A DNA stretch of 50,627 bases from Dehalococcoidia bacterium (GTDB taxonomy: Bacteria > Chloroflexota > Dehalococcoidia > Lucifugimonadales > UBA3495). Within the stretch, counting starts at the first letter, position 1; each line of letters starts with the position of its first letter. The stretch covers positions 1 to 50,627 of the forward strand of contig JASLXV010000030.1 of NCBI GenBank assembly GCA_030740155.1, read 5' to 3'. This document shows, one piece after another, positions 1 through 50,627 of this stretch. The notes beneath the pieces are model-generated. The model had not been told where the DNA came from, searched no databases, and saw only the letters and a program-made list of their open reading frames with translations. The translations under genes and the position numbers were made by a program.

Positions 1-1357
1 GCCGGTGGAGTTGACCCGCGCGTTCCTCGACCGCATCGAGCGGCTCGATGGCACACTTCAGTCGTACATCACAGTCCTGGGAGAAAGCGCGCTGTCCGAC
101 GCTCGGGACGCGGAGGCGGATATCCAGCGTGGCGACTACAAGGGACCCTTGCATGGCATCCCCATCGCCCTGAAGGACCTCTACGACACAGAGGGTGTGG
201 CCACTACCGCGGGCTCGAAGGTGCTGGCGGACCGCGTGCCCACTGAGGACGCCACGACGACCGCGCGGCTCAAGGCGTCCGGGGCCATCCTGCTGGGCAA
301 ACTCGCCATGCACGAGTTCGCCCTCGGCGGCCCCGACCCTACTACCGGCTTCCCGCTGGCCCGCAACCCCTGGAACCTCGACTATATCCCGGGAGGCTCC
401 AGCAGCGGCTCGGGAGCGGCTCCAGCCGCTTTTCTGTGCGCCGCGTCCCTTGGCGAGGATACCGGCGGTTCGGTCCGAGGACCGGCAAGCTGGTGCGGCG
501 TGGTGGGGCTCCGTCCCACCTGGGGCCGGGTCAGCCGCTACGGCCTGAGGCCGGGGATGTGGTCCATGGACACCATCGGACCCCTGACGCGAACGGTAGA
601 GGATTGCGCCATCACGCTCCAGGCTATTGCCGGTCACGACGCCAGAGACCCTCACACGTCGACCCTCCCCGTGCCCGACTACCGGCAAGCCCTGGACGGC
701 AATATCAAGGGCCTCAGGGTGGGCGTGATCAAGGAGATGATGTACTCCGACGTGGTTCAGCCGGAGGTCCGAGGGGCGGTGTCCCAGGCGATCAACGTTT
801 TGGGCGAGTTAGGAGCGTCGGTGGAGGAAATCTCCATCCCCCTTACCGGGAATTCCCGCACTATTTCAGACGCCCTGAGGATAGAAGCTCCAACCACTAG
901 CCGGGAACTGGTGCGGCATCGATTGCAGGAGATCGGGCACGATAACCGGATCCAATATCTCACCTGGAGCTGTGTCCCCGCGTTGGCCTATTACAAGGCC
1001 CAAAAGCTGCGCGCGCTCCTCCGCCAGCAGTTGCTCGAAGCCTTGGACAAGGTGGACGTGGTGCTGACGCCGACATCAGGGATACCTGCCCTGAAGATAG
1101 TGCCGGGCAGCGCCTTCATGTATGTCGCCGGCCCAATCGACAGTAAAGAGAAGGCCGGCCGCAACCCGTGGATGCTCACCACCGCCTTCAGCCTGGCAAG
1201 CATGCCCGCGCTGAGCATCTGCTGCGGCTTTACATCTCTGGGCCTTCCCATTGGCCTCCAGCTCGGCGGCGGCCCTTTCCAAGAAGAGACGCTGCTGAAG
1301 GTGGCCCACGCCTACGAGCAGAACACCCCATGGCATACTCGGAGGCCGGCCCTGTAG
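1..1357 (+). CDS. Amidase signature family enzyme (GatA-like amidase), 5' end truncated by the window
   Basis: GIPIALKD (catalytic Lys), GGSSSGS and SLGEDTGGSVRGPA amidase-signature motifs; C-terminal GLPIGLQL...EETLLKVAHAYEQ; the ORF is open to the window edge. Confidence 0.9.
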   Translation, partial: PVELTRAFLDRIERLDGTLQSYITVLGESALSDARDAEADIQRGDYKGPLHGIPIALKDLYDTEGVATTAGSKVLADRVPTEDATTTARLKASGAILLGKLAMHEFALGGPDPTTGFPLARNPWNLDYIPGGSSSGSGAAPAAFLCAASLGEDTGGSVRGPASWCGVVGLRPTWGRVSRYGLRPGMWSMDTIGPLTRTVEDCAITLQAIAGHDARDPHTSTLPVPDYRQALDGNIKGLRVGVIKEMMYSDVVQPEVRGAVSQAINVLGELGASVEEISIPLTGNSRTISDALRIEAPTTSRELVRHRLQEIGHDNRIQYLTWSCVPALAYYKAQKLRALLRQQLLEALDKVDVVLTPTSGIPALKIVPGSAFMYVAGPIDSKEKAGRNPWMLTTAFSLASMPALSICCGFTSLGLPIGLQLGGGPFQEETLLKVAHAYEQNTPWHTRRPAL

Positions 1358-2041
1358 CGCCGGGCGCCCGTAGCGCGGCCTCACAGGTGCCCGGCCAATC
1401 CCGTGGCGGTCGAGGGGCGCCGGCAAGAAGCTTCAGGATGGCGTTGATAGCCACGGCACACCGCATCCACCGCATTGCCGGCTTTCTTTCACCGGTTTCT
1501 TTAATGGGATAAGTATCGACATCCCGAAGCCCGGCTCCGCGGCCCGGGCTGGTTGAACCGGAGCCAGCCAGAGGTTATCGCCACCGCCCGCCGATAGGCG
1601 CGTCCACCGCAACGGGCGACTTAACTTCGGAGTGCGCTGCGGCGGTAGCCGTATTCGAGCGAGGGTTTATCGACGAGCGCACCCCGAAGTTGCCGGCGCG
1701 GCACGGGACCTCGGACAATCACCTCGCCCGGCCGCCGGGGAACCAGGACGGCGAGTAGCGGTCGAGGCGAGGAAGTTCCGGAGAGAAGCCAAGAGCGCCA
1801 AGGCCTAGAGGCCGTTGAACGTCGGCAGATACATTTGCTGTTTCGCCAGGTTCGCCTCGGAAGGAGCGGACCCCTGGAACGGGACCGCCTTTTCTGCCGG
1901 GGCATGGATATGCAGCCGGTGCACTATGTTGCTGGCCAGATGCGCCGAGGCGACGGCGACATGGACCACTTCCTGTCTGGGACTCATTACGTACCTCTCT
2001 TACACCAGTGCTGAGCGCTGGTACGATTTCACTATACTAAT

Positions 2042-2069
2042 ATCTTATCATGAAACGATAATAGTGCAA
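2042..2069 (-). promoter_or_regulatory. Putative sigma70-type promoter with an operator-like palindrome in the spacer
   Basis: Minus strand TTGCAC (2069-2064), 16 nt, TAAGAT (2047-2042) in an AT-rich patch; TTATC-N7-GATAA at 2045-2061; upstream of GAGAGGT plus ATG at 1987. Confidence 0.4.
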
Positions 2070-2281
2070 GCAAGTGCTGCTATCCATCCTCGATATTCTA
2101 CAACGCGACGTAATACGGCGCTCAGATAGGAAAGGACGAGATCACGGGAGGTTTCAGGTCAGGGAAAGCGCGTGGGCCGGCCGCACTGGGCCTCGACGGC
2201 AAGTGACGCATACCTTCATCTCGCCTGCGAGGTACGCCAAGCTATGGCCTTGGCGAAGGACCAGTGGACTCGAATTAGGTC

Positions 2282-2830
2282 TCAGGCGGCCAGGTATTCC
2301 TCGGATGTCAGATGTATCGGCAGAGTGAGAGGCAACTGCGCGATCCAGTCCGCCGCCACCATCCCCATAATAGCCTGGTCCTCGACAGATCCGCTGCCGA
2401 GGCTTTGACCCCGGCGCACGCCTTCAACCCGAAAGCCGGCCTCTTCATGGGCCCGAACGGCCAGCACATCGCGGACACTGGCGGACGCGGTAAGGCGCCG
2501 GAGACTAAGATACGAGAAAGCATATCGGGTTGCCAGCCGAATGGCTTCGGTGGCGATCCCTTCTTCCCAGTATGTTTCGCCCCCAATCCTGACCAGGATG
2601 TTGGCAATCCCATGCCTGGCGCTGACCGGGCCGAGCTTTATGTTTCCAACGTAGCTGCCCCCGTCATTGGCGACGATGGCGAACAGACGCAAGGATTGAC
2701 TGGCGGGCTCAGAGCATTGGGATTCAGTGCCGTGGGCGGCCTCGGAATTCCTTTTCCAATGGAGGTGCGTCTTGCTGACGTCTAGGTGCGCCAACGTTCG
2801 CAACTGGACGTTGGCGCCTTGAATACGCAT
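2282..2830 (-). CDS. RimJ/RimL-type GNAT N-acetyltransferase, possibly degenerate
   Basis: LFAIV...YVGNIKLGPV...IGGETYWEEGIATEAIRLATRYAFSYLSLRRL...GFRVEGVRR pattern; start placed at MRIQGANVQLR (ATG 2830). Confidence 0.7.
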   Translation of the reverse strand: MRIQGANVQLRTLAHLDVSKTHLHWKRNSEAAHGTESQCSEPASQSLRLFAIVANDGGSYVGNIKLGPVSARHGIANILVRIGGETYWEEGIATEAIRLATRYAFSYLSLRRLTASASVRDVLAVRAHEEAGFRVEGVRRGQSLGSGSVEDQAIMGMVAADWIAQLPLTLPIHLTSEEYLAA

Positions 2831-3489
2831 TTCGCAGTTTCTCATACGTGGAATGTAATACGGACCAATCGCGGGAAACAGTGTGTTAACACCCTTGGCC
2901 CGTCTGGATAACCCCTGCCTGAACGTTGGGGGGTGGCCAACAACGAAGGTGGGTGTTCCATACTTATCAACGATACAGAACAAGGCGAAACCAAGAAAGG
3001 GGAGAGCCGCCACGCCACTCCAGCAAGCGTTTGCTGCCAAGACGAATAAAGGATTTCCCCGATATGAGGCGCAGGGTCTTGTTCTCGACCCTTTGGCGGG
3101 CGCCTATGGCTAGGGTGCCGGTGGCGAAGATGATCGAACCTGCGGGCCTATGGCATGCCGGCTCTGAGAGTGGGTCTGGATCTCAGTGCCTCAGGACTGT
3201 TGGCTGCGAGAAAGGTGGATAATTGATCTCGATCCCCCTTGTAAAGACTTGCCCAACCGGTCTTGAAGACGGGAATGGGGCTGGATAGGCTTTGCACCGA
3301 AGGTTGACGGCGTTCATCAAGAACACTAGTATGGTCCTCGTCGAGGATGGCGCCTTCCTCAGGTTCTGTTAGATTGATGGGGGGCAATTCGGACCATTGC
3401 CCGCCGTGGCCGCCAGAGCCGCGGTCGCCAACCCGACCACCAGATCTTGGAGTCGGTCTCGGAGCCTTTACCAGAAAATGGGAGGAAAT

Positions 3490-5154
3490 ATGGCTACGGT
3501 TAAAGGATCTACCATAGTTGCCAGGGCCCTGAAGAATGAGGGAGTGGATATCTTCTTCTATCTCAGGGGCGGCCCCATAGGCGGGATCATCAACGATTGC
3601 CACGCGGTGGGCCTCCAGGGCATCAACACGCGGCACGAGCAGGCTTCCGCAATGGAGGCCCACGCCTACTCCCGGGTGACCGGCAAGCCCGGCGTCTGCA
3701 TGACCACTGCCGGGCCCGGCGCGACCAACGCCGTGACCGGAGTTGCCAACGCCCTGGTGGACTGCTGCCCGGTGATAACCTTGGGAGGGTCCAGCGCCAT
3801 GGCCCTGTTCGGCAAGGGAGGCTGGCAGGAGCTTGACCAGCTGGCCGTATTCAAGCCCATCACCAAGTGGGCGGACCGGGTCCTGGAGACCAGGCGAATC
3901 CCCGAGTACATAAGCGACGCCTTCCGGCATGCGGTTTCGGGGAAACCGGGACCAACCTACCTGGACCTGCCCGTGGACATTATCGAGGGAGAGGTAGAGG
4001 AAAGTGAAGTGATCTACCCGGTGCGCTCTCGCACCACGATCCGGCCCGCCGGGGACCCCAGTCTTGTCAAGGAAGCGGCGGAGATTCTGGTCAAGGCGGA
4101 GCGACCCATAGTCCTCGCCGGCACCGGCACATTCTGGTCTCAGGCGAGCCAGGAGTTCCAGGAGTTCGTGGAGAAGACCAACGTCCCGTTCTTCACCACG
4201 CCCCAGACCAGGGGGATCGTCCCCGATGACCATGAGATGTGCTTCTTGGGTGCCCGTTCCGCGGCATTCCGGGAGGCCGACGTCGTATTGGTCATGGGCA
4301 CCCGGTTCAACTACATGCTGGCATTCGGCCAGGCTCCCAGATTCAGTGCGAACGCCAAGGTGATACAGGTGGACATCGACTCCGCGGAAATCGGCCACAA
4401 CCGGGCGGTGGACGTCGGCATCGTCGGCGATGCCAAGACGGTTTTCCAGCAGCTTACGGAGGCCATTGGAGACCGAAGGAAGGGCGCCAATGCCGCCTGG
4501 ATTGACAAGTTACGGGCCCAGGACACCGCCAACAAGGAGCGGCAGGAGGCCCAGATGGAGAGCAACGCGGTCCCCATCCATCCCCTCAGGCTGTGCAAAG
4601 AGGTCAGGGACTTCATGGACCGGGATGCCATCCTGACGGTGGACGGCACGGAAATTCTCAACTTTGGCCGCCAGTCGATTCCCAGCTTCACGCCGGGCAG
4701 CAGGCTGAACTCCGGCCCCTGGGGTAACGTGGGGACCGGAATCCCCTTCGCCATCGCGGCGAAGGCCGCCCACCCGGACCGGCAGGTGGTGGCCTTGACC
4801 GGCGACGTCTCCTTCGGCTTCAACGGCATGGAGCTGGAGCCGGCGGCCCGCCAAGGCATCAACATCATCACCGTGGTGAGTAACAACGCCGGCATCGGCG
4901 CCCGGGCGCCGGAGATGAGGGAGACGAACTACGGCCAGTACATGGGCTTTCGAGACTACCAGAAGATTGCGGAGGCCTTCGGCGGCTATGGTGAGCGCGT
5001 CGAGAAGCCGGAAGACATCCGCCCCGCGCTGGAACGCGCCGCGGCGTCCGGCGTGCCCGCTGTCATCAACGTGATCGTGGAGTCGGACGTAAAGGTCGTC
5101 ACCCAGGCCTGGTCGGCTTACCGGACCGCGGACATGGGTGTAAAGAGAGACTAG
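3490..5154 (+). CDS. Thiamine diphosphate-dependent enzyme, 2-hydroxyacyl-CoA lyase/oxalyl-CoA decarboxylase/ALS-like
   Basis: RHEQ catalytic Glu, TAGPGATNAVTG, GD(V)...NN ThDP-binding motif; GGAGG RBS before ATG 3490. Confidence 0.9.
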   Translation: MATVKGSTIVARALKNEGVDIFFYLRGGPIGGIINDCHAVGLQGINTRHEQASAMEAHAYSRVTGKPGVCMTTAGPGATNAVTGVANALVDCCPVITLGGSSAMALFGKGGWQELDQLAVFKPITKWADRVLETRRIPEYISDAFRHAVSGKPGPTYLDLPVDIIEGEVEESEVIYPVRSRTTIRPAGDPSLVKEAAEILVKAERPIVLAGTGTFWSQASQEFQEFVEKTNVPFFTTPQTRGIVPDDHEMCFLGARSAAFREADVVLVMGTRFNYMLAFGQAPRFSANAKVIQVDIDSAEIGHNRAVDVGIVGDAKTVFQQLTEAIGDRRKGANAAWIDKLRAQDTANKERQEAQMESNAVPIHPLRLCKEVRDFMDRDAILTVDGTEILNFGRQSIPSFTPGSRLNSGPWGNVGTGIPFAIAAKAAHPDRQVVALTGDVSFGFNGMELEPAARQGINIITVVSNNAGIGARAPEMRETNYGQYMGFRDYQKIAEAFGGYGERVEKPEDIRPALERAAASGVPAVINVIVESDVKVVTQAWSAYRTADMGVKRD

Positions 5155-5374
5155 ACGGCTCAGGCACCTCAGAAACCAGGCAGGCGGGTTGGCAGCGGTC
5201 GATCAGAGTCGCCCAACGCCAACCCGTCGACCCGGCTAGAAGCACCGGCCCCGGCCCCTTGGTGCCCCGACACCAAGGGGCTATTTCGTTGGGCTGGCCG
5301 GGCCTGAACCTCCGAACACGGCTAGTCAACGACTCTGGTAGCAGCGGGTTCTTCGCCGGGGCCGGCTCTCACGG

Positions 5375-6901
5375 TCAATCCTGTCTTGAGGCTATAACAA
5401 TTTCTGCGACAGGAATGGAGGCGGTTACCCTGGTACCGTTGCCCGGGCTGGACCGGATCTCGAACCGGCCACGCAGGAGTTCAGCCCGTTCCTGCACACC
5501 AAGGAGCCCCAGTTGACCGGTGGCGGCAAAACTTGCCAAACCGGGAGGAGGGATGAAGCCGATCCCATTGTCGGTCACATCCAATGTAATTTCGTGCTTG
5601 GTAAAGGTTACGCTCACCGCCACCCGGTTGGCGTTGGCGTGGCGTTCCACGTTGTGAAGGGCTTCTTGGGCGATACGAAACAAGCCCAACTCAACTTCTG
5701 CTGACTGCCGCCGCTCTTCTCCAGTCACTTTGAACCGCCACTTTGTAGCAGTCCTTCCCGAAAGTTCGACCAGCAGCCTGCGGATCGAGGTCACCAGCCC
5801 CAGGTCTTCCAAGACCGGCGGCCGGAGCGCCCGGGTCAAGTCTCGAAGCCCCTCGACAACCTGCTCCGCGGAACTCCTGGCTTCTCTGAGTTCGTCACTC
5901 ACCGAGGTGGACTCGGACCCGCAAGCGCTCTCGGCGAGGTCCAACCGGCGGCACAGGAGGATGAGTTCTTGGAGCGTCACGTCGTGCAACTCCTGGGCAA
6001 TCCGTTTGCGCTCGTCTTCCTGAGCCCGCAGCATATGTGCGGCATACGCCCTCAGTCCCATCTGTCGATGCCGCTCCTCGGTAACATCCCTCAGAAGGAC
6101 CTGAGTGACAGGGCTGACTTCATTTTCGCCGGTTAGGGTGAGGGACGGCTCCAGGTAGACCTTCGAACCGCCCCCGGACTCGAGGATTAGGTTGGCGTCC
6201 TTTCGCCCTTCTTTCAGGAACGGGTGCAACAGTTTCTGCGCGCCGTCGATTCCAAGCAGATCAGCCACGGCCATACCCCTCAAGCTGCTGGAAGCCCTAC
6301 CAAACAGATCGCCGGCCACCGGATTGGCTTCAAGGACAATAGCGCCTTGGTCAAGAACCAGAATAGCCACGGGGCTGGACTCAAACAAGCCCCGGTACTT
6401 TCCCTCTGATGTTTTGAGCGCGGCGCCAACGGCTTCCGCGCGTTCTCGTGCCTGTTTCTCACGGTCAACTCGATGTCCCACCAGGACTGCCACCCCGATG
6501 ACGATGGCTACCTGGAGAAACTCGGCCGTGCGCTCGAGGTTATCATGCGCGAGGAAGAGGCTGGGCAGGACGAGAATGGAGCACCAAGCGGCTGTCGCGA
6601 GCGTGCCGGGGAGCCCGAATCTAAGGGCTGTGTAGACCATGGGAACGAAGAACATCGAGAGGGGGAGGAAGTAAAAAAGCGGGACATAACGGTGGCCATG
6701 GTCCAGAGCCTCAAGAATCTCAAAAATGATGTGTACCGCGGCGACCAGTAATACAAGGCCCTGGACCACCCAGAATTGCCTGCTTCTGAGCCTAGGACGA
6801 TACGGATACAGCCGGTGCTTCCATTTTTCCGTCCAGTCCAGAGGGCTCAGGCTCGACAGGTTCCCTGCGGCTCGAACCGCACCCAGTTCCGGTCTATTCA
6901 T
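5375..6901 (-). CDS. Membrane sensor histidine kinase (TM helices + PAS + HisKA_3 + HATPase)
   Basis: ERKRIAQELHD H-box, QEALHNVERHA N-box, DNGIGF and GLLGVQER G-boxes; PAS-like YRGLFESSPVAILVLD; its ATG overlaps the response regulator stop (ATGAATAG). Confidence 0.92.
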   Translation of the reverse strand: MNRPELGAVRAAGNLSSLSPLDWTEKWKHRLYPYRPRLRSRQFWVVQGLVLLVAAVHIIFEILEALDHGHRYVPLFYFLPLSMFFVPMVYTALRFGLPGTLATAAWCSILVLPSLFLAHDNLERTAEFLQVAIVIGVAVLVGHRVDREKQARERAEAVGAALKTSEGKYRGLFESSPVAILVLDQGAIVLEANPVAGDLFGRASSSLRGMAVADLLGIDGAQKLLHPFLKEGRKDANLILESGGGSKVYLEPSLTLTGENEVSPVTQVLLRDVTEERHRQMGLRAYAAHMLRAQEDERKRIAQELHDVTLQELILLCRRLDLAESACGSESTSVSDELREARSSAEQVVEGLRDLTRALRPPVLEDLGLVTSIRRLLVELSGRTATKWRFKVTGEERRQSAEVELGLFRIAQEALHNVERHANANRVAVSVTFTKHEITLDVTDNGIGFIPPPGLASFAATGQLGLLGVQERAELLRGRFEIRSSPGNGTRVTASIPVAEIVIASRQD

Positions 6902-7568
6902 GGTCGAGCCTCTTGAGGCTAACCCACCCCCGGGACATTGCGAACAGCACCGCTTCAGTGCGGGATGAGACATCAAGTTTGACGAACGTGCTGTTCAAAT
7001 GCCCTTCCACCGTGCGGACACTGATTTGCAGTTTGCCTGCTATCTCCTTGTTCCGAAGCCCGCCGGCGGCAAGCGCCAGCACCTCTCTTTCCCGAGGGCT
7101 GAGCTGTTCGGCGAACTCCCGTTCGACCGAGACTCCCTGGTGGGCCCAGAGGCGAGCAACCTTCATCGCGATGGCCGGATCGAGCACCGGCTCGCCCAGA
7201 CTGACGCACCGCACTGCCCTGACCAATTCGATCGCCCTCGCGGTCTTCAGAATGTACCCGGCGGCGCCGGCTTCCATCAAGGCAAGAATGTAGTCGTCAT
7301 CATCGTAGGCGGTTAGTATCAGCGCCCTGGTGTTGGGAGCGCACTCCTTCATCCGGCGAACGACCTCGATCCCGGTGAGCTTCGCCATCCGGATATCCAG
7401 AATCGCGACATCAGGACGGAGGCGCGCTAGAAGGCTCAGCGCCTCCTCACCATCCTCGGCTTCGCCGACCACCGTTAAATCCGCATGCCGCTCCAGGATG
7501 CCGCGGGTCCCCTCGCGTACCAGGGCGTGGTCCTCTGCCAGCACTATCGTTATCGGCACCATACTCAC
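6894..7568 (-). CDS. NarL/FixJ (LuxR-type) response regulator
   Basis: AEDH...ILDIRM receiver domain, LTAY, GYILK; LSPREREVL...NKEIA...ISVRTVEGH LuxR HTH. Confidence 0.95.
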   Translation of the reverse strand: MSMVPITIVLAEDHALVREGTRGILERHADLTVVGEAEDGEEALSLLARLRPDVAILDIRMAKLTGIEVVRRMKECAPNTRALILTAYDDDDYILALMEAGAAGYILKTARAIELVRAVRCVSLGEPVLDPAIAMKVARLWAHQGVSVEREFAEQLSPREREVLALAAGGLRNKEIAGKLQISVRTVEGHLNSTFVKLDVSSRTEAVLFAMSRGWVSLKRLDHE

Positions 7569-7614
7569 CCACCGCCACCATCATTGTTGCATCCCACATA
7601 TGCCGAAGGGGGTC

Positions 7615-7647
7615 GTGAAACTACCTGGTTTAGGTAAGTGTTTTCAC
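7615..7647. promoter_or_regulatory. Inverted repeat in the divergent promoter region; candidate regulator-binding site
   Basis: GTGAAA-c-TACCT-ggttt-AGGTA-agtgt-TTTCAC between the response regulator and SPFH genes. Confidence 0.35.
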
Positions 7648-7986
7648 CCGTTGCCGAAGAAGGGTTTCCTCGGATGTTGGATAATCTCCACGGCTCTACA
7701 CTAATGTACACCGATTGTGACGAGTATCGCAATCGGCCGGGAGCCCGAGTGCCGCGAGGCTGGGATGCGAGGTCTCCAAGACGGTCCGGCGGCTGGCCTG
7801 CGAGCGGCGGACATCTGGAATTAGCAGCAGGACTGCCCCACGGACGAATGAACCAAGCTGTGGGTAGGACTCACCGGGAAGCCGGGGCGGCGATGGAAGC
7901 CGCAGCGGATGGCCGGGTGTGAAGATAGACATCCGCTACGTGGGACGGCCCAAGACCATCGCCAAGACTGTCAGGGGAGGTCAGCA

Positions 7987-8802
7987 ATGTTAGCTCTATA
8001 CACCGCCATCGTAATAGTGGGGTTGCTGATGCTGTTGACCCTGCTGGGCATCGCGATAAAGGTGGTCAAGCAGTGGGAACGGCTTGTGGTGCTCCGATTC
8101 GGGAAACTGCTTAGCGTCCGGGGACCGGGCCTCCGGGTGATCATCCCCTTTGTTGACCGGGTGGTCAAGGTGGACACCAGGATAGTGACTTTCGTGCTCG
8201 AACCCCAGGAGGTGATCACGAAGGACAACGTGACGATCCGGGTGAACGCGGTGGTGTACTTCAAAGTGGAAAATCCAGCGACCGCCGTGGTCGCCGTGGA
8301 AAACTACGCCGGGGCCACGATCCAGATCGCCTTGACCACTCTGCGAAGCGTCCTGGGCCAGTCGGAGCTGGACGAAGTGTTAACTCGCCGCGAAGAGATC
8401 AACGAGAGGCTGCGTGCCATCATCGACGAGCAAACAGAGGAGCCCTGGGGAGTCAAGGTGACGGTGGCCGAGGTGAAGGACGTTCTTCTCCCCGAAGTGA
8501 TGCAGCGGGCCATGGCCAGACAGGCCGAAGCGGAGCGGGAGAGGCGGGCCAAGCTCGTTCATGCCCTGGGAGAGCATCAGGCGGCTGAGGCCCTCGCCCT
8601 GGCGGCCGACGTGATCTCGCAGCACCCGATAGCGCTTCAGCTGAGATACCTCCAGACCATGGTGGAGATGGCCAGCGAGAGGACCAGCACGATCATACCG
8701 ATACCATTGGGAATCTTCGACTGGTTCAAGGGGCTGAATGGCGCGAGCCATGGTCCCGCCGAGGAGAACCTGATCCCAAGGGAGTTCGCTAGCCCGGATT
8801 AG
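7987..8802 (+). CDS. SPFH/band 7 (slipin/stomatin-like) membrane protein
   Basis: N-terminal TM helix; QEVITKDNVTIRVNAVVYF, TTLRSVLGQSELDEVL, MARQAEAERERRAK, ALQLRYLQT; GGAGG RBS before ATG 7987. Confidence 0.93.
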   Translation: MLALYTAIVIVGLLMLLTLLGIAIKVVKQWERLVVLRFGKLLSVRGPGLRVIIPFVDRVVKVDTRIVTFVLEPQEVITKDNVTIRVNAVVYFKVENPATAVVAVENYAGATIQIALTTLRSVLGQSELDEVLTRREEINERLRAIIDEQTEEPWGVKVTVAEVKDVLLPEVMQRAMARQAEAERERRAKLVHALGEHQAAEALALAADVISQHPIALQLRYLQTMVEMASERTSTIIPIPLGIFDWFKGLNGASHGPAEENLIPREFASPD

Positions 8803-9046
8803 GAAGCCCAACGGCCGTGCTCCAACAGGTTGCGGCAATACCTCGAGGGAAGACGGCCGCACCGGAGGCTGGATCAAGGCCAGGCCGCCACGTTCTCCCC
8901 CGAGCGTTGCTGGCTGGCGAGAAGGCCCCACGGAAGACCGTTCGTAAACTGGGCGCCGGCCACTACAATTGAAGGTGCCAATTGAGCAAAGGGGAGTTAC
9001 TTTGATTTCCGACAGTGGGGCCGCGGCGACCCCACGAGAGGGTGCG

Positions 9047-9535
9047 GTGAAAAGAGCGCTGGTGTTTGGTGTACTCATCGCCCTCGGTGGCGTGGCAGTC
9101 TTTTCCCTGGTGATTCAAGCGGTCCCGTACGGGCGTGACCACACCAACCCGCCGGTGGGACTGGAGCCAGTTTGGGATAGTCCTCAGACCCGTGAGCTGG
9201 CGGTCCGTGCCTGCTTCGACTGCCACAGCAATGAAACAGTCTGGCCCTGGTATTCGAATATTGCTCCTGTGTCCTGGCTGATACAGAGGGACGTTGACAA
9301 GGGGCGAGCAAAGCTCAACTACTCCGAATGGGACCGGCCGCAAGACGAGGGCGATGAGTCGGCGGAAGAGTTACGAGAGGGGGATATGCCTCCCTGGTTC
9401 TACCCGATACCCGACCCCAAACGCAGGCTATCCGGCCTCGAACGAGCCTCGCTAATAAGAGGGCTGGAAGCCACCTTCGGCACCGAGGGGAACGAAGGCG
9501 GCGAAGAGCATGACGATGATGACGACGACGATTAG
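9047..9535 (+). CDS. Exported heme-binding (Haem_bd-type) c-type cytochrome domain protein
   Basis: Signal/TM anchor, CFDCH (CxxCH), NETVWPWYSNIAPVSW, distal MPP; acidic poly-Asp tail. Confidence 0.85.
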   Translation: MKRALVFGVLIALGGVAVFSLVIQAVPYGRDHTNPPVGLEPVWDSPQTRELAVRACFDCHSNETVWPWYSNIAPVSWLIQRDVDKGRAKLNYSEWDRPQDEGDESAEELREGDMPPWFYPIPDPKRRLSGLERASLIRGLEATFGTEGNEGGEEHDDDDDDD

Positions 9536-9865
9536 CACCCTGTCGGTCTGGTATTACCGGCGAACTCAAGCTCCATGTCGCCCTGGCCCAGGCCTGGGAT
9601 TCGACGGTTAAGCTGAAGTGTAGCGCGGAAGCGATGGCCGCCCCGGCTCTGATCGTCGCTGATCTGGTCGCAACCTGGAACCCGGTCAACGACGAATGCG
9701 TGGTCGTTACCGATGCTGGGGCGACGGTAGATTACGGCGTTTGGAATGTTCTAGGGAACGGAAACATTGTGCCGGAAAACCGCGAGGCCATCCGCAGGAA
9801 CACGCGGGGCGGCCTCGCGGCTTGCTAAGCCCGGGCTTCTTGGTGTGTGCCAACTTTGCGGCCGG

Positions 9866-11074
9866 TTACGGGATCAGCCGTTGCTCCCGTAGCTCCGCCA
9901 ACTCCTGGTCGCCAAGCCCCAGCAGCTCTCGAAGCACTTCGTCCGTGTGCTGGCCCAGTGCCGGAGCAATCTTCGGCGGTACGAACGAGTCCGAAAGCTG
10001 GATCGAGCAAGCGGGCATTTGGAAGGGTCCACGGATCGGGTGCTCCAGTGTCACGATCATCCCGCGTTCCGCCAAATGTGGATCGCTATAGATGTCCTCG
10101 GCGTTCATGACTGGGCCGCAGGGCACGCCCGCTCGCCCCAGGATGTGGAACACCTCGTACTTGGTGTGCTCCATGGTCCAGGCTTGGATCAGCTCGTTGA
10201 TTTCGTCAGTATGCTCGACGACCCATTTGGGATCGGCGTAGTTGGGATTGCCGGCGAGTTCCTCACCGCCAACGGATCGCATTAGGGCCAACCACAGATT
10301 GGTGCGTCGCGGCTGGGCCGCCATGTACACGAAGTCGTCCGGGCCTCCGGGCTTGCAGGGATAGGTACGGCTTCCCGGCACGCCCTGGGGGTTGTTGCCC
10401 GCACGGGGCCGGGCCTTGTGGGTCTCATTGAAGTTGCACATGGCGGCACGGGTCAGGTTCACGACCGCGTCCTGCATCGAAACCTCCACCACCTGCCCTT
10501 TGCCGGTTGCCTGGCGCTGATATAGGGCCGCCAGTATTCCCAATGCGGCGTGAATCCCGGTGCCCGAGTCCCCGATGTTGGCGCCGGGACGGATGGGAGG
10601 GTCATCGGGCCAACCGGTAACGGCCATTGATCCGCCCGAGGCCTGAGCGACCGGATCAAAACTTTTGTATTCGGCGTATGGCCCGTAGGTCCCGAAACCC
10701 TTCACCCTGGCAAGCACGATCCTGGGGTTGACCTCACTGAGGACATCGTAGCCCAGTCCCAATCTCTCCAGGGTGCCGGGCGCCATGTTCTCCGCCACCA
10801 CGTCGCCGTGCTTCACCAGCTCAAAGAAGATGTCCTTGCCCCGTTGCTGCTTCATGTCGAGGGCGATGCTTCTCTTGTTGGCGTTCAGGTTGATGAAGTA
10901 GCCACTATCCACGCCGGGCATGTCGGAGTTTCCGTAACGGCCCGGGTCCCCGTGGGTCGGCTCCTCCACTTTGATGACATCGGCTCCCAGCCAGGCCAGA
11001 GTTTCGGTGCACGACGTACCCGCCTCGAACTGAGTCAGGTCGATTACTCGGATTCCCTCTAGTGCCTTACCCAT
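9866..11074 (-). CDS. Class III CoA-transferase (CaiB/BaiF/Frc family)
   Basis: LEGIRVIDLTQFEAG, LGADVIKVE, NANKRS, IGDSGTG (catalytic Asp), APALGQHT; AGGAGG RBS. Confidence 0.93.
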   Translation of the reverse strand: MGKALEGIRVIDLTQFEAGTSCTETLAWLGADVIKVEEPTHGDPGRYGNSDMPGVDSGYFINLNANKRSIALDMKQQRGKDIFFELVKHGDVVAENMAPGTLERLGLGYDVLSEVNPRIVLARVKGFGTYGPYAEYKSFDPVAQASGGSMAVTGWPDDPPIRPGANIGDSGTGIHAALGILAALYQRQATGKGQVVEVSMQDAVVNLTRAAMCNFNETHKARPRAGNNPQGVPGSRTYPCKPGGPDDFVYMAAQPRRTNLWLALMRSVGGEELAGNPNYADPKWVVEHTDEINELIQAWTMEHTKYEVFHILGRAGVPCGPVMNAEDIYSDPHLAERGMIVTLEHPIRGPFQMPACSIQLSDSFVPPKIAPALGQHTDEVLRELLGLGDQELAELREQRLIP

Positions 11075-11153
11075 CGGTCGTTCCTCCTAAGGGCCATCGG
11101 CGGGGCTCAATGTCTCCCGCTCCGATCTCTGGTAACGATCTTCGATCAACGCC

Positions 11154-11182
11154 AAGGTAGGATAATCCAAGTGCGCTGTCAA
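11154..11182 (-). promoter_or_regulatory. Putative sigma70 promoter for the CoA-transferase
   Basis: Minus strand TTGACA (11182-11177), 17 nt, TACCTT (11159-11154). Confidence 0.5.
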
Positions 11183-11261
11183 CCTTCTCTTCAAAGGCGC
11201 GAAGCGATCGGTTCAGCTTGCGCCGTGCCGGGATTCCCGCTGATTCGGATCCGGCTTCTTA

Positions 11262-12587
11262 CTAACCGTTGGCTGCCTCAACCGCCAGCGAGTCGGTCAC
11301 CCGCTTGGGAAGCTTGGCCTTGGGGAGGTTCCAGAAGATGAGAGCCGTGATCAGATACAAGGCAATTATCGGGATGAGGGCGTCGCGGTAGCTTCCGGTA
11401 CTATCGAACCTCCAACCCAAGTACACCGGCGTGCCGGCGGACAGAAAGCTGCCCGCGGCGTTGGCTACGCCTCTGAGGGTAGCGAAGCTTCTGCGGCCGT
11501 AGAAGTCTCCGACCAGAGACCAGGACATGCCAATGACGCCTTCGGGAAAGGCGAAAAGGGCCGCGAAGACCAGCAGCCGCCAGAGCCCGCCTCCGGGCAG
11601 GAGGAGAATCACCAGAGCCGCCGCCCCCAGGAGCATGGTGATGCCCACCATCTTCTGTTTGGCCCACTTGTCTCCGATCCAGCCAAGAATAGCCCGGAGG
11701 GGGATCGCAATAAGGGCTACGAAGGCCACGATAAAGGCGCCCGTGGCTTCCGATTGCCCTTTCCACACCACCAGGGGCACCAGGTGAACGTTGGTCCCGG
11801 AGGTGGCCGCAATCCGCAGGCCCATCGCCAACGTCAGGAGCCAGAAAGACCGGGTCCTGAACGCCTCTTTGATCGTGAAATTGACAGTCGTGATATGGCG
11901 GCTGAACCGGGACGTCTTCGCGGCCAAAACAGCCGGCCGGGCAGAGGGCGGTTCCAGGTCTCCATCGGGCAGGAGCCCCATGCTCTCCGGGGTACCGCGT
12001 ATCACAAAGGACAGGGGAATCGTGAGGGCCAGCATAATCACGCCCGAAATGATCGCGGCGGTCCGCCAGCCGGCGCTGAGCACGATGAAGGCGACGGCCG
12101 GGGTGATGGTAGCGCCACCAATCGACTGGCCCATGTAGGTTACGGACATGGCGAAGCCCTTGCGGCGAACGAACCAATTGTTGATCGCGGCCCCTATACC
12201 GTGGTTGAAGCCGGCATTCATACCCACGGAGAGGACCCCAACATACACCAGCAGGAACATGGCGAAGCTTTGAGTGAAGCCCAGCAGAATGAACCCCACC
12301 CCGGCCGTGATGCCGCCGAAAGCCACCATCTTCCGGGGGCCGAGGCGGTCCACCATATAGCCCGCCAGAGGGCCTTCGAATCCCCCTTCCAGCCGGCCCA
12401 GACTGCTGACCAGTGAGGTGGTCGCCCGGCTCAGGCCAAACTGCCGAGTCACGGGCAGGAAGTAGACTGCGAAGCCGGTCCAGTAGGCGCCGCCGCCCAG
12501 TGCGTTGAGGACTGCGCCCGCCGCCACGATCTTCCAACCGAAGAATATCTTGCGACGGGCCTTGGGGGCTGCTGACCTATCCTCCAT
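11262..12587 (-). CDS. MFS transporter
   Basis: About 12 hydrophobic segments; GYMVDRLGPR motif A; PESMGLLPDGD loop; GWIGDKW. Confidence 0.92.
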   Translation of the reverse strand: MEDRSAAPKARRKIFFGWKIVAAGAVLNALGGGAYWTGFAVYFLPVTRQFGLSRATTSLVSSLGRLEGGFEGPLAGYMVDRLGPRKMVAFGGITAGVGFILLGFTQSFAMFLLVYVGVLSVGMNAGFNHGIGAAINNWFVRRKGFAMSVTYMGQSIGGATITPAVAFIVLSAGWRTAAIISGVIMLALTIPLSFVIRGTPESMGLLPDGDLEPPSARPAVLAAKTSRFSRHITTVNFTIKEAFRTRSFWLLTLAMGLRIAATSGTNVHLVPLVVWKGQSEATGAFIVAFVALIAIPLRAILGWIGDKWAKQKMVGITMLLGAAALVILLLPGGGLWRLLVFAALFAFPEGVIGMSWSLVGDFYGRRSFATLRGVANAAGSFLSAGTPVYLGWRFDSTGSYRDALIPIIALYLITALIFWNLPKAKLPKRVTDSLAVEAANG

Positions 12588-12814
12588 GCGAGACCACTAC
12601 TCTTCCTCTATCGAAAGCCGACGGCGAATATCACCGGTATACGGCAAGCCCACGGGGCCGGGAAGCCCGATGTTGATGAAAGCGATTTCCGTCGGCGAAC
12701 GCGGATCCAAGACCCCAGTCCGGAGAGGGTCTGTAGAGGACAATATCGTGGCGGCCAACACTCGGGCGGTGGTGGAGGAAGCGCGCCTGGCGTTCGCGGA
12801 GCCGCGGTAGCCGT

Positions 12815-14026
12815 TCAACCCTGAACTATGCCTGCCTCGGAAAGCTGGTCCACCTCTTCCTCGCTGTAGCCCAGCTCCCGGAGCACCTCCCCGGTATGCT
12901 CGCCATGGAGGGGGGCGTGTTTCCGGGCGGTCATGGGGGTCTTGCTATACTTGATGGGCAATCCGTAGAAGGTGCTCTTGCCCATCTTCGGGTGCTCCAG
13001 TTCGAACATGAGCCCGTTATCTCGGAGGTGGGTGTCCTCCGTGCAGATCTCCTCGAAGGTCCGCACCGGCACTGCCCACTGGCCGTGCTCCCGGAGCAGC
13101 GGGACCCACTCGTCCCGGGTCTTTTCCAGCAGCACTTCCGCGACGAAGCTCTGAAGCTCATCCCGGTGCGCCCAGCGTTCCTCGATGCTGTTGAACCTGG
13201 GGTCTTCCCCCATCTCCGGCCGTCCCACCGCCACGCAGAACTTGAGCCAATACTCTTGCCGGTAGGTCGAGATGGCTATCTCTTTTCCGTCTTTGGTCTT
13301 CCACGACCCGTAGGGAGGCAGGGAGTGGGTTGACCCGTTCTCTGCCTTGGGAGCGGCAAACTTGTTCCCCATGAAGAAGGCGACCTGCTGAGGGTAGAGG
13401 GCAAGGAGGCTGGCAAAGAGGGAGGTCTTGACCTCCTGGCCTTCACCGGTCTCGTGCCGCGAGTAGAGGGCGCCGAGGATACCGAAGGCGGTCTGTATCC
13501 CCGTCACCGCGTCGGCGATAAAATCGCCCGCGGGCACGGAGGTCCGGTCCTTATAGCCGGTGATGCTCATCAGGCCGGCCATTGCCTGAATCTGCAGGTC
13601 CTGGCCGGGCAGGTCCTTGTACGGCCCTTTGTCGCCAAAGCCGGTAATGGAGGCGTAGACGAGCCTGGAGTTGATGCGGCTCAGGTCCTCGTAGCTCAAC
13701 CCGAGCTTCTTGACCGTGGTCGCCCGCAGGTTGACCAGAAACACGTCGGCCCGTTCGACCAGCTTGTGGATGATGAGCCGTCCCTCTTCGGTGGAGAGGT
13801 CCACGGCGATGGCGCGCTTGTTCCGGTTCATCGACAGGAAGCCGTAGCCTATCTTGCCATCCTTCATGATCGACGGGGCTGAGTTTCGCGACCGGTCCCC
13901 TTGGCCGGTGGCCTCCACTTTGATAACATCGGCGCCCATGTCGCCCAGCCATTGGGCGCAGTATGGGCCGGCCAGCATATGCGTTAGGTCCACGACCCTG
14001 ATGCCGTGCAGGAATCCTTCGCTCAT
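12815..14026 (-). CDS. Class III CoA-transferase (CaiB/BaiF family)
   Basis: LHGIRVVDLTHMLAGP, MGADVIKVE, NRNKR, FIADAVTG, APLHGEHT; start set at MSEGF (ATG 14026). Confidence 0.93.
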   Translation of the reverse strand: MSEGFLHGIRVVDLTHMLAGPYCAQWLGDMGADVIKVEATGQGDRSRNSAPSIMKDGKIGYGFLSMNRNKRAIAVDLSTEEGRLIIHKLVERADVFLVNLRATTVKKLGLSYEDLSRINSRLVYASITGFGDKGPYKDLPGQDLQIQAMAGLMSITGYKDRTSVPAGDFIADAVTGIQTAFGILGALYSRHETGEGQEVKTSLFASLLALYPQQVAFFMGNKFAAPKAENGSTHSLPPYGSWKTKDGKEIAISTYRQEYWLKFCVAVGRPEMGEDPRFNSIEERWAHRDELQSFVAEVLLEKTRDEWVPLLREHGQWAVPVRTFEEICTEDTHLRDNGLMFELEHPKMGKSTFYGLPIKYSKTPMTARKHAPLHGEHTGEVLRELGYSEEEVDQLSEAGIVQG

Positions 14027-14108
14027 GTATTGAAACCCTCGTGTTGCGCCGGGGCCTCCCGGCGTAAATCTGGTGCACCCAATTAATGGTGCTCCGGCAA
14101 CCGGCTGA

Positions 14109-14137
14109 ACCATATCACCAGCCTCCCACGCCGTCAA
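14109..14137 (-). promoter_or_regulatory. Putative sigma70 promoter
   Basis: Minus strand TTGACG (14137-14132), 17 nt, TATGGT (14114-14109). Confidence 0.45.
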
Positions 14138-14346
14138 TCTCGGCCCGGCTCCGGCAGGGCTAGCTCTCAACCAGGGTCCCAGACGATCCGCGGAAGCGGC
14201 CCCTGGTTTATTTTCTTGTAAGTAGCGTTAACTCGGCAACGATGCGCGAAATTCCCTCCCCATTACTCTCGTTCCGGAGCAAACCGGAATTCCCGGAGCC
14301 TGGGAAATCCAGAGAGGTGTTAGGCGGCTCCCGGCCTTGTTACACT

Positions 14347-14373
14347 GAGATTCCTCGCTTCGCTCGAAATGAC
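14347..14373. repeat. REP-like extragenic palindromic half-element
   Basis: GAGATTCCTCGCTTCGCTCGAAATGAC resembles common GTCATT...GAGCGAAGCGAGGAATCT intergenic repeats. Confidence 0.5.
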
Positions 14374-14490
14374 GGTGGCCCTACCCGGCATGACAACTAT
14401 CAGCACTAAGTTGGCTACGTACCGGCGGCATGGTGGCCACCCGGCAGAACACTGGTACACTATGGGAGGTCTGCGCCCAAGGTTGAATGG

Positions 14491-15753
14491 ATGCGTCTTG
14501 CTTACCGGCTAAAAGATAAACTTCCCTTTTACTACGGATGGGTGGTTGCCGCTGCTTCCGGCACCGCCGTTTTCGCCAGAATGGCCCCCGCCATAACCAC
14601 GCTGACCGTCTTTATCTATCCGATGTCCCAAGAACTGGGATGGACCCGCACCATGATATCCGGTGCGGTCAGTGCCGGGGCCCTGGCGTCGCTGCTGATC
14701 TCGCCCATTATCGGCTGGGCCATCGACCGGTTTGGCGCACGCCCGCTGTTGGTGATCAGCGTCATGATCCTGGGTGTCTCCATAGCTTCCCTGGCCTGGG
14801 CGACCGTTCCGGTGACCTTCTATCTGGCCTATGGCGCCGCCCGCGTGGTCTTCCATACTTCGGCGCCCATCGGCGCCACCACCGTGGTCTCTCAATGGTT
14901 CATCAAGAAACGGGGTAGGGCCATCGGGATAGTCTTCGCGGGAGGGGCCATCGGCGGACTGTTGTTCACCATGGCATCGGCGCTCCTGATCGACAACTAC
15001 GGCCTGAAAGTGGCGTGGATCACCCTCGGGCTAATCGTCTTGGCTGTTTCCCTCGCACCCACCCTGTTCTTGATCGTGGAGCGCCCCGAGGACATGGGGC
15101 TCAGCCCCGACGGCGAACCGAGAGAACGGCCCACCCGCGTGCTTGCCGGCGCCGCGACGCCCGAGGATCATTCATGGAAGCTGAAAGACGCCATGGGTAC
15201 CGTCCCTTTTTGGATCCTGTTCGTGATGGGGTTCGCAATCTTCTTCGTGAATTCCGGGGTGAACGTCCACATTGGGGCCTTTTACCGGGACCAGGGGCTC
15301 TCCTCGAGCATGGCTGCCACGGCCATAAGCGTGAGTTGGATAGTCGCCGCCGCCGCCAGCGTGGGGTGGGGCTGGGTGCTGGAGAAGGTAGAGGCGCGGT
15401 TCGCCTACTCGGCGATCTTGCTCATTCAGACCGTGGGTATGCTCTACCTGCTGTCGGTAAGCTCCAACGGTGAAGCGTTCGTGATTGCGGTGATGATCGG
15501 GATGGTCACCGGCGGGTCCAACGTAATTCCTTCATTTATGTATGCCAACTTCTTCGGCAGGACGCAGCTGGGCAGGATCAGGGGAGTGGGCGAGATCGGG
15601 GTCTTGCTCGGCCAGTCCACCGGGCCGCTGCTGGCCGGTATCGTCTTCGATCTCCGGGAGAGCTATTCCCTGATCTTCATAGTGTTCTCGGCGGTGAGCC
15701 TGGCCTGCAGCATGCTGGTGCTCGTGGCCAAGCAGCGCGGTTCGCCGGAATGA
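14491..15753 (+). CDS. MFS transporter (paralogue-like to 11262..12587)
   Basis: FYYGW start, GWAIDRFGAR motif A, PEDMGLSPDGE loop, about 12 TM segments. Confidence 0.92.
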   Translation: MRLAYRLKDKLPFYYGWVVAAASGTAVFARMAPAITTLTVFIYPMSQELGWTRTMISGAVSAGALASLLISPIIGWAIDRFGARPLLVISVMILGVSIASLAWATVPVTFYLAYGAARVVFHTSAPIGATTVVSQWFIKKRGRAIGIVFAGGAIGGLLFTMASALLIDNYGLKVAWITLGLIVLAVSLAPTLFLIVERPEDMGLSPDGEPRERPTRVLAGAATPEDHSWKLKDAMGTVPFWILFVMGFAIFFVNSGVNVHIGAFYRDQGLSSSMAATAISVSWIVAAAASVGWGWVLEKVEARFAYSAILLIQTVGMLYLLSVSSNGEAFVIAVMIGMVTGGSNVIPSFMYANFFGRTQLGRIRGVGEIGVLLGQSTGPLLAGIVFDLRESYSLIFIVFSAVSLACSMLVLVAKQRGSPE

Positions 15754-15898
15754 CGGACGCCCTGGGCGGGCATGGATTCGAGTTTGTTACCCCCTTGGGA
15801 TGGTCCGGCTGGGCCTGACTGCGGGTCGAGAGGCGCCCCGCCGCCCCTTGACGGCAAAGTTTGAGACAATTACTGTACGCCTGTTGAGGAGGTGGCTG

Positions 15899-17035
15899 AT
15901 GGATTTCGCACTTTCGGAAGCCCACACAATGCTGGGACGGACCTTGCGCCAATTCGTGGAGCGAGAGGTCATCCCCCTGGAACAGGTGTACAAGGGTGAA
16001 TTCAAGCTTCCCGACGAGGCGCTGCGTCCCCTTGAAGAGAAGGTGAAGGCCGCTGGGTTTTGGCAGCCAATGGTGGCGGTGGAAGACGGAGGCGGGGGCC
16101 TCGACAAGATCGGCATTGCCGTCGTCACCGAGGAGACGTGGCGTAGCGTTCTGGCCCGCACCATGACGGGTCCGAAGGTGAACGAGTTCCTCTACTACGA
16201 CTCCGACGTCATCAGGGACAAGTACCTGTATCCCACGATCCGTGGCGAAAAGCGTCCCTGCACCGCGTTCAGCGAGCCTGGCACCGGGTCCGACGTGGCT
16301 GGGATAATCACCAATGCCCAGAAGGTGGAAGGCGGATACCTGCTCAACGGCCACAAGATTTGGTCCGGCCACGCCCCGGACGCGGATTACGTTGCGGTGC
16401 TGGCCCGCATGAAGGGAACCGAGCGGCGGGAAGGCCATACCCTGTTCGTGGTGGACCGGGACGCCCCAGGGTGCACCCTCGTCCGCGCGATTCCGGCGAT
16501 GGGCCACACGGTTTTCGGCGAATGGCTCTTCCAAGACTGCTTCGTCCCCGACGCTCAGCGGACGACGCCTGAAGGAGGGGCCTGGGGCGTGTCCCAGGCA
16601 CGGTGGACCACCCACCGCTATCTGTACGGCGCCCAGAGCCTGGGTCTAGCCGGGCGTTGCCAGGACCTGGCCCTCCGGTACGTGAAGACCCGCTCTACCT
16701 TTGGACAGCCCCTGGCAAACCGCCAAGCAATCCAGTTCATGCTGGCCGAATCGGAGATAGGCCTGCAAGCCATGCGGGCCCTGGTTTACCAGGCTGCCTG
16801 GAAGGCGGAGATGGGCCTGGACGCGCGCCACGACGCCGCCATCGTGAAGGTTTTCGCCACGGAGACGGCCACCCAGGTCATCGACCGGGCTCTTCAAATT
16901 CACGGCGCCGCCGGCTACAGCACCGACTTGCCCATAGAGGTCCACTACCGCTGCATCAGGGGCTTGCGCATCTCCGACGGGCCCAGCGAGGTCCACCGGT
17001 CCGTGATCGCCCGCAACATTTTACGAGACGTCTGA
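15899..17035 (+). CDS. Acyl-CoA dehydrogenase family protein
   Basis: FSEPGTGSD, LNGHKIW, RSTFGQPLANRQAIQFMLA, QIHGAAGY, RISDGPSEV; GAGGAGG RBS before ATG 15899. Confidence 0.93.
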   Translation: MDFALSEAHTMLGRTLRQFVEREVIPLEQVYKGEFKLPDEALRPLEEKVKAAGFWQPMVAVEDGGGGLDKIGIAVVTEETWRSVLARTMTGPKVNEFLYYDSDVIRDKYLYPTIRGEKRPCTAFSEPGTGSDVAGIITNAQKVEGGYLLNGHKIWSGHAPDADYVAVLARMKGTERREGHTLFVVDRDAPGCTLVRAIPAMGHTVFGEWLFQDCFVPDAQRTTPEGGAWGVSQARWTTHRYLYGAQSLGLAGRCQDLALRYVKTRSTFGQPLANRQAIQFMLAESEIGLQAMRALVYQAAWKAEMGLDARHDAAIVKVFATETATQVIDRALQIHGAAGYSTDLPIEVHYRCIRGLRISDGPSEVHRSVIARNILRDV

Positions 17036-17137
17036 GCCGGGTTGAAGAAGGGCAACTGTGGACCGCCGTCTTAGAGGCAGGAAGCACTCGGGGCGCAAGG
17101 ACCCCAAGGGGGAAAGCGTGGCTCCCATTCTCGAGGC

Positions 17138-17587
17138 ATGATCAATCCATGGCTGTGCCGGGTGGCGGCAAGCAGCGCCGTGCTCGCATGGATGGGGCTC
17201 ATTTTCTATCTGTCCTCGTTGTCGCAAGCTGAGGTGACCAGGCCTTTGGAGTCGCCGACCGTCGCCTGGATGGGCGTCCTGCAAAGCTACGCGGCACACC
17301 TGGTACTTTACGGCGTCCTTTGCTGCCTAACCATGGCGAGCGTAGGGAGCTGGAAATCTGCCGGCGCGGTTTGTCAGATGCGGTGGGCAGTTGCTGCCGC
17401 CACGTTCGCCACGATGTATGGAGTATCCGACGAGTACCACCAGAGTTTCGCCATGGGGCGCTCCGGTTCCTTTGGCGATATTCTGGTCAATGCCTTTGCC
17501 GCAACGGGGACCGCGATTGCATTGTGTCTTATGGCCAGGTGGTTGCGTGGCCGCGCGGCGGACTTAGCCACGGTTTCGCCGCCCTAG
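17138..17587 (+). CDS. VanZ-like membrane protein
   Basis: WMGLIFYLSS, AHLVLYGVL, YGVSDEYHQSFAMGRSGSFGDILVN are VanZ hallmarks. Confidence 0.85.
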   Translation: MINPWLCRVAASSAVLAWMGLIFYLSSLSQAEVTRPLESPTVAWMGVLQSYAAHLVLYGVLCCLTMASVGSWKSAGAVCQMRWAVAAATFATMYGVSDEYHQSFAMGRSGSFGDILVNAFAATGTAIALCLMARWLRGRAADLATVSPP

Positions 17588-17695
17588 CTTTCACTCTCCC
17601 TCGTCCTATCGCCCCGCTGCCATCGAGCCGGTGTTCCGGGCATGACCGACCCTTGGCCGGATGACATAACGAGTGGCACAAAAACTAAAGGCAGG

Positions 17696-18511
17696 TCACG
17701 GCTTCGGCTCGTCAGCCAGCGTTTCAAGGCGGGGTATCTTATAGCGGTCCTCAGGGTTCACCCAGCCTTTGAAGTTGGGCTTGCGTTTTTCCGCAAATGC
17801 CTTTCGTGATTCCATCAAATCCGACTTGTCACCGTGCTCTTTAAGAGCTGCGGCCAGACGGCTCAGGTCGGGAGCGACTTTGGGGCGCATCTGCCGCATC
17901 ATGTGAATCGTATTGACCCGGGATGCGGGAGGCAGGGTTAGTAGATGCTCGGCCATCTCAAATGCCGTGGGCAACAGCTCTTCCGGATCGACCAAACGAT
18001 TGATGAACCCAATCTCGTAGAGCCGCTCGGCCTTGAAGCGGAAGCCGAGGGCCATTTCGGTAGCGACGGGGTGGGGGAGGCCGGCAAACAGCCCATGGTA
18101 ATAGCCGCCGAGCAGCCACCGTTTTGCTTCGGACACCTCGAACACCGCACCGCGAACCGCAACCCGCAGGTCCGTCCGCTCCACCATAATGAACCCGCCA
18201 CCCATGGCGAACCCGTTGACGGCCGCGATGACCGGCTTGTCGAGGGTTCCATCGTTGAAGGGGTTGGCAATCGGATTCGAAGCATTTCCCGCTTCGCCGC
18301 GTTCCAGAGATTCCTTCATGTCCTCACCGGCACAGAAGGCGCGCCCGGTGCCGGTGAGCACGGCAACCTCTAGTTCAGGGTTGTTGTTGAATTCAATGAA
18401 CGCATCCGCCATCCCAGTGCGAAGCGCGGTGCCCAAGGCGTTCAATCGGTCGGGCCGGTTCAGTTGAACCAGCATTATTTGACCATGTATCTCGGTGTTG
18501 ACCGCCGCCAT
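17696..18511 (-). CDS. Enoyl-CoA hydratase/isomerase (crotonase) family protein
   Basis: LNRPDRLNAL, AFCAGEDM, KPVIAAVNGFAMGGG, AFAEKRKP; GGAGG RBS 7 nt before ATG 18511. Confidence 0.9.
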   Translation of the reverse strand: MAAVNTEIHGQIMLVQLNRPDRLNALGTALRTGMADAFIEFNNNPELEVAVLTGTGRAFCAGEDMKESLERGEAGNASNPIANPFNDGTLDKPVIAAVNGFAMGGGFIMVERTDLRVAVRGAVFEVSEAKRWLLGGYYHGLFAGLPHPVATEMALGFRFKAERLYEIGFINRLVDPEELLPTAFEMAEHLLTLPPASRVNTIHMMRQMRPKVAPDLSRLAAALKEHGDKSDLMESRKAFAEKRKPNFKGWVNPEDRYKIPRLETLADEPKP

Positions 18512-18603
18512 TCCCAATCCTCCATGTTTAAATCGGCTAGCCCTCTAGGCCGGATTGTTTCAGACCTATCCTGCCCCGATCCGTCACCCGGAGCGTGGCT
18601 CCA

Positions 18604-20259
18604 CTACTTGCTGACCCATCTACCGTAGATGGGGTACTGACTGCAAACGAACTCGATGTAAGCGGGCTGGCCGGAATCGTTGGCCGCCGTCGCCCGCTTG
18701 AGGGCTGGGACCACCTCGGACGGCTCCGTGACCCGCTCGGCGTGGTAGCCCAACGCCCCGATAACCTTCGACATATCGACCTCGTCGTAGCCCAGCACGG
18801 TGTGGGTGAACGGGTCGTGGCCTTCGCCCCAGAATCCGGGGCCGTAGCCCGAAAAGCCGCCGTTACTGACGTGGACGATGGTGATGCCCAGCTTTCGGCG
18901 CAGCGGCACCTCCAAATTGCCCATCATATATCCCAGGCCGGCCTCTCCGGTCACCGCCACACAGTGCTTCTGCGGAAACGAAATCTTTGCCGCGATAACC
19001 GCCGCCAAGCCAAACCCCAGTGAAGAGACGTTGCCCCATCCGAGGAATCCCCGAGGCGCCAACGTCTCGTACACCGTGCTGAGCTGATCCCTGGTGTTGC
19101 CAGACTCATGGGTGACGAACGACTGGTGGGGATCGAGCACCTCCATCAGCCCGGCATAGACCCGGTACGGGTTCGTGGGCTTGTCGGTGGAGGCCATGGC
19201 CTCCCGGTATTGGGCCAGCGCCTGATCGCGGGCCGACTTGATCTCCGCCGCCACGTTTCCGGGAGGCCTGCCTTGGCCTGAGGTCTTGTCCGACAACTCC
19301 TTCGCCAACGCTTGCAGGGTGAACCGGGCGTCGCCGATCAATGACACGGCCGTGGGGTAGGCCTTATTCACGTGCAACTCATCCACGGTGGCGTGGATGA
19401 TGGTCTTGTTGACCGCGTTGGGAATTCCGTGGCTGAACCGGCCCGGCGAAAGACTGGACCCCACCGCCAGCACCAGGTCGCTTTTATTCAGATAGTGATC
19501 GACCTGGTCACCCCGGACTCCAACGAACAACGGGTGGTCCTCGGGAATGGCTCCCTTGGCTTTCAGCGTGGTGACCACCGGTGCGTTGGCCAGCTCCGCC
19601 AGCGATCTAAGTTCGGCGGAAGCGCCGGCGTAAATGACACCCTCACCAGCGTAGATCAGCGGGTTCAGGGCTTTCATCAGCAGTTCGACCGCGGCGGTAA
19701 CGTCGGCCGGATCCGGCGCCGACTTCGAGCCTTTAACCGGAACATAGGGGTCCGCCGCCTCGTCGTACTGGGCATTGGCGTCCGGGATGGCCAGCACCAC
19801 GGGGCCCGGCCGGCCGGTCCGCAGCATGGTAAAGGCGCGGCGCATGAACGCGGGCAGCCGCTCCGGCTTATCCAGGTAGCCATACCATTTTGACACCGAT
19901 TTCAAGCTGGCCGTGACGTCGAACTGGCTGTTCTCCGTGGCCCCGGCGGGCACTCCATCGGTGATACAGAGCACCGGGGAGCCGTCCTCGTAGGCCTGGG
20001 CCATCCCCGCATAAGCGACCTGCAATCCTGCGGCGTTGACCCCTCCCTGGAACGTGCAGACGCCGATCTTAGACCCGGCGTTTATCCGAGAAAAAGCATC
20101 AGCCACGGCGACGGCGTACCGGTCGTCCCTCATCATCAGCAAGGGCATACCCTCACGTCCCAGTCCGTTGTTGACCCGGCAGACCGGGAACGTGGAGACC
20201 CATTCCACGGCCTCCTGCTTGAGAATCCGGGTGATCCCGGTGGCCACGTCGATGGTCAA
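18604..20259 (-). CDS. Thiamine diphosphate-dependent enzyme family protein with atypical catalytic motifs
   Basis: Three-domain ThDP fold (RAFTMLRTGRPGPV, PLIYAGEG, SSLGFGL, TGEAG...SNGG); TTG start with GGAGG RBS. Confidence 0.88.
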   Translation of the reverse strand: MTIDVATGITRILKQEAVEWVSTFPVCRVNNGLGREGMPLLMMRDDRYAVAVADAFSRINAGSKIGVCTFQGGVNAAGLQVAYAGMAQAYEDGSPVLCITDGVPAGATENSQFDVTASLKSVSKWYGYLDKPERLPAFMRRAFTMLRTGRPGPVVLAIPDANAQYDEAADPYVPVKGSKSAPDPADVTAAVELLMKALNPLIYAGEGVIYAGASAELRSLAELANAPVVTTLKAKGAIPEDHPLFVGVRGDQVDHYLNKSDLVLAVGSSLSPGRFSHGIPNAVNKTIIHATVDELHVNKAYPTAVSLIGDARFTLQALAKELSDKTSGQGRPPGNVAAEIKSARDQALAQYREAMASTDKPTNPYRVYAGLMEVLDPHQSFVTHESGNTRDQLSTVYETLAPRGFLGWGNVSSLGFGLAAVIAAKISFPQKHCVAVTGEAGLGYMMGNLEVPLRRKLGITIVHVSNGGFSGYGPGFWGEGHDPFTHTVLGYDEVDMSKVIGALGYHAERVTEPSEVVPALKRATAANDSGQPAYIEFVCSQYPIYGRWVSK

Positions 20260-20658
20260 AATTTGTCCTCCAATTTCTCTTGGTCCCGCGTAAAGCGCAG
20301 GCAGGAACGTCGATCAGACTCGACCGTGTCGAACCGTCTTCATCGGGCTAAATGTTCACCTGGCGAATCGGGCCGCCAGGCCGTCACATCGCGTATATGT
20401 TACTACGAATTCGGCCGAATGGGCGGTGGACCGCCTGTTTTGTCGAATGGCGGCGTCAATGGGCCGGCTCCCGGCGCGCCAGGGTGCCTTGCCCAATGCT
20501 CCCGGACTCCAATAGAATACGCTCAGCTTTGGGGAAAGCCCCGGAGAGGGGGCTTGCCGCAAAAGCACTCCGGACGGTACCACACCGAGTGAAGCGAGGG
20601 GTCTGGCTGGTGGGTCCGGGCTGGGATCGAAGAACCTCGCACCTGCTCTGAGAATAGG

Positions 20659-20695
20659 CCCTCACCCCCAGCCCCTCTCCCGATGGGAGAGGGGG
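20659..20695. repeat. REP-like palindrome
   Basis: CCCTCACCCCCAGCCCCTCTCCCGATGGGAGAGGGG with a CCCCTCTCCC/GGGAGAGGGG stem. Confidence 0.55.
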
Positions 20696-20786
20696 GCATC
20701 AGTGTTTTCGTCTGCCGGGGGCGTGCCACCGGGGCATGACAACCCGGAATGACAGTGTTGAGTTATTGCCCCGAAAAGGAGTAGAG

Positions 20787-21926
20787 ATGAAGATCATCGC
20801 CGTGGACGCAATCCCCATCGACAGATATCTGTTCGTCGAGGTGCGCACCGATGAAGGAATCACGGGCCTCGGTGAATCGGGAGCCTGGGGATTCCTGGAA
20901 GCGTCGGCCGGCGCCATCAAGGCGTTGGCCCGGTACCTGGTGGGTCAAGACCCCCTCCGTATAGAACACCACTGGCAGTACATGGTTCGCTTCAGCCACT
21001 TTCGAGGCGCCGCGATCATGGGGGCGATAAGCGCCATCGATATCGCGCTGTGGGACATCGCGGGCAAGCACTTCGGGGTGCCGGCCTACCAACTCCTCGG
21101 CGGGAAGACCCGGGACAAGGCACGAGTATACTACCACGTCCGCGGCGACACCAAGGAGAAGCTCATCCAGGGCGTCCGGGACGCCAGAGCCCAGGGTTTC
21201 ACGGCGGTCGGTCACCTGACCCCTTTCCTGGACGACTCCAGGAAGGTCCCGTTCTTCAAGACCCACGTCGACAAGATCAAGGACGCCATCAGGACGGTGG
21301 CCGCCTACCGGGAAGCGGCCGGCGACGAGGTGGACCTGTGCATCGAGATTCACCGCCGTCTCAGCCCCGCGGAAGCCATCGTGCTGGCCCGAGGCATCGA
21401 GGAGTATCACCCCTTCTTCTACGAGGACCCCATCCTGCCCGACAACTTCGATGCCATGGAGCTGGTGGCCAACCACATTGCGATTCCCATCGCCACGGGG
21501 GAACGGTTCCACTCAATCCACGAGTTCGCGATGCTGCTTAAACGGGGAGCGGTCCAGTACGTGCGCCCTGATGTGTGCATGGCCGGAGGCCTGAGCCACG
21601 GCAAGAAGATAGCCGCCATCGCCGAGGCCCATTACGTGGGCGTGGTGCCCCACAATCCCCTGAGCCCGGTCAGTACCGCCGCGTGCCTTCAGCTCGCGGC
21701 GTGCATACCGAACTTCGCCCTTCAAGAGTATCCCACCGGCGAGCACGAGCCTCCCAAGAGTGAGATCGTCAAGACCACAATCAAGCTAGAGAACGGGTAC
21801 CTCATCATCCCAACGGAGCCGGGCATCGGAATCGAGCTGGCCGAGGGAGCCCAGGAGAAGTACCCGCCCAGGCCGCGAGAGGTCCTATCGCGCCTCAACA
21901 TCGATGGCTCCGTCGTCGATCAATAG
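20787..21926 (+). CDS. Galactonate dehydratase-like enolase superfamily enzyme (mandelate racemase subgroup)
   Basis: FVEVRTDEGITGLGE, SAIDIALWDIAGK, IEIH, FYEDP, ATGER, VVPHNP; AAGGAG RBS before ATG 20787. Confidence 0.88.
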   Translation: MKIIAVDAIPIDRYLFVEVRTDEGITGLGESGAWGFLEASAGAIKALARYLVGQDPLRIEHHWQYMVRFSHFRGAAIMGAISAIDIALWDIAGKHFGVPAYQLLGGKTRDKARVYYHVRGDTKEKLIQGVRDARAQGFTAVGHLTPFLDDSRKVPFFKTHVDKIKDAIRTVAAYREAAGDEVDLCIEIHRRLSPAEAIVLARGIEEYHPFFYEDPILPDNFDAMELVANHIAIPIATGERFHSIHEFAMLLKRGAVQYVRPDVCMAGGLSHGKKIAAIAEAHYVGVVPHNPLSPVSTAACLQLAACIPNFALQEYPTGEHEPPKSEIVKTTIKLENGYLIIPTEPGIGIELAEGAQEKYPPRPREVLSRLNIDGSVVDQ

Positions 21927-22021
21927 GCGGGAGCGCCGACGGTCCGGGGCGGCCTTGCCGGTGTACTGTCTTGTGGATAGCTTTACATTGGCAAGATTAG
22001 GCGACATCCCCTCTCCCGCAA

Positions 22022-22090
22022 CCGTCTTTCCGGCGAAGGCCGGAACCCAGAGGTGCGGGGACTGGATCCCGGCTTTCACCGGGATGACGG
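22022..22090. repeat. REP-like palindromic element, copy 1
   Basis: CCGTCTTTCCGGCGAAGGCCGGAACCCAG-N11-CTGGATCCCGGCTTTCACCGGGATGACGG, a long imperfect hairpin. Confidence 0.8.
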
Positions 22091-22151
22091 ATCGGGTACC
22101 GAACTGGGTACGAGACACCAGCCTAGGCGGTCTCCCGCGTCACCCAGACGA

Positions 22152-22220
22152 CCGTCTTTCCGGCGAAGGCCGGAATCCAGTGAAGCGCCGGCTGAGCCCC
22201 GGCCTTCGCCGGGATGACGG
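22152..22220. repeat. REP-like palindromic element, copy 2
   Basis: CCGTCTTTCCGGCGAAGGCCGGAATCCAG-N11-CTGAGCCCCGGCCTTCGCCGGGATGACGG, offset exactly 130 nt from copy 1. Confidence 0.8.
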
Positions 22221-22368
22221 AGCGGGTAGCAACCCATTTACGAGAGACCAGTACTCAATCAAGCTGGTTCTTGAGAAGTATCGGCCAGAATGATAGCTAT
22301 CATCATTGAGTGGACTGAGTTACGGACTCGGGCACAGGCGATATGGTGCGGTCAATGCCGGCTATAAG

Positions 22369-23631
22369 GTGATTGGGGCATCGGGGTTCGTCGCTTTCCG
22401 GTATCGGGAATACCGGCTTTTCTGGCTGGCTGCCGCCCTGTCCAACATCGGCATGTGGGCGCTCACCTACGGCCGCCTGTGGCTGATGCACGAACTCACC
22501 GATTCTCCGCTGATGGTGGGCCTCGTAGCCACCTCCAGCCTCGGACCCGTGCTACTGTTCTCAATATGGGGCGGAGTCGTGGCGGATCAGGTCAATCGCC
22601 TGAAGCTGGTCCGGGTGACCAGGGCGATGTTTGCCGCATTATCGTTGCTGACCGGAATCCTTATCGCGAGCGACGTCATCCAGCCCTGGCACGTGTTTAC
22701 GATCTCGGTGGCGACCGGTATCCTGCTGTCTTTCGACATTCCATCCCGGTCCGCCATGCTGCCGACACTGGTCCCTCAACACCACCTGGCCAGCGGCATC
22801 GCGCTGTACTCAATCGTGTTTGGCGGAGCGGCCATCGTCGGACCGGCCATCCTGGCGCCGCTGGTCGACCTGTGGGGCCTCGAAGGTGTGTTCTTCCTGA
22901 TCGGCGCCGCCTATGCCCTGACCGTCGTGGCGCTGGCGTTCATGAACCCCCACGGCCACCGGCCGGAGAAGCGTCCCGCGACGGTGCTGCAGGGCCTGAC
23001 AGAAGGGTGCGGATATCTGCGCCGCAATCCAATCATCACCGGGGTCATCGCCCTTGGCGTGATAGCCGGCATCTTCGGCAACTCCTTCGAAGCGCTCCTA
23101 CCCGTGTATTCGGACAAGATTCTTTCCGGAGATATCGACACCTACAGCCGGCTACTACTCTCCGCGGGTATAGGCGGGCTTGCCGCCACGATGATCGTCG
23201 CGGTCCTTGGCGTTCAGGTGCATCCGGCAAGGTTCCTGGTCGTCGCCGGGTTCGGCTCCGGCCTGGGATTGCTGGTGCTCTCGCGGCTCGCCTGGTTCCC
23301 GGGCGCCGCGGTCAGCATCGGCCTGATCGGCGCGTTCCAGGTGGTCTTCAACATCATGGGCATCACCGTGATACAGATCCTCACGGCGGACGAATTCCGG
23401 GGCCGGGTCATGAGCATCCACCAGTTCACCTGGGGCGCCACTGCCCTCGGCGGGCTGTTGATGGGGGGAATGGGGGAAACGGTGGGAGTGCCCGCCGCCC
23501 TCGGTCTCGGCGGCCTGGTGGTTGCCGCCGCGACGGTGGTGGTGGCGTTGACTACCCTTCGACAACTCCTGGCCCGTAGCAGCGAGCCCCCTGCCGAATC
23601 CATTCCTTCGGGGCGCCCGGATAGAGCGTAG
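22369..23631 (+). CDS. MFS transporter (H+ antiporter/MFS_3-like); start uncertain
   Basis: FRYREYRLFW, GGVVADQVNR, DIPSRSAMLPTLV, DEFRGRVMS; about 12 TM segments. Confidence 0.9.
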   Translation: MIGASGFVAFRYREYRLFWLAAALSNIGMWALTYGRLWLMHELTDSPLMVGLVATSSLGPVLLFSIWGGVVADQVNRLKLVRVTRAMFAALSLLTGILIASDVIQPWHVFTISVATGILLSFDIPSRSAMLPTLVPQHHLASGIALYSIVFGGAAIVGPAILAPLVDLWGLEGVFFLIGAAYALTVVALAFMNPHGHRPEKRPATVLQGLTEGCGYLRRNPIITGVIALGVIAGIFGNSFEALLPVYSDKILSGDIDTYSRLLLSAGIGGLAATMIVAVLGVQVHPARFLVVAGFGSGLGLLVLSRLAWFPGAAVSIGLIGAFQVVFNIMGITVIQILTADEFRGRVMSIHQFTWGATALGGLLMGGMGETVGVPAALGLGGLVVAAATVVVALTTLRQLLARSSEPPAESIPSGRPDRA

Positions 23632-23811
23632 AGCGTCAGCGACAATAAGACCGGCAGGGGGCCCGGAGGATATTGAAACCCTCTCCCAGACGGCAAACCC
23701 CACTGGAATCCTTCCAATATCTCCAAAATGGACGATTGTTGCGCCGCCGGTCTACAATGCGTTACCCTCTGAGGACGAGCCGCCGCCATCTGAACAGGAG
23801 ACCAATCTCCG

Positions 23812-25521
23812 GTGAGTGCTTGGATCGGCTACCTGGGTCCGGCGAATGCAGGAGAACTGCGGGGGGTTCTGGGCGCCGGCGCCCAAAGTGATGCCGGCGA
23901 CAATGGCACGAGCCATGATACCCGGTGTTACTCGCGGGAAGGCTTCGGGCTCGGGATTACCGGCGGCGCCGGTGAACCCGCCGAGCTTGCCACGGGTCCC
24001 CCCGGAACTGTCACCGCACGAGTAGGTTCTGACGCTGAAGCCGGATGCTCGGCTTCATTCAACTTCAAATTCGACGGCAACAGCGACCCCAACGGCACGA
24101 CGATTACCCTCGCGTGCGACCCCTTTGGATTTCACGAGGTATTCATCGCGCGCGTGGGCTCTGTTCTCTGGTTCGCCTCCGACCTGCGGCTGATGCAAAG
24201 GCATCCGGATATCCCGAAAGTGCTGAGCCCCCAAGCGATACACGGTTACCTTTGCTTTTCCTACGTACCGACCCCGCTCGCGATTGTCGATGGTATCGAA
24301 AAGCTCCCCTCCGGAAGCCGAAGGAGATTTTGCGCCTCCGGTGAGGGGAGATCAGATGGCTCGGCTAACTGGCATGAGCATCAGCATCAGAACATCGATC
24401 AGGAAGAGGCCGTCATTACCTTGCGCGGTCTGCTCCGAGACTCGGTTGCCCGCCGATTGGGCGATGAGCGGGAAGTCGGAGTGTTTCTATCCGGTGGATT
24501 GGACAGCAGCCTCATCGCTGCGTTACTGGTTGACCTCGGTGTGAAGGTCCACCTTTATACACTCGACTTCGGACCTCCTTTTGATGTGGAACTGCCTGTG
24601 GCCAAACAGGTGGCGACGCATTTGGGACGGGAATTGAACATCGTGCCGGCGCACCCCGCTCAAATAGAGGCAGCGTTGGCCCCGACGGCGGCTGCCCTGT
24701 CCCAGCCTTTTGGCGACGGTGTCACCGTCCCGATATTCTTGCTCGGACAGGAAGCCGCCGGGCGAGCGGGCACGATATTCAATGGCGAAGGAGGAGATCA
24801 GCTTCTTGGTGGCTGGACCAGCAAGCCCATGATTGCCGCGGAACTCTACGGGGGAACTGGCTAAGACCGGGAGCAAGCTTATCTTAACACCTACCATCGC
24901 TTCTTTGGCCTCACAGACCAAATGTACACCGAGCAGGCGCACCGCATGGCCGGGCCGGCCGACCCGGGCCATTGGGTAAGGGACGCGCTGAACGCTGAGG
25001 GATTCTCAACCCTGCTACACCGTTTGCGGGCGGTCAATTTGTGGCTGAAGGGGGCACAGAACATCCTTCCCCGCGCCACACTGTTGGCTGATGCCCACGG
25101 CCTTCGGGTGCACTCGCCATTTTTCGACCGGGCTCTCACCGAGTGGACTTTCGGCCTGCCATCGGGATTGCTGCTCCAGGGTGCGTGCGAGAAGTATCTG
25201 CTCAAGAAGGCCGCCGAACCGTACCTTCCTCCGGAGGTGGTCTGGCGGGAAAAGCGCGGCATGGGCGTGCCCACGACCCAGTGGTGCCTTGGGCCATTGA
25301 AGCGAGAGTTAAAGCGCAGGCTGTCGCCCAGTCGCCTAAAGCGGGACGGATGGTTCAATCCGGCGACCATCAAAGAGCTGCGCCGGGGGAACGATGAGCC
25401 GGGGCAATACCGGTACCGGCGCGTGGGCGAGAAGCTAAGGGCGCTCTTGATGCTGCACACCTGGCTAGATACGCGGGAGAAGCCAGTCTCCTGGCCGTCC
25501 TCCGGCTCGAATGGAGGTTAA
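23812..25521 (+). pseudogene. Asparagine synthetase-like ATP pyrophosphatase no. 1, interrupted by an in-frame TAA at 24862-24864
   Basis: FLSGGLDSS PP-loop, NGEGGDQLLGG, then ELYGGTG*DREQAYLNTY continues in frame into SPFFD, EKYLLK, REKRGM. ORFs 23812..24864 and 24922..25521 share one frame. Confidence 0.85.
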
Positions 25522-25523
25522 TC

Positions 25524-26627
25524 ATGAAGTGCGTACACTGCGACCACGTCACGAAATACCCGGCACGTAGTGCTAACGGCGGGCAATGCGAAAAGTGTAA
25601 ACACAGATTCGGCTTTGAGCCCAAGACCGACCAGTACAAGATAGGAGACCCGTTTTTTGATCGTGCCATCCAGAACGTCTCTTCAGAGAACACCGTGTTT
25701 TTCACCCCACGTCAGTTGTGGTACGAGGTTGAGCGCCGCTTGCGGCGCCGGCGATTGAACGACGCCGGTGGAGTGTTTTACGGAATGGCGGTCGTTGCGG
25801 CTATTACAAGCGGGTTCATTGCCTTGGGGTCGTCGAGCGTTATCCCCTTCCTCGTTGGCCTTGGGGCGGCGGCCCTGCTGGTAGGTGCCGGGGTAGCTGT
25901 CAGCAGCATTTCGAAGCGCCGCACACCCCGTCCAGAGATGACGTATCCGACTTTTCGCGATTCCTACCAACGAACCTGGGAGCGCGCGCACGGCGTGATA
26001 GAGAAAATGGTGCCCCCCAACGGTGAACAGGCACTTCAGGCTCACGAGATTGATCCCGATACCACCTCTTGCAGTTTCGATAGAGCCTTGGCAACGGATA
26101 ACGCCGAGATTGCCGCGATGCTGGTGGCCAACAACTTCCACTTTGAGAACAACTGTGCCGTCCTCAGCGTGGACGGCTATCCCTTCGGGATCAAAGATAC
26201 GGTAATGACCATGCTTCGCCGGAACCCTGACCTCCAGGTGTTTGCTCTACACGATGCCTCGGCAGAAGGCTCCGCGCTTCCGCTGACGCTACGAAGTGAA
26301 GAGTGGTTTCCGGATACCAACGTGAAGGTCCTAGACCTGGGACTGAGCCCACGGCACGCCAAGGCCATGAGACTCTTCACAATTAGTGGTACGGAGCAAT
26401 ATCCTCCACCCGAGGTGCGGGAAGTGCTGACGGAGGTCGAATTGGCCTGGCTTCAGAAGGGATTGGTCGCGGAGGTTGCGGTGTTGCGACCGGCCCGCCT
26501 CATTCGGGCCATATACCAAGGTTTCGGCCGAGGGGCGGAGTTGGATACTTCCCAGGGCGGGCAAGAGTACGCGATGAGCGGCGGGTACTACCCAATATAT
26601 TTCGGCGACGACGACAGCTTCGGATAG
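25524..26627 (+). CDS. Uncharacterised membrane protein: Zn ribbon + TxRxxxY motif + 2 TM + Toprim-like domain
   Basis: CVHC...CEKC; FTPRQLWY; two hydrophobic helices; NCAVLSVDGYP...VFALHDASAEG...LDLGLSP; GGAGG RBS; 2-3 nt from both neighbouring genes. Confidence 0.8.
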   Translation: MKCVHCDHVTKYPARSANGGQCEKCKHRFGFEPKTDQYKIGDPFFDRAIQNVSSENTVFFTPRQLWYEVERRLRRRRLNDAGGVFYGMAVVAAITSGFIALGSSSVIPFLVGLGAAALLVGAGVAVSSISKRRTPRPEMTYPTFRDSYQRTWERAHGVIEKMVPPNGEQALQAHEIDPDTTSCSFDRALATDNAEIAAMLVANNFHFENNCAVLSVDGYPFGIKDTVMTMLRRNPDLQVFALHDASAEGSALPLTLRSEEWFPDTNVKVLDLGLSPRHAKAMRLFTISGTEQYPPPEVREVLTEVELAWLQKGLVAEVAVLRPARLIRAIYQGFGRGAELDTSQGGQEYAMSGGYYPIYFGDDDSFG

Positions 26628-26630
26628 GCC

Positions 26631-28310
26631 ATGAGTGGTTTTGTTGGAATACTCGGGGGAAGCGAGTCCGCTCACGAGCTGGCTTCGTTCGGCGCCGAGC
26701 CAACCTGGCACGACGGGACAGTGGCGTTCGCCAGTGCACCCGATTGGACCGACTCGACCGGGACCGTCGTGGCGAGCGGTGAGGTCATTCTGGATAATGC
26801 TGAGGAATTGCGCCGGAAACTGGAATCGCCCGGTTCTGAAGATGGCCAATTGCTCGCCGAGTTGTACCTACGCTACGGGGAGAATACCGGCCGTCACGCC
26901 TTGGGAATGTTCTCCGTCGCCATCTGTGATTCTCGAGCGAATCAACTGGTCTTGTTGCGCGACGGCGTCGGGGCCCGGACCATGTACTACGCCACCGATG
27001 GCCGTCGTTGGTGGTTTGGGTCCCGGTTGCGGGCGGTGCGCGCATTGGCCAGGGTGCCGAAGGACATTTCTCTAACGGCGCTCCGGAATTACCTGACTTT
27101 CGCCTTCGTGCCCGGTAGTGAAACCATGTGGCAGAGCATCTCCGAGCTGAGACCCGGCGTGGCGCTTCGGATACCATCGGGAGAGTTGCGGCCCTATTGG
27201 GAGCCGGAGGAAAGGGTACCGTATCCTCTCGATTCCATCGACGGCCACGCCCTGAGGCTGAGGCCTCTATTGGAGGAAAGCGTCCGGGTACGGCTGCCCA
27301 ACTCGGGGCCGGTCGGCATCTACCTCTCCGGCGGGCTGGACAGCAGCCTGGTCACCGCTTTGGCGGCGCGTGACGCTCCCGGGCCAATACACACCTACGC
27401 CATCAATTTCGGCTCCAAGTATCCGAATGAACTCCCGTTTTCCCAGATGGTGGCAGAGCACTGTGGTACACATCATCACGTTCTGACGGTGACTGAAAAG
27501 CAAATTCAAGAAGCGTTCTGGGAAACGACGGGTGAACTGGATGATCCAATCGGCGACCCCTTGACGGTCCCGAATTGCCTCCTCGGGAAGATAGCATCGC
27601 AGGACACCCAGATTATTCTCAACGGAGAGGGTGGGGACCCCTGCTTCGGTGGGCCGAAGAACCTGCCAATGCTGCTCAACGAGTTGTATGGGCCTGAAGG
27701 AGGCCAATCGGCAGCTTACTTACGCTCGTACCAGAAGTGCTTCGACGATCTGCCGCGGCTCTTGAACGGGGATATCCGATCGGCGTTGGAACAATTGCCG
27801 CCCCAGGAAGAGATACTCGCTCCCTTCCTGACCAACCGGCAGATGCCTCAATACCTGAACCGGTTGATGCACATCAATGTTCGTCTGAAGGGCGCCGACC
27901 ATATCCTGACCAAAGTTAGTAACCTCACGTCGGCGAATGGGTTGATCGGACGTTCACCCTTGTTCGACCGGCGTATTGTCGAGGCCGGCTTCCAAATTCC
28001 CCCGGTTCATAAGCTGGCAGGCACCACGGAAAAGGCGGTTCTCAAGAGGGCCGTGGCCGATCTATTGCCTGAGCCGATTTTGACCCGTCCCAAAAGCGGG
28101 ATGCTGGTACCGGTGCAGGCCTGGTTCAAACACGGATTACGAAGATTCGCTCGCCAAACGCTCCTCGATCGCAAGGCTCGCGTCCGGCCTTACATCGACC
28201 AAGGTGTGGTGAAGGAATGGCTGCAATACCGAGGCAATCTATGGCCTCGGCACGGGGTTAAGATTTGGCTGGTCCTTGCCTTGGAAGTGTGGGTAAGGAT
28301 TCACGAATAA
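26631..28310 (+). CDS. Asparagine synthetase-like ATP pyrophosphatase no. 2 (intact)
   Basis: Ntn-like N-domain (GMFSVAI...LLRDGVGARTMYY) starting MSGFVG; YLSGGLDSS, NGEGGDPCFGG, SPLFD, EKAVLK, RPKSGM. Confidence 0.9.
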   Translation: MSGFVGILGGSESAHELASFGAEPTWHDGTVAFASAPDWTDSTGTVVASGEVILDNAEELRRKLESPGSEDGQLLAELYLRYGENTGRHALGMFSVAICDSRANQLVLLRDGVGARTMYYATDGRRWWFGSRLRAVRALARVPKDISLTALRNYLTFAFVPGSETMWQSISELRPGVALRIPSGELRPYWEPEERVPYPLDSIDGHALRLRPLLEESVRVRLPNSGPVGIYLSGGLDSSLVTALAARDAPGPIHTYAINFGSKYPNELPFSQMVAEHCGTHHHVLTVTEKQIQEAFWETTGELDDPIGDPLTVPNCLLGKIASQDTQIILNGEGGDPCFGGPKNLPMLLNELYGPEGGQSAAYLRSYQKCFDDLPRLLNGDIRSALEQLPPQEEILAPFLTNRQMPQYLNRLMHINVRLKGADHILTKVSNLTSANGLIGRSPLFDRRIVEAGFQIPPVHKLAGTTEKAVLKRAVADLLPEPILTRPKSGMLVPVQAWFKHGLRRFARQTLLDRKARVRPYIDQGVVKEWLQYRGNLWPRHGVKIWLVLALEVWVRIHE

Positions 28311-28404
28311 GGGCCGGCACCCCAAGGCCGGTTATCGAAACTACCGGGGTATTTGACTCAGGCCCTGTATCGAAATTAGCACCCGGATTTGCTAGGATCG
28401 ATTA

Positions 28405-29991
28405 GTGGAGTTCCAAAGACTGGCATTCGGTCTAGTAGTCGCATCTGCTCCTTTGCTCTTTGTCTCATGCTAAGGAGCGCCCACCCAACCGGCTGCGGAG
28501 CCGACAACCGCCTCTGCCGCCGTGCGGCCCACCCAGCCGGCGGTCTCGGCAACCGCCGCGCCGGCTTTGAGGATCAACCCTTCGTCCAGTCCCATGGCAT
28601 CGCCCGCTGCAACAAGTACGCCGGAGCACGCGCCTGCAAGAGGCAATTCGCCAGCTTCAATCGATAGCACCCAACCCCCACCATCGCCTCAGCCGGGCAC
28701 CGCGAATCCTACCGGCGAACCCCACAATGCGGCAACGCAACCGGCCGACAGTACCGGGCAGGCGCAAACCTCTGTATTCTATGAACTGAACGGTTTAACG
28801 CTTGAATATTATTGGCCGCTCGGGGATGGGAGCAATCTCTCCGCGGACGAGACGGAAATACTTGCCTACAACGAAGGCGGCGCGGCCATTGAATTCTTGG
28901 CGCCGCGGATAACGTTCACGGAGAACGGAAGCCCACGGGCGCAATCCAGCGGCACCTGGGAACGGTATCCCTCTCGCTTCAGTTAGGACCGAATCGAATT
29001 CATATCGATCCCGCCCTCCTCCTACCAGGGAGAGCCCTTGCTCTTGCGGCCCGGCGAGAAAGCAAAAATACATTGGCATCTGGAAAGCGTCACCTCGGCA
29101 GTGACCAACCAGTCTATCGCCCTCGACCTCACAGTTATTACCGGTGCCCGTACCGACACCATCACCCAAACCCTCGTCCGGGAATCAGATCGGCCCGGTA
29201 CCAGTACCGGTACCGCCATCGCAACCACGCCCGTTCCCACTTGGCCCGTACCCACTCAGGAACCCCAGGAAACGCCGCCGAGTGCACCCGGTGACACCCA
29301 TGGGGACACATCCGACGCCGCATCAGATGTACGATGGTCGTTCAGCGGGACGGCCTGGTCGCCGACCGGCCCGCCGCCAGATTGCGCGGAGCCCTTCGTC
29401 TTGCGGACACCAGTTGACATAGGTATGGTAACCATGGCGTTGTGGCCCGGCCAGGTACGCGGCGCCTACGTTGCCCATGGCGGGTTCCGCTTTGATGCCG
29501 GCGCCGGCAATAAGGTCACGGTTCGCGCTCCGGCCGGCGCACACTTGGTGCAAGCAAGCCAATACTTGGAGAGCGGCGAGAACCAGTACTTGCTGTTTTT
29601 CTCGGTGCCCTGCGGGTTTTTCTATCGCTTCGATCACGTGATCGTGGTGTCCCCAATAATCTCCGAGGCGCTCAAGGACCTGCCGCCGGCCACCTCCGGG
29701 GACAGCAGAACGACTTATATCAACCCTCCGTTGTGGGTAGAACAAGGAGAAGTCGTCGGTACTTCGGTTGGGATTCCTCCGTCGAATATCTTCGTCGATT
29801 TTGGCCTGTACGACGTGCGCACTCCAAACAACGTCACACCGAACCCGGCCTGGGCTGATATCTATGCCGGCGATAAGGAATTCGGGCACTTCGGAGTATG
29901 CTTCTTTGACTACCTTCCCGGAGACCACGGCGAGTTGATGCGCGCCTTCCCCACCGGGAAAGAAGGTAAAACAAGTGATTATTGCGAGTAG
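28405..29991 (+). pseudogene. Lipoprotein with Pro/Thr-rich linkers and a C-terminal M23/hybrid-motif-like domain; two in-frame stops (TAA 28471-28473, TAG 28984-28986)
   Basis: GTG 28405 gives MEFQRLAFGLVVASAPLLFVSC*GAPTQPA (lipobox-like). One frame continues through ORFs 28522..28986 and 29038..29991 (SRFS*DRIEFISIPP). C-terminal HGGFRFD...VRAPAG...RFDHV...GEVVG. Confidence 0.75.
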
Positions 29992-30174
29992 CGAGGGAGG
30001 AGAACCCTCCCGTTCTTGTTGACCCTAGCGGGCCGAAAGGTTCTCTCGCAGTTACGGCTCGGGTTTAGTCCCGCCAAGTGGTGCAAAAGCGTGTCTGGAG
30101 GTAGTCGGAGCACCCTTGGAGCAAGTTTTCTTGCTGCGCGATCAGTGTCGCTTTGGCGTCCGGAAAGCCGGGTG

Positions 30175-31257
30175 CTAGATTTTCGCCGGCTCCTCCCGGA
30201 GCGCGGGCATTACCTCCCGGGCGAACAGGTCCATGGACTTCATCACCTTCTCGTGCTCCAACCCCCCGATCTTGAACCAGAGCATCCAGTGGTTGATGCG
30301 GGTGCGGCTCGAGTAGAAACGGAGCTGCTCGATGACCCGCTCCGGTGACCCGAAAACAGTCCCTGATCCCAAGCCCACGTCGGCATCCCACAGTTGGTCC
30401 ACGGTGAGGTCGCCCAGGAACGACGGGTCTCGAGGATACTGCTCGTACCCCGCCGGGGTCGGCCGGTCCGGCGCCCCGGGTAGCAACTTTGCCAGGGTGT
30501 GGTAGAACCATAGGGCGTGGTGCATCTCCGCCTTGGCTTCCGCGTCGGTGGGCGCCACGTAGACCTTCAAGGAAAATGGCAGGTCCAGCTGGTCTGGATC
30601 GTGGCCGTTTTCTCGCAGGCGGGCCGTGTAGCCCGCATAGGCCTCCTCCACCGATCTGATGGAGGTGAAGTTGGGTCCCCGGAGGATCGGGAAGCCCCGC
30701 AGGCCCGCCACTTCGTAGGTGGCGGGGCTGATGGCCGCCCAGTAGATGGGAGGATGCGGCTTTTGCACCGGCTTGGGGTACACCGAGGCGTTCTTTATCT
30801 TCCAGAAATTGCCATCATAGGAGAAGGTATCCTCGGTCCAGGCTTTTATCATGATGTCCAACGATTCCAGGAACATGGCCCGGGAAGCATTTTGCGGGAT
30901 ACCGAAAACCTCGAACTCGGGGGCCTGGTAACCCCGGCCGATACCCAGGAGCAAGCGGCCCCCGCTCAATGCGTCGACCAGGGCAGCATCCTCGGCGAGC
31001 CGCAGGGGATGCTGGAAGGGGAGCACCATCACCGCCGTGCCGATGAGCATTCGCTTGGTCCGCTGGGAGACGGCTGCCGCGAAGGTCATTGGGTTCCCCA
31101 GCGTGCCATAGACGGAAGAGTGGTGTTCCGGGAGCCACACGGAATCGAAACCCAGTTTCTCTCCGAAGTCGATCTCTTCCAGGACCTCGCTGAAGATCCG
31201 CTCCTGAGTGATGTTTCCGAAGTCGCTGAATAGGTAAAACAGTCCGAATTTCACCAT
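30175..31257 (-). CDS. LLM class (luciferase-like) flavin/F420-dependent oxidoreductase
   Basis: MVKFGLF, GFDSVWLPEHH, HPLRLAED, SGGRLLLGIGRGY, PKPVQKPHPP, FAREVMP. Confidence 0.93.
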   Translation of the reverse strand: MVKFGLFYLFSDFGNITQERIFSEVLEEIDFGEKLGFDSVWLPEHHSSVYGTLGNPMTFAAAVSQRTKRMLIGTAVMVLPFQHPLRLAEDAALVDALSGGRLLLGIGRGYQAPEFEVFGIPQNASRAMFLESLDIMIKAWTEDTFSYDGNFWKIKNASVYPKPVQKPHPPIYWAAISPATYEVAGLRGFPILRGPNFTSIRSVEEAYAGYTARLRENGHDPDQLDLPFSLKVYVAPTDAEAKAEMHHALWFYHTLAKLLPGAPDRPTPAGYEQYPRDPSFLGDLTVDQLWDADVGLGSGTVFGSPERVIEQLRFYSSRTRINHWMLWFKIGGLEHEKVMKSMDLFAREVMPALREEPAKI

Positions 31258-31286
31258 TTTGCCCCTGCCATTCTGCCGGATGGCCC

Positions 31287-31315
31287 ATATTACTTCTAAC
31301 AAATAACGATGTCAA
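31287..31315 (-). promoter_or_regulatory. Near-consensus sigma70 promoter for the LLM gene
   Basis: Minus strand TTGACA (31315-31310), 17 nt, TAATAT (31292-31287). Confidence 0.65.
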
Positions 31316-31506
31316 TCAACTTGGCGATGTCATTGCCCGGCCGGCTTTCATATTCCCGCCCATCCAAGAAGGCATGGAGGCCCGGGGCGAACGGAGGATT
31401 TCCCGCAGGTCCTTAGAATCACGGGAGAGGGAATATGGATGGACTCCCGTTAAGCGAGGCCGGGGGATGGCTAGTGGGGGGTGCGCGACGTATCGCTGCC
31501 GGCGGT

Positions 31507-32454
31507 CTACCGGGACACAGTGCACCGGACGCCGCACTCTTCAAAGATGCGGCGCGCCTGATCAACGGTCTCCAGGGAGGCCATGGCCAATCCGCTCAGG
31601 GAGTACGGCCGGTCCAGGGCCCCATATTTTCCTTCGCCGAGGCGATGGTATGGGACGAGTTCAATCCGGGCTTCGCCGCCTCCCGCCTCTCGCAGAAAGG
31701 CCGACGTCTCCTCGATGTTTCGCGGCGTGTCGTTGACGCCGGGAATGAGAGGCATGCGAAAACGAACCGGAACCCCGGATGCGGCCAGGGTGGTGGCGTT
31801 CCGCAGAATCAGGTCGTTGGACTGGCCGGTAGACGTGCGATGAGTTTGAGGGTCCATGTGCTTCAGGTCGAACAGCACGTAATCCGTCAGGGAGAGGGCG
31901 GTCTTCAGAACAGCCGGGTTGACGAAACCAGCGCTCTCGATAGCCGTGTGTATACCCGCTTCCCGGCATAGCTGGAACAGGGCGCAAACGAAATTGGGTT
32001 GCAGCAAGGGCTCTCCGCCCGAGAGGGTGACGCCGCCCCCCGATCCCTGGTAGAAATTCCGGTCACGCTGGACGATCCCGAACACCTCGCCCGCCGTCAT
32101 CTCCTGGCCGTAGATAGCCAGGGCCTCGTCCGAACAAACCTCCACACACTTTCCGCAAGTGGTGCACCGGTCGCGCCGGATCTGGGGCAGCCCGTCGGAC
32201 GCCAGAGTGATCGCCTCTTCTGGGCAGACTGGGGCGCACTTCCCGCACTTGGTGCACCGGGCGGCGATGTAGCCCAGTTCCACTTCTTTGTTCATGGACT
32301 CGGGATTGGCGCACCACAGACACCCCAGGGCGCATCCTTTGAGGAACACGGTGGTGCGAATGCCCGGCCCATCGTGAAGGCAGAAGCGCTGAATGTTGAA
32401 GACCCGTCCCAGAACGGTTTCCGGCGATTCCAGGCTTCCAGCTTTACTCAGCAT
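31507..32454 (-). CDS. Glycyl-radical enzyme activating protein (radical SAM with ferredoxin insert)
   Basis: HDGPGIRTTVFLKGCALGCLWCANPES (CxxxCxxC); CTKCGKC..CP and CTTCGKC..CS; GGVTLSGGEP; ELVPYHRLG. Confidence 0.95.
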   Translation of the reverse strand: MLSKAGSLESPETVLGRVFNIQRFCLHDGPGIRTTVFLKGCALGCLWCANPESMNKEVELGYIAARCTKCGKCAPVCPEEAITLASDGLPQIRRDRCTTCGKCVEVCSDEALAIYGQEMTAGEVFGIVQRDRNFYQGSGGGVTLSGGEPLLQPNFVCALFQLCREAGIHTAIESAGFVNPAVLKTALSLTDYVLFDLKHMDPQTHRTSTGQSNDLILRNATTLAASGVPVRFRMPLIPGVNDTPRNIEETSAFLREAGGGEARIELVPYHRLGEGKYGALDRPYSLSGLAMASLETVDQARRIFEECGVRCTVSR

Positions 32455-33303
32455 TCAGCGTACCGCGCGGAATCACGTGCTCAAAGAGCCATTCCGAATT
32501 TCTCAAAGCTGGCCAGTCCCTCTTCTTTCTCACGCTCAGGCGACACCTTCAAGTTGATGGTTACGCGAATTGCCCGGTCCGGATGTTCCGGCACCTCTCA
32601 ACTATCTTGCTCCTGCCGCTGCCGCCGGTCAAGCTCTCGAGAGCAGCCTACCGGCGCCGGCATGGCCGGTGGACCAACTCCCAGGGCTGGCACTTGAACT
32701 TAAGGACCATTTCGATAAAGTAGTGTTAAGGCAGCCTCATGGTCTGCCTCGCTGCGTTGAGGGGTAGAGGTGCTTGGTGAGGGCTCTTGGGCCTTACCAA
32801 GGCGACTCTCGTCTCCGGAAGGCACCCGCTCTGCAAGCACTCTGCCCTCAACAATGTGATTGCGTAGCTGAAGACGCCATCATTTTCTGTCCACTTGGCG
32901 CTCAGGACCAGGCCGAGGGAAACGCCCAGGCATTCCCGCCGAAATCTGCCCATCGGGTCGCGCAGTTTCTGCCTGCCTGTTCGGCCGGCCCAGAGACACC
33001 GATTGCGGCTACCGGGCCGGCTGAGACGCCGTTGTTTTTGTTTGTCACAGGATCTTCGTGTCCTGCATGCGGGTTCTGGATCGAGGCGGGCCAGGACGCT
33101 CTCACGCCCAACATTCCGGTTGACGGCCACGCCAAGCCGTTTCCAACTGGGCGAGCAGAGGACGCCCGACCGCGTTTCGTGAGTCATTTCGACGCTTGGC
33201 CTGTGATGGGCTGATCATCGGGTATAGATCAGTTTTTCGGGTGGGTTCGGGCCCAAGAAATCCGCAAACTTAGCGGCGTATTGTTCGCAGGAGGAAATTC
33301 GAG

Positions 33304-33783
33304 GTGAAAGAGGAGTTTGTGAACTCGTTTCTGGCTCCAGCCAAACTCGTTTGGACCAAGGAGTTGGGAGAATGTCTTGAGATGGCGGGTGCGCAGGTTG
33401 TTTCAAACCAGTTCACCACCGATGACCTGACGGCGATTATCGGTATCAGCGGCCGGATTGAAGGGAATGTCCTCTACGGATTCAGCAATGAGACGGCGCT
33501 CGCCGTGGTCCGCCGGATGATCGGAGAGGATGTCGAAAGCTACCGGGACAAGTTGGGGCTCTCCGCGATTGGCGAGATTGCCAACATGATTACCGGCAAC
33601 GCCGCAACTCAGCTATCTCAGGCTGGATTTCCCTGCGACATCAGTCCGCCGGTGATCGTCGCTTCCCCCGGCCTCAAGTTCACCACGTTTGGCGGTTCTC
33701 AGATTCTCGTGACCCTTTCCAGTTCGCTGGGGCCGCTAAACGTGCGATTCAACCTGAACGAAAGGTCCGGGCCGGAGCGATAG
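33304..33783 (+). CDS. cheX: CheX-family phosphatase
   Basis: EFVNSFL, AIIGISGRIEG, SAIGEIANMITGNA (ExxN motif), DISPPVIV; GAGG-GTG start. Confidence 0.85.
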   Translation: MKEEFVNSFLAPAKLVWTKELGECLEMAGAQVVSNQFTTDDLTAIIGISGRIEGNVLYGFSNETALAVVRRMIGEDVESYRDKLGLSAIGEIANMITGNAATQLSQAGFPCDISPPVIVASPGLKFTTFGGSQILVTLSSSLGPLNVRFNLNERSGPER

Positions 33784-34008
33784 TCAGCCCCGCGAAGCCG
33801 ACGAAGGCCGGTCTCCGACGACCCAGAGGCGCGGGAGATTCCAGGCACGATTACCCGTTCCAGTCCCGGGGCGAAGCGTAGCGGGCAAGCCGCGTTTGCT
33901 CCCCTGGGACGAGTGGATCTTCTCCGCTCGTGCTGGGCCCTTCGGCTGGGCTCAGGATCGGCCTATCGAATCACCGGCGCAGGTTTGCGGCTAGTATCTA
34001 AAGCTCGC

Positions 34009-36450
34009 CTACGCCAGCTCCTGTTCCGTGCGCCGGATGATCTCGTCCTGGACCTCGGGCGCCAGGTGGATGAAGTACGCGCTGTACCCCGCCACCCGGA
34101 CCACCAAGTCGCGGTACTTCTCCGGGTGTTCCTTGGCGGCTACGAGGGTCTGCCGGTCCAGGAAATTGTATTGGATATGGGTTCCCCCGCCGCGGATGAA
34201 GCTTTCAGTGAGGGCAGCCACTTTTTCCAGGGATTCCTGGCTGGCCACCATGGTGATGGGGAACCTCTGGTTGAGAATGGACACCGCCGCCTCTTTGAAG
34301 TCCACCGCCAGCGCCGAGTTCAGCACGGCGGTGGGCCCGTTGCCGTCCCGCCCCTGGGTAGGAGAGAGAGAGCCGTCGGTGAGAGCATCCTCCTTCTTGC
34401 GGCCGTTGGGAAGGGCCCCCACTCCATGGCCGCCGTAGTAATGCCAGCCCACGCCATTGCGGTTGATGGGGTGCTTATCCCCAAAGACGTTCTTCTCGGA
34501 GAAGATGATGGCGGCGGAGTCCTTGCCCAACTGGCGGATCATGCCATCGGCCTGGGCATCCTCGTTTCCATACTTGGGGGCCGCCAGGCACATTACCTGA
34601 ACCTCCTGGCCCCGGTCTCCCTGGAAATTGCTGTCCAGGGCATCCAGGAGCCGGTCCATGGTGAGCCGCTTTTGGTCGTACACCAGCGTCCGGATTGCCG
34701 TTAGCGAGTCGCCCGTATCCACGATGGCCCGGTCCTTGGCGTACCACGTGGGGTGGGTTCCTTGCCCGCCCATCATGACGTCCATCCCGTTTTCCAGGCA
34801 TCCGGGCAGCATCACCGAGAGCAGGGGCATGCGATAGATGGCCACCTCAGCCCGGTGGGCCATCCGGGTCTGCTCAAGGGACCGCCGCAGGATGAACTCG
34901 TACTGCTTTTCAAAGGCGCCGTAGAGCTTGTCGAAGGTATCGAAGCCTCTGGGGTCCCCGGTCTTCAGCCCCACAAGTTTGCCGCTTCGAGGGGCGATTC
35001 CGTTGTGGAGCGCCAGGTCCAGGGCCAGGGCCATATTTATCTTGAAGGCCGGCCGGAAGTAGCACCGGAAGTTGGCGGGAAAGGGCTGAGAGCAGCCGTT
35101 GGCCGCCCAGTCCCGGGCGTCTTCCAAGGGCACGTCGAGGTCCGTCAGGTACTTGACGATGTGGTCGTCGTTATGAAACTGGGGTATGCCGCCGCCGATC
35201 TTCCGGTTGGTCTCCATGGACTTGATCATGGCCCACTTGGGCGTTGAGCCGGCCAGCCGGAGGGTCAACTGAGGCTGGGCGAACCGGAGAAGCCCGGCCA
35301 GGTGAAGGATGAGGTAGGTCAGCTCGTTGCAGGCGTCATCCCCTTCGCGGGTGACCCCCCCGATGGTGATATTTATGATGGAAGAACTCTGCTGACCGTT
35401 CTGGGCGTCCTTGAGGGAGTACATGGCGTGGTCGCGGGCGGCGTAGTTGAACAGTTCGGCTAGCAGGTCGGTGGCTTCCTGCATCGTGAGGCGGCCCTCC
35501 CGCAGGTCGTTCATGAAGTAGGGGTAGAGGGTCTGGTCGAGCCGCCCCAGACTCGGGCCCCAGCCACCTTCCAGCCTCACTCCCACATGGGCGAAGCGGA
35601 TCACCTGCAGGGCCTCGAGGAAGGTAGTAGCGGGGTTGGCCGGCACCTGCCGGCAGACCAGGACCGTCTCCTCCAGCTCTTTCCGGCGCTCGGGGTCACT
35701 CTCGGTGGCAGCCATCTCCTGGGCCAGCCGGGCATGGCGCTCGGCGAACTCAATCAGGGCCTGGCAGGTGATCAGCACCGAGTCCCAGAACCACACCTTC
35801 TCCGGCTGGTCCGAGTCGCTGGCCCCATCCGCCAGGCGCTTCAGGCCCTGCCGGGCCACCTCCATGAAACCGTTGAGCCCCTTGGCCATGACGTTTTCGT
35901 AGAGCAATGCGCCGGAGACGATGGGATGCCGCTCGTAGGGAATGGTGCCGCACACATCGATGAAGTCGTCCCACCAGGATCCCCACAGCCGTTGCCGGGC
36001 ATCCCGCACCAAATCGGCGCCCGTTTTGCCCTCGAAGTAGCGGGCGGTCTCTTCCATAATCTTCAGGTCGTCCTGGGTGTAGATCGCCTCGTGAGCGTCC
36101 GATGACAGGGTGATCTTTCCCGCCTTCAGATGGTCCAGCACGATAGTTGGGTCGAGGTCAACCGGCGGATGGACCCCCTGGAAGTAGGGGGTCTCGCTTC
36201 CCACCAGCCGCTCGTTATCGTGGATGACCACGGGGACGCCCTTCAGGATCCTCTCTACGAGGTGGGCCCGCCGGATCTCGGCGGGCTTGCCATCGCTCTC
36301 CTTCCACGCTTCAACGGCTATCAATGCCCGCTCTTTCGCTACCCGGGTGGAGGTCTCGAAAAGCCTCTCCCGCAAGCGCTGTATCCGCTCGCTAAGGACC
36401 ACACCATCGATTTCCTCGATCAGCTTGTTATCTCTCACGGTGGCGACCAT
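34009..36450 (-). CDS. Glycyl radical enzyme (PFL-family large subunit), substrate unknown
   Basis: 813 aa; SLGRLDQTLYPY, NITIGG, NGCSQ thiyl-Cys loop, PKYGN, HIQYN, LVVRVAGYSAYF glycyl-radical loop; GGAGG RBS. Confidence 0.95.
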   Translation of the reverse strand: MVATVRDNKLIEEIDGVVLSERIQRLRERLFETSTRVAKERALIAVEAWKESDGKPAEIRRAHLVERILKGVPVVIHDNERLVGSETPYFQGVHPPVDLDPTIVLDHLKAGKITLSSDAHEAIYTQDDLKIMEETARYFEGKTGADLVRDARQRLWGSWWDDFIDVCGTIPYERHPIVSGALLYENVMAKGLNGFMEVARQGLKRLADGASDSDQPEKVWFWDSVLITCQALIEFAERHARLAQEMAATESDPERRKELEETVLVCRQVPANPATTFLEALQVIRFAHVGVRLEGGWGPSLGRLDQTLYPYFMNDLREGRLTMQEATDLLAELFNYAARDHAMYSLKDAQNGQQSSSIINITIGGVTREGDDACNELTYLILHLAGLLRFAQPQLTLRLAGSTPKWAMIKSMETNRKIGGGIPQFHNDDHIVKYLTDLDVPLEDARDWAANGCSQPFPANFRCYFRPAFKINMALALDLALHNGIAPRSGKLVGLKTGDPRGFDTFDKLYGAFEKQYEFILRRSLEQTRMAHRAEVAIYRMPLLSVMLPGCLENGMDVMMGGQGTHPTWYAKDRAIVDTGDSLTAIRTLVYDQKRLTMDRLLDALDSNFQGDRGQEVQVMCLAAPKYGNEDAQADGMIRQLGKDSAAIIFSEKNVFGDKHPINRNGVGWHYYGGHGVGALPNGRKKEDALTDGSLSPTQGRDGNGPTAVLNSALAVDFKEAAVSILNQRFPITMVASQESLEKVAALTESFIRGGGTHIQYNFLDRQTLVAAKEHPEKYRDLVVRVAGYSAYFIHLAPEVQDEIIRRTEQELA

Positions 36451-36506
36451 GATAGCCTCCTCTCCAGCCCCTGGATATTGTGGTGGGAAACGCTTGCGAC
36501 AACCCT

Positions 36507-36535
36507 ACGTTAGTTGCGCGTGTATCCCGTGTCAA
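36507..36535 (-). promoter_or_regulatory. Putative sigma70 promoter for the glycyl radical enzyme
   Basis: Minus strand TTGACA (36535-36530), 17 nt, TAACGT (36512-36507). Confidence 0.6.
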
Positions 36536-36615
36536 GTCCTGTCGGGGAGTCTGGCCTGCCGGCTAGCTTTTATCTCAGGACCGCCCCGCACCGCCGAAGG
36601 ACCGCGTCCCAGTCT

Positions 36616-36652
36616 AAAAAAGCCGGTGGCAGGCTTCTCGCCCGCCACCGGC
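36616..36652 (-). terminator. Rho-independent terminator after the selenoprotein gene
   Basis: Minus strand GCCGGTGGCGGGC-GAGAA-GCCTGCCACCGGC followed by TTTTTT. Confidence 0.85.
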
Positions 36653-36695
36653 CCCGTTGCATTCTCCCCTATTGGTTAGGAGTCCGCTTCCACCG

Positions 36696-38357
36696 TTAGG
36701 CGGCGCTGTTGATCTCCCTGGTGATGGTGGGCGCCCCGATGTTCCGCACCAGGTCGCTCTTCCCGGTGGGACCGCCCACTACCAGGATGTGGAGCATTTC
36801 CGGGACCGGCACCGTGGACATCAGGGTGTCCGGGTCCAGTTGCAGGATCCATTTGGCGCTTTCCGGCAGCGTATCCAGGGCGGTCAGGAAGCTGGCTACC
36901 AGGTGCTTGAGCGGAACCTTGGAGTTCTGGCACATGAAATCCCGGATGGTAGCTTTGGTGTAGCCATCCTGGTCCAGAGTGCGGGCATGGTCTGGGGCCA
37001 TCAGCATCGTGTAGTGGGATGCGTCCCATTCCTCCCGGGTGGGGAAGATGGAGTTGTAATGGCCGGCCGCGGAGGCCCGTGCCGCCCAGGACAGGAGGAG
37101 CTGTCCGGAGTCCCGTTGGTAGTTGGCGTTGTGGATGATGTCGATCGTCCCGAAGACGGTGACGGTGCTCTGGTCCTTCTGGAAGCCCCGCTCCACGTGG
37201 AACGGGTCCCAGGGGTTCTGGTCTTCGTTCTCCGCGACGCACATGCTGTACTTGATTGGGCTGCCGATGGTGTCCATGTCTCCGCTGCCTGGGTAGGCGT
37301 GGCCCACGTTCATCAAGATGAGCCGCAGGGCCCTGCCCAGCGCGGTGTTGACCCGTCCCAGCTTGCCCGGACCCAGGGTGCAGCGGCCGAAGTTGATGCC
37401 CTGCTCTTTGACGATGGGCCCGTTGACCAGCATCATCATGGCGTGGGGGCCCGTGGACATGGCGATGGTTCGGGCCGGGAAGATGTTCTGGGGCGTTTGG
37501 GTGATGGCCTCCACCGTGGCGATCATGATGGACAGGTGCTCCGGTTTGCAGCCGGCCATCGCCGCGTTAATGGCTACCTTTTCCACGGTGGCCGCGCCAA
37601 TGCCGGGCGCCAGATAACCCAGGACCTCCAGCGGGTCCCGCTTGACGGTCTTCAGGAAGGAATCCACCAGCTCGGACGTGGGGGCAATGAGAGGAAAGCC
37701 GTCGCCGAGGCCCCGCTCGATGAAGTCCTCGTTGAAATTCTCCCACCCCTTGAGCAGATCGCCGGCTTCGAATTGCTCCCGCGAAGCCTGGACCACCTGG
37801 ACCTTCTTCGCGGAGGCTGGGTCACAGGGTTGGCTGACCATCGTGGCGGCCAGCTCGTCGAAGGCCCCATCCAAGTCGATGGCCGCCTCGTCGCGGCTAC
37901 GGCTGGTCATGGTATACGGAATAACGACGTAGGGAAGCTGAGGAAACCCGAAGATGCGGGCTGAGGTCTCAAAGTCGGATTCGAACCCACGGGCGACGAT
38001 GGATACCGTGGGGAGCCCGGCCTTTTCCAGCGCTACCATGTCGTACACCAGGTACGACGTGCAAGAGCCTCAATCCGCGGTTGCGCCCACCACCACGTCC
38101 CGGGTCTCCTTGAGTTCGCGAATCAGGTCGTCGGCAATGGGTCTCCGGGAGTGAACAAGTTCCGCCTCCGTGACGCTGAAGCGCTCCTTTAGACGCTGTC
38201 CCACGTGTTCCAGGGCGAAGTTGCCACCTGGCTTCCGGTTCCAGTACAGGCCCACGCGGGCGCCCTGGAGGCTGCTTGGCCGCTTTGGTGCCGGCGGTGG
38301 CTCACCCAACTCTGCAGCCAGTTGGGCCACCGGGTTCAAGACTTCTAGCTTTGCCAT
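36696..38357 (-). CDS. UGSC-motif selenoprotein (Sec at TGA 38072-38070) fused to a conserved uncharacterised domain; 553 aa
   Basis: ORFs 38070..38522 and 36696..38048 are in one frame, reading VVVGATAD-U-GSCTSYLVYDMVALEKAGLPTV. ATG 38357 with GAGGAGG-like RBS. C-domain GDGFPLIAPT, ATVEKVAINAAMAGC, GRALRL, ENEDQNPW. Confidence 0.88.
38040..38058 (-). promoter_or_regulatory. Putative bacterial SECIS hairpin
   Basis: GUCGUAC-CUGGU-GUACGAC: perfect 7-bp stem with a G-containing loop, starting 11 nt after the UGA. Confidence 0.7.
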
Positions 38358-38545
38358 CTCTGGTATCCTCCTCTCAGTCGGGAAAACCTGCATCATGGGG
38401 GCCGGTGCCTGCCGCATCGCTCCCTGCCCTTGCCAAACGCCCCAGGCGTCTCCTTCAGGCGTTGCAAGGTGGGCGTCTCGACGCCCAAATCCGCGGAGAG
38501 AACAGAGGCCCGTCGCCACCACAGGCTCACGGAATCGCCGTGTTT

Positions 38546-38573
38546 AGCCTACACCCACCGTTGTTGATGTCAA
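38546..38573 (-). promoter_or_regulatory. Putative sigma70 promoter for the selenoprotein gene
   Basis: Minus strand TTGACA (38573-38568), 16 nt, TAGGCT (38551-38546). Confidence 0.4.
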
Positions 38574-38890
38574 GCCGCCGAGCCCCAGGCTCCAGGCTCC
38601 CGGCGGCGGGCCGAGCCCTCTGACCGGTGGGGCGAATTACTATCGACTTCCCATAGAAACGGGCGTATTATCGGGGGTGCCGGCGTACGGGCCTCCCGGA
38701 CCGTTCATCGCCGTACCAGAATTCACGGGCATGACGCCGGCGCAAGGTGAGCCTGTTGGCCAGCTTGTTTATTAGATGAAACGGTGGACCCTTATCGCCG
38801 CCGCGGTGGTTTTTTCAACCCGGCTCCCCTAGACACCGGACCTAAGGCGCGGCAGTTGCCCGGGCCGCCAGTATTAGAGGAGGTAAGATC

Positions 38891-40006
38891 GTGAAAATCA
38901 AGGACGTTCAGCTTCAGGTGGTCAAGTGGGATCTGCCCGACTGGAACACTCAATCGGACATCAACATCAAGACGGGCACCAAGGAGTTGGGTGTCCTCCG
39001 GATCATCACCGATGAAGGGGTGGAGGGCAACGCTTTTCTGGCCAACTCAAGCCGGGGCACCAGGATCTATTTCGAGGGCCTGATGAATGAGGCCAAGCCG
39101 GAACTGCTGGGGAGAGACGCGGAGGACCGGGAGTGGATCTGGAACCGGCTATGGCGCATGTCCGAGCACATGGTAATCAGAAGCCCAGCCATCGCCGCCG
39201 TGGACGTGGCCCTGTGGGACCTGGCGGGCAAGATCGCCGGGATGCCCATCTATCACATGATGGGAGCGCAACGGCACAAAGCCCCCATCTATGCTTCCTC
39301 CGCCGTATTCGACAACGCGCAAGCCTACGCCGACGAGGTCCTTTCGTTCAAGGAGCGGGGCGTCAACGCCTACAAGCTCCACGTAGGCGGTAAGACCCCC
39401 AAAGCCACCATCGCGGCCTGCCAGGCGACGCGGCAGGCAGTCGGGGAGGACTATGACCTGATGGTGGACTGCAGCCGGCTCTTCACCTACCAGGAGGCGT
39501 TGCACATAGGGCGGGCGCTGGACGAGCTGAATTACCACTGGTTCGAAGACCCGATGCGGGCCTACCACATGCAGCACATGGCCGAGTTGACCCGACGGTT
39601 GGATACTCCGATCGCGATCAGCGACGCCAACGAGTTCCGTTTCCAGGAAGCCGCCAGCTACCTGGCCTACGGAGTGGGCGACATTCTGCGAAGCGACTGC
39701 TGGAAGGACGGCATCACCGGAGTCAAGAAGCTGGCGGTGATGTGCGAGGGTTTTGGCAAGAACTGCGAGGTGCACACCTCCACCACCGCCACCGGCAACG
39801 TAGCGGCCCTGCACATCGTCCTGTCCATCAAGAATTGCGACTACTACGAGTACCTGCTCCAGGGGGCGCCGGTGTACAGGTTCGGCATCAACGAGGAGCT
39901 GGAGGTGGACAGCGAGGGCTTCGCCCACGCCCTGCCGGGACCGGGCCTGGGCGTGACCCTGGACTGGGACCTTCTGAACAAGCTGAAGCTGGAAGTACTG
40001 ACCTGA
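38891..40006 (+). CDS. Mandelate racemase/muconate lactonizing enzyme family protein
   Basis: AAVDVALWDLAGK, YKLH, LMVD, WFEDP, CEVH, PGPGLG; GAGGAGG RBS. Confidence 0.9.
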   Translation: MKIKDVQLQVVKWDLPDWNTQSDINIKTGTKELGVLRIITDEGVEGNAFLANSSRGTRIYFEGLMNEAKPELLGRDAEDREWIWNRLWRMSEHMVIRSPAIAAVDVALWDLAGKIAGMPIYHMMGAQRHKAPIYASSAVFDNAQAYADEVLSFKERGVNAYKLHVGGKTPKATIAACQATRQAVGEDYDLMVDCSRLFTYQEALHIGRALDELNYHWFEDPMRAYHMQHMAELTRRLDTPIAISDANEFRFQEAASYLAYGVGDILRSDCWKDGITGVKKLAVMCEGFGKNCEVHTSTTATGNVAALHIVLSIKNCDYYEYLLQGAPVYRFGINEELEVDSEGFAHALPGPGLGVTLDWDLLNKLKLEVLT

Positions 40007-40533
40007 GGTATTTGCCAGCTCGGCAATCCAACGGCCTCCGTAGAAAGCCGGCGCTGCCTGCTCCTCAACAGGAGTTGGCACGCCGGCTTGATCTTTGGGC
40101 AGATATTGTAGCGAAATGCGCCCGTGGGATAGCACACCTCCGGCCTCGAAGGGCTCCCGCTACTGCCGGAGGTGCGGCCACCGGCAAATTGGATGAATCT
40201 CATCGTGCCTTTTTGCATCTGAGTTCTGCAACCTGAGCATAACTTCGATAGAGCAAGGAGGCAAAATGAGTATGCGGGCGGCCGCCGCCGGCGTATGCGT
40301 CGGGAGATCAAACGTCGCGTAGCCCCTGCAATGACCGGCGTGAACTGCGGCGCTTCATTAATTAAAAGGTGATCTAGTTGCTTTATTGGGGAAAACTAAC
40401 TATTATTTAATTGGAGTTAAGTCGCAAGACCAAAAGGTTGACCGCTTGGAAGGGAAAAATTGCGCCTGCCGAAACTTGAGGGGACGTTCGGCCCGTAGCC
40501 GGAAAATACTGACCGTTAAGGAGAGGCCAACAG

Positions 40534-41196
40534 ATGTCATTAAGGATAAACGACCCGGCTCCCGACTTCGATGCAAGAACCAGCACTGGCAGTATCCGGT
40601 TCCACGATTGGATGGGAGATGGGTGGGCCATGTTGTTCTCCCATCCAAAGGATTTCACTCCGGTCTGCGCGACCGAGCTTAGCACCGTCGCGAGGCTTGA
40701 CGGTGAGTTCCAGAGCCGTGGGTGCAAGGTCATCGGCTTAAGCGTGGATACGGTGGATGATCATCATAAGTGGTCCGCCGATATCGAGGAACTCGCCGGG
40801 ACCAAGCTCGCGTTCCCGATCATCGCTGACGAGAACCTTAACGTCGCCAAACTCTACGACATGTTACCGGCAGACGGTGGGGAATCCTGCGAAGGAAGGA
40901 CCGCGGCGGACAATCAGACGGTCCGGTCGGTGTTTCTGGTAGGCCCGGACAAGAAGATCAAGATGAGCTTGACCTATCCCATGAGTTCGGGACGCAACTT
41001 CAATGAGTTGCTTCGCATTCTCGACTCGTGCCAATTGACGGCCAACCACAAGGTCGGGACGCCGGCGAACTGGGAGAAAGGTCAAGACGTGATAATCCTG
41101 CCGTCGGTAGATAACGATGCGGCGAAGGAGCTTTTCCCCGCCGGTTGGGACACCGTCAAGCCTTACCTGCGAAAGGTCAAGGACTCGAGCAACTAG
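40534..41196 (+). CDS. 1-Cys peroxiredoxin (Prx6 subfamily)
   Basis: FSHPKDFTPVCATE, TVRSVF, YPMSSGRNFNE, TPANW, KPYLR. Confidence 0.95.
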   Translation: MSLRINDPAPDFDARTSTGSIRFHDWMGDGWAMLFSHPKDFTPVCATELSTVARLDGEFQSRGCKVIGLSVDTVDDHHKWSADIEELAGTKLAFPIIADENLNVAKLYDMLPADGGESCEGRTAADNQTVRSVFLVGPDKKIKMSLTYPMSSGRNFNELLRILDSCQLTANHKVGTPANWEKGQDVIILPSVDNDAAKELFPAGWDTVKPYLRKVKDSSN

Positions 41197-41214
41197 CCTG
41201 TTGGACCAGATGAG

Positions 41215-41248
41215 AAGGCCCCGGCGTTTCTGCCGGGGCCTTTTTTTT
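41215..41248 (+). terminator. Rho-independent terminator
   Basis: AAGGCCCCGGC-GTTTCT-GCCGGGGCC followed by T8. Confidence 0.9.
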
Positions 41249-41460
41249 GATTCCTAAGCATCGGGCCACGCCGGTCACCCGAGAATGAGCCCTCGCCGTA
41301 ACAAAGGGGCCGTCGTCGCCGGAAGCCGGCTCTGGCTCTCCACCCCTGAAACGGCCATCCCTCATACAATTTTGGCCGGGGCCGTGCTAAGATGTGAAGC
41401 GGTGAAACCGGTGGATGCAGCGCTGTAGGGCCGGCTGCCTGAATCATGATTGGAGTTGAT

Positions 41461-42849
41461 ATGCACTCTGAAACGGTGTTGATTCGAGGCCCTCGGGTCA
41501 TCGATCCCAGCCGCGGAGTGGACGAGGTGGCGGACATCCTGATCCGGGACGGCAAGATCCTCGCCACCGGCCGGATTCCCGCCGGGGAGGCGCCGGAGGG
41601 TAGCCGGATTATCGAAGCCCGTGGATTGGTGGCGGCGCCGGGGTTCATCGACATTCACTGCCATCTCCGGGAGCCCGGCTTCGAGTACAAAGAGACCATC
41701 GCCACCGGCACTCGCGCCGCCGCCCGCGGGGGTTTTACCGCCGTCTGCTGCATGCCCAACACCGAGCCGCCCATCGACAATGCCGCCGTGGTGGAGTTCA
41801 TTCAACGCCGCGCCAGGGAGGATTCCCCGGTGCGCGTGTATCCCATCGGCTGCGTCAGCAAGGGCCGCAAAGGAAAAGAGCTTTCTGAGATGGAGGAGTT
41901 GGCCTCCGGAGGGGTGGTTGCCTTCAGCGACGATGGCGACCCGGTCTACGACTCGAACCTGATGCGGATGGCCCTCATCTACAGCGTTGACCTGGGCCGG
42001 CCCATCAGCAATCACTGCCTGGAGCGCTCGCTGGCGCCCCGTGGGGTGATGGCCGAAGGCTGGACCGCCACCCGGCTGGGGCTGGCGGGTATCCCGGCCG
42101 CCGCCGAGGAGGCGATGATGGCCCGGGATATCTCGCTGGCGGAGCTGACCGGAGGACACCTGCACCTAGCACACGTCAGCACCGCCGGAACCGTCCCCAT
42201 GCTGCGCCAGGCCAAGGAACGGGGAATAAACGTGACCGCCGAGGTTTGCCCCCACCATCTGACCATTACCGACCAGTGGGTCCTGGGCAACCGGGGTGCG
42301 GAAACGGGGGAATCCGGACCGCTTTCCTACGATACCTCCACCAAGGTCTTTCCTCCCTTGCGAAGCCAGCAGGACGTGGAGGCGCTGGTGGAGGGCCTGG
42401 CCGAAGGGGTGATCGATTGCATCGCCACCGACCATGCTCCCCACGAGCTTGTGAGCAAGCAAGTGACGTACCAGGACGCGGCCTTCGGCATCAGCGTGCT
42501 GGAGACGGCCCTGGGGTCGGGATTGCAACTGGTGCACCAGGGCCGGTTGCCGCTGCACCTCCTGGTGGAGCGGATGACCGCCGGGCCGGCCCGGGTGCTG
42601 GGCCCTGAATTCGCCGATCTGGCCACGTTACGGCCGGGGACTCCCGCGGACATCGTGTTGTTCGACCCGGACCGGGAATGGGCCGTCGACCCGTCGGATT
42701 TCGAGTCCAAGGGCAAGAACACTCCCCTGGAGGGAACGACGCTGCGGGGCCGGGTGGCCCTCACCATGGTCGAGGGCCGGGTGGTGTTCGAGTTGTCCGA
42801 GGGCGAAACCGGCGCTCAGATCGTGCATCCGGTGGCCGAGGGACCATAG
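41461..42849 (+). CDS. pyrC: Dihydroorotase
   Basis: PGFIDIHCHLREPG, MPNT, FSDDG, HLAHVST, EVCPHHL, KVFPPLR, ATDHAPH; directly upstream of carA. Confidence 0.93.
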   Translation: MHSETVLIRGPRVIDPSRGVDEVADILIRDGKILATGRIPAGEAPEGSRIIEARGLVAAPGFIDIHCHLREPGFEYKETIATGTRAAARGGFTAVCCMPNTEPPIDNAAVVEFIQRRAREDSPVRVYPIGCVSKGRKGKELSEMEELASGGVVAFSDDGDPVYDSNLMRMALIYSVDLGRPISNHCLERSLAPRGVMAEGWTATRLGLAGIPAAAEEAMMARDISLAELTGGHLHLAHVSTAGTVPMLRQAKERGINVTAEVCPHHLTITDQWVLGNRGAETGESGPLSYDTSTKVFPPLRSQQDVEALVEGLAEGVIDCIATDHAPHELVSKQVTYQDAAFGISVLETALGSGLQLVHQGRLPLHLLVERMTAGPARVLGPEFADLATLRPGTPADIVLFDPDREWAVDPSDFESKGKNTPLEGTTLRGRVALTMVEGRVVFELSEGETGAQIVHPVAEGP

Positions 42850-42852
42850 TTG

Positions 42853-43974
42853 ATGGCCGGTAATGCGCCCGAGGCCAGGCAAGCGTACCTGGTATTGGAA
42901 GACGGCTCAGTCCACCCCGGAGATGCCTTTGGCGCCGATGCGACGGGCCACGGGGAGGTGGTGTTCAACACCAGCATGACCGGTTACCAGGAGATGCTGA
43001 CCGACCCCTCCTATGCCGGTCAGTTGGTGACCCTCACTTATCCCCTGGTGGGGAACTACGGCATCAGCGATGAGCACTTCGAGTCCCGCCGCATCCAGGT
43101 TCGGGGCCTGATCGTCCGGGAGCACTGCGACCTTCCCAGCCACGGACTCAGCCGGCGGACGCTTCATGAGTATCTTCTGTCTCAAGGCATTCCCGGCCTC
43201 AGTGGGGTGGATACCAGGGCAATTACCCGCCGCCTCCGCAGCCGGGGAGTGATGATGGGGATCATCACCCAGGACTCTCCGGAGTCCGCCCTCGCCCGGC
43301 TGGCGGAGATCACCCCCTACGGAGATGTGGACTTCGTCCGCACCGTCACCACCGAGCAGAACTATCATTGGGTAGATTCTCCGATGGCGCCGGGAGTGGA
43401 AGAGAAGCACCGGGTGGTGGTCCTTGACTCTGGATTGAAGTACAACATCCTGCGGCTGCTGCGGAAGCGCGGCTGTGAGGTGGTTGCCGTTCCGGCCACC
43501 ACGTCCGCTGAGGAGGTGCTGGCCCTCAGCCCCTCGGGAATTCTTTTGTCACCGGGACCGGGAGACCCCCAACTGCTCGGCTATCTGGTGGACAACGTGC
43601 GCAAGCTGCTGGGGCGGGTACCCATTATGGGTATCTGCCTCGGACACCAGATAGCCGCCCGTGCACTGGGAGCCGACACGTTCAAGCTTAAGTTCGGCCA
43701 TCGGGGCGCCAACCACCCGGTCAAAGACCTCGGCACCGGGCGGGTTTACATAACAGCCCAGAACCACGGTTTTGCCGTCCGGGCCGATTCCCTGCCACAG
43801 GGGCTAGAGGCCTCTCACATCAGTCTGAATGACGGCACCGTTGAAGGGCTCCGGCACCGGGAGCTGCCGTTGCTCACCATCCAGTACCACTCGGAGGCCT
43901 CGCCGGGCCCGTTGGACAACGAGTACCTCTTCGACCGGTTCCTCCAACTCATGGATGACTCCACCGGTCTCTAG
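42853..43974 (+). CDS. carA: Carbamoyl-phosphate synthase small subunit
   Basis: GEVVFNTSMTGYQE, SPGPGDP, GICLGHQ, QNHGF, QYHSEASPGP. Confidence 0.97.
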   Translation: MAGNAPEARQAYLVLEDGSVHPGDAFGADATGHGEVVFNTSMTGYQEMLTDPSYAGQLVTLTYPLVGNYGISDEHFESRRIQVRGLIVREHCDLPSHGLSRRTLHEYLLSQGIPGLSGVDTRAITRRLRSRGVMMGIITQDSPESALARLAEITPYGDVDFVRTVTTEQNYHWVDSPMAPGVEEKHRVVVLDSGLKYNILRLLRKRGCEVVAVPATTSAEEVLALSPSGILLSPGPGDPQLLGYLVDNVRKLLGRVPIMGICLGHQIAARALGADTFKLKFGHRGANHPVKDLGTGRVYITAQNHGFAVRADSLPQGLEASHISLNDGTVEGLRHRELPLLTIQYHSEASPGPLDNEYLFDRFLQLMDDSTGL

Positions 43975-44140
43975 TGATATAGCCAGGCGAGAGAAATGGA
44001 CGTAATGCCCCTGGCAAACTGTGCCCGGAGCCCAAGGAGCCATGTTATGCTAGTCGCTGTGCAATTTTTCATCAGTAGATAGATCAGGTCCTCGACCTTA
44101 GGGGGGATGCCTATGACTAAATGACCAACCGTGAATCGAT

Positions 44141-44172
44141 CTTTCAGCGTCCACGCTAGCGGAGGTTTTTTT
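44141..44172 (+). terminator. Terminator/attenuator-like hairpin
   Basis: CTTTC-AGCG-TCCA-CGCT-AGC-GGAGG followed by T7, just upstream of the inserted hypothetical gene. Confidence 0.4.
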
Positions 44173-44189
44173 ATATGTCTTGTTTTGCC

Positions 44190-44591
44190 ATGGTGTTGCT
44201 GGAGGATGGGGTGGAGATGGAGATTCCTACGGATTTGTCAGGTATTATTTCTTTTTTGCATCGTGAAGTACCCAAGTTTTCATTCGAAGGGCACGGCTTT
44301 TCCCTGGCGCCCGGTAAAGCAAAGCTGGGCAGCCGCTGGGACATGGTGGTTGAGTCAACCGACTATGAACAAAAAGGTCTTCCCCTCACACCGGTGGGGC
44401 GGATAATATTGGAAAAGCTGGATGACGGTTTCGTCCAGTTCAGGGTCCCGCCCAGGGTCGAGCAGAAGAGCCCGGATATTCTTCGTTCCGACCCGGACGG
44501 ACGGCTCCTTGGGTCTTTCATTTTTCAGACCCTCAACGCTTTGGGACGTCACAAGTTGATCGATCTCCCCGGCGTTCTTCCCACGGCCTGA
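44190..44591 (+). CDS. Hypothetical protein between carA and carB; start uncertain
   Basis: Globular-looking ORF of about 133 aa filling the carA-carB gap; no motif recognised. Confidence 0.65.
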   Translation: MVLLEDGVEMEIPTDLSGIISFLHREVPKFSFEGHGFSLAPGKAKLGSRWDMVVESTDYEQKGLPLTPVGRIILEKLDDGFVQFRVPPRVEQKSPDILRSDPDGRLLGSFIFQTLNALGRHKLIDLPGVLPTA

Positions 44592-44643
44592 CGGCTCGGC
44601 CTAAACGAAGAGGTGCCTTGAGGGTGGGGCCAAGGAGGTAAGC

Positions 44644-47600
44644 ATCTCTACGAGGCCGGGAAAAGTGCTGGTCATCGGCTCCGGGCCAATTGTCATAGGG
44701 CAGGCGGCAGAGTTCGATTACGCGGGGACGCAGGCGTGTAAAGCCCTCCGAGAGGAAGGGGTGACTACCGTGCTGGTCAACTCCAATCCCGCCACAATCA
44801 TGACCGACCAGGGCATCGCGGACCGGGTCTACATCGAGCCGCTGACCGTCGAAGTCCTGGAGCGGATCATCCAGCGGGAGAAGCCCGACGGAATCCTGCC
44901 GACGCTGGGAGGGCAGACCGGTCTGAACCTCGCGGTGGCGCTCGCCGACGCGGGGGTGCTGGAGAGGCAGTCCGTGCGCCTCCTGGGTACCCCGTTGGAG
45001 ACCATCCGAAAATCGGAAGACAGGGATTTCTTCCGCAGTTTCCTCCATGAAATCGACGAGCCCGAGCCCCTGAACGTGTCCGTGTCCTCGATGGAGGAAG
45101 CCCGGCGCCAGGCCGCCGAGATGGAGCTACCCCTGGTGGTGCGACCGGCTTACACCCTGGGCGGCAGCGGCGGCGGAGTCGCCAACACCTGGGAAGAGCT
45201 GGAGGCCTTCGCCCGTAGCGGCCTGGCCGCCAGCCCCATCAATCAGGTCCTTCTGGAGCGGTCCCTGGTTGGCTGGAGAGAGATCGAATATGAGGTGATG
45301 CGGGACGGCGCCGACAACTGCATCACCGTCTGCAACATGGAGAACCTGGACCCCATGGGCGTCCACACCGGGGACAGCATCGTGGTCGCGCCCAGCCAGA
45401 CCCTCACCGACAAAGAGTACCAGATGCTGCGGAGCGCCAGCTTGAAGATAATCCGCGGCCTGGGCATCGAGGGCGGGTGCAACGTCCAATTTGCCTTGCA
45501 GCCCCATCCCCAGGTGGCTGAAATCCTGGGGCTTCCCTGGGAAACTGAGTCTCCCTACTACGTGATCGAGGTAAATCCCCGGGTCAGCCGTAGTTCGGCC
45601 CTGGCCAGTAAGGCCACCGGCTACCCCATTGCCCGGGTCGCGGCCAAGATTGCGGTGGGAAGGCGGCTGGACGAAATACCCAACGCCGTCACCGGAGTGA
45701 CCAAGGCGGCATTCGAGCCGGCCCTGGACTACTGCGTCGTGAAAATCCCCCGCTGGCCCTTCGACAAGTTTCCCCACGGCGACCGCACCACGACCACCCA
45801 AATGAAGGCCACCGGCGAGGTTATGGTCATTGACCGGTCCTTCGAGGCCGCCCTGCAAAAGGCGGCCCGCGCCCTGGAGCTTGGCGGCCGCACCCTGCTG
45901 TGGGAAGACCCGGCCTGGCGCGGTGATGGGGCGTTCTCCCTGGACGACTTGCCCTTGGGCCCCAACGATGTGCGCCTCTGGGCGATTTTGGCGGCCCTCC
46001 GCCGGGACGTAAGCCGGGAAACCCTGATCCGGCGCACCCTGATAGAGCCCTGGTTCATCAATGCCCTGGACCGAATTGTCGCCATGGAGCGACGGCTGCT
46101 GTCGGAGCGGCTGACACAGGAGTTGCTGTTCCAGGCCAAACGGCTGGGCTTCTCCGACGAGCAGGTCGGCACCCTGGCGGACATGCTTCCGGAGCAGGTC
46201 CGCAACACTCGTCACCAGTGGGGGCTCCGGCCGGTGTACAAGATGGTGGATACCTGCGCCGCTGAGTTCGAAGCCGTAACCCCCTACTACTACAGCACCT
46301 ACGACCGGGAGAACGAGGCCCCCCCTCTCCCCGGCAAGAAAGCGGTGGTGATCGGCAGTGGCCCGATACGCATCGGCCAGGGAATCGAATTCGACTACTG
46401 CAGCGTCCACGCCGCTTGGGCCCTGTCCCAGGCGGGGATCTCCAGCGTAATGGTCAACTCCAATCCGGAGACGGTCTCCACCGACTTCGACTCTTCGGAT
46501 CGGCTGTATTTCGAGCCGCTGGACCAGGAGGCGCTACGCGATATTCTGGAAAACGAGGCGGTGGACGACCAGCCGCCACCCGTGGTGGTGCAGTTCGGCG
46601 GCCAGACGGCCATCGACCTCTCCCAATCCCTTGCCCTGGTGGGGGTGCCCATCCTCGGCTCCAGCGCCGAAGCCATCGATATCGCCTCCGACCGGCACAA
46701 GTTCGAGGAGTTCATGTCCCGCCTCGGCATACCTCAGCCCCCCGGCGCCGCCGTGACCTCGGTGGCGGAGGCTTTACAGGTTGCCCAGAACATCGGCTAC
46801 CCGGCGGTCGTGCGGCCCAGCTACGTCCTGGGGGGCCGTGCCATGGAGATCGTGCAAAACGCCACAGAACTGATCCGTTACCTGACCATGGCGACGGAAT
46901 TGTCCCCGGACAAGCCGGTGCTCATCGACCGTTACCTGGAAGGAAAAGAGTGCGAGGTCGACGTCATTTGCGACGGCGAGCAGGTGTTGATCCCCGGCGT
47001 CATGGAGCACATCGAGCGGGCCGGAGTGCACAGCGGCGATTCCATGGCCATCTACCCGGGCCTGAACCTCACCAAGGAAGAGGTTGCCACCATCGTGGAC
47101 TACAGCACCCGCATCGGGTTGGCTCTGGGAATCCGGGGCCTGATGAACATCCAGTTCGTGATCCACGGCGGGGCCCCCTACCGGAGCCCGCACCTGCCCT
47201 CGGACGGCGATCAGGCCACCTCCGTATACGTCTTGGAGGTCAACCCTCGGGGCAGCCGGACCATCCCGTTCATCTCCAAGGTCACCGGGGTGCCCGTGGC
47301 CGCCATCGCCACCCGGGTGATGCTGGGCCAAACCCTGGCCGAGCAGGGCTATCCGGACGGGCTGTGGCCAATCCAGAAACTGGTGGGAATCAAGGCGCCG
47401 GTGTTCTCGATGGGCAAATTGGTCGGCGTTGATTGGCACTTGGGACCGGAGATGAAATCAACCGGCGAGGTCATGGGCATTGACCGGGACTTTTCCAGCG
47501 CCCTCACCAAAGCGCTCCTGGCGGCCGGCCTGAACTTGGAAAAAGGTATGGGAGTGCTGCTGAGCATCGCCGACCAGCACAAGGCTGAATCGGTGCAGAT

Positions 47601-47949
47601 GCTCCGCCAGTTGCACCGGGCGGGCTGCCGTCTCTACGCCACCGAGGGCACCGCGGCCATGATTGCCGCCATGGGAATGCCGGTTACCATGACCACCAAG
47701 AAGCTGAGCGAGGGGCACCCCAACGTGATGGACGTTATCGAAGACGGCAGCGTGGGCGCCGTCATCAACACGGTCACCGGTGTGGGCTCGGTGCTGCGGG
47801 ACGGCTACTACATCCGGAGAGCGGCGGTGGAACGGCGAATCCCCATCTTCACGGCACTGGACACGGCCCGGGCGGCGGTGGAAAGCCTGCTGGCGGAGAA
47901 GACCAACTACAACATTCGTTGTACCGAGGAGTACCTGAACGGGGTTTAG
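44644..47949 (+). CDS. carB: Carbamoyl-phosphate synthase large subunit (probable ATC start at 44644; alternative GTG 44665)
   Basis: KVLVIGSGPIVIGQAAEFDYAG, two ATP-grasp halves (EVNPRVSRSS, EVNPRGSRT), MGS C-domain; AAGGAGGT 4 nt before an in-frame ATC. Confidence 0.96.
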   Translation: MSTRPGKVLVIGSGPIVIGQAAEFDYAGTQACKALREEGVTTVLVNSNPATIMTDQGIADRVYIEPLTVEVLERIIQREKPDGILPTLGGQTGLNLAVALADAGVLERQSVRLLGTPLETIRKSEDRDFFRSFLHEIDEPEPLNVSVSSMEEARRQAAEMELPLVVRPAYTLGGSGGGVANTWEELEAFARSGLAASPINQVLLERSLVGWREIEYEVMRDGADNCITVCNMENLDPMGVHTGDSIVVAPSQTLTDKEYQMLRSASLKIIRGLGIEGGCNVQFALQPHPQVAEILGLPWETESPYYVIEVNPRVSRSSALASKATGYPIARVAAKIAVGRRLDEIPNAVTGVTKAAFEPALDYCVVKIPRWPFDKFPHGDRTTTTQMKATGEVMVIDRSFEAALQKAARALELGGRTLLWEDPAWRGDGAFSLDDLPLGPNDVRLWAILAALRRDVSRETLIRRTLIEPWFINALDRIVAMERRLLSERLTQELLFQAKRLGFSDEQVGTLADMLPEQVRNTRHQWGLRPVYKMVDTCAAEFEAVTPYYYSTYDRENEAPPLPGKKAVVIGSGPIRIGQGIEFDYCSVHAAWALSQAGISSVMVNSNPETVSTDFDSSDRLYFEPLDQEALRDILENEAVDDQPPPVVVQFGGQTAIDLSQSLALVGVPILGSSAEAIDIASDRHKFEEFMSRLGIPQPPGAAVTSVAEALQVAQNIGYPAVVRPSYVLGGRAMEIVQNATELIRYLTMATELSPDKPVLIDRYLEGKECEVDVICDGEQVLIPGVMEHIERAGVHSGDSMAIYPGLNLTKEEVATIVDYSTRIGLALGIRGLMNIQFVIHGGAPYRSPHLPSDGDQATSVYVLEVNPRGSRTIPFISKVTGVPVAAIATRVMLGQTLAEQGYPDGLWPIQKLVGIKAPVFSMGKLVGVDWHLGPEMKSTGEVMGIDRDFSSALTKALLAAGLNLEKGMGVLLSIADQHKAESVQMLRQLHRAGCRLYATEGTAAMIAAMGMPVTMTTKKLSEGHPNVMDVIEDGSVGAVINTVTGVGSVLRDGYYIRRAAVERRIPIFTALDTARAAVESLLAEKTNYNIRCTEEYLNGV

Positions 47950-47989
47950 GGAGAGCGCCTGTGGCCGCTCGTCGGCACCACCGGGGGTA

Positions 47990-48165
47990 CTACATATACA
48001 GCGGGTGGCGCCACTTCAATTCAGGGAAGCGAACCCCGGTCAGTGGCAACCCATTGGCTGCCCGCATCTGTGGCCAGGGCCGCTGGGTGAGCATCTGGGA
48101 CCAAGTTGCTTCTTACCCCAGCGGTTTGACAGAGGCTGCAAAGATTGCCCAATGCCGAGCCCCTG
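47990..48165 (-). pseudogene. C-terminal remnant of a VapC/PIN-domain toxin with a frameshift
   Basis: NLVPDAHPAALA...WVATDRG, then after a frame change RFPELKWRHPL; matches the VapC tail pattern DAHLAALA...TDRxFxRFPxLxWxxPL. Confidence 0.7.
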
Positions 48166-48243
48166 AAGCTATACGGACCCAGTTTGGCTGGGTCCGTATA
48201 GCAAATCATCGTCGAGTCGTACACCGGTTTTCGTAGACCACGT

Positions 48244-49197
48244 CTACCACTCCATCTCCAGGCCGATGCCCGCGGCCTTCGCCCGGTCGTAGGCCAGCTT
48301 GGCAGAGGCCACGTCGGCCACTCCGGTGCCCATCAGCTTGGCCAGGATGATCTGGTCCGCCGTATCCCGGCCCGGTGTCCCACCCGCCACGACGTGGCGC
48401 AACTCCTGGAGCCGGCTCCACTGGAAAGCGCCCCGGTCCGCCGCGCTGGCCATGTCGCCCACTTCGATGGTGGCCTGCTCCGGGGAGTCGATGAATACCT
48501 TGGAGGCCCGGTCGAAGGTGGCGTCATCCACCTCCTTGGCGCGCCAGCTGGTGGGCCCGGCGGCGATCAGCGTCGACCCTGGCGACAGCCACTCGCCGGC
48601 CACCACCGGCTCCATGGTGTTGGCGATGCAGATCACGATGTCGCAGCCGGTAACTGCCTCCTGGTTGGTGGAGGCCGAAACCACCTCGATTCCCATTTTC
48701 TCGGTCATGGAACGGGCGAAGGCGTCGCGTCGCTCCTTGGTCCGGCTGTAAGCCTTGATCTGCTTGATGTTTCGGACCTTGCACACCGCTTCAAGCTGAG
48801 TGGGCGCCTGATTCCCGGTGCCGATGATGCCCACCGTGGCCGAATCGGGGTTGGAAAGGTGTTTGACGGCGATGCCGGTGGTGGCCCCGGTCCGTAGGTG
48901 GCCCAGCCGGTTGGCCTGAGTGTAGCAGAGGAGTTTACCGGTGTCCGTGTCGTACAGGCTGACCTGAAACGAGTATTTCCCCTTGATTATCGTGTAGGTC
49001 TTGACGCCCATCACTCCGTCATAGAACAGGCCCCCGGCCATGACGGACAGCGTCCCTCCGCTGGCGTTGATCTTGCGCCGGGTCAGGTTCATTGCCTCGC
49101 CTCGGCCGAAGTGGCCCAGCATCGACTCGATGGCTTCCAACATGTGGTCCATTGTTACGCACTGTTGTACGTCTTCATTCCGCAAGAAAAGCGCCAT
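48244..49197 (-). CDS. Ornithine cyclodeaminase/mu-crystallin family protein
   Basis: LRTGA, IIGTGNQA Rossmann motif, GEWLSPG, PGRD, GTGVADVA. Confidence 0.92.
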   Translation of the reverse strand: MALFLRNEDVQQCVTMDHMLEAIESMLGHFGRGEAMNLTRRKINASGGTLSVMAGGLFYDGVMGVKTYTIIKGKYSFQVSLYDTDTGKLLCYTQANRLGHLRTGATTGIAVKHLSNPDSATVGIIGTGNQAPTQLEAVCKVRNIKQIKAYSRTKERRDAFARSMTEKMGIEVVSASTNQEAVTGCDIVICIANTMEPVVAGEWLSPGSTLIAAGPTSWRAKEVDDATFDRASKVFIDSPEQATIEVGDMASAADRGAFQWSRLQELRHVVAGGTPGRDTADQIILAKLMGTGVADVASAKLAYDRAKAAGIGLEMEW

Positions 49198-49290
49198 GGC
49201 TCGTCAATCCTCCTACCGGTTTTGGGGGCCCGCGAAGCACCTGGATCAGACCGGTGCTAGTGTACCCTGGGGCTGTCTGGCTGGCAATGG

Positions 49291-50627
49291 TGCGTATTCA
49301 CTCACTTAAAATGTTACTGGGCTGGGTATGGTTCACTCAGGTAAGAATGTTACTGAGGGGGACGATGCCGATCGACGAGAAGATGAGCGTGAACGAAAGA
49401 CGGAAGTACCTGAAGTTGGTGGCGCCGAGGTACGCGCAGGCGGGGCGGGTGGAGCGTAGCGCGTTGCTGACGGAGATGGGGGCAGTGACTAGGCTGCACC
49501 GCAAGAGCTTGCTACGGCTGATGCACGGGCCGACTCTGGAGCGTGCACCTAAACGACCTCGGGTGCGGCGCAGGCGCTACGGGGCGGCGGTGGCCGAGGC
49601 GGTGCGGGTGGTGTGGGAGAGCCTGGACTACGTGTGTGCGGAGCGCCTGACCCCGGCCCTGCTGCCGACGGCGCAGCAGTTGGCCCGATGGGAGGAGCTG
49701 GCCCTGACGGCGGAAACGGAAGAGCACTTAGCCACGATAAGCCGGGCCACGGTACAGCGGCTTCTACAGCGCTTCCAGCAAGATACGCCCAAGCTACCGC
49801 GACGCAAGCCCCAGCCGCCTAACCTTCTGCTTCGGCAGGTGCCCATGGAGCGTCTCTCCTGGGCCACCCAGGCGCCGGGCAGCTTCGAGACCGACCTGGT
49901 CCACCACTGCGGCCCGGTCACTATCGGGGAGTACGTCCACACCCTGCAACTGGTGGACATCGCCACGGGCTGGAGCGAGCGGGTGGCGGTGCTGGGACGC
50001 AGCCAGGCAGCCATGGTGGAGGGCTTCCGGCGGGTGCAAGTGCGGCTGCCTTTTCCCATCACCCGCCTCCATCCCGACAACGGGAGCGAGTTCTTCAACA
50101 ACCACCTGTTCCGATACTTCGGCGAGGCGATGACGGGACTGCGGCTCAGCCGGAGCCGGCCCTATAGGAAGAACGACAACCGGTTCGTGGAGCAGAAAAA
50201 CGCGACCCTGGTGCGGGCTTATCTGGGCTACGAGCGGCTGGACACCTGGGGACAGTGTGCAGCCCTCAATGCGCTCTATGACCAGCTCTGGGTGTACTAC
50301 AACCTGTTCCAGCCGGTACTGCACCTGGTGGGCAAGGACTCGGTGAACGGGAAGCTCCAGCGGCGGTGGGACCGGGCCCAGACGCCCTACCAGCGGCTGT
50401 TGGCCAGCGGCGTACTCTTACCGGAGCAGGAGGCGCGGCTGACCCGCCTCTATGCGGAGACGAACCCGCGACAGCTTCGAGAAACCATCTATCAGGCTTT
50501 GGCGCGCCTATGGCAAAAACCCGAGATGCAACAGGCACCTCGAAGGGAGAAGGCTCCATCCCTTCGGTAACATTCCTAAATGAGTGAACAACCCTCTCTC
50601 GGTAACATTCTTTCGTGAGTTGACACG
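49291..50627 (+). mobile_element. Insertion sequence with DDE (rve) transposase; right end reaches the window edge
   Basis: Left end TGCGTATTCACTCACTTAAAATGTTACT resembles the reverse complement of the right end (CGTGTCAACTCACGAAAGAATGTTACC); each end has a second internal copy. Confidence 0.85.
49365..50570 (+). CDS. DDE-type integrase/transposase (rve core)
   Basis: FETDLVHHCG, VDIATGW, HPDNGSEF, SRPYRKNDNRFVEQKN, TPYQRLL; start ATG 49365 or 49383. Confidence 0.92.
   Translation: MPIDEKMSVNERRKYLKLVAPRYAQAGRVERSALLTEMGAVTRLHRKSLLRLMHGPTLERAPKRPRVRRRRYGAAVAEAVRVVWESLDYVCAERLTPALLPTAQQLARWEELALTAETEEHLATISRATVQRLLQRFQQDTPKLPRRKPQPPNLLLRQVPMERLSWATQAPGSFETDLVHHCGPVTIGEYVHTLQLVDIATGWSERVAVLGRSQAAMVEGFRRVQVRLPFPITRLHPDNGSEFFNNHLFRYFGEAMTGLRLSRSRPYRKNDNRFVEQKNATLVRAYLGYERLDTWGQCAALNALYDQLWVYYNLFQPVLHLVGKDSVNGKLQRRWDRAQTPYQRLLASGVLLPEQEARLTRLYAETNPRQLRETIYQALARLWQKPEMQQAPRREKAPSLR

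Follow-up and report, generated by a model that had tools for sequence, protein, structure and literature searches.

Two asparagine-synthetase-like ligases flank a membrane protein with a remodelled Toprim domain in a conserved bacterial cassette

Results

The window analysed here, the whole stretch of 50,627 nucleotides, carries a three-gene cassette in which two ligases lacking the cysteine for glutamine use are paired with a membrane protein containing a remodelled topoisomerase-VI-type domain. Our preferred explanation, to which we assign a probability of about 0.4, is that the two putative ligases would adenylate carboxylates in the nearly invariant (D/E)-S-F-G end of this membrane protein to give amides. 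A literature search found no paper on the cassette and no matching described system.

The three genes lie in the same orientation on the + strand, between positions 23812 and 28310. The first, asn1 (23812..25521, +), encodes an AsnB-like PP-loop ligase of type 1 and comprises 569 codons, including one in-frame TAA. The second, mid (25524..26627, +), encodes a 367-residue protein made of a Zn ribbon, a membrane hairpin, a Toprim domain and a conserved tail, and the third, asn2 (26631..28310, +), an AsnB-like PP-loop ligase of type 2 with 559 residues. The spacings of 2 nt between asn1 and mid and 3 nt between mid and asn2, already reported in an earlier sequence-only reading of this DNA, agree with these coordinates. 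The start codon of asn1 is GTG, with AGGAG read off the sequence 11 nt upstream. The promoter proposed in the same reading, TGGACG-N18-TACAAT (23729..23758, +; 9 of 12 positions matching), is indeed present 5' of asn1 and is the only promoter-like site within the intergenic gap preceding this gene, but such sites are not more frequent than expected by chance (two in the 5.3 kb from 23400 to 28700, versus 1.3 ± 1.1 in shuffled sequences). The in-frame TAA of asn1 is codon 351 (24862..24864, +), and the reading frame continues unchanged beyond it. It falls in a variable linker and aligns with a tyrosine in 7 of 13 orthologues. Because an intact 569-residue protein in public data (P0263), identical at 566 of 569 positions (99%), has a tyrosine there, sequence comparison indicates that the stop codon is strain- or assembly-specific. 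Given this codon, the cassette may be non-functional in the window's own strain.

Homologues of mid are numerous (at least 994, with 1646 cluster representatives at E <= 1e-3). From 462 relatives in species genomes, 78 loci were retrieved, 49 of which had at least 4 kb of upstream and at least 4.5 kb of downstream flank. An AsnB-like gene was present on both sides of mid in 44 of these 49 loci, and at least one was found beside mid in 76 of the 78. The cassette is kept together across many bacterial phyla, and the co-occurrence of both AsnB paralogues, suggested earlier as a check on the system, supports the view that the trio is a conserved module and not a chance neighbourhood. Between the two ligase genes, each present once, the middle gene can be repeated in tandem: 63 loci have one copy, 10 have two, 4 have three and 1 has six.

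Both ligases contain SGGLDS and NGEGGD, and both motifs are invariant within each type. In asn1 the PP-loop covers residues 227-232 (24490..24507, +), with S227, G228, G229, D231 and S232 invariant in 14/14 aligned sequences (asn1 and 13 orthologues); in asn2 it covers residues 233-238 (27327..27344, +), with S233, G234, G235, D237 and S238 invariant in 23/23. The Pfam Asn_synthase family matched asn1 in two segments (2.5e-29 and 1.3e-25) and also asn2 (3.1e-71), so that the asparagine-synthetase fold first read from the motifs is upheld. Among solved structures, the best relatives of asn2 are the hydroxyamidotransferase 7ylz (3.9e-45), then AsnB (1ct9), CarA and beta-lactam synthetase. In a tree of 60 type-1 and 54 type-2 ligases, a single branch with an SH-like support of 100 separated the two types, and the two clades mirrored each other, with the same internal order of phyla. 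This tree supports the conclusion that the ligases are divergent paralogues that co-diversified; their divergence had been claimed from the two proteins of the window. The N-terminal cysteine nucleophile is missing in nearly all ligases of related loci: type-1 proteins typically begin MSxxxGYWG, and the N-terminal domain of asn1 is degenerate and without this cysteine, while type-2 proteins also lack it at their start, asn2 beginning MSG and keeping a GATase_7-like N-domain (1.6e-15). Because SGGLDS and NGEGGD are invariant and the starting cysteine is missing, both ligases look active, yet apparently cannot use glutamine.

The AF2 model of the middle protein has a pLDDT of 84.2 and a pTM of 0.82. 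The N-terminal Zn ribbon (residues 1-30; 25524..25613, +) is modelled with a pLDDT of 95-97, and its four cysteines C3, C6, C22 and C25 are invariant in 20/20 aligned homologues. A hydrophobic hairpin follows (residues about 84-131; 25773..25916, +), consisting of two predicted membrane helices around an SSSVIP turn. Its Kyte-Doolittle (KD) hydropathy exceeds 1.4 at scanning positions centred on residues 90-122, it is preceded by 6 and followed by 4 K/R residues, and the model places helices at 62-102 and 107-130. Zn ribbon and membrane helices, both announced in the sequence-only reading, are thus confirmed. According to the positive-inside rule, both hairpin ends, and so both soluble parts of the protein, would be cytoplasmic. 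The long juxtamembrane helix opens with T61-x-R63-x-x-x-Y67 (25704..25724, +); over 72 sequences the threonine is kept in 69, R63 in 38 and Y67 in 67, with W or F in the other 5. We rejected this motif as a Spo11-like catalytic site, since its arginine is kept in only 38/72, its tyrosine is not invariant and the match to Top6A covers only model residues 168-359.

The C-terminal domain (residues 168-342; 26025..26549, +) was compared with known structures. The best match was the Top6A chain 1d3y_A (Z 11.9, rmsd 3.6 Å over 158 aligned residues, model 168-359 against chain 170-368), followed by MksG (8b7f, Z 9.6), JetD (7til, Z 8.3) and Spo11 (8uru, Z 7.5). The fold is thereby common to the Toprim domains of Top6A/Spo11 and JetD/MksG (PF21180; 9o0g also among them) over about 160 residues. 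PF21180 matched 18 of 20 mid family members, the window's own protein being unmatched, and 6 of 12 longer relatives exceeded the Pfam cut-off; the GYP and NC sequence landmarks also align. However, the DxD motif has become D/N-A/C-S/T: its second aspartate is Ser or Thr in 69/72 sequences and its first is Asn in 15/72, while the position equivalent to the Toprim glutamate remains D/E in 66/72. D186, H206, E208, C211, N234 and H243 are new invariant residues. Model and alignments together point to a real Top6A/Spo11-type Toprim domain whose acidic triad has been remodelled. The Spo11/TopoVI-A likeness proposed earlier therefore stands for the fold but not for the CAP domain or the catalytic site: structure comparison of the model matched no 5Y-CAP domain. 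Conservation extends strongly over the whole 340-residue body, beyond the tail alone.

The tail (26550..26624, +) is acidic, rich in Gly, Ser and Tyr, predicted to be disordered (pLDDT below 50 for residues 346-367), and ends in D-S-F-G. FG is C-terminal in 74/74 called copies of mid, with D/E at -4 in 71/74 and S at -3 in 57/74. The last 35 residues contain 17.8% G, 12.9% D, 11.5% S, 6.2% Y and 0.7% K, compared with 4.6% K in the body. The FG end is sometimes lost in extra tandem copies (locus L023 has copies ending GSG as well as one divergent copy, and one copy of L024 ends GLG), which suits a simple substrate poorly. A disordered, lysine-poor tail, a fixed end and tandem gene copies are substrate-like features.

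Discussion

Asparagine-synthetase-like enzymes without glutaminase activity, such as lasso peptide cyclases, beta-lactam synthetase and CarA, activate a carboxylate by adenylation and join it in an amide bond, and the cysteine-less lasso cyclases do so on Asp/Glu side chains. In ubiquitin-like proteins, carboxylate adenylation usually takes place at a terminal glycine. In the cassette, the ligases would act on the tail of the middle protein, where the candidate carboxylates are the α-carboxylate of the terminal glycine and the Asp/Glu side chain at -4, possibly one per ligase. The nucleophile would be something other than glutamine-derived ammonia: it could be ammonia in free form or an amine, either intramolecular or separate. 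A LysA-like PLP decarboxylase present in 37/78 loci, though not in the window, could supply or process such an amine. The effect of the modification on the middle protein would be to mature it, switch it or tether it. PMC13060819 describes enzymes of this fold whose targets are the C-terminal carboxylates in ribosomal peptides: PesC forms an amide first and a nitrile next, while TsrC, ScdTA and AsnO amidate. They share with the cassette ligases the fold, the PP-loop and a substrate gene adjoining the enzyme gene, and they adenylate the peptide carboxylate before forming the amide, a chemistry that is putative for the cassette tail. They differ in using, by the mechanism given there, glutamine-derived ammonia, whereas the cassette ligases have no cysteine nucleophile, and in working as single enzymes on short precursor peptides, whereas the cassette has two co-evolving paralogues around a 367-residue membrane protein. 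Judged by its alignment, the conserved body of that protein would suit an enzyme, a sensor or a scaffold no less than a passive substrate, and its fixed acidic-aromatic end may serve as a docking peptide instead of a reaction site. A protein- or peptide-modification module, as first suggested for this DNA, nonetheless stays our best reading, whereas the defence role suggested alongside it is unsupported.

A serious alternative, which we consider possible but rather unlikely, is that the middle protein serves as membrane scaffold or carrier for the synthesis of some other product, in a pathway that would include the decarboxylase or a cupin and a CBM-like membrane protein. Its strongly conserved body would suit a docking platform. 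The decarboxylase (37/78 loci) and a cupin (23/78) never occur together, and 58/78 loci encode an additional membrane protein, the modelled representative of which (u265 type, locus L018) has a C-terminal CBM11/CBM4-like beta-sandwich (6r31_A, E 2.4e-08) that hints at the envelope. In NCBIfam, asn1 matches the XrtA/PEP-CTERM-associated amidotransferase TIGR03108 best, and the decarboxylase matches the exosortase-A-associated TIGR03099 as well as FslC, which decarboxylates N-acylated ornithine. Related loci thus resemble the TIGR03108/TIGR03099 pair in joining an asparagine-synthetase-like enzyme to a LysA-family decarboxylase; the pair has, to our knowledge, no established function. The scores are, however, far under the cut-offs (188.6 versus 816.9 and 103.9 versus 478.45 bits), and the cassette loci showed neither an exosortase nor a PEP-CTERM gene. 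In LysW/AmCP systems, an ATP-dependent ligase joins an amine-bearing substrate to the carboxylate of a Zn-ribbon protein's acidic C-terminal tail. Unlike the middle protein, LysW is small and soluble, the ligase acting on it is of the ATP-grasp type, and the parallel is an analogy of logic only. The carrier-protein concept is taken from PMC11726168. Against this alternative, the gene clusters of the 78 loci revealed neither a conserved transporter nor a conserved glycosyltransferase. Moreover, the core function needs no decarboxylase, cupin or CBM-like protein, because only the three core genes are present in the window and in the loci most closely related to it (L001, L002, L006 and L008).

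There is a slim chance that the tail is instead the core peptide of a RiPP-like system, cyclised or amidated by the ligases, then cleaved and released. The lasso cyclase model NF033535 has matches in both ligases (7.3e-49 for asn2), the variable tail has a fixed end, mid occurs in tandem copies, and the gene immediately upstream of the cassette in the window encodes an MFS_3 exporter. However, the NF033535 scores of 166.9 and 61.3 bits are far under the cut-off of 525, and unlike lasso systems the cassette loci showed no B-type protease, PqqD-like RRE or short precursor. No conserved exporter was found either, the MFS gene having no tblastn match of at least 50 bits in the 78 loci, and the tail has almost no lysine for a lactam. 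We know of no precedent for a conserved 340-residue membrane leader. The beta-lactam enzymes, for their part, act on small molecules, unlike the chemistry proposed here for the cassette.

Fainter still is the prospect that the Toprim protein binds or cuts DNA at the membrane in the manner of Wadjet JetD/MksG, with the ligases as regulators. The structural kinship of the domain, its retained acidic residue at the Glu position and the patchy distribution of the cassette would suit a DNA-directed or anti-phage module, and in two variants of the middle protein the Toprim domain is preceded by an inserted ComEA-like helix-hairpin-helix, which hints at DNA. Compared with Top6A/Spo11 and JetD/MksG, however, the protein shows no 5Y-CAP or catalytic tyrosine, has its DxD altered, and adds an N-terminal Zn ribbon, a membrane hairpin and the new invariant residues. 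No gene for a Top6B, JetABC or SMC partner lies close by, and the neighbour clusters that recur in related loci include none for nucleases, SMC proteins or restriction; the window neighbours are metabolic or transport genes, and no PADLOC family matched the three proteins except for a marginal QueC match (E 0.0039).

It is hardly credible that asn1 and asn2 encode ordinary asparagine synthetases using ammonia, beside an unrelated middle gene. They are the sole full-length Asn_synthase genes of the assembly, and the genome encodes asparaginyl-tRNA synthetase, an enzyme that uses free asparagine, but both proteins score under the AsnB equivalog cut-off (TIGR01536; 158 bits for asn1 and 243.4 for asn2, versus 267.1), neither has the cysteine nucleophile, their linkage to mid holds across phyla, GatB is present, and one of the two genes here contains a stop codon. 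Because the cassette was found in 0/30 relatives and the lineage lacks a canonical AsnB (0/12 same-family relatives above the cut-off), the genomic comparison indicates that the cassette is neither ordinary asparagine biosynthesis nor housekeeping, in agreement with what the gene arrangement had first suggested. The exception among ligase starts is the type-1 gene of the Myxococcota loci, which reads VCGIW and, with a GTG start, would possibly provide a cysteine nucleophile.

Organisation and conservation of the cassette

The cassette consists of three genes on the forward strand: asn1 (23812-25521), which has a GTG start and encodes 569 residues when an in-frame TAA is read through, mid (25524-26627), which starts 2 nt after asn1 and encodes the 367-residue middle protein, and asn2 (26631-28310), 3 nt after mid. 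These coordinates agree with the sequence-only reading, which had described three co-directional genes with gaps of 2 and 3 nt. The promoter it proposed upstream of asn1, TGGACG-18-TACAAT, is present at 23729-23758 (+ strand), but the number of promoter-like sites in the scanned region (2, against 1.3 ± 1.1 in shuffles) is near the shuffled level. No terminator-like site was found on the + strand of the scanned cassette region. The TAA is the only in-frame stop in asn1 (24862-24864); the reading frame is unchanged beyond it, and its position lies in a variable linker occupied by tyrosine in 7 of 13 aligned orthologues. It is probably strain- or assembly-specific, because P0263, a public protein of 569 residues from a cluster with 34 member sequences on 3 contigs, is identical to asn1 at 566/569 positions and carries Tyr there. 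As the remainder of asn1 is undecayed, we read the stop either as a nonsense mutation of recent origin or as an error of assembly.

A scan that took a single genome from each species detected relatives of the middle protein at 462 places; 78 related loci were fetched. When searched by tblastn with the window proteins, these loci displayed the same gene order: a type-1 (asn1-like) ligase gene, one to six middle genes and a type-2 (asn2-like) ligase gene. Loci of the window's clade have the type-2 gene on the same strand as the others, those of Acidobacteriota and Cyanobacteriota on the opposite one. The largest array, in a Longimicrobium MAG (L023:5419-12828), has six tandem middle genes between single type-1 and type-2 ligase genes. 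At least one AsnB-like gene was found in 76 of the 78 loci. Synteny was counted on the 49 loci whose flanks reached 4 kb or more upstream and 4.5 kb or more downstream: 44 had an AsnB-like gene on both sides, two upstream only, one downstream only and two none. The co-occurrence of both AsnB paralogues, which the sequence-only reading had put forward as a check, is therefore the rule in these neighbourhoods.

The two flanking ligases

Both outer proteins matched the Pfam Asn_synthase domain (PF00733), asn1 in two pieces (2.5e-29 and 1.3e-25) and asn2 at 3.1e-71. They share with AsnB the PP-loop domain with its SGGxDS motif, and the intact SGGLDS and NGEGGD motifs noticed earlier were read in both. 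The glutaminase-domain model GATase_7 was matched by asn2 (1.6e-15) and not by asn1. Neither protein has the N-terminal Cys nucleophile, asn1 beginning (M)SAWIG and asn2 MSGFVG, and this residue is missing in nearly all of the 61 type-1 and 54 type-2 orthologues. Cys-less members of the asparagine-synthetase (AS) fold, such as beta-lactam synthetase, CarA and the lasso cyclases, use no glutamine-derived ammonia. In a FastTree phylogeny of 114 ligases, one branch (SH-like support 100) parts 60 type-1 from 54 type-2 sequences, a split that is partly presupposed since the two groups were set by best BLAST match to the window's two ligases. Lineages appear in the same order in both halves of the tree: Myxococcota/Planctomycetota, then Armatimonadota, Gemmatimonadota and Poribacteria together with the window, then Acidobacteriota with Cyanobacteria. 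Judged from their sequences, type-1 and type-2 proteins are PP-loop ligases that co-evolve, keep their ATP-site motifs intact and lack the glutaminase nucleophile. The possible exceptions are the Myxococcota type-1 ligases of L067, L071 and L052, which read MSAVCGIW at their start; translation from the Val codon may give (M)CGIW, the beginning expected of an AsnB that truly uses glutamine.

The middle protein is predicted to combine a zinc ribbon, a membrane hairpin and a Toprim domain

The middle protein had no match in NCBIfam, and the window's own copy had no Pfam match better than E 0.039. It has at least 994 homologues at E ≤ 1e-3, the closest non-self sequence being 50% identical among the matches listed. 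Searching 1.84 billion cluster representatives returned 1646 at E ≤ 1e-3, 1148 at ≤ 1e-10 and 473 at ≤ 1e-30; with the 462 places in one-per-species genomes, this family size gives weight to the question of its function. Members occur in Armatimonadota, Gemmatimonadota, Poribacteria, Chloroflexota, Actinomycetota, Acidobacteriota, Cyanobacteriota, Myxococcota and Planctomycetota. Automatic labels are the only names of this large family; one of them, on an ESM Atlas cluster with 802 members, refers to the Top6A Toprim domain.

An AF2 model built from 20 sequences (pLDDT 84.2, pTM 0.82) starts with a Zn ribbon, whose four cysteines (C3, C6, C22, C25) are invariant in the alignment. It is followed by a short helix and a long helix (62-102) entering a hydrophobic hairpin that extends to about residue 131 and is flanked by K/R on both sides. 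Past the hairpin, a linker helix leads to an alpha/beta domain (168-342), and the tail (346-367) has a pLDDT below 50. This alpha/beta domain is a Toprim domain of the Top6A/Spo11 type. The family profile had 1d3y as its best solved match (E 0.22). Of 20 family members, 18 matched the Toprim model PF21180 (best E 2.6e-06) and two, among them the window's own protein, did not; the model's cut-off of 24.1 bits was exceeded by 6 of 12 longer relatives. The top Foldseek rows were Top6A chains at E ~1e-3, none reaching E ≤ 0.001. VIA-align superimposed residues 168-359 of the model on residues 170-368 of 1d3y_A (Z 11.9, rmsd 3.6 Å, 158 residues aligned), followed by 9o0g (Z 11.6), MksG 8b7f (Z 9.6), JetD 7til (Z 8.3) and Spo11 8uru (Z 7.5). 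The cysteine alignment, hydropathy and the model with its superpositions thus bear out the Zn ribbon, TM helices and Toprim-like region first noticed in the sequence. In two public relatives, P0008 (450 aa) and P0012 (455 aa), a ComEA-like helix-hairpin-helix insert (PF12836 / PF00633) separates the membrane linker from the Toprim domain; both retain a DSFG end despite the insert.

A constrained C-terminal tail as the candidate substrate

Among the 78 related loci, 74 middle-protein ORFs were called, and every one of them ends in FG. At position -4, 61 of these 74 carry D and 10 carry E; S occupies position -3 in 57, and Y or F stands at -7 in 52. G (17.8%), D (12.9%), S (11.5%) and Y (6.2%) are abundant in the last 35 residues, of which K accounts for 0.7% versus 4.6% in the body of the protein. 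A flexible, free, acidic C-terminus ending in Gly is the most constrained short feature of the middle protein. Copies found by tblastn alone mostly share the tail end, and some extra tandem copies deviate: the six copies of the L023 array end in DGFG (three), GSG (two) and a divergent sequence (one), and one copy in L024 ends in GLG.

Enzymes of the AS fold adenylate carboxylates and then hand them to an amine. Some AS-like enzymes have been shown to modify ribosomal peptides at their C-terminal carboxylates (PMC13060819). For a reaction of this PesC/TsrC kind on the product of an adjacent gene, the fixed FG end and the synteny are indirect evidence. We propose, at a probability of roughly 0.4, that the two ligases adenylate and amidate the terminal Gly carboxylate of the middle protein, the Asp/Glu at position -4, or both. 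Adenylation would come first, at either or both of these sites, and the adenylated tail carboxylates would then become amides. Such a reaction would be a new post-translational change of whole proteins, carried out by a fold known for acting on small molecules and short peptides. The topoisomerase-VI/Spo11 Toprim domain would gain a use outside DNA cleavage, and the co-evolving ligase pair would offer a division of labour directly testable by mass spectrometry.

Accessory genes and alternative roles

Several genes recur beside the cassette in other lineages. A LysA-like PLP decarboxylase was found by tblastn in 37 of the 78 loci (e.g. L038:4453-5670); it scored 238.6 bits on TIGR01048, under the cut-off of 297.9, and also matched TIGR03099 and FslC. 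A cupin was found, again by tblastn, in 23 of the 78 (e.g. L063:10399-11127), and no locus had both, as if the decarboxylase and the cupin stood in for each other as accessory enzymes. Two weakly related types of membrane protein, u207 and u265, are encoded immediately upstream of the type-1 ligase gene, in 37 and 21 loci respectively, never together, so that one or the other is present in 58/78. A model of u265 (L018:4533-5363; pLDDT 86.6) shows two long N-terminal helices, a disordered linker and a C-terminal beta-sandwich resembling CBM11, CBM4 and CBM29 (6r31_A, E 2.4e-08). A TrkA-N/Ion_trans_2 potassium-channel gene adjoins the cassette in 16 of the 78 loci (e.g. L055:1943-3181, - strand); it is mostly divergent from the cassette and occurs in Acidobacteriota and some other loci. 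None of these five (decarboxylase, cupin, u207, u265, TrkA-type channel) had a tblastn match in the window, where, as in its nearest relatives L001, L002, L006 and L008, the core three genes stand alone.

If the tail is modified as proposed, the decarboxylase or the cupin might supply or process the amine in other lineages, and the window would hold the minimal form. A more elaborate and rather unlikely version is a protein-conjugation system in which AS-type PP-loop ligases would replace E1 enzymes. The terminal Gly and the Asp at -4 would be adenylated and amide-linked to an amine of another molecule, for which a lipid head group, a second middle protein or a diamine produced by the decarboxylase could serve. 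The outcome would be an assembly tethered or cross-linked covalently at the inner membrane face and connected, in most lineages, with a partner outside that binds glycans.

The main rival to tail modification is that the middle protein serves as a membrane platform or carrier on which something else is made, possibly tied to the envelope. The CBM-like partner would provide this tie, and we regard the idea as possible if somewhat doubtful. Such a role would suggest that soil, mat and marine bacteria make a hitherto unknown metabolite containing an amide, or modify their envelope in an as yet undescribed way. A RiPP-like release of the tail is improbable. The window's ligases differ from the lasso peptide cyclase in falling far below its 525-bit cut-off (NF033535; asn1 61.3 bits, asn2 166.9 bits), and no B protease, PqqD-like RRE or short-precursor family of Pfam was found, at the scale of Pfam-sized genes, among the window neighbours or the recurrent neighbour clusters.

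A role in DNA transactions or in defence, the latter raised by the sequence-only reading, appears very improbable. The middle protein shares its Toprim domain (PF21180 type) with Top6A and Spo11 and differs from them in not retaining the Glu and DxD metal site. This metal site is remodelled: D/E stands at the Glu-aligned position in 66 of 72 sequences, DxD begins with D in 56 and with N in 15, and its second Asp has given way to S or T in 69; the invariant residues are instead D186, H206, E208, C211, N234 and H243. In a search with the whole model, structural matches to Top6A were confined to residues 168-359, and nothing corresponding to the 5Y-CAP domain was matched. The motif T61-x-R63-x-x-x-Y67, considered as a Spo11-like catalytic tyrosine site, lies where the juxtamembrane helix begins; R63 is R in only 38/72 sequences and Y67, kept in 67/72, is W or F in 5/72, and the motif is therefore no conserved catalytic R/Y pair. 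Of the Spo11/TopoVI-A likeness originally proposed, the Toprim domain stands and the TxRxxxY catalytic site does not. PADLOC returned nothing for mid or asn2 and a marginal QueC match for asn1, and the genes surrounding the cassette in the window are not defence genes, so we rejected a defence island. Wadjet JetD and MksG differ further in that no SMC-like neighbour (JetABC/MksBEF) was found at the window or in the recurrent clusters. In a term search, asparagine, membrane, transmembrane and zinc were all missing from a Mini-A/Topo VIII survey (PMC7671362). Literature searches found no paper on this cassette, which belongs to none of the families or systems tested.

Genomic context of the cassette

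asn1 and asn2 are the sole full-length Asn_synthase genes of the assembly. They differ from AsnB in lacking the Cys nucleophile and in scoring 158 and 243.4 bits against an equivalog cut-off of 267.1 (TIGR01536). An AsnB above this cut-off was encoded in 3 of the 21 genomes searched (the window's own and 20 relatives) and in none of 12 same-family relatives. The middle protein was found in none of 30 genomes related at the level of genus, family or order. Because of these absences, and because the window's genome encodes both GatB (gatB) and AsnS (asnS), the cassette is best regarded as an acquired extra and not as the lineage's asparagine route. Ordinary asparagine synthesis, which had already seemed a poor fit from the sequence, is thus hardly credible given the missing nucleophile, the sub-threshold scores and the absence of the cassette from relatives.

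In the window, the cassette is preceded by genes for an enoyl-CoA hydratase, a TPP enzyme, an enolase-superfamily enzyme and an MFS_3 transporter, and followed by unmatched ORFs and genes for a luciferase-like monooxygenase, a radical-SAM activase and a glycyl-radical enzyme. The MFS gene and the downstream ORFs had no tblastn match of at least 50 bits in the 78 loci. The ORFs, of 92, 154 and 317 aa (28389-29991, + strand), have no Pfam match and are candidate genes. The radical-SAM activase, with ferredoxin-type clusters (31507-32454, - strand), and the PFL-like glycyl-radical enzyme (34009-36450, - strand; PFL-like 1.2e-136, Gly_radical 4.6e-26) are unrelated to the cassette.

Follow-up and report, generated by a model that had tools for sequence, protein, structure and literature searches.

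A membrane-anchored homolog of the topoisomerase VI/VIII A subunit encoded beside glutaminase-less asparagine-synthetase-like ligases

Why would a protein of topoisomerase VI descent carry a predicted membrane hairpin and be encoded between two asparagine-synthetase-like genes? This arrangement is found in the window, by which we mean the whole stretch of 50,627 nucleotides analysed here, from a contig of a Dehalococcoidia bacterium. The three genes are tightly packed: the central reading frame starts 2 bases past the stop codon of the preceding gene and ends 3 bases ahead of the next start codon (Table 1). An initial annotation had read its product as a repurposed, possibly catalytically altered Toprim protein. 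From that reading we keep the membrane tether, the altered catalytic site and the place in the TopoVI-A/Spo11/Topo VIII structural family, but not the tyrosine and acidic residues as the functional core. The D-S-F-G tail of the protein and its tight tie to the flanking ligases, which are the strongest functional clues, had been missed.

Table 1. Coordinates of the central gene, the parts of its product and the flanking ligase genes in the window.
Feature	Position	Strand	Basis
AsnB1, upstream asparagine-synthetase-like gene, no N-terminal Cys	23812..25521	+	PF00733, split across two pieces by in-frame TAA 24862-24864
GGAGG, ribosome-binding-site-like	25513..25517	+	Sequence; overlaps the end of AsnB1
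ORF of TopoVI-A-like membrane-tethered protein, 367 aa	25524..26627	+	Sequence, translation; 994 homologs among 8000 scored candidates
N-terminal CxxC...CxxC ribbon (C3, C6, C22, C25)	25524..25622	+	All four Cys conserved in 111/111
Putative winged-helix (5Y-CAP-like) helices 1 and 2, including R63 and Tyr67	25641..25754	+	Profile alignment with IKAAAF..RQVMY in Topo VIII-like proteins
Predicted transmembrane hairpin, residues 83-101 and 106-124	25770..25895	+	Hydropathy; model helices 62-102 and 107-131
Probable winged-helix helix 3, residues 141-156	25944..25991	+	Register with third helix of Topo VIII-like profile, TM columns omitted; weak alone
TopoVI-A-type Toprim domain, residues 184-335	26073..26528	+	PF21180 in family, structure matches, profile alignment
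Flexible Gly/Asp-rich, Lys-free tail ending D364-S-F366-G367	26535..26624	+	Homolog tails; pLDDT <50 at 361-367
AsnB2, downstream asparagine-synthetase-like ligase, 559 aa	26631..28310	+	PF00733, PF13537; near-constant partner

The 367-residue protein shows true homology to the A subunit of topoisomerase VI/VIII. On its own it has no significant match in Pfam, NCBIfam, PADLOC or the sequences of the PDB, and PF21180 (TOP6A-Spo11_Toprim) does not hit it at E ≤ 0.01. The same PF21180 profile matches 55 of 111 family members at this threshold (best E 2.6e-6) and is found on 18% of the members of the nearest ESM Atlas cluster, which lies at 0.97 and is possibly the protein's own. The best 120 of its homologs are mostly full length and share 39–64% identity, with one near-identical entry standing apart from this range. 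Longer fused forms were absent among 8000 candidates of 726–2070 amino acids, which is weak evidence.

An AlphaFold2 model of the window protein (pLDDT 89.6, pTM 0.88) was compared with known structures; a relative folded without an alignment reached a pLDDT of 33 and was discarded. The top six Foldseek rows are all TopoVI-A (best E 1.4e-3, probability 1.00, none with E ≤ 0.001). TopoVI-A 1d3y is likewise the top match in VIA-align (Z 11.4, r.m.s.d. 3.9 over 159 residues), ahead of JetD/MksG 8b7f (Z 9.5, r.m.s.d. 3.7 over 140 residues) and two further TopoVI-A chains (Z 9.5 and 9.4), while Spo11 8uru appears amid unrelated rows at Z 7.3. These structural matches span the Toprim domain alone (about residues 165–359). 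When the family profile is run against PDB sequences, 1d3y is reached only at E = 1. The segments picked out by eye in the initial annotation as parallels to this fold, NCAVLSVDGYP (210–220), VFALHDASAEG (239–249) and LDLGLSP (270–276), are all in place, and the resemblance that they pointed to exceeds chance, with TopoVI-A fitting better than JetD/MksG.

The winged-helix part is seen in sequence profiles. As a control we used an intact Topo VIII-like protein from the same phylum with 120 homologs, i.e. 121 sequences of 51–62% identity. A profile–profile alignment joins the family to this set with 95% probability (E 3.8e-8) and places RQLWY on RQ(I/V)MY. If the transmembrane columns are omitted, three helices fall into register with a score of 20.5, compared with 11.4 ± 2.4 for 40 column shuffles (maximum 17.5); the pairwise statistics of this alignment are E 0.003 and 10% probability. 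In the AlphaFold2 model the helices of this part run from residue 42 to 52 and from residue 62 onward. The winged-helix assignment is therefore suggestive, and the alignment of Tyr67 on the catalytic tyrosine is weaker evidence than the Toprim match. Because the three helices align once the transmembrane columns are dropped, the hairpin probably sits between winged-helix helices 2 and 3. Its two hydrophobic segments agree with the two helices described earlier between the tyrosine motif and the Toprim region, and basic residues lie on either flank; by hydropathy the relatives contain zero to four such segments. The four cysteines at the N-terminus, also noted earlier, are present in all 91 sequences of a second set, which was prefiltered for that pattern, and form a putative zinc binder.

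Several observations concern relatives of these two groups. In Longimicrobium the protein occurs in tandem arrays of up to six Toprim-protein paralogs (L026:3147-10553; also L027, L032, L011 and L024), among which the membrane segments vary. In the nearest relatives of the window protein, P0008 and P0012, a ComEA-type helix-hairpin-helix (HhH) domain is inserted ahead of the Toprim domain. On the side of the control, L079:1-2220 (G056) and L080:1-2205 (G150) encode fused Topo VIII-like proteins with intact catalytic residues. Of 8000 candidates, 2947 are homologs of the A-part of these fusions; almost none of them is named, and many are about 410–430 residues long. A search for the Topo VIII-like control in viral contigs found nothing.

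Does the family retain the DNA-cleavage site? In M. mazei TopoVI-A the functional residues are Tyr106, Arg102, Glu202/Asp254/Asp256 and Glu342 (PMC13040014). Their equivalents in the window protein are Tyr67, Arg63, Asp192/Asp244/Ser246 and Glu317. Tyr67 (TAC, 25722–25724) lies in the motif FTPRQLWY, as annotated, and the profiles put it in register with the catalytic tyrosine. Ser246 does replace the second Asp of DxD. The Toprim Glu had been thought absent; its position exists and is occupied by Asp192 (26097–26099), and the first Asp of DxD is Asp244 (26253–26255).

Among 104 family sequences the tyrosine position holds Tyr in 87, Phe in eight, Trp in three, His and Leu in two each, and Asp and Thr in one each (17 of 104 replaced), and whole clades carry Phe, Leu, His or Thr. 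At the Toprim Glu position, 80 sequences have Asp, 13 Glu, ten Gln and one Ala. The first Asp of DxD is kept in 81 (Asn in 22, Ala in one) and the second in a single sequence. The full triad of Glu and DxD is found in 0/104, and Tyr, Glu and first Asp occur jointly in 6/104. An Arg or Lys at the position of Arg63 precedes the tyrosine in 80/104. The T2BI/clasp Glu317 aligns with the Glu of RVELNAM and is Glu in 81 and Asp in nine of the 104. The Topo VIII-like control keeps each of the five positions in 121/121 sequences, although this is a narrower set (51–62% identity) than the family, and the Lys of its S-T-K-G loop aligns with Asp, Asn or Thr in the family of the window protein. The tyrosine and the first Asp, whose conservation mattered to the initial annotation, are thus common and neither is invariant. 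Loss of the second Asp (DxN) is by itself tolerated in SPO11-2 (PMC11302465); a literature search on mutants of Spo11 acidic residues gave no match.

The tyrosine and acidic residues are therefore not conserved in the manner of catalytic residues. What the family conserves instead of the catalytic site is a new residue set: Ser184-Phe-Asp-Arg187, His206, Glu208, Cys211 and His243 are near-invariant and family-specific, and the four cysteines, Asp42, Trp309 and a terminal Phe-Gly are conserved as well. Since the full Glu and DxD set is found in none of the 104 sequences and the tyrosine is replaced in 17, the window protein is probably no topoisomerase. It resembles TopoVI-A, Spo11, Topo VIII and Mini-A (1d3y, 2zbk, 2q2e and 8uru) in its Toprim fold, the RxxxY motif, the Gly of DxDxxG and the clasp Glu, and perhaps in the order of winged helix and then Toprim, and differs from type IIB A subunits in this variable tyrosine and incomplete metal site. 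A TopoVI-type Toprim is also shared with Wadjet JetD/MksG (8b7f), from which the protein differs by its incomplete triad, its membrane anchor, the lack of a PADLOC match and the lack of recurring SMC/kleisin (JetABC) genes in 78 loci.

The second clue is the tail. Among the 120 listed homologs, 118 end in Phe-Gly and 115 have Asp or Glu at position −4, and the linker that precedes Phe-Gly is variable, Gly/Asp-rich and 11–69 residues long with only 0.2% Lys. Of the locus profile hits, 92/98 end in Phe-Gly; two of the others are cut by contig ends, one ends in DGLG and three belong to the six-copy array of L026, in which half of the tandem copies lack this end. The Asp at −4 is not invariant (G-G-F-G in L103, G-D-F-G in L094). 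For column counts, 90 locus sequences were prefiltered for the Phe-Gly end and the Cys pattern, so that tail counts from those column sets are not independent of the filter. Among 52,492 stop-to-stop frames, the window's genome has just two others with the same tail, both of them short and probably spurious.

The third clue is the neighbourhood. The protein was confirmed at 488 places in GTDB genomes, and the counts that follow refer to the best 78 of these. AsnB1 is present in 72 loci, AsnB2 in 67, both in 63 and at least one ligase in 76, several of the gaps being contig ends. Gene order, or the pairing with ligases, repeats in at least eight phyla as named by record titles. In many loci of cyanobacteria and acidobacteria AsnB2 is encoded on the opposite strand, and a few genomes carry it unlinked. 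Unrelated genes are lodged between the Toprim gene and a convergent AsnB2 in L073:9151-11073, L042, L058 and L064, including a gene for a TIR-domain protein in L073.

Both ligases resemble the AsnB superfamily in their ATP-pyrophosphatase synthetase motifs and, unlike asparagine synthetase B, have no N-terminal catalytic Cys. In the window AsnB2 begins M-S-G-F-V-G, with Ser at the position of the glutaminase Cys, and the other ligase begins V-S-A-W-I-G. The strict N-terminal Cys motif is found in 0/70 and 0/64 relatives of the two ligases; the AsnB2 relatives of L006, L009 and L012 do have a Cys in the first strand, yet it is internal. The synthetase motifs are intact: SGGxDS in 70/71 and 65/65 sequences, the Glu and Asp of GExGD in 71/71 and 65/65, and a downstream, C-terminal Lys in 71/71 and 64/65. 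We take these three elements to be catalytic in E. coli AsnB. Lasso-peptide cyclases also lack the glutaminase Cys, and against the NCBIfam lasso-cyclase model the ligases score 167 bits, far under the cut-off of 525 bits.

Other partners are optional. A diaminopimelate-decarboxylase-like PLP-fold protein is encoded in 35 of the 78 loci and a cupin in 27, never both. Two single-transmembrane proteins (33 or 23 loci) likewise never occur together; for one of them weak carbohydrate-binding-module look-alikes (0.80–0.82) give a lead only. An RCK/TrkA-N-type ion channel is found in 18/78. These optional genes were not found in the window's genome, except for an ordinary-looking decarboxylase match on another contig. 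In the decarboxylase-like family (L050:6770-7990 and 35 relatives) the Schiff-base Lys is replaced by Val and the catalytic Cys by Thr, each in 35/36 with one gap. The motifs for the PLP phosphate are kept, and the family alternates with a His-rich cupin. It thereby differs from diaminopimelate and ornithine decarboxylases. Neither a TopoVI-B, SMC or helicase partner recurs among the neighbours, nor, among neighbouring reading frames of at least 90 residues, a leader peptide, peptidase or RRE.

The tie between the protein and AsnB2 extends to whole genomes. In 151 cyanobacterial genomes the protein is present in 30 and AsnB2 in 31, with all 30 common to both; one of the 30 protein hits is cut by a contig end and the lone extra AsnB2 is split in two pieces. 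As cyanobacterial kin are not independent, this 30/30 co-occurrence is no statistical test. Where a tailed copy stands alone (L023), the two ligases are encoded at other places of the same genome. In one clade, four genomes contain the protein along with AsnB2, and a separate AsnB1 was found in none of them; this pair is therefore the core of the module.

In 121 genomes of Myxococcota, the phylum of L069, the protein is present in four and AsnB2 in three. The exception (G622, locus L112) encodes a clear homolog (99.3%) that keeps the ribbon, hairpin and Toprim domain and lacks the tail, SFDR and FHFENNC; the only AsnB frames found in its genome are three ordinary ones of about 640 residues. 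On a quick tree (40 chosen rows, midpoint-rooted for drawing, from which we name no donor), the branch of the tail-less lineage is very long and falls next to a tailed protein whose gene is linked to ligases. This case counts as one event, in draft genomes. Distant members of the family, further tail-less forms among them, are under-represented in the sample. The tail-less proteins of L112 (7301–8239), L119 and L120 are fast-evolving and mutually 73–75% identical, with L119 and L120 coming from metagenomes. An HNH-like frame, its motif recognized by eye, follows the tail-less homolog in L112 and L119.

Taken as a whole, the comparative evidence presents the protein as a membrane-anchored offshoot of the TopoVI/VIII A subunit that has probably lost DNA cutting and likely serves as a substrate-carrying scaffold for the adjacent ligase. 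In the specific version that we favour, at somewhat better than even confidence, AsnB2 with ATP would amidate or conjugate the carboxyl group of the Asp or the terminal Gly of the tail, with the topoisomerase fold as the membrane scaffold. Both soluble parts would be cytoplasmic, which we infer from the basic residues that flank the hairpin. AsnB2 would dock on the remodelled Toprim surface (SFDR, His206, Glu208 and Cys211) and adenylate the tail at the −4 Asp or the terminal Gly. Because AsnB2 lacks the glutaminase Cys, the amide would be formed with ammonia or an external amine in place of glutamine. AsnB1, where present, would make a second such bond. The optional PLP-fold protein or cupin could supply or sense the amine; without Schiff-base Lys and catalytic Cys, the PLP-fold partner is a doubtful amine source. 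The modified tail would then act as an envelope-linked signal or conjugate. Against this explanation, Tyr67, the preceding Arg/Lys, the first Asp and Glu317 are still common, beyond what a dead site would need. Moreover, the tail-less case is a single lineage, the −4 Asp varies and the two nearest relatives carry the HhH insert.

Chemistry of this kind has precedents. Peptide C-terminal carboxylates are amidated by TsrC and by ScdTA and converted to a nitrile by PesC (PMC13060819). As in those systems, a PF00733 ligase is encoded here next to a ribosomally made product in which a terminal or Asp carboxyl is available (PMC13060819). Unlike in the TsrC, ScdTA, PesC and lasso systems, the presumed substrate here is not a short precursor but forms the tail of a membrane protein of 360–440 residues, and unlike the glutaminase-less flanking ligases PesC can use glutamine. 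Our best guess, by analogy rather than by membership in such a family, is that the module resembles an AS-like peptide-terminus modification system in its workings. A second analogy is offered by PspA-linked operons, which combine a glutathionylspermidine-synthetase-like ligase, a potassium channel, DUF350 and DUF1190 and have a proposed role in envelope stress (PMC11237479). The likeness, an analogy only, lies in a peptide ligase combined with membrane proteins and a ligand-gated potassium channel. In those operons the ligase has an ATP-grasp fold and there is no Toprim protein ('toprim' and 'asparagine' occur zero times in that paper, PMC11237479), and conversely no PspA is found here.

An alternative that we consider unlikely, while still taking it seriously, is that the tail is no substrate and instead acts as a peptide for docking or activation, bringing the ligase to the membrane and turning it on, the product being a small-molecule amide or an amidated envelope polymer. 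All co-occurrence data fit this equally well, the terminal Phe-Gly is stricter than the −4 acid and the accessory genes resemble parts of a sensing device (single-transmembrane proteins, the RCK/TrkA-N channel, and the PLP-fold pseudo-enzyme or cupin). What speaks for a substrate is that the flexible linker, devoid of Lys, presents a −4 acid and a terminal Gly that is free, the very carboxyls that this enzyme family activates, and that no recurring genes for substrate synthesis or export were seen in the neighbourhoods of the loci.

It is quite improbable, in our view, that the protein has retained DNA binding and perhaps nicking activity at the membrane, based on Tyr67 and a two-acid metal site (Asp192 and Asp244, plus Glu317), as an effector of defence or DNA uptake licensed by the ligases. 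In favour of such a role, Tyr67, Arg63 and Glu317, in register with Tyr106, Arg102 and Glu342 of the M. mazei protein, are kept in about 80% of relatives. The HhH insertion in the nearest relatives and the JetD/MksG nuclease among the next-best fold matches would also suit it. So would the patchy spread and the paralog arrays, which are typical of conflict systems, and the HUP-fold QueC enzymes, by which partner proteins are reportedly modified in the defence systems qatABCD and type IV CBASS. The lack of any complete metal triad and the clades that swap the tyrosine argue against it, as does the hairpin, which breaks the DNA-binding winged helix directly after the tyrosine helix. A setting in defence islands is unsupported: apart from a weak QueC hit on AsnB1, PADLOC matches neither the protein nor its partners, and at 1e-10 it matches 4/112 sampled flanking proteins from 32 loci, two of the four belonging to families with housekeeping relatives. 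That the protein and the ligases are merely co-transferred neighbours with separate jobs is very improbable, since the frequent opposite-strand placement and occasional unlinking of AsnB2, which would favour it, are outweighed by a co-occurrence in genomes that persists without linkage (30/30, which largely refutes it) and by an order or pairing that recurs across phyla.

The favoured tail-modification reading concerns the family, and the copy in the window has a history of its own. The gene was found in none of 60 related genomes and its third-position GC (0.68–0.69) is below that of the two upstream genes (0.79–0.81) and not below that of the two downstream genes. On the grounds of this absence and the difference from the upstream genes, a recent import is likely. 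The in-frame TAA of AsnB1 is kept in sequencing run X13 and reads TAC in run X17 and in the divergent X16 contig. An assembly error as its origin was ruled out, since the TAA is retained in an independent run, with TAC in others. At position 25438 AsnB1 encodes Arg where at least 90% of relatives have Trp, and the divergent contig has a Trp codon. Runs X13 and X17 contain the variants L214P, M230T and D244N at near-invariant residues of the Toprim protein (listed positions 26164, 26212, 26253 and 26012), and X17 one low-depth insertion of 2 bases in its gene. At Gly30, Glu70, Cys183, Ala190 and Ser275 the window protein differs from the family, the only one of 111 to do so. Because of the AsnB1 stop, the population variants and these unique departures, the module is probably decaying in this species. 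In one RNA run three short contigs fall on the ligase genes and none on the Toprim-protein gene, so that transcription is neither shown nor excluded, and promoter and terminator scans stay at chance level.

Two further features of the window were noted. Between an enolase-family gene and an MFS transporter (22021–22251) there are two 101-nucleotide copies, 79% identical, of a palindromic, REP-like element. Positions 28522–29991 contain adjacent frames of 154 and 317 residues that have Pro/Thr-rich linkers. Neither frame is matched in Pfam or NCBIfam, and the two may represent a single secreted protein that has been interrupted.

The novelty lies in the module, for which the mechanism is a proposal, and its parts are known folds. 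A literature search for a module of a Toprim protein and an asparagine-synthetase-type enzyme found no description, most subscription journals being outside the search. To our knowledge the type IIB cleavage core (Topo VI, Spo11, Topo VIII, Mini-A and JetD) has been described as cutting DNA. Here that core appears converted into a membrane protein that is coupled, in many phyla, to an ATP-dependent amide ligase, and the module is present in about one fifth of the sampled cyanobacterial genomes (30/151). A more far-reaching possibility, which we put forward tentatively and rate below even, is that the Spo11/TopoVI-type core has become a membrane receptor-carrier. Its winged helix would be split by a variable transmembrane sensor and its Asp-x-Phe-Gly tag conjugated by the glutaminase-less ligases, with the paralog arrays representing different sensing specificities and the PLP pseudo-enzyme or cupin reading or supplying the amine. 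If so, this would be a new bacterial protein-tagging system. Should the modification of the tail itself prove true, a membrane protein would be seen to undergo a new kind of post-translational conjugation, and the Spo11 fold would gain a role that does not involve DNA.
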